Assembly: GCA_048939765.1 (NCBI GenBank) | Contig: JBHLPF010000058.1 | Coordinates: 1 to 13,509, forward strand | DNA length: 13,509 nucleotides | Source: Promethearchaeota archaeon | GTDB lineage: Archaea > Asgardarchaeota > Thorarchaeia > Thorarchaeales > Thorarchaeaceae | Direction: 5' to 3' | Shown here: positions 1 through 13,509 of the stretch, piece after piece | Numbering within the stretch: the first letter of the stretch is position 1 | Layout: every line of letters starts with the position of its first letter | Notes under the pieces: generated by a model | What the model saw: the letters and a program-made list of their open reading frames with translations, nothing else | Told to the model about the DNA's origin: nothing | Database searches by the model: none | Position numbers and translations under genes: made by a program

Positions 1-737
1 TGCCCTCCGACAATCTTGAGGTATGCATCCTCAAGGTCCTCGGTTTTCGTGGAAGCCACGATCTCCTCAGGAGACCCGACTGTCACGAGAACGCCCTCGT
101 TGATTATGCCCACAATGTCACAAACATCCTCTGCAAAGGATGTCTGGTGTGTACAGATGAAGAAGGTGGTTTCAGTTTCTTCAGCGAGGACGAGGATAAG
201 GTCCTTGACAAGTGCTCCAGCACCTGGATCAAGCCTAGATGTGGGTTCATCTAGGAACACGAGCTTCGGCTCGTGAAGAATCGTGGACGCGACAAGGACC
301 TTCTGTTTCATTCCACTTGAGTATGTGTCAAGGAGATCATCCTGACGGCCCTCAAGTCCTAGCATGGTCAACAGACTGTCAATTCGCTTCCTGAGTGACT
401 CGCCCTCTAGGTTGTTCAACGCCCCTATGAACTCGAGGAACTCAATGGCTGTAAGCTTTGAGTAGAGACCAGGGGTTTCGGGCAGGAGGCCAGTCATAGA
501 CTTGATCTCTCCTGCCTTCTTGACTATATCCAGCCCTAGTACTGTTGCAGTGCCACTCGTGGGCCTCATAAGCCCAGAGAGCATGCGCACTGTGGTCGTC
601 TTGCCTGCACCGTTTGGTCCTAGGAAGCCGAAGCGACCTCCCGAGGCGACTTCAAGATCGAGGTTTCTGACTGCCTGGATTGGACCAAAGGTCTTGTTCA
701 GTCCCAAGGTCTGAATGGAGATGCCGTTATTACTCAT
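1..737 (-). CDS. ABC transporter ATP-binding protein (ABC-2/DrrA-like exporter ATPase), 3' end truncated by the window edge
   Basis: Not in the ORF track because it has no stop in the window. Manual translation from ATG 737 gives MSNNGISIQTLGLNKTFGPIQAVRNLDLEV...GFLGPNGAGKTTT (Walker A)...YSSGMKQ (signature)...VFLDEPTSRLD (Walker B/D-loop)...ICTH (H-switch)...AYLKIVGG. The frame is open to base 1. SD GGAGGTG lies at 746-752. It is colinear with the paralog at 2436-3206. Confidence 0.95.
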   Translation of the reverse strand, partial: MSNNGISIQTLGLNKTFGPIQAVRNLDLEVASGGRFGFLGPNGAGKTTTVRMLSGLMRPTSGTATVLGLDIVKKAGEIKSMTGLLPETPGLYSKLTAIEFLEFIGALNNLEGESLRKRIDSLLTMLGLEGRQDDLLDTYSSGMKQKVLVASTILHEPKLVFLDEPTSRLDPGAGALVKDLILVLAEETETTFFICTHQTSFAEDVCDIVGIINEGVLVTVGSPEEIVASTKTEDLEDAYLKIVGG

Positions 738-742
738 TCACT

Positions 743-2431
743 TTACACCTCCACCTTTCCTAGGCTCCTGACACCAAGATACAACATTAGGCCACCTACG
801 AAGAGTAGTAGCGTGGGCCCCATGAGCATCTCAACAGCCATGAACCCGTCAATTCCGAGAACATTTTCAAAGAACCTGAATAGGTTAAAGCCAAGTCCCA
901 TGTCTAGGAATATTGCTGCAAAGAGAGGCCCGATGAGTGTGAATTGCGTCAGCATCATAGAGGTTATCAAGACTGTCTGATGTGCAGACGACTTAGTGTC
1001 CTCATAGTTAGGATTCTGAGCTGTCACTCCCATGCTCACCATCACTGCTCCGCAGACCGTGACAAAGGCTGCGCAAAAGATCTGAATTGCTGTCAGAAGA
1101 GACAGGCTGAACATGAAGAACATTGCAATGGTTGGCGCCAGACTGAGAGGAATAGCCATCATGAAGCCTGTTGCAACACGTGCTCTCATGAAACGAGATG
1201 CTCCCTTTGGTGCGCTGCGAATGATCCAGAGCTGGTCCTTTGACTCAAGGAATCCCGTGCCAGCGAATGGAAGGACACCCACTACGCCAATCATGATGCT
1301 TATCATAGGCAGGATCTCAGTTGCTTCAAACACCTCTCCCTCCATGACGGTCATCTGCTGGATTAGAATTGGAAGTATTATAGCCAGGACGACTCCATAG
1401 AGTATCTTGGAAATGTTCTGTGCCTTCCGACCAAAGTCCTTTAGACTCACAACTGTAAGGGCACCAAAGGGACCCTTTGCAGCACTACGAATGCCTCGGA
1501 TGAATATATTCTCACGGCCAACAGTTGTGACGGTTTCGGTCCTCACTCCTGCACTTATCGTGAAGACTCTATCAGCTGCTGCGATTGCAATAGGCACGAA
1601 TGCCAGACCGAACGCAGCCATCAGCAGAGCACTTGTCAGCATGTCAAGCTGGAGGATTGCACCAAAGCCGAGAATCTGAGATCCGGTCAGACCGATTCCG
1701 TTGAATGTGATGGTAACCCAACTAACCAAATCAGCAGGCCAGGTAAAGGGCATTACTAGGAATGCGTTGATTCCGAGGATGCCTGACAGCTGTGGCATGA
1801 AGAACATCAGACCATACATAGGTACGATGACTATGAGTGCAATCACAAATGAGAGCGCTTTCGCAATGTCGTTGCCTCGTGAAGAGTCTCCAAGCCTTGC
1901 TTGAATCACTGATGTGAGGAAGTTCGATAACCAGATGGTCGATATTACCATCAGAGCGATTACAATGTATACCAATGCCTGACCGACGATTGAAACCTCA
2001 AAGGCAAGCATGAAGGGGGAAATCAATAATGGGGCAAAGACCATTACAATCAGCCCGTACAAGGGCATCTTGCCAACGAAAGTCCCAGTCAGAATGTCCC
2101 TAGTCTTCACATTGTTAGACAGGAAGATCTCCCACTGTCCAATCTTAATCTCTTGCAGAGAGTATGAGAGGGGGTACAATAGTAGAAGTGCCCATAGAAA
2201 GAGCATCACTGTCCGCATAAGTCCTGGAAACATCACCATCAATAGTGTGCGAATGGTTTCCATTGGAATAATCAGTTGAATGAATGTATTGATTATCAAC
2301 GGAGCTAGGTAGATAGCCCATATTGTTGCTAATGCAAACATCAGACCGACTATCGCCTTTCTGTGTTTCCGCATACCAGCCGTTAGTACAAAGAACTCAG
2401 CCTTTGCGATATGATACCACTTACGTGTCAT
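743..2431 (-). CDS. Large polytopic ABC exporter permease (~562 aa, two ABC-2-like membrane halves)
   Basis: About 13-14 hydrophobic segments, lying between two ABC ATPase genes. The start is moved from the track's 2485 to ATG 2431 (MTRKWYHIAKAEF), which follows a GGAGGTGA SD at 2436-2443 containing the upstream stop. 'IAKAEF' and the mid-protein 'SLKDFGR' resemble the amphipathic 'K(E/D)' N-terminal helix of ABC-2 permease halves. Confidence 0.85.
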   Translation of the reverse strand: MTRKWYHIAKAEFFVLTAGMRKHRKAIVGLMFALATIWAIYLAPLIINTFIQLIIPMETIRTLLMVMFPGLMRTVMLFLWALLLLYPLSYSLQEIKIGQWEIFLSNNVKTRDILTGTFVGKMPLYGLIVMVFAPLLISPFMLAFEVSIVGQALVYIVIALMVISTIWLSNFLTSVIQARLGDSSRGNDIAKALSFVIALIVIVPMYGLMFFMPQLSGILGINAFLVMPFTWPADLVSWVTITFNGIGLTGSQILGFGAILQLDMLTSALLMAAFGLAFVPIAIAAADRVFTISAGVRTETVTTVGRENIFIRGIRSAAKGPFGALTVVSLKDFGRKAQNISKILYGVVLAIILPILIQQMTVMEGEVFEATEILPMISIMIGVVGVLPFAGTGFLESKDQLWIIRSAPKGASRFMRARVATGFMMAIPLSLAPTIAMFFMFSLSLLTAIQIFCAAFVTVCGAVMVSMGVTAQNPNYEDTKSSAHQTVLITSMMLTQFTLIGPLFAAIFLDMGLGFNLFRFFENVLGIDGFMAVEMLMGPTLLLFVGGLMLYLGVRSLGKVEV

Positions 2432-2435
2432 CACT

Positions 2436-3206
2436 TCACCTCCAAGCCAAGAGAGATTCGCGGTCGACCTTGCCACCGACAACATTCAGGTATGCATTTT
2501 CCAGATTCCTCGCTCCAGCTGCTTCAATGATGTCGTGAGGTGCACCCTGTGTGACAATCTCACCCTTGTTGAGGATTGCAATGACATCACAGACATCTTC
2601 TGCAAAGCTGGTCATATGAGTGCAGATGAAGAAAGTCGTGTCTGTTTCCTCAGCAAGGACTAGAATCAAGTCCTTGACTACAGCGCTGGCACTGGGATCG
2701 AGCCGTGATGTAGGTTCGTCAAGAAAGACTACCTTTGGCTCATGTAGAAGTGTCGAGGCGACAAGGACCTTTTGCTTCATGCCTGATGAGTAAGACTCCA
2801 GCAAGTCGTCCTGCCTGCCCTCAAGTCCCAGTATACCAAGTAGGCTGTCAATGCGTCTGTGCACACCATCGCCATTCCTACCGTTGAGTGCTCCAATAAA
2901 TTCAAGGAACTCAACAGCAGACAGCTTCGAGTAAAGACCAGGGGTCTCCGGGAGCAGACCTGTAATTGCCTTGATGGCGTCGCGATCTTTGCTAACATCC
3001 ATGCCGCATACTTCGGCATATCCGCTAGTCTGTTTTAGTAGACCGGAGAGAATACGGACTGTGGTTGTCTTTCCAGCTCCGTTAGGACCAAGGAAGCCGA
3101 ACCTGCTGCCCGACATCACCTTTAGGTCTAGGTTACTTACGGCTCGAACAGAGTCGAATGACTTGTTCAGCCGCTCGGTTCGAATTGTTATTCCGTTTCT
3201 AGCCAA
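2436..3206 (-). CDS. ABC transporter ATP-binding protein (ABC-2/DrrA-like exporter ATPase)
   Basis: Walker A GPNGAGKTT, signature YSSGMKQ, Walker B VFLDEPT, H-switch ICTH. The likely start is TTG 3206: GGTGA precedes it and it aligns with Met1 of the paralog (LARNGI vs MSNNGI). The track's GTG 3215 is the alternative. Confidence 0.95.
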   Translation of the reverse strand: MARNGITIRTERLNKSFDSVRAVSNLDLKVMSGSRFGFLGPNGAGKTTTVRILSGLLKQTSGYAEVCGMDVSKDRDAIKAITGLLPETPGLYSKLSAVEFLEFIGALNGRNGDGVHRRIDSLLGILGLEGRQDDLLESYSSGMKQKVLVASTLLHEPKVVFLDEPTSRLDPSASAVVKDLILVLAEETDTTFFICTHMTSFAEDVCDVIAILNKGEIVTQGAPHDIIEAAGARNLENAYLNVVGGKVDRESLLAWR

Positions 3207-3267
3207 CTTGCTCACCGAAATTATGATGCAGTAAATGTTTACCGCAATCTATGTAAACAATCACCAC

Positions 3268-3287
3268 ATTTATATATAAATTTTCCC
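3268..3287 (-). promoter_or_regulatory. Archaeal BRE+TATA promoter for the ABC exporter operon
   Basis: The minus strand reads GGGAAAA-TTTATATA (purine-rich BRE directly before a TATA box), about 60 nt upstream of the ATPase start. ATTTATATATAAAT (3268-3281) is palindromic. Confidence 0.65.
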
Positions 3288-3303
3288 AAGTACGTAGTGA
3301 AGA

Positions 3304-3332
3304 ATTACCCGAAAGCTTTATAGCTGGGTAAT
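3304..3332 (+). promoter_or_regulatory. BRE+TATA promoter of the regulator/bPH operon, bracketed by the inverted repeat ATTACCC-N15-GGGTAAT
   Basis: CGAAAG-C-TTTATAG at 3310-3323, about 35 nt upstream of ATG 3357. Perfect 7-bp arms at 3304-3310 and 3326-3332. Confidence 0.6.
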
Positions 3333-3356
3333 GACGAAAACAGTGAGGATAAGAAG

Positions 3357-3929
3357 ATGCTACTCTCAGTTCACGAAGCAACGGTCTGGTGGGAATTCCA
3401 GCAGGGAAAGACCACTGGAGAGATTGCAAGTGACTATGAGGGTCACGTAGTAGCTCCTAAATACGTCCATGCACTTTTCGAACAGTCTGAGAAGAGATCC
3501 GAGAGAGAAGGCATAGAGGACGTGCAACTCAAGGACACCCAGTATGTGTCAAGAGTTCTCAATAGAGCAAGAAGCAAGATTGAGAAGGCGCTCAGAGACC
3601 AAGCTAAGAGTCATCGGCTTGATATTGAAACCGTTCAAGACTACAAGGGGCTGTTGAGAGGATTCGACTACCAGGCAAACACAGAGGTCTACATCATCTA
3701 TACAATGAAGCTTGGCGTTGTGGTCTGGTATAAGCACGACTCCTATGCCGGCAAGCTCTGTCCGGATTGCCCGAAGCGGGAGGAGTGCCGTGAAACCCTT
3801 GATGCCATTATGACTGAATACAATATTACGCTGCGACCAGACGAGGAACAGCTCTACATGACGGAACAGTCCATTGCCATCTTCAACAAACTCGCTGCTA
3901 AAGAAGTACCGAGGTATAAGAGAGGATAA
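3357..3929 (+). CDS. Putative transcriptional regulator: sigma70-region-4/LuxR-like HTH plus C-terminal Cys cluster (H...CxxCx5C)
   Basis: LSVHEATVWWEFQQGKTTGEIA and TQYVSRVLNRARSKIEKAL match the 'L..re..v......G.s..EIA...VS..l.RA..Kl' HTH pattern. The C-terminal part contains WYKH...CPDCPKREEC. GAGG SD upstream. It is the first gene of a divergent operon. Confidence 0.7.
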   Translation: MLLSVHEATVWWEFQQGKTTGEIASDYEGHVVAPKYVHALFEQSEKRSEREGIEDVQLKDTQYVSRVLNRARSKIEKALRDQAKSHRLDIETVQDYKGLLRGFDYQANTEVYIIYTMKLGVVVWYKHDSYAGKLCPDCPKREECRETLDAIMTEYNITLRPDEEQLYMTEQSIAIFNKLAAKEVPRYKRG

Positions 3930-3945
3930 TGGAGAGTTGTGAAGA

Positions 3946-4698
3946 TTGGGTCGGGACTATGAAGGGAAATTAATCAGGCCACCAATGGAAACAGTGGCTT
4001 ATGGAAAAGTGTTCAAGCCGGCGGCGGCATTGAGGAACAAGTACTGGTTCATTGTGATAGTGACCCTGGTGACCATGTATGCAATAACCGCGGGAACATT
4101 CCTGGGGCTCTTCTACTTGCTATTCATGTTCGACAGCGAACTCTTTCAGTTCTCAGTTTGGCTGGATGTGATGTGGACACCGATCAACTTCTGGTTCTGG
4201 ACGATATCTTTAATCATAGTTGTTCCCGTGTTCGTGTTGATTCCGATCTACCTCAACAGGTTTGAGTACTCGGTCAGAGGTGAGTCAGGGAAGTCACTGC
4301 CTGAGATATACGTCAAGAAGGGACTCATTGATGTCACAGAGAAACATGTGCCATTGAGAACTATTACAAACATAGCTAGCAAGACCGGCCCCTTCGACAG
4401 GCTCTTCGGAATCGGCAATGTTGAGATTCATACTGCCGGCTACTCTGGTGGACCTTACGAAGGGGGAAAGCCTGAGGAGAAGATAGAGGGCATAGTATTC
4501 TATCAGGAGCTTCGGGACTTCATCCTGAGTGAAATGCGAAGTCTCAAGGGCACCTATGCAACCGCGACTGAAGTGCCTACAGAACAAGACGACACTATTC
4601 GTGTGGGTTCAATAGAGGAAGCAACACTAGTCACATTGCAAGACCTTCGTGATGTACTACGAAGAATAGAAGACAAACTTGACAGGAGTGGAATATGA
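3946..4698 (+). CDS. bPH_2 (YdbS-like, bacterial PH domain) membrane protein, copy 1
   Basis: Two TM segments, then EYSV...EIYVKKGLIDVTEKHVPLRTITNIASKTGPFDRLFGIGNVEIHTAG, which matches the PF03703-type pattern 'G......p..rI..v....gp..R.fG.g.v.i.TAG'. C-terminal helix LQDLRDVLRRIEDKL. TTG start after GGAGAG. Confidence 0.88.
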   Translation: MGRDYEGKLIRPPMETVAYGKVFKPAAALRNKYWFIVIVTLVTMYAITAGTFLGLFYLLFMFDSELFQFSVWLDVMWTPINFWFWTISLIIVVPVFVLIPIYLNRFEYSVRGESGKSLPEIYVKKGLIDVTEKHVPLRTITNIASKTGPFDRLFGIGNVEIHTAGYSGGPYEGGKPEEKIEGIVFYQELRDFILSEMRSLKGTYATATEVPTEQDDTIRVGSIEEATLVTLQDLRDVLRRIEDKLDRSGI

Positions 4699-4699
4699 G

Positions 4700-5467
4700 A
4701 TGGGAACCTATTATGACGAGAGAGTAATCAAGCCCCCGATGGAAAGGATAGCCAGTGGAAAGATCTTCAAGCCATCTAGGTCCTTCATCTTCAAGGGCTG
4801 GCTTCAGTCTATCATGTTCTTTGTAATCTGGTGGATTGTCGGAATGACTGCTTGGACTGGCCTGTCATTCATAATCTTGGTGTTCGATAGAGGCTTGACG
4901 CCTCTTCAACATGCCCAATACATGGGTACATGGTGGTGGCTAGTGAACATGTGGTATTGGGGCGTAGCCTGCCTCATTCTTGGTGTCTTTTTCACGGTTT
5001 GGGCCGTGTATGTCCTAAAGATTGAGTACTCGATTCTTGCAGAATCAGGAAGAGCAATGCCAGAGATCTATGTAAAGAAAGGCGTTCTCACTGTGACTGA
5101 GAAGCATGTGCCCTTCAGAACAATAACTTCCATCTTTTCAAAGAAAGGTGTGTTTGACAGGTTGTTCGGGATCGGAAGTGTTGAGATTCAGACTGCTGGA
5201 ATGACGGGAGGGTCATCCCCTGGCGGGTTCCAAGCAAAACCAGAGGAGAAACTCGAGGGGTTGCCATATTTCAACGAACTCCGCGATTTCATTCTTAGGG
5301 AACTCCGTAGATTCACAGGTCAATACGTAACCGGTACTGAGGTAGTCACTTCTCAACAGGAGGATACACTTGCAGGACTTGGACAAGGAGAGATATTGCG
5401 GACTCTGCAAGACATGCGTGACATCCTCAGGAGAATGGATGAAAAGCTTGACAGGAGGGATATCTAA
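4700..5467 (+). CDS. bPH_2 (YdbS-like) membrane protein, copy 2
   Basis: Same architecture (EIYVKKGVLTVTEKHVPFRTITSIFSKKGVFDRLFGIGSVEIQTAG). The start is moved to ATG 4700, 1 nt after the copy-1 stop, with AGGAG SD at 4684-4688. Confidence 0.88.
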   Translation: MGTYYDERVIKPPMERIASGKIFKPSRSFIFKGWLQSIMFFVIWWIVGMTAWTGLSFIILVFDRGLTPLQHAQYMGTWWWLVNMWYWGVACLILGVFFTVWAVYVLKIEYSILAESGRAMPEIYVKKGVLTVTEKHVPFRTITSIFSKKGVFDRLFGIGSVEIQTAGMTGGSSPGGFQAKPEEKLEGLPYFNELRDFILRELRRFTGQYVTGTEVVTSQQEDTLAGLGQGEILRTLQDMRDILRRMDEKLDRRDI

Positions 5468-5468
5468 G

Positions 5469-6230
5469 ATGAGTGATAGCAAAGTAATCAAACCCCCAAT
5501 TGAGGAGATCAAGAGCGGAAAGGTGTTCAGACCTGCTACAGCATTTGTATACAAGGGCTGGCTTGGAGCAATTCTGGGAGCAATAGGATTTTGGGCCCTT
5601 GCAATGGTTTCATGGCTGGGAACAGCATATCTCATAATCGTTTTTGACACTGGAACGACGTTTGCCAATTATCTCGTTTACCTAGATACTTGGTGGATTC
5701 CTGTCAACTTCTGGTGGTGGGTTCTAAATGCATTCTGGTTGATTCCTGCTATTCTCATATGGCCCTTCTATGTAAAGAGGTTCGAGTACTCAGTGATAGC
5801 TCATTCCGGTGAAACAATGCCGGAGATTTATGTCCGCAAGGGAATCATCACGGTCACTGAGAAACACGTGCCATTTCGAACAATAACGAATATCTCAAGC
5901 AAGGCGGGCCCCATTGATAGACTCTTCAAGATTGGAAGTGTTGAGATTCAGACAGCAGGCTATTCTGGAGGAGCTCAAGCTGGAGCCAAGCCTGAAGAGA
6001 AGCTAGAAGGGCTCCATATCTTTGAGTCCGTGAGGGACTTTGTACTAAGGGAGCTTAGAAGATTCACAGGCCAGTATGCCACCGGGACCGAAGTGGTTGC
6101 GCCTACTGATAAACCAGTGCAAAGAATGGATGACACGCTACAAGACGAAATACTAATCACACTACGGCAGATTAGAGATAAGATGGGTTCACTAGATGAA
6201 ATCTTGGACCTTCTTAAGAAAAAGGCATAG
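5469..6230 (+). CDS. bPH_2 (YdbS-like) membrane protein, copy 3
   Basis: Same architecture. The start is moved from the track's 5370 to ATG 5469 (MSDSKVIKPP), 1 nt after the copy-2 stop, with AGGAGG at 5453-5458. It aligns with the paralog N-termini. Confidence 0.88.
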   Translation: MSDSKVIKPPIEEIKSGKVFRPATAFVYKGWLGAILGAIGFWALAMVSWLGTAYLIIVFDTGTTFANYLVYLDTWWIPVNFWWWVLNAFWLIPAILIWPFYVKRFEYSVIAHSGETMPEIYVRKGIITVTEKHVPFRTITNISSKAGPIDRLFKIGSVEIQTAGYSGGAQAGAKPEEKLEGLHIFESVRDFVLRELRRFTGQYATGTEVVAPTDKPVQRMDDTLQDEILITLRQIRDKMGSLDEILDLLKKKA

Positions 6231-6242
6231 GCGAGTCAATGC

Positions 6243-6965
6243 ATGAGCGGTGAAGGGAAATTAATCAAACCCCCAATTGAAGAAGTGAAGAGCGGCAAGG
6301 TGTTCAAGCCATCGAAGGCTTTCCGCACCAAGAACTGGGTCCTTATGATTTTTATAGCAGTGGGGATCTGGGTGATGTTCATTTCCATCATGCTTGGAAT
6401 TGGGTATCTCGTGTTTGGCCTAACTGGACAGCCAGGATTTCAGGGCTGGGTCGATGTGTTCTGGGACGTCATCAATCCTTGGTACTGGCTGCTGACTGCC
6501 ATTTGGTTCATCCCTGCCTTCATCCTCTACCCGATCTACATCAATGCATTCGAGTATTCAGTCATTGCGGAGTCAGGTGAAACGATGCCTGAGATATACG
6601 TGAAGAAAGGTCTCATCAACATCACACGCAAGCACGTTCCCCTGAGAACGATAACCAACATCTCAACTCGTGCAGGTCCATTTGACCGCATCTTTGGAAT
6701 TGGCACCGTTGAGGTGGAAACAGCTGGAGCCTCAGGACCACAAGTCGGGGGATCAGCGGAGGAACGGCTGGAAGGTTTGGTCTTCTATGAAGAACTCCGT
6801 GACTTCATCCTACGCGAATTGCGCAGATTCAAGGACCCCTATGTAACCGGGACAGAGGTCGTAATCCCAGAGGATGAGAAGGTCATCAGAGTGGGCAGTT
6901 CAATAGAAGAAGAGGTCCTCAAGGTGCTTGAAGATATCCGTAATCTTCTCAGGGATCGTAGCTGA
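6243..6965 (+). CDS. bPH_2 (YdbS-like) membrane protein, copy 4
   Basis: IKPPIEEVKSGKVFKP N-terminal motif, 2 TM, EIYVKKGLINITRKHVPLRTITNISTRAGPFDRIFGIGTVEVETAG, C-terminal helix VLKVLEDIRNLL. Confidence 0.88.
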   Translation: MSGEGKLIKPPIEEVKSGKVFKPSKAFRTKNWVLMIFIAVGIWVMFISIMLGIGYLVFGLTGQPGFQGWVDVFWDVINPWYWLLTAIWFIPAFILYPIYINAFEYSVIAESGETMPEIYVKKGLINITRKHVPLRTITNISTRAGPFDRIFGIGTVEVETAGASGPQVGGSAEERLEGLVFYEELRDFILRELRRFKDPYVTGTEVVIPEDEKVIRVGSSIEEEVLKVLEDIRNLLRDRS

Positions 6966-6976
6966 GAGGGAGTACT

Positions 6977-7729
6977 ATGACTGAGGAATCTGCTCGCGTC
7001 ATCAAGCCCCCAAGCGATGAGTTTGAGAGTGGAAGAATCTTTAAGCCTCTTCCATCCCTTCGGCACAAGAAATGGCTGAAGTTCATCTTGGCTGCGTTCG
7101 CATTCTATGGCGTTTTCCTCTTTGCGTTTTTTGGCCCTCCAATTGTGACAGTATTTGTGATTGAGTTCATCCCCCTCAACCTCTATCTTCCTATGGACAG
7201 CTGGATTGTCGGAAGCCAGATCTATTGGCTGATAGCTCCATTTTGGTTAATTCCAGCGCTAATCTGGGTTCATCTCTATGTGAGGAGCATCGAGTATTCT
7301 GTAGTTGGTTGGCAGGGAGAAACAATGCCGGAGATCTACCAGAAGAAGGGCATCATCACGATAACGAAGAAGCATGTGCCATTCAAGAATATCACCCACG
7401 TGAAGAACAGAGTGGGGATATTTGATAGAATGTATGGGATTGGCTGTGTGAAGGTAGAAACAGCTGGTGAGAAAGGGGGGATGCAAGCCACGGGGGTATT
7501 GACGCTTATTATTTCGCGACTATATTCTTCCAGTTCCGAAGAAAACATAGAGGGCATCCGATTCCATGAGGAACTGAAGAGATTCATTCTGAAAGAGATG
7601 CGCGGATTTGGCAAAGCTCCTCATGTTTCCAGGGGAAGAAGAGTCACGTCCAAGGGTCTCTTCACAGAACGTACCCTGCGGGCCTTTCAAGATGTCAGAG
7701 ATGCGCTAAGAACTGAAGCACAAAGGTGA
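6977..7729 (+). CDS. bPH_2 (YdbS-like) membrane protein, copy 5 (most divergent)
   Basis: IKPP...SGRIFKP, 2 TM, EIYQKKGIITITKKHVPFKNITHVKNRVGIFDRMYGIGCVKVETAG. It has an extra hydrophobic loop insertion and a basic C-terminal linker. GAGGGAG SD upstream. Confidence 0.85.
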   Translation: MTEESARVIKPPSDEFESGRIFKPLPSLRHKKWLKFILAAFAFYGVFLFAFFGPPIVTVFVIEFIPLNLYLPMDSWIVGSQIYWLIAPFWLIPALIWVHLYVRSIEYSVVGWQGETMPEIYQKKGIITITKKHVPFKNITHVKNRVGIFDRMYGIGCVKVETAGEKGGMQATGVLTLIISRLYSSSSEENIEGIRFHEELKRFILKEMRGFGKAPHVSRGRRVTSKGLFTERTLRAFQDVRDALRTEAQR

Positions 7730-7735
7730 ATGGTA

Positions 7736-7825
7736 ATGCGAGCTATGAAGTATGTATTGGCACTATTATTGGGATTGTTGATGTTTTTCTTCTTCCTGGC
7801 ACTCTACCTCTCAGGACTTCTTTAA
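7736..7825 (+). CDS. Small single-pass membrane protein (29 aa, MRAMKYVLALLLGLLMFFFFLALYLSGLL)
   Basis: Below the ORF-track cutoff. AGGTGA SD (7724-7729) contains the copy-5 stop and lies 6 nt before ATG 7736. In-frame ATGs also occur at 7730 and 7745. A basic N-terminus is followed by 24 uncharged, mostly hydrophobic residues. It fills the gap to the convergent gene ending at 7829. Confidence 0.6.
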   Translation: MRAMKYVLALLLGLLMFFFFLALYLSGLL

Positions 7826-7828
7826 CAC

Positions 7829-8380
7829 TCAGTAGGTAAAGCCGAGAGGAACCGGGGGAGTAGTGATTAGTGCTTCTCCGTTGTCCCAGACGACGTGGAC
7901 TCTGGCATATAGATCAATGCCCTCCTCAAGGTCAGGGGAGTATATTGTTTCACGGTCGTTAGTAAACTGAATGAGATGCGAGCTGTTTGAGGGCACGGTG
8001 AACTCGTCGAAACAACAGGTAAGGCCTGGCTGAATCTTGAATGTGTGTAGGACGTTTCTACTGCCGCCAAAATAGACTGTGACAACGCGGACATCCAGCC
8101 CAAACACAGTTGTATTGGCGTGATTAGTCGCATTTATGCGGATCACTAGATAGAATGGAGGGCCCTCAGGAGGAATTTCAGGCATGAAATCTTGCCAAAA
8201 GTAAGCAGTAGCAGTTAGCTCGAGATTATCTACAATCACAGGTTCAACAGCCTGTGAAGGGGGTTCGTCTGGAGGCGCTACAGGAGGAATGAAGTCAGAG
8301 AGAAAGACAATGCTGCCTGCAACAAGCACCACTAGTACTACGATAAATGCAGACTCACCACGTGACGGTTTCATCATCAT
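7829..8380 (-). CDS. Hypothetical membrane-anchored/exported protein (N-terminal TM, Pro-rich linker, beta-rich domain)
   Basis: AFIVVLVVLVAGSIVFL anchor, then PPVAPPDEPP linker, then alternating beta-strand-like segments (FWQDFMP..PP.GPP, LVIRINATN). The start is probably one of the tandem ATGs at 8380/8377/8374; the track's start is 8401. Confidence 0.75.
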   Translation of the reverse strand: MMMKPSRGESAFIVVLVVLVAGSIVFLSDFIPPVAPPDEPPSQAVEPVIVDNLELTATAYFWQDFMPEIPPEGPPFYLVIRINATNHANTTVFGLDVRVVTVYFGGSRNVLHTFKIQPGLTCCFDEFTVPSNSSHLIQFTNDRETIYSPDLEEGIDLYARVHVVWDNGEALITTPPVPLGFTY

Positions 8381-8432
8381 CTCAAACAATATCGGTTTCA
8401 AAAGGTATTGACCCTTCCGAAATAGCAGCTAA

Positions 8433-9269
8433 TTACAGACTGATGTGAAGACTATCAGTGATTCTGACGAAGTTGAGAAGACTTTTCTCAGCTGCTTCAC
8501 GTGGGCGGACTTCAAAGACATAGAGTGCAGGTTTCTCCAATCCAGCCAGAAGACGCAGCGGACGCTCAAAGTATATCGAGCCATCTCCGACTATTTGATG
8601 CTCGCCGTATAGGTCGCTTCGATCATGGACATGAACGACTTCTATGGCATCTTTGTGTCTCTCAAAAACAGCCCAGTCATCTTCGTCAAGCTTGGGCGCG
8701 TAGAGTTTTGGGATATCAAGGCAAAGCTTCAGGCCTCTTGGAACCATTTTGTCGATTGCTTTGCGTACTATTGGATTCCAAAATGAGTTTTCTAGAACGA
8801 TATTCGCATGAACTCTGGAGTGAGTGATAAGGGCGTCTAGGGTATCACATAATGTTTGGAGATATAGGTCAGAATGATTCTCAGTGAAATCACATTTCCT
8901 GGCTTTCGCCTGCTTGAATGAGGGAGGAGTTCCTGCGTGGAGAACAATGTTGGTTCGGGTCTTGCTCAAGTCACGTGCAAAGTCAATTATGTCTCGGAAG
9001 TACTCAAGAATCGCATTTCTGATGGTCGGGTAGGTGCATAGTAGGTTCACGTCATCCCCCGGCGCATGAAAGCCCCATTCAATTCCTAGTTCATGTGACC
9101 TCTGACGCAGCTGCATTCGTTCATAAAACGCGACCTTCTCAGGAGATAGTTCCGGTACACCAAAATCAGGCACAATTCCATTCCAGACTGTTCCCGACGC
9201 ATAGTCTAAAGCCTCATGTAGAGATGTATTGTAGACCATATGGTAAGCGCGCCTTTGGGGGAGTGGCAT
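8433..9269 (-). CDS. Sugar phosphate isomerase/epimerase family protein (xylose-isomerase-like/AP-endonuclease-2 TIM barrel)
   Basis: Motifs HAP..D.NL, VLHAG, VLEN, CLD, HVHD, H...G.G.I and FE occur in the order expected for the family. Confidence 0.85.
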   Translation of the reverse strand: MPLPQRRAYHMVYNTSLHEALDYASGTVWNGIVPDFGVPELSPEKVAFYERMQLRQRSHELGIEWGFHAPGDDVNLLCTYPTIRNAILEYFRDIIDFARDLSKTRTNIVLHAGTPPSFKQAKARKCDFTENHSDLYLQTLCDTLDALITHSRVHANIVLENSFWNPIVRKAIDKMVPRGLKLCLDIPKLYAPKLDEDDWAVFERHKDAIEVVHVHDRSDLYGEHQIVGDGSIYFERPLRLLAGLEKPALYVFEVRPREAAEKSLLNFVRITDSLHISL

Positions 9270-9319
9270 ATTAGGACTGAGAGAACCAGTTCTTATGAGA
9301 GTGTTTGGTTTCTACACAC

Positions 9320-9688
9320 CTACATCTTTGTGCTGCGCCATTGAGTAAGGAGGTCTTCTGAGTTGACTTTGAAGTAGGGATGGCCGACATCGGAAACTCC
9401 GAGATCGCATTTTCCATTTTCAATGCCCGATAGCTCAAAGAAGGCAACGCCGTCTTTCTCGGTCGACTCATTCACTGTGAATAGCTCACCTGATGGGAGT
9501 CGTACCATGAGATTTACTTCAGCCATGTCAATAGGTCTCTTGAGCCTATCAACAATACGGACAGCAACTCGGATTCTGCTCGACGATGGAGAATAGAGCT
9601 TCAGTAGATCAACTGATTCAACGTACATGGTGTCTTTGAATGGCGTACTTTCAGACTCCGCGGCAGCGTCACGCTTCTGATTGCTCAT
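9320..9688 (-). CDS. Stand-alone Ig-like beta-sandwich domain protein (122 aa)
   Basis: The pattern VRIVD...PI..AEV.L.V..PSG.......TEKDGVAFF......GK....V resembles Big_1/carboxypeptidase-regulatory-like Ig folds. No signal peptide or TM. GAGG upstream. Confidence 0.65.
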   Translation of the reverse strand: MSNQKRDAAAESESTPFKDTMYVESVDLLKLYSPSSSRIRVAVRIVDRLKRPIDMAEVNLMVRLPSGELFTVNESTEKDGVAFFELSGIENGKCDLGVSDVGHPYFKVNSEDLLTQWRSTKM

Positions 9689-9736
9689 CCCAGTCTGCCT
9701 CAGCGGAGAAACCTCTCCAACTTGAAACCTTGATGA

Positions 9737-9754
9737 GTTATAATATAACCTTTG
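9737..9754 (-). promoter_or_regulatory. Probable BRE+TATA promoter for the 9688 gene and downstream genes
   Basis: The minus strand reads CAAAG-GTTATATTATAAC, about 50 nt upstream of ATG 9688. GTTATA-A-TATAAC (9737-9749) is dyad-symmetric. Confidence 0.5.
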
Positions 9755-9882
9755 TTTAGTTTTCTACCACAGTTTGGTGGTTTTTACTAGAAATGCTTCT
9801 TTGCAGAGACTCGTAATCGAATGTGATTTTCTGTTGAGGGTGAAGGATTGAAGTGATTGCCATTATGGTATATCTCTGATGT

Positions 9883-10602
9883 CTAGTCACGAAGAATTGC
9901 ATCATTTTTGCCCTTCACAGCTAGATGTATTGCTGCCAGTCCAAGTGTCATTTGTTGGGATACTACTCTGGAAAAACCTGCATCACGAAGAATTGTTTCT
10001 AGCTCCTCCACATGATAGAATCGCAGGACTGTATAGGATAGATATGCATAGCCTGCCCTTGATCCAGATATCAGACTCCCGAGTGATTTGACAGTGAGTC
10101 GAACATATAGATGGAATAGCCAGCGTACTAAGCGAGATTGAGGCTGACTCGTTTCTAGGTTGAGGAAGCGTCCACCTGGTCGCAACACACGTCTGAACTC
10201 CCGGAGATATTCCAAGAGCGACTCTCTGTTCTTGTTGATATTGCGTGTGGCAAAGGAGATTGTGACTAAGTCAAACGAATTGTCGGGATACGGGAGTCGT
10301 TTGACATCAGCGAGTGTCATTTCAATTCTCGACGCTTCATGCTTACTTGCAGCCATGCGTGTCATTGGAAGTGAGAAGTCTGCTGTAATGACATCAGCAA
10401 TACCTTTCGATGCTCTCTGAAGATATGCAGCTGTTTCACCTGTACCACTGCAGACATCAAGCCATCTGGAGCCACCGCCTCTAACTGCAATACGCGCCGC
10501 CTTTCTACGCCAAAGCACATCGAAGCCGAATGTCAGGATGTGGTTGATGAGCTCATAGGTATGGGATACTTGGGAAAAGATGCGTTGGACTCCCTTGCTC
10601 AT
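9883..10602 (-). CDS. ubiE: Ubiquinone/menaquinone biosynthesis C-methyltransferase, UbiE/MenG family
   Basis: F..VS..YELINHILTFGFD..WRR N-terminal motif, SAM motif I LDVCSGTG, DFS..M, LPYPDNSFDLVTISFATRN, RVLRPGG, LE.SQP, YAYLS.TV..F. Confidence 0.88.
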   Translation of the reverse strand: MSKGVQRIFSQVSHTYELINHILTFGFDVLWRRKAARIAVRGGGSRWLDVCSGTGETAAYLQRASKGIADVITADFSLPMTRMAASKHEASRIEMTLADVKRLPYPDNSFDLVTISFATRNINKNRESLLEYLREFRRVLRPGGRFLNLETSQPQSRLVRWLFHLYVRLTVKSLGSLISGSRAGYAYLSYTVLRFYHVEELETILRDAGFSRVVSQQMTLGLAAIHLAVKGKNDAILRD

Positions 10603-10717
10603 TTCAGTTCTGCAACTCAGTTGTGATGGTGGGATGGTGAAACAGGGGCTCTAGATGAACCTACTGATAGAACGAATCATGGGGATGTGGTTAACGCCTC
10701 GATGTTCAACGCGGCTG

Positions 10718-11086
10718 TCAACACTTGCTGCAATCGCCTGTCTTCATCACGATTATTTTTGCGTCTTCAGCTATGTCTCCAAATACCTGATTGAAATAGC
10801 GTGCGGCTTCGATATAGCCTGCTATACCAGCTTCCGTCAATCTATAGACTCTCTGACGCCCTTCCTTTTCACTCTTGACAGTACCCCGATCCTCTAGATC
10901 TTTGAGAGCTGGATAGATAGTGCCTGGCGTGGGCTTTGTTCCTCGCCGCATAGCAATCTGTTCTGCAATCTGCTGCCCATTCAGTGGACCGTTTCGAAGC
11001 TCCCATAAAATCTGGAATGTGAGCATACCTCGCATATCACAGCAGTCTGGAGGGCAGCATTGCTCATTCTCACTATCCTCTGTCAC
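10718..11086 (-). CDS. PadR-family winged-helix regulator with Cys-rich termini (~122 aa)
   Basis: MRGMLTFQILWEL...PLNGQQIA...PTPGTIYPALKDLE..G.V......RQRVYRLTEAG is a PadR signature. The track's start (11242) overlaps arsM and the promoter. The likely start is GTG 11086, about 25 nt downstream of TTTAAA (11111-11116), implying a leaderless transcript. Confidence 0.9.
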   Translation of the reverse strand: MTEDSENEQCCPPDCCDMRGMLTFQILWELRNGPLNGQQIAEQIAMRRGTKPTPGTIYPALKDLEDRGTVKSEKEGRQRVYRLTEAGIAGYIEAARYFNQVFGDIAEDAKIIVMKTGDCSKC

Positions 11087-11092
11087 ATATAA

Positions 11093-11164
11093 TATCGGGT
11101 GTCCGATACATTTAAATGTATATGTAGGACGCCCGATATACTGTAGTGTATTGGACATCCAATA
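11093..11164. promoter_or_regulatory. Divergent padR/arsM promoter with three 16-bp palindromic operator copies and a palindromic TATA element
   Basis: TATCGGGTGTCCGATA (11093-11108), TGTAGGACGCCCGATA (11123-11138), TATTGGACATCCAATA (11149-11164). ATACATTTAAATGTAT is a perfect 16-bp palindrome at 11106-11121. Confidence 0.8.
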
Positions 11165-11177
11165 AAAGGTGAAAGTC

Positions 11178-11978
11178 TTGACAGAGATGAAGAAAGTCAG
11201 TGAGATGTCATCGGAAGAGATCAAAGATGCCGTAAAGGACACTTATTCCAAGGTTGCTCAACCAGCGGCTAGTAGCTGCTGTGGTCCAACTGAAACGGAA
11301 CAAGCAGCCTCTGATTGCAGAACAGCCGAATGTGCTCCTCCTGGTAATATACGAACATCCTATGCAGAATCCCTTGGCTATTCAGTGAAAGACATGCCAG
11401 AGTCAGCGACAGAGTCGTTTGCAGGATGTGGTAATCCCGTAGCCATCGCTAGCCTCAAAGAAGGAGAAGTAGTCCTAGACTTGGGGAGTGGAGCTGGACT
11501 AGACATGTTCCATGCCGCAAGGAAGGTTGGCGATACCGGTCGAGTGATAGGTGTCGATATGACTCCAGCGATGATCGAGAAAGCGAAGCTTGGAGCAGAG
11601 GAGCTGGGGCTTGAGAATGTCGAGTTCAGATTGGGTGACATAGAAGACCTGCCAGTGGAGGACAGCTCTATAGATGTCGTCATCAGCAATTGTGTCATCA
11701 ACCTCGCACCTGACAAAGGCCAAGTGTTCCGTGAGGCGTACAGAGTCCTTCGACCAGGCGGAAGAGTCATGGTTTCTGACATAGTTCTTGAAGCCAATTT
11801 GCCGGAAAAGGTCCGTGACGAGATAGCCAACTATACAGGTTGTCTTGGGGGTGCCATTCTCGAGGAGGAGTATCTCCAGCATATGCGCGATGCAGGATTC
11901 GAGGGAGTGGAAGTCGTCAGCAAGACTGGTTTCGGTCGATCATCCAGTGCAAAGATTGCGGCATACAAACCCAAGTAA
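11178..11978 (+). CDS. arsM: Arsenite S-adenosylmethionine methyltransferase
   Basis: IKDAVKDTY..VA, SSCCG, GCGNP.AIA.LKEGEVVLDLGSGAGLD, IGVDMTPAM, DVVISNCVINL.PDK, RVLRPGG...SD, GCLGGA. The catalytic Cys positions of ArsM are present. The start is probably TTG 11178 after AGGTGA (11167-11172); GTG 11169 and ATG 11187 are alternatives. Confidence 0.93.
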   Translation: MTEMKKVSEMSSEEIKDAVKDTYSKVAQPAASSCCGPTETEQAASDCRTAECAPPGNIRTSYAESLGYSVKDMPESATESFAGCGNPVAIASLKEGEVVLDLGSGAGLDMFHAARKVGDTGRVIGVDMTPAMIEKAKLGAEELGLENVEFRLGDIEDLPVEDSSIDVVISNCVINLAPDKGQVFREAYRVLRPGGRVMVSDIVLEANLPEKVRDEIANYTGCLGGAILEEEYLQHMRDAGFEGVEVVSKTGFGRSSSAKIAAYKPK

Positions 11979-11986
11979 GAAAAAAC

Positions 11987-12142
11987 ATGAGATGTGATGA
12001 AGTCACTTCAAGCAGCAATTGCTGTGCAGATTTCGATTCAGACAGTACAACATCCAATATGGCAAATTGCATGGCAACAGCGTCGCCTTGTCGGCATTGT
12101 GATGACTTTGATCTGTTAGAAGTCGGGCTTTGCGTCATCTAG
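11987..12142 (+). CDS. Possible Cys/Asp/Ser-rich small protein (51 aa)
   Basis: ATG lies 8 nt after the arsM stop. MRCDEVTSSSNCCADFDSDSTTSNMANCMATASPCRHCDDFDLLEVGLCVI has 7 Cys including CC and CxxC. There is no clear SD, so it may be non-coding. Confidence 0.3.
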   Translation: MRCDEVTSSSNCCADFDSDSTTSNMANCMATASPCRHCDDFDLLEVGLCVI

Positions 12143-12241
12143 AATATAGCAGGCATAGGTGAACTGCCTCCTGCAATAGCTAATCGTCCTTTGCAAAGCT
12201 CTGCAGAGTTGCGTTCCCTTTTGAGAAATTGAGTACTGTTG

Positions 12242-13456
12242 CTACTCTGAACTGACAAACTCCACAGCATCGTCGTCACAGATTACAGCACACAGCCCAC
12301 AGCCATCACACTTCTCTGGATTAACAACTGCCTTGCCCTCTCGCATCTGAATTGCTAGATATCCTCCGTCTGCACACGCAATAACGCATTTCTTGCATCC
12401 AGTGCATTTGTCCGAAATCACAGACGCTGTAACTGGTGAAAGCTTGCTAAGGGCCTCCCATGTAGTTATCTTGGGCAAGGCTTTGCCGACAACCTCATCG
12501 ATACTGGCATAACCCTTACGTTCCATGAAGGAATCTAACCCCACTGTCATGTCCTTGATGATGCCAAATCCGTACCACATGGCTGCTGTGCACACCTGCA
12601 GTGTCTTTGCACCTGCCATTAGATACTCAGTAGCGCTTCTCCAGTCTTCAATTCCTCCGATTCCAGAGATTGGAGTTTCAGGCAAGGCACGAGCAATCTG
12701 AGAAACGAACCGAAGACCTATTGGTCGCACAGCAGGACCGCAGAAGCCGCCATATGTGCTGAGCTGCTCCTCCAGATTCGGTCCATAGGCAATAGGCATT
12801 GGTGTTGCAGTTTCAACATCGATTCCTATGAGAGACTCTATGGTGTTGATGGCAGATAGCGCATCGGCTCCCCCTCTCACAGCGGCCCCCGCTATTGGAA
12901 TCATATCTGTGACATTGGGAGTGAGCTTCACTAGCAATGGGAGATCGGTCCCTTTTCTTGCCCCCTTGGTCACGGCCTCGACGAGTTCGGGATTTTGCCC
13001 TATAAAAGCGCCCATATGCTTCTCAGGAGAACCGTGTGGACAAGACACGTTCAGTTCAATTGCATCCACCCCCGTCTGAGTCATCGTTTCTGCAAGTTTC
13101 GTCCATCCATCAGGATCAGGGCTGCTCATGATGCTCGAGATAAGCACAAAATCCTCTGGAGCCTCTCGCTTGAGTTTGGGAATCCACTCATCAGTCCAAG
13201 TCGACAGAGATTTTCGAGATAAGAGTTCTATGTTGTTCATTCCGATTGGAGAGCCTTCTCTTCTTAGCACACCCAGTCTTGTGCGTGGATCTACCGTTGG
13301 TTCCTCTGTGACTGTCTTGAAGACCGCACCGCCCCACCCGAGCTTTGCTGCTCGAAGCATATGCCGTGCATCCATTGTAGGAGGAGCCGATGAAAGCATG
13401 AATGGATTCTTGAAACTGATTCCTGCAAACTCTAAAGAAAGCCTATCTGTGGACAT
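12242..13456 (-). CDS. preA: NAD-dependent dihydropyrimidine dehydrogenase subunit PreA (DHOD-like FMN barrel + 2x[4Fe-4S])
   Basis: NPFMLSSAPPT, GWGGAVFKT, GMNNIEL, ELNVSCPHG (catalytic Cys), VKLTPNVT, AINT, GG..GPAVRPI, SGIGGI..W, QVCTA.M..GF. Two C-terminal CxxCxxCxxxC motifs. GGAGG SD at 13467-13471. Confidence 0.92.
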   Translation of the reverse strand: MSTDRLSLEFAGISFKNPFMLSSAPPTMDARHMLRAAKLGWGGAVFKTVTEEPTVDPRTRLGVLRREGSPIGMNNIELLSRKSLSTWTDEWIPKLKREAPEDFVLISSIMSSPDPDGWTKLAETMTQTGVDAIELNVSCPHGSPEKHMGAFIGQNPELVEAVTKGARKGTDLPLLVKLTPNVTDMIPIAGAAVRGGADALSAINTIESLIGIDVETATPMPIAYGPNLEEQLSTYGGFCGPAVRPIGLRFVSQIARALPETPISGIGGIEDWRSATEYLMAGAKTLQVCTAAMWYGFGIIKDMTVGLDSFMERKGYASIDEVVGKALPKITTWEALSKLSPVTASVISDKCTGCKKCVIACADGGYLAIQMREGKAVVNPEKCDGCGLCAVICDDDAVEFVSSE

Positions 13457-13509
13457 CTCTCTGAATCCTCCAACACTGAGGCTGTAGACAGCCCTCCCCT
13501 AAAGTCTTT

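Follow-up and report, generated by a model that had tools for sequence, protein, structure and literature searches.

A conserved archaeal operon of tandem bPH_2 membrane paralogs, a dedicated regulator and a microprotein: a candidate heteromeric membrane complex beside an ABC exporter

The closest known systems to the operon described here are YdbS/YdbT of B. subtilis and DdE/DdF of Enterococcus faecalis (PF03703; COG3402 and COG3428). As at our locus, their unit is a cytoplasmic bPH_2 domain preceded by a transmembrane (TM) hairpin, and several units are placed side by side. YdbT alone contains three TM-hairpin/bPH units, so that YdbS and YdbT together have four (PMC8657885), a point overlooked in an earlier note on this DNA, which held that bPH_2 proteins usually occur singly or as a pair. 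The export of leaderless bacteriocins requires both DdE and DdF, alongside an ABC transporter (PMC8657885), and loss of ydbT/ydbS alters susceptibility to antimicrobial peptides (bioRxiv 10.64898/2026.07.05.736553). Two further groups of proteins are relevant to the folds reported below. The soluble PHb domains assemble into rings of C5 or C12 symmetry through edge-strand pairing (PMC2817789), and therefore no particular subunit number follows from a likeness to them. The regulator EnfR is a dimer on a promoter pseudo-palindrome (PMC10570040).

The window analyzed here, a stretch of 13,509 nucleotides from a Thorarchaeaceae genome (contig JBHLPF010000058.1), carries a regulator gene, five bPH_2 genes and a microprotein gene on the forward strand, with ABC exporter genes on the opposite strand (Table 1). 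We put the chance at about one in two that the regulator, a heteromeric complex of the bPH_2 proteins and the microprotein, and the exporter constitute one module, in which complex and exporter handle membrane-active molecules together.

Table 1. Features of the locus, with positions counted from the first letter of the window
Feature	Positions	Strand	Remarks
Second ABC ATPase	3-737	-	Beginning of a second ATPase-permease module, truncated at the contig end
Polytopic ABC permease	743-2485	-	580 aa; without a Pfam family; adjoins the ATPase in related loci
ABC ATPase, DrrA/ABC-2 exporter type	2436-3215	-	PF00005; divergent from the regulator gene
Candidate operator palindrome GTAAATGTTTAC (GTAAA-N2-TTTAC)	3231-3242	.	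Enrichment at the regulator promoter
Wider inverted repeat TGTTTAC-N10-GTAAACA	3236-3259	.	Overlaps the compact palindrome
Palindromic TATA-like element TTTATATATAAA	3269-3280	.	Between the divergent operons; read from sequence
Regulator, unnamed family	3357-3929	+	190 aa; AF2 fold, alignment, synteny
bPH_2 membrane paralog 1	3946-4698	+	250 aa, TTG start; Pfam and alignment; ortholog clade
bPH_2 membrane paralog 2	4700-5467	+	255 aa; Pfam and alignment
bPH_2 membrane paralog 3	5469-6230	+	253 aa; Pfam and alignment
bPH_2 membrane paralog 4, penultimate type	6243-6965	+	240 aa; Pfam, AF2, Foldseek
bPH_2 membrane paralog 5, terminal type	6977-7729	+	250 aa; hydrophobic loop insert, basic linker
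Single-TM microprotein	7730-7825	+	31 aa; 29 aa if started at 7736 (second ATG)

The earlier note described five intact tandem genes, 1 to 12 nt apart, and the coordinates of the open reading frames agree with this description. The successive gaps are 1, 1, 12, and 11 nt, and the intergenic gaps of the array across loci are mostly 0 to 13 nt. The gene order of the array is strictly conserved and its genes are translationally coupled. The TTG start codon of paralog 1 aligns with an ATG in its relatives. The sequence motifs that had been listed as common to the five proteins are present in the alignment, with minor differences (copies 1, 3, and 5 have R for K, and copy 5 has D for E). All five proteins (5/5) exceed the gathering score of PF03703, at 30.2 to 43.8 bits against a cut-off of 22 and with E values from 5.5e-7 to 3e-11; in most copies the match covers only profile positions 12 to 60 of 78. 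Public annotation already labels the archaeal proteins YdbS-like or PH domain-containing, and homologs are labeled membrane protein YdbS by JGI.

The proposed layout of two TM helices, a bPH domain and a C-terminal helix is borne out by the AF2 model of copy 4 (pLDDT 82), which consists of a TM hairpin (25-61/66-101), a PH domain (104-196) and a C-terminal helix (221-239). The PH-like fold, defined as a sandwich of seven strands with a C-terminal helix as its cap, is predicted to have its strands within 104-179 and a helix at 182-196, and the conserved N-tail is modeled as an extra strand packed on the protein's own PH domain, like the peptide bound by a PTB domain. With two TM helices directly N-terminal to one bPH_2 domain, the model of copy 4 has the YdbS-type architecture of COG3402. 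The best Foldseek matches of copy 4 are the bacterial PH domains 3dcx and 3hsa (probability 1.00/0.99, rmsd 3.1-3.5, 98 columns), and the predicted structure matches PH, PTB, and FERM-F3 domains with a VIA Z of about 8.

The open reading frames of both the regulator and the microprotein are real and conserved across loci. In most arrays of 2, 4, or 5 copies, the final copy is followed by a hydrophobic open reading frame of 30 to 33 aa that starts within −3 to +19 nt of it, and no convincing counterpart was found after any single-copy locus. On the other side of the regulator gene, the best NCBIfam model for the divergent ATPase is TIGR01188 drrA, with a score below the cut-off of that model. 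The divergent ABC arrangement is kept in most Thorarchaeota loci, with a tandem second ABC module at L031 and L047, and ABC linkage was seen in only 4 of about 13 loci of the Bathyarchaeia.

The regulator has no match in Pfam or NCBIfam. Its AF2 model (pLDDT 93) contains an N-terminal helix-turn-helix (HTH) of the sigma-70-region-4/LuxR type, which carries a lineage-specific insert of about 30 aa, a long helix, and an alpha/beta domain with the invariant residues H127, C135, C138, and C144 (His-Cys3). In VIA-align, the HTH is superposed on sigma region 4, LuxR, and EnfR (8hno) with Z of 3.4 to 4.9 and an rmsd of 0.8 to 1.5 Å over about 50 residues; for sigma region 4 and EnfR, Z is 4 to 5 and the rmsd 0.8 to 1.2 Å over about 51 residues. 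Many of the top fold matches are sigma region 4 complexed with anti-sigma factors. In 79 of 79 loci, which are related and phylogenetically non-independent, the array is directly preceded by this gene, and the regulator and the array co-occur in all 21 of 21 genomes, with one copy per genome. The regulator is 55 to 98% identical across loci and 55 to 75% identical between phyla, and it is more conserved than its partner proteins. The same genome encodes seven remote regulator paralogs, all with the His-Cys3 site, and the gene of each is followed, with stop and start codons overlapping, by a gene for a membrane protein with a conserved cytoplasmic N-terminal peptide. The label of regulator given in the earlier note is thus strengthened and extended by the fold match of the HTH, the promoter palindrome, and the remote paralogs with their membrane partners. 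We suggest that the 190-aa protein is most likely a DNA-binding transcription factor of an undescribed family.

The strict palindrome GTAAA-N2-TTTAC occurs a single time in the 3.37-Mb genome, between the regulator gene and the exporter. In its relaxed form it is present in 54 of 68 regulator upstream regions, compared with 1 match in 709,605 other locus bases. The arms of the wider inverted repeat lie at 3226-3242 and 3253-3269, and L031-type loci have a wider inverted repeat arranged likewise, without the compact palindrome. The TATA-like element TTTATATATAAA is conserved in most Thorarchaeota loci and is, from its sequence, a candidate core of a bidirectional promoter.

In the module that we favor, the regulator, most likely as a dimer, would bind the GTAAA-N2-TTTAC palindromes, which overlap the shared promoter region, and through them would regulate its own operon together with the divergent ABC-2-type exporter; its His-Cys3 residues may form a metal or redox site. 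One heteromeric membrane complex would most likely be built from the five paralogs and the 30-aa TM microprotein, with each paralog contributing a TM hairpin and a cytoplasmic bPH_2 domain, preceded by the N-tail strand and followed by the C-terminal amphipathic helix. Beneath the membrane, oligomerization would be through the PH domains and C-terminal helices, and the divergent TM hairpins would pack against one another. Such a heteromer would be an unfused counterpart of the bacterial pair YdbS+YdbT (1+3 units). By analogy with DdE/DdF and with YdbST of S. aureus, the complex, together with the exporter, might deal with membrane-active molecules such as small amphipathic peptides, and the role of the complex with the exporter could be export, immunity, or protection against envelope stress.

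The variable outer loops and TM segments of the tandem paralogs could also suggest receptor or immunity proteins that act independently and diversify rapidly as an array; in a diversifying array, according to the earlier note, the paralogs would cluster by genome. The trees of 196 and 77 bPH copies group the copies by position and never by genome. For none of 170 copies is the nearest neighbor in the same genome, and for 90 of 98 copies it is the copy at the same position counted from the end of the array. The dN/dS ratio is 0.04 to 0.09 for each of the five copies (0.05 to 0.07 for paralog 1), and the window contains no recent conversion or duplication tracts, the DNA identity between copies being 60 to 84% over short stretches. 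This grouping by position and the strong purifying selection on the copies effectively refute the reading as a diversifying array. The locus as a whole is best explained as a conserved archaeal module and not an accident of local duplication. The orthologs of paralog 1 form one clade (SH-aLRT 95), paralogs 2 and 3 fall into a single clade (support 95), and the penultimate clade, to which paralog 4 belongs, covers arrays of three to five copies. The terminal clade, that of paralog 5, has a support of 100 and a long stem; its members are always last in the array and keep the hydrophobic loop insert of about 10 aa and the basic linker. Copy number is 1 in the Bathyarchaeia and 2 to 5 in the Thorarchaeota, where four is the commonest, and single-copy loci are found in the Bathyarchaeia and in some Asgard archaea. 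Five copies are specific to this genus, the fifth having arisen by retention of both members of the paralog 2/3 clade; in 4-copy arrays the second slot is filled by either type, by paralog 2 orthologs at L064 and L075 and by paralog 3 orthologs at L031 and L047. One-to-one orthology by position and a conserved order were found, but with a copy number of 1 to 5 rather than a fixed one. The host is an Asgard archaeon (Thorarchaeota), but the extra evolutionary interest that had been attached to this case does not hold: the bPH family is shared with the Bathyarchaeia and therefore has no particular bearing on eukaryote origins.

Two of the remaining explanations concern how the paralogs work together. 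In the earlier note it was suggested that they could build one heteropentameric membrane ring with a bundle of C-terminal helices; in its exact form this would be a ring of 1:1:1:1:1 composition with a five-helix, MscL-like bundle. There are five coupled genes, PHb1 domains of PF08000 crystallize as C5 pentamers, and the motif L-R-E-I-R-D-x-L, found in the C-terminal helix of many copies, presumably resembles the bundle motif of MscL, a likeness seen by eye over roughly 10 residues only. However, arrays of 4, 3, 2, or 1 copies elsewhere have the same parts, the fifth copy comes from keeping both members of one clade, and PHb rings are also C12. Moreover, PF08000 is absent from the Pfam matches of the five copies at E ≤ 0.1, neither the whole proteins nor their last 45 residues match MscL (PF01741) in Pfam at E ≤ 10, and the best 50 VIA structure matches of the bPH model do not include MscL. 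A C5 ring deduced from five genes is thus not favored, because the copy number is not fixed and copies 2 and 3 belong to one clade whose members swap in the second slot, and we consider it improbable; what fits the positional orthology and gene coupling is the more general idea of a hetero-oligomer. Alternatively, the paralogs could be sub-functionalized, co-expressed proteins that form no common complex, each of them a homo-oligomer, as the single-copy protein of the Bathyarchaeia would have to be, whose TM hairpin sets its ligand or partner. Single-copy loci are common and show that a single bPH protein can work alone, copies 2 and 3 seem able to replace each other in arrays of four, and the TM hairpins are the part most divergent between paralogs (27% identity) yet conserved within ortholog groups (54 to 76%). 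Against this, the terminal and penultimate types are confined to arrays of at least three copies, the order of the array is strict and its genes are coupled, and the closest system that has been studied requires DdE as well as DdF. Independent homo-oligomers therefore seem to us a possible but less probable solution. The tight coupling of the genes, the paralog-specific TM hairpins conserved among orthologs, and the terminal and penultimate types that are never alone favor an obligate hetero-oligomer; since the copy number ranges from 1 to 5, the gene count gives it no fixed stoichiometry.

A different role for the same proteins would be that of a membrane-tethered switch of the sigma/anti-sigma kind, in which bPH sensors would keep the regulator at the membrane until envelope stress sets it free, with the exporter as the output. 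This is consistent with the conservation of the regulator relative to its partners, its co-occurrence with the array without exception, the 7/7 remote paralogs with His-Cys3, a downstream membrane partner and a conserved cytoplasmic N-terminal peptide, and the many best fold matches to sigma region 4 with anti-sigma factors. The N-tail of the bPH proteins is, however, packed on its own PH domain in the AF2 model and not free, and a sensor does not obviously need five paralogs. We regard the switch as unlikely; it is compatible with the module favored above and does not exclude it. In its widest form, the 190-aa protein would be the founder of a family of archaeal His-Cys3 HTH regulators, eight of them in this genome and each hard-wired to a downstream membrane partner, and in this operon a heteromeric bPH ring would serve both as the sensor that holds the regulator and as one part of the response, a proposal to which we give rather low odds. 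If true, it would be an archaeal counterpart of sigma/anti-sigma logic, with the neighboring ABC exporter switched on under membrane attack. To our knowledge, sigma factors are not used in archaea.

Compared with described regulators, the regulator of the window is similar to Tfx/EnfR (TON_1525, 8hno) in having an N-terminal region-4-type HTH, a long helix, and an alpha+beta head. It matches EnfR with a Z of 4.8 and an rmsd of 1.0 Å over 51 residues (26% identity), and its nearest named families by language-model features are Tfx clusters (0.76 to 0.80), which we take as a lead only. However, TFX_C (PF14601) has no match in the regulator, nor genome-wide at E ≤ 1, the C-terminal domain gave no superposition, and neither the invariant His-Cys3 site nor an obligatory downstream membrane partner has been described for Tfx. 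The presumed co-transcription of a region-4-type HTH protein with a membrane protein whose N-terminus is cytoplasmic, seen for 8/8 family members in this genome, is reminiscent of ECF sigma/anti-sigma pairs, although the regulator has no sigma region 2 and its sequestration would be purely conjectural. Structurally, the PH domain in the window is best matched by the PHb1/PHb2 proteins (PF08000, DUF1696; 3dcx, 3hsa, 3b77), but these are soluble, have no TM hairpin, and belong to a different Pfam family.

The likeness to YdbS/YdbT and DdE/DdF extends to the link with an ABC transporter, which in the window is the DrrA-type exporter divergent from the operon. In contrast to DdE/DdF, no bacteriocin-like peptide gene was recognized at the locus. 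The host differs from that of YdbS/YdbT in being archaeal, and all units are encoded by separate genes (1 to 5) instead of being divided between a one-unit protein and a three-unit fusion (YdbT, COG3428). No fused multi-unit bPH form was found in this subfamily, which is weak evidence, and the only longer homolog found, of 512 aa, is one unit with a coiled-coil tail. The archaeal proteins add a conserved N-terminal strand motif, a linker motif, and a C-terminal helix to the YdbS-type unit, and the operon adds a specialized terminal paralog, a TM microprotein and, in place of sigma-W, a dedicated regulator of an unnamed family.

The window, a complete 13.5-kb contig of a Thorarchaeota MAG whose near relatives carry loci 94-95% identical to it, encodes five tandem genes for proteins of 240-255 aa, with spacings of 1, 1, 12, and 11 nt. 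The ORFs thus confirm the arrangement described in the earlier note, and the motifs listed there are found in all five copies with only minor variants. An HMM search, which the same note had proposed, places all five above the gathering threshold of Pfam bPH_2 (PF03703), and their pairwise identities are 35-53%. Copy 1 starts with TTG, and the same position is ATG in close relatives. The window's genome (G000, 88.5% complete) contains no bPH copies beyond these five. A scan for bacterial sigma-70 promoters and terminators was uninformative, the host being an archaeon.

Table. Features of the window, of its genome, and of related loci
Feature	Position	Strand	Remark
Strict GTAAA-N2-TTTAC	3231-3242		once in G000; between divergent ABC ATPase gene start (3215) and TATA element
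Palindromic TATA element	3269-3280		intergenic, divergent ABC ATPase/regulator
Second conserved element	3310-3335		
Regulator ORF, 190 aa	3357-3929	+	ORF reading
Copy 1	3946-4698	+	within 240-255 aa range; PF03703 match
Copy 2	4700-5467	+	within 240-255 aa range; PF03703 match
Copy 3	5469-6230	+	within 240-255 aa range; PF03703 match
Copy 4	6243-6965	+	within 240-255 aa range; PF03703 match
Copy 5	6977-7729	+	within 240-255 aa range; PF03703 match
Hydrophobic small ORF, 31 aa	7730-7825	+	begins right after copy 5 stop
190-aa ORF, N-terminal TM segment	7829-8401	-	no family
Xylose-isomerase-like TIM-barrel	8433-9269	-	PF01261
PadR-type regulator and SAM methyltransferase	10718-11978		divergent
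Remote regulator paralogs (loci L112-L117)	C78:75280-79811, C12:131-1389, C105:10082-13013		
Remote regulator paralogs, continued (loci L112-L117)	C27:982-2879, C50:103005-104818, C64:87395-89844		
Conserved ~72-aa ORF, two TM segments	L051:4833-5218		between copies 1 and 2
bPH copy with in-frame TGA (L019)	G019:C8:21586-22320		sole copy of that related genome

We compared the array with 79 related loci and 40 related genomes, from which 196 full-length bPH copies were extracted. Array size is 1 in every Bathyarchaeia locus and in some Asgard loci, and 2, 3, or 4 in Thorarchaeota, where 4 is commonest; arrays of 5 are restricted to the window's genus. The copies sort by array position and never by genome in two trees, one built with FastTree from all copies and one with an IQ-TREE mixture model from 77 copies of complete arrays. 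A single long-stemmed clade (support 100) unites the terminal copies of all three-, four-, and five-copy arrays (copy 5 in the window). The penultimate copies (copy 4) form a separate clade (SH-aLRT 80 in IQ-TREE; 88 in FastTree), and so do the copy 1 orthologs (95); copies 2 and 3 fall into one joint clade (95). From this joint clade, a four-copy array has one of the two types: copy 2 in L064 and L075, copy 3 in L031 and L047. For the 170 copies of multi-copy arrays, the nearest neighbor never comes from the same genome; in complete arrays, it occupies the same slot, numbered from the end of the array, for 90 of 98 copies. Each of the five copies shows a dN/dS of 0.04-0.09 against three relatives. 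Paralogs share 60% identity in the PH domain and 27% in the TM helices, where orthologs share 54-76%. In the terminal type, one PH-domain loop holds a conserved hydrophobic insert of ~10 residues, and the linker is basic, whereas that of the other copies is acidic ('PYVTGTEV').

The earlier note had held that freely varying copy number with clustering by genome, and no confident hetero-oligomer interface, would point to a diversifying array of independent proteins. The number does vary, from 1 to 5, but from the positional clustering, the low dN/dS, and the pattern of identity among regions, it follows that the bPH copies are old, stable, position-specific paralogs and not such an array. Gene conversion between paralogs was considered for the window and rejected, its direct repeats being only 60-84% identical over 17-244 nt, with identical tracts absent. 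The sole copy of L019 contains one in-frame TGA, and L040 and L042 each have one copy broken by a frameshift; pseudogenization or assembly errors could account for these.

In the AF2 model of copy 4 (145 homologs as input; pLDDT 82), the N-tail is partly ordered and forms a short strand at residues 20-21. A TM hairpin follows (25-61 and 66-101), then the PH domain, whose strands span 104-179 and whose helix spans 182-196, a linker modeled at low confidence, and a C-terminal helix (221-239). The top Foldseek matches of the model are the bacterial PH domains 3dcx and 3hsa (probability 1.00/0.99, rmsd 3.1-3.5 Å, 98 columns), and VIA-align gave Z ~8 against PH, PTB, and FERM-F3 domains. Many of the VIA-align matches start as early as model residue 17-18; the model thus places the conserved N-terminal 'GKVFKP' as an added strand on the PH sheet, much as PTB domains bind peptides. 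We read the N-tail, PH domain, and C-terminal helix as cytoplasmic on the basis of the positive-inside rule. A relationship of the C-terminal helix to MscL found no support, with no Pfam signal at E ≤ 10 and no MscL among the top 50 VIA matches.

In every one of the 79 loci, the regulator gene directly precedes the array and runs in the same direction. Among whole genomes, the 21 with the array have one regulator gene each and the 20 without it have none. The protein is 55-98% identical across Thorarchaeota and Bathyarchaeia, the membrane proteins being less conserved. It matched no Pfam or NCBIfam family. The family comprises ~650 clusters at 90% identity, all labelled 'hypothetical', and at 50% identity three clusters plus ~90 remote relatives of 150-170 aa. 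In the confident AF2 model (pLDDT 93), the N-terminal ~85 residues could be overlaid on sigma-70 region 4, LuxR/GerE domains, and the archaeal regulator EnfR (VIA Z 3.4-4.9, rmsd 0.8-1.5 Å, ~50 residues); the window lineage has an insert of ~30 residues between the two HTH helices that Bathyarchaeia do not have. Foldseek of the model against the PDB gave no match at E ≤ 0.001, VIA matched the HTH part only and left the C-terminal domain unmatched, and profile searches of solved structures by sequence (A2, the regulator alignment, and A3) returned nothing meaningful. By language-model features, the nearest named families are Tfx clusters, whose scores of 0.76-0.80 are a lead only, and TFX_C was detected neither in the regulator nor anywhere in the genome. 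H127, C135, C138, and C144 are invariant in alignment A2, and the regulator is predicted to carry a metal or redox site (His-Cys3).

Seven remote paralogs of the regulator (156-162 aa; E 1e-10 to 1e-14) are encoded in G000, and all retain W11, W124, H127, C135, C138, and C144. The stop codon of each of the seven overlaps the start codon of the next gene, which encodes a membrane protein with a conserved cytoplasmic N-terminal peptide (GQDV..SR.C..PPGP), at least one TM segment, and beta-helix-like repeats. The family therefore appears to be hard-wired to membrane partners, a pairing that recalls ECF sigma/anti-sigma logic. Being so systematic, it may represent a general route from envelope events to transcription in these archaea.

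Upstream regions in both Thorarchaeota and Bathyarchaeia contain a palindrome, GTAAA-N2-TTTAC, beside a TATA-like box. In relaxed form it is present in 54 of 68 upstream regions (200 nt), against one match in the 709,605 bases that make up the rest of these loci, and palindrome-less loci have GTAAACA/TGTTTAC half-sites at other spacings. Although the loci are not independent, conservation of a non-coding 12-mer across two phyla would be hard to explain without an operator role. In Bathyarchaeia, the palindrome comes directly after the TATA box, which is the usual location for archaeal repressors, and we may thus reasonably infer autorepression by the regulator through this candidate operator. 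TAAA and TTTA are ~3 times rarer in G000 than base composition predicts (5,210 and 5,228 in 3.37 Mb). A second conserved element, AACC-TTTATAGCTGGGT, a possible proximal promoter, is found ~40 nt before the regulator start codon in the window and also in L031, L064, and L075; in L075, an inverted repeat (AACCCA/TGGGTT) flanks it.

At the other end of the array, a single-TM ORF of 30-33 aa with a conserved pattern lies -3 to +19 nt from the last copy. Among arrays of five copies, all 5 have this microprotein; among those of four, about 16 of 18 have it, as do many arrays of two or three. No convincing counterpart was found after any single-copy locus. The window's version is an ordinary TM helix rather than a cationic amphipathic peptide, and inspection of the window's ORFs recognized no bacteriocin-like cationic peptide gene. 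Most Thorarchaeota loci whose flanks are long enough have divergent ATPase-permease(-ATPase) genes; in Bathyarchaeia, four loci have an ABC ATPase nearby. The divergent ATPase is nearest to the DrrA/ABC-2 exporter subfamily, with a score below that model's cut-off, and the 580-aa permease matched no family.

In one group of four-copy arrays (L051, L061, L073, L074, L082, L092, and L094), copies 1 and 2 stand 376-385 nt apart, and the gap holds the conserved ~72-aa ORF with two TM segments; this ORF is absent from the window. The 190-aa ORF convergent on the operon is conserved solely in the nearest relatives and L047. Many Thorarchaeota loci have the TIM-barrel gene downstream of their array, probably as synteny only. 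The PadR-type regulator has Cys-rich extensions, and an earlier reader separately suggested a possible arsenic system there.

We favor a heteromeric membrane complex that would handle small membrane-active molecules together with the exporter under a dedicated regulator, and we put its probability at about one half. A heteromer is supported by the fixed gene order, the tight coupling (gaps in all arrays are mostly 0-13 nt), TM hairpins that differ between paralogs but are conserved within each type, and the absence of any lone terminal or penultimate type. The earlier note had gone further and suggested that the five subunits could build one ring. Such an exact heteropentamer is very improbable, since array size ranges from 1 to 5, the commonest Thorarchaeota state is four copies, the fifth gene reflects retention of both members of the copies-2/3 clade, and PHb rings are known as C5 and C12 (PMC2817789).

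One main rival, that each paralog instead forms an independent, sub-functionalised homo-oligomer, seems doubtful. The other, a role of the bPH proteins as sensor or anti-regulator, is unlikely, and would be compatible with the heteromeric complex. A search of longer proteins for fused archaeal multi-unit forms yielded only P0335 (512 aa, one NCBI contig), a single unit in which a helical, coiled-coil-like C-terminal extension of ~290 aa replaces the short C-helix.

The bPH_2 membrane proteins are widespread, though poorly understood in mechanism, and what genetics there is points to small membrane-active peptides, either to their transport or to susceptibility to them. DdE and DdF are each needed for leaderless-bacteriocin export alongside an ABC transporter (PMC8657885), YdbS/T-like genes turn up again in other leaderless-bacteriocin loci, and S. 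aureus without ydbT/ydbS is more resistant to two helical antimicrobial peptides (bioRxiv 10.64898/2026.07.05.736553); these observations lead us to the heteromeric complex as the favored reading. The array proteins are already annotated publicly as PH-domain/YdbS-like, and our literature search found no paper on archaeal bPH arrays. What is new here is the positional orthology, the microprotein, and a well-populated, unnamed regulator family with its predicted operator. Since Bathyarchaeia share the system, it has little bearing on eukaryote origins.

It had also been stated that bPH_2 proteins usually occur singly or as a pair. In the best-studied bacterial system, however, four TM-hairpin/bPH units are already spread over two genes, three in YdbT and one in YdbS, and function depends on both (PMC8657885). 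Compared with YdbS/YdbT, the archaeal operon would be a natural 'unfused' counterpart: it encodes as many as five subunits in separate genes, among them a specialised terminal one, plus a microprotein, and this makes subunit order and stoichiometry directly testable.

Follow-up and report, generated by a model that had tools for sequence, protein, structure and literature searches.

A PadR-type regulator with a conserved cysteine arm, paired with arsM in Asgard archaea, is a candidate thiolate-based arsenic sensor

Most ars operons are controlled by repressors of the ArsR family, in which several different cysteine sites have evolved, according to a paper from 2025 (PMC11868830). Sensors of As(III) use three cysteine thiolates, often including vicinal pairs on terminal arms, such as Cys15 and Cys16 in CgArsR or Cys95, Cys96, and Cys102 in AfArsR (PMC11868830). 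A survey of arsenic genes in Asgard archaea does not discuss their regulators (PMC10060404). In our literature searches, we found no paper on an arsenic regulator of the PadR type or the AbrB type.

Here we describe a pair of divergent genes, padR and arsM, from an Asgard archaeon, whose close homologs carry the names Thorarchaeota or Promethearchaeota. The pair lies on a window of 13,509 nucleotides (by the window we mean the whole stretch of DNA that was analysed). The regulator looks like an apparently undescribed type of arsenic sensor, namely a thiolate-based metalloregulatory repressor on a new scaffold. There are no binding data for this protein. As a case from comparative genomics the proposal is well supported, and its biochemistry is untested.

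The padR-arsM gene pair

The arsM gene is on the plus strand (11178..11978) and encodes a predicted As(III) S-adenosylmethionine methyltransferase of 266 amino acids. The protein scores 300 bits against NF008823 (cut-off 263), so it qualifies as an arsenite methyltransferase by the curated model. When aligned to a solved ArsM (PDB:5evj), all four catalytic cysteine positions are conserved (in AEC, GCGNP, SNCVINL, and GCLGGA). We placed the start codon by positional homology at the TTG at 11178 (MTEMKKV...), which is 5 nt after the SD sequence GGTGA. The genome has no other copy of arsM.

The padR gene is on the minus strand (10718..11086), begins with GTG, and encodes 122 amino acids. The mechanical open reading frame, which is longer (10718-11242, minus strand), matches PF03551 with 48.1 bits (gathering score 27), and this places the protein in the PadR family. 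(The match spans residues 50-111 of the 146-amino-acid form that is discussed below.) In contrast, the protein scores just 28.3 bits against the ArsR/SmtB model NF033788, whose cut-off is 55. The preliminary description had taken the regulator for a PadR protein and not an ArsR/SmtB protein, and both scores agree with this. There is also a weak similarity to Penicillinase_R (24.1 bits).

The predicted structure establishes the fold. In an AF2 model with a mean pLDDT of 84.9, the protein has a winged helix-turn-helix and then one long C-terminal helix. (The helices are at residues 19-30, 37-48, 54-66, and 85-116, and the strands are at 70-75 and 78-83.) This fits the short LmrR-like subtype of PadR, which is defined by a winged helix-turn-helix with a C-terminal dimerisation helix. 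The top Foldseek matches are TA0346, Rv3488, Cth-833, RosR, and LmrR (probability 1.00, TM 0.6-0.8), and profile searches likewise group the protein with short PadR proteins. The PadR domain covers residues 21-116 and is preceded by an arm of 20 residues. In this model, which is of the apo monomer, residues 1-17 and a few at the C-terminal end are disordered, and the coordination geometry of the cysteines cannot be judged from it.

The start codon of padR deserves attention, because a start at the Met of MRGML would remove most of this arm. We rejected that start: the cysteine pairs ahead of that Met are conserved in homologs. We also rejected two longer forms. The 174-amino-acid form (from GTG 11242) overlaps arsM, and in the 146-amino-acid form (from ATG 11158) the extra N-terminus merely translates operator DNA. 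(The apparent conservation of "IGHPI" in that form is the conservation of a DNA palindrome, not of a protein segment.) The 122-amino-acid form aligns with its homologs over its full length, and related loci have ATG or GTG at the position that is equivalent to GTG 11086. The distances to nearby features are conserved as well. The start codon is exactly 15 codons ahead of Cys16 in 54 of 78 loci, and in 56 of 78 it follows the closest operator core by 7-8 nt. It also lies 24-26 nt downstream of a TATA hexamer in 55 of 62. The preliminary description depended on a start upstream of the MRGML Met, and such a start is supported by the invariance of the arm in 92 homologs, by synonymous variation of its codons (see below), and by this conserved spacing between the start and the TATA element. 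Because a spacing of 24-26 nt fits the geometry of leaderless transcripts in archaea, padR is probably translated from a leaderless mRNA.

We then asked how often padR and arsM occur together. A scan for relatives, with one genome per species, gave 231 relatives, and we analysed the best 80 of these 231 loci. They come from Thor-, Hermod-, Hod-, and Bathyarchaeota and from Methanomethylicota, and their PadR proteins are 51-97% identical to ours. In 76 of these best 80 loci, a full-length arsM (45-94% identity) lies directly upstream of padR on the opposite strand, and in one further locus (L070) the arsM is truncated. At the remaining three, the position of arsM is taken by a tRNA, a DinB-like gene, or a nitroreductase. 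Genetic linkage to arsenic detoxification genes is thereby established for the family. The census of neighbours in the related loci found no other conserved neighbour and no other ars gene beside the pair, so padR and arsM form a self-contained two-gene module.

The presence and absence of the arm motif tells the same story. Across the phylum, arsM is found in 216 of 400 genomes, and the motif CCPPxCCDMRG is confined to two families (f1 and f14). Of the f1 genomes, 54 carry arsM together with the motif and 22 lack both; arsM occurs without the motif in 8, and the motif without arsM in 1 (at a contig end). The f14 genomes comprise 18 with both and 1 with neither. The genomes are related to each other, so these counts are descriptive and we did not apply a statistical test. 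Also, the 8 genomes from f1 with arsM and without the exact pattern are unresolved: they could have variant motifs or contig ends. Still, the suggestion that the motif would be found in arsM neighborhoods was borne out, both by the 76 of 80 loci (plus the truncated one) and by presence and absence within families.

The cysteine arm

The PadR protein contains exactly six cysteines: C10, C11, C15, C16, C119, and C122. The four cysteines of the arm lie within seven residues (CCPPDCC, residues 10-16), and the codons for the longer motif CCPPDCCDMRG (residues 10-20), which is the proposed thiolate sensor site, are at 11028..11059 on the minus strand. The other two cysteines are in the C-terminal DCSKC (10721..10735, minus strand). 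The arm EQCCPPDCCDM and the DCSKC ending, with six cysteines in all, are thus as originally described, and they correspond to residues 8-18 and 118-122 of the 122-amino-acid form.

The two sites differ in their conservation, and on this point the preliminary description needs a correction. An alignment of 92 homologs (57-84% identity) shows no variation at C10, C11, P13, C15, C16, D17, M18, R19, or G20, but free variation at residues 2-9. All four cysteines of the arm are present in 77 of 78 loci. In contrast, of the 78 loci, 42 have at least two cysteines in the last 10 residues and 15 have a single one; 21 have none there, and 14 loci have no cysteine outside of the arm. Because 21 of 78 loci lack a cysteine in the tail, DCSKC does not belong to the universal site. 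As judged from these alignments, the arm is the universal cysteine element and DCSKC is an accessory pair of the Thor clade.

To identify the motif in DNA, we ran a degenerate pattern for CCPPxCCDMRG on 400 genomes of the phylum, with the reversed pattern as a control. The pattern matches at our locus, and 74 of the 400 genomes have it, at one copy per genome. (One genome has two copies, and each is beside an arsM.) The reversed pattern had no matches in the 400 genomes. Among the matches, cysteine is encoded by both TGT and TGC, and proline by all four CCN codons. Since the codons vary synonymously, selection acts on the protein, and we take the arm to be translated and the motif not to be a chance feature.

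Could the arm have a role other than sensing? It might be a structural site for zinc or an iron-sulfur cluster, or it might contact DNA, and the effector, if there is one, might bind elsewhere, such as at an LmrR-like interface of the C-terminal helix. LmrR-type proteins are among the fold matches, and Y97, F98, and F102 of the C-terminal helix are invariant in the homologs. But the arm is the only cysteine-bearing element that all members share, and its composition changes with the neighboring gene in paralogs. We consider a purely structural or DNA-contacting arm to be highly improbable.

These paralogs come from an exhaustive profile search, which gave 184 cluster representatives (E below 1e-10) whose arms vary. 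Two relatives at about 48% identity remain paired with a divergent arsM: P0124 has the arm CCPPPECC, and P0125 has PPTCC, with the second cysteine pair only. A paralog with a long arm that is rich in cysteine and histidine is upstream of, and divergent from, a cluster that includes a copper-type P-type ATPase (HMA/YHS). A paralog with a single cysteine adjoins a gene of the glyoxalase family, and a cysteine-free paralog has housekeeping neighbors. The contigs with P0126 and P0142 are short, so the survey of neighbors does not extend there to an arsM farther upstream.

With four cysteines this close together, binding of Cu(I), Cd, Zn, or Hg is equally possible, and so is the formation of disulfides. 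The arm might sense a different thiophilic metal (Cu(I), Cd, Zn, Hg, or Bi) with a metal-thiolate cluster like that of CopY, in which case the "arsM" would be a methyltransferase for a broader range of metals or metalloids. ArsM-family enzymes have been reported to methylate other metalloids too. The paralog beside the P-type ATPase does suggest that other metals are sensed within this subfamily. Also, PDB entries for Rv3488, the closest relative with a solved structure, are titled as complexes, and this protein reportedly binds cadmium. However, the clade with CCPPxCC is tied to arsM and not to metal pumps, and our arsM passes the curated cut-off for arsenite methyltransferases and retains the arsenic-binding cysteines. 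On balance, another metal as the primary ligand seems quite unlikely.

We also examined what lies beside arsM when this type of PadR is absent, using 32 arsM loci that were sampled from Asgard families without the CCPPxCC PadR. In 27 of the 32, a protein of the AbrB/SpoVT, MarR, or PadR type is adjacent. Most of these (21 of the 32 loci) are SpoVT/AbrB-related proteins of about 90-100 amino acids, encoded directly upstream of arsM on the same strand, with a cysteine-rich N-terminal arm. The arm is usually CC-x5-8-CC, and some have only one cysteine pair. (One of them, L127, passes the cut-off for PF04014, with 33.3 bits vs. 24.7; three others that we scanned scored below the cut-off or not at all, and for the remaining members the assignment rests on similarity to L127.) In five of the 32 loci, the neighbor is a MarR protein whose helix-turn-helix contains CCC or CSC, and in one it is a PadR with CCPGCC at its C-terminus. 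What these regulators have in common is that they adjoin arsM and contain vicinal cysteines. This is indirect evidence, from gene neighborhoods and predicted proteins, but it is the strongest that we have for the arm being a metalloid sensor.

The same neighborhoods bear on whether the vicinal cysteines are instead a disulfide switch that responds to oxidative or thiol stress. Vicinal cysteines are redox-active, and one of the closest structures is the haloarchaeal PadR-like protein RosR, which regulates the oxidative stress response. Nevertheless, arsM is the sole conserved target, the hosts are anaerobic sediment archaea, and these CC motifs turn up again in AbrB and MarR proteins, specifically next to arsM. 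A redox switch in place of a metalloid sensor is very doubtful.

A broader idea is that the peptide CC-x3-8-CC is a portable arsenic-sensing module. It would have been placed on the N- or C-terminal arm of PadR, on the N-terminal arm of AbrB/SpoVT proteins, and in the helix-turn-helix of MarR proteins, which makes at least three unrelated scaffolds, and it would replace ArsR as the control for arsM across Asgard and TACK archaea. We offer this tentatively: it may well hold, and we doubt it slightly more than we believe it. If true, arsenic methylation would be regulated apart from the efflux that is under ArsR, possibly with another threshold or another selectivity for arsenic species, and this is relevant to the reasons for, and the timing of, arsenic methylation in anaerobes.

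The shared promoter and its putative operators

The intergenic region between the divergent genes is 91 bp (11087-11177), which matches the shared promoter of about 90 bp that had been noted before. Within it is a palindromic TATA element, ACATTTAAATGT (11108..11119, with TTTAAA at 11111-11116). This element is conserved in related loci, and it is a candidate for a bidirectional archaeal promoter core. The region also contains three putative operators. O1 (TATCGGGTGTCCGATA, 11093..11108) is between the TATA box and the start codon of padR, and it scores 26.3 bits with a position weight matrix (PWM). O2 (TGTAGGACGCCCGATA, 11123..11138) is on the arsM side of the TATA box and matches 14 of 16 consensus positions. 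O3 (TATTGGACATCCAATA, 11149..11164) is just upstream of the ribosome-binding site of arsM and scores 28.0 bits. The consensus is a 16-bp palindrome, TATYGG-RYRY-CCRATA. O1 and O2 flank the TATA element, and this layout is conserved in related loci.

The palindromes are conserved and enriched in these promoters. Within 160 bp upstream of the PadR start, 75 of 80 loci have at least one copy of the 14-bp operator core, and 59 of 80 have at least two. There are 137 sites in about 13 kb of promoters, vs. 26 in 694 kb of flanking DNA. In the window, there are 2 operator matches, vs. 0.03 expected.

They are also unique to this promoter. When we scanned the organism's own 3.37-Mb genome with the PWM, O3 had the best score (28.0 bits), O1 was at 26.3, and the next best site had only 14.3. 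With no further strong sites, we rejected a wider regulon. (The genome has 28 looser matches to ATYGG-N4-CCRAT, but these lack the RYRY core, so we discounted them.) As far as a genome that is 88.5% complete can tell, the predicted regulon is arsM and padR; there are no binding data. The conservation of the palindromes, and their confinement in this genome to the padR-arsM promoter, are observed. That PadR binds them is our inference.

A proposed mechanism and comparison with known regulators

We propose that this protein is a thiolate-based, As(III)-responsive repressor on a PadR scaffold, and that it controls only arsM and itself. Without binding or expression data we cannot be sure, but we think that this is probably correct. 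In the absence of inducer, PadR dimers, of the short type seen in LmrR and Rv3488, would occupy O1, O2, and O3. With the TATA box enclosed by O1 and O2 and the arsM leader covered by O3, the occupied operators would block TBP, TFB, and RNA polymerase in both directions. The sensor would be the flexible CCPPDCC arm, which is immediately ahead of helix 1 in the winged helix. The arm would chelate As(III), and probably Sb(III) as well, with three of its four thiolates. Chelation would fold the arm onto the DNA-binding domain, PadR would leave the DNA, and both arsM and padR would be derepressed. Repression, the identity of the metalloid and its coordination, the allosteric step, and the release that depends on As(III) are all inferred.

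Several points count against sensing of As(III), among them the other ligands that four cysteines could bind, the reported breadth of ArsM-family enzymes, and the 8 genomes from f1 that have arsM without the exact pattern. Also, the arm is disordered in the monomer model. Finally, an ArsR with a CxC motif is already present in the genome, beside ACR3, and a second sensor of As(III) needs a rationale. The preliminary description had reported that no arsR was visible. This is correct for the window: across the contig, the only match to ArsR in a genome-wide scan is the PadR locus itself, at 27.5 bits, which is below the cut-off. It does not hold for the genome, where we found two genes for ACR3 and, outside of the window, two for true ArsR proteins. 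One of these ArsR genes directly adjoins an ACR3 gene, and its CxC motif (GEQCQCD) is at the place of the classical site. Because a canonical ArsR-ACR3 operon is present elsewhere in the genome, we expect PadR to be specific to arsM: it appears that efflux is under ArsR and methylation is under PadR, although there are no binding or expression data for this either. The rationale for a second sensor could be a different threshold or a different species of arsenic, such as MAs(III).

If so, the arm might sense MAs(III), which is the product of ArsM, or it might sense both As(III) and MAs(III), so that control by product or by threshold would be separate from the efflux by ArsR and ACR3. The two circuits in this genome may divide the labor in this way. 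Also, ArsR proteins with two cysteines that are selective for MAs(III) are known, a related ArsR responds to both species (PMC11868830), and the arsM-linked relative P0125 retains just one CC pair in its arm. On the other hand, the four cysteines in 77 of 78 loci are more than MAs(III) needs, and it would be an odd control logic for a methyltransferase to be induced solely by its own toxic product. We consider a role for MAs(III) to be unlikely. Neither MAs(III), nor another metal, nor a redox switch, nor a structural arm can be excluded without experiments.

If our preferred reading (a PadR repressor that responds to As(III)) is correct, prokaryotes would gain a first example of an As-responsive repressor with another fold, and the parallel AbrB and MarR forms would carry the story of convergent evolution past a single family. 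It would also provide an entry point to how the decision to methylate arsenic is made in anaerobic archaea, which abound in sediments that contain arsenic. This decision matters for the mobility of arsenic and for the geochemistry of rice paddies and seeps. The promoter, with its palindromic TATA box, flanking operators, and leaderless regulator mRNA, offers a readable example of Asgard promoter architecture. And the regulator and its operator are a compact pair, with a defined site of 16 bp, that could be used in the design of biosensors.

How does this regulator compare to known systems? Like the ArsR/SmtB repressors (R773 ArsR, AfArsR, CgArsR1, and ArArsR), which are small, dimeric, autoregulated winged-helix repressors of ars genes, it is predicted to control itself and an arsenic gene. 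The proposed sensor, with at least three cysteine thiolates that include vicinal pairs on a flexible terminal segment, resembles those of CgArsR and AfArsR (PMC11868830). It differs from ArsR/SmtB in belonging to the PadR family and in having four cysteines within seven residues of a single arm. The operator is different as well, it flanks the TATA box of an archaeal promoter, and arsM is the sole predicted target.

Its fold, its size (about 110-120 amino acids), and its putative palindromic operators are like those of the short PadR regulators, such as LmrR, Rv3488, TA0346, and RosR. For the characterised members of this group, the signal is a drug, a phenolic compound, or oxidative stress, or else no ligand is known. 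Unlike the arsM-paired PadR, none of them is known to be linked to arsenic genes, and our literature searches gave no such member. In the alignments shown, the solved chains match only the sequence past the arm, from about profile position 14-19.

Finally, CopY/BlaI-type repressors also have a cysteine-rich terminal segment attached to a winged-helix repressor. CopY has a C-terminal CxCx4CxC that binds Cu(I) or Zn, and it controls copper ATPases. The arsM-paired PadR differs from CopY in that its motif, CCPPxCC, is N-terminal and its target is arsM.

Other candidate regulators near arsM or a metal transporter

In Asgard families without the Cys-PadR (the 122-aa PadR-type protein with a CCPPDCC N-terminal arm), arsM, the gene for As(III) S-adenosylmethionine methyltransferase, is preceded by a SpoVT/AbrB-related protein of about 90-100 amino acids, encoded on the same strand, in 21 of the 32 sampled loci. 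(Each locus has its own coordinates.) These genes lie at 2850-3137 (-) in L124, 1694-1972 (+) in L125, 2886-3176 (-) in L127, 3043-3333 (-) in L132, and in 17 more loci within L124-L155. The L127 member passed the cut-off for PF04014 (33.3 bits vs. 24.7); the other three that were scanned fell below it or had no match, and the rest were placed by similarity to L127. The N-terminal arm of these arsM-linked proteins is Cys-rich, mostly with CC-x5-8-CC (some have a single Cys pair), and a second CC is often present in the C-terminal half. These Cys-arm proteins are candidates for a second type of non-ArsR arsenic regulator.

Other arsM genes adjoin MarR-family proteins, which have ACCCS or GCSCS within the HTH and NCC further downstream. 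A single PadR encoded divergently to arsM has CCPGCC at its C terminus, not its N terminus. These MarR-type or CCPGCC-PadR neighbors are found at L131 2988-3467 (-) and L134 4100-4600 (-) and in L138, L139, L146, and L147, and also at L130 2992-3441 (+).

A paralogous PadR, P0131 (4001-4456 in L116 and L117), has a 25-residue Cys/His-rich arm ahead of its DMRG motif. It is divergent from, and upstream of, a small ORF, after which come genes for an HMA/YHS P-type ATPase and a YHS protein. P0131 may belong to the same subfamily as the Cys-PadR and sense copper or heavy metals.

Small cysteine-containing ORFs around arsM

Nine nucleotides 3' of arsM, the window encodes a 51-aa Cys-rich ORF (11987-12142, +). 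It starts with MRCDEV and contains eight Cys, with NCC and CRHC within. Close relatives (L001-L003 and L005-L007) keep it 3' of arsM at 40-67% identity, and its product could act as a chaperone or be a small thiol peptide.

In many Thorarchaeota loci, a Cys-containing ORF of 40-47 amino acids is inserted between padR and arsM, where it leads the arsM transcript (L017, L019, L020, L022, L025-L027, L030, L031, L033, L039-L041, L047, L073, L077, and L080). Its motifs are ...SCQ(S/L)SCG... and, at the end, ...NP.K.V(I/V)(I/V). The N-terminal segment of ArsM, including the CC motif, occurs as a stand-alone copy in L008, L025, L040, L041, and L071.

Surrounding genes and canonical ars genes

The padR-arsM module is flanked by genes for a UbiE/MenG-type methyltransferase (9883-10602, -) and a dihydropyrimidine dehydrogenase subunit of the PreA-like type, which has two 4Fe-4S motifs (12242-13456, -; NF006183, 441.7 bits); as neighbors, these are kept in the closest relatives only. 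Further away are five tandem paralogous genes (3946-7729, +; ~240-286 aa each), one of which matches a bacterial PH domain (bPH_2). The gene before them (3357-3929) encodes 190 amino acids that match nothing in Pfam. A 580-aa polytopic membrane protein (743-2485, -) is encoded between a pair of paralogous ABC ATPase genes (3-737 and 2436-3215, both -).

Elsewhere, the same genome encodes a second ACR3 (contig C2), a second ArsR (C69), and a canonical acr3-arsR pair (C94:59587-60919; locus L107 1080-2541, minus strand), whose 98-aa ArsR has the motif GEQCQCD.
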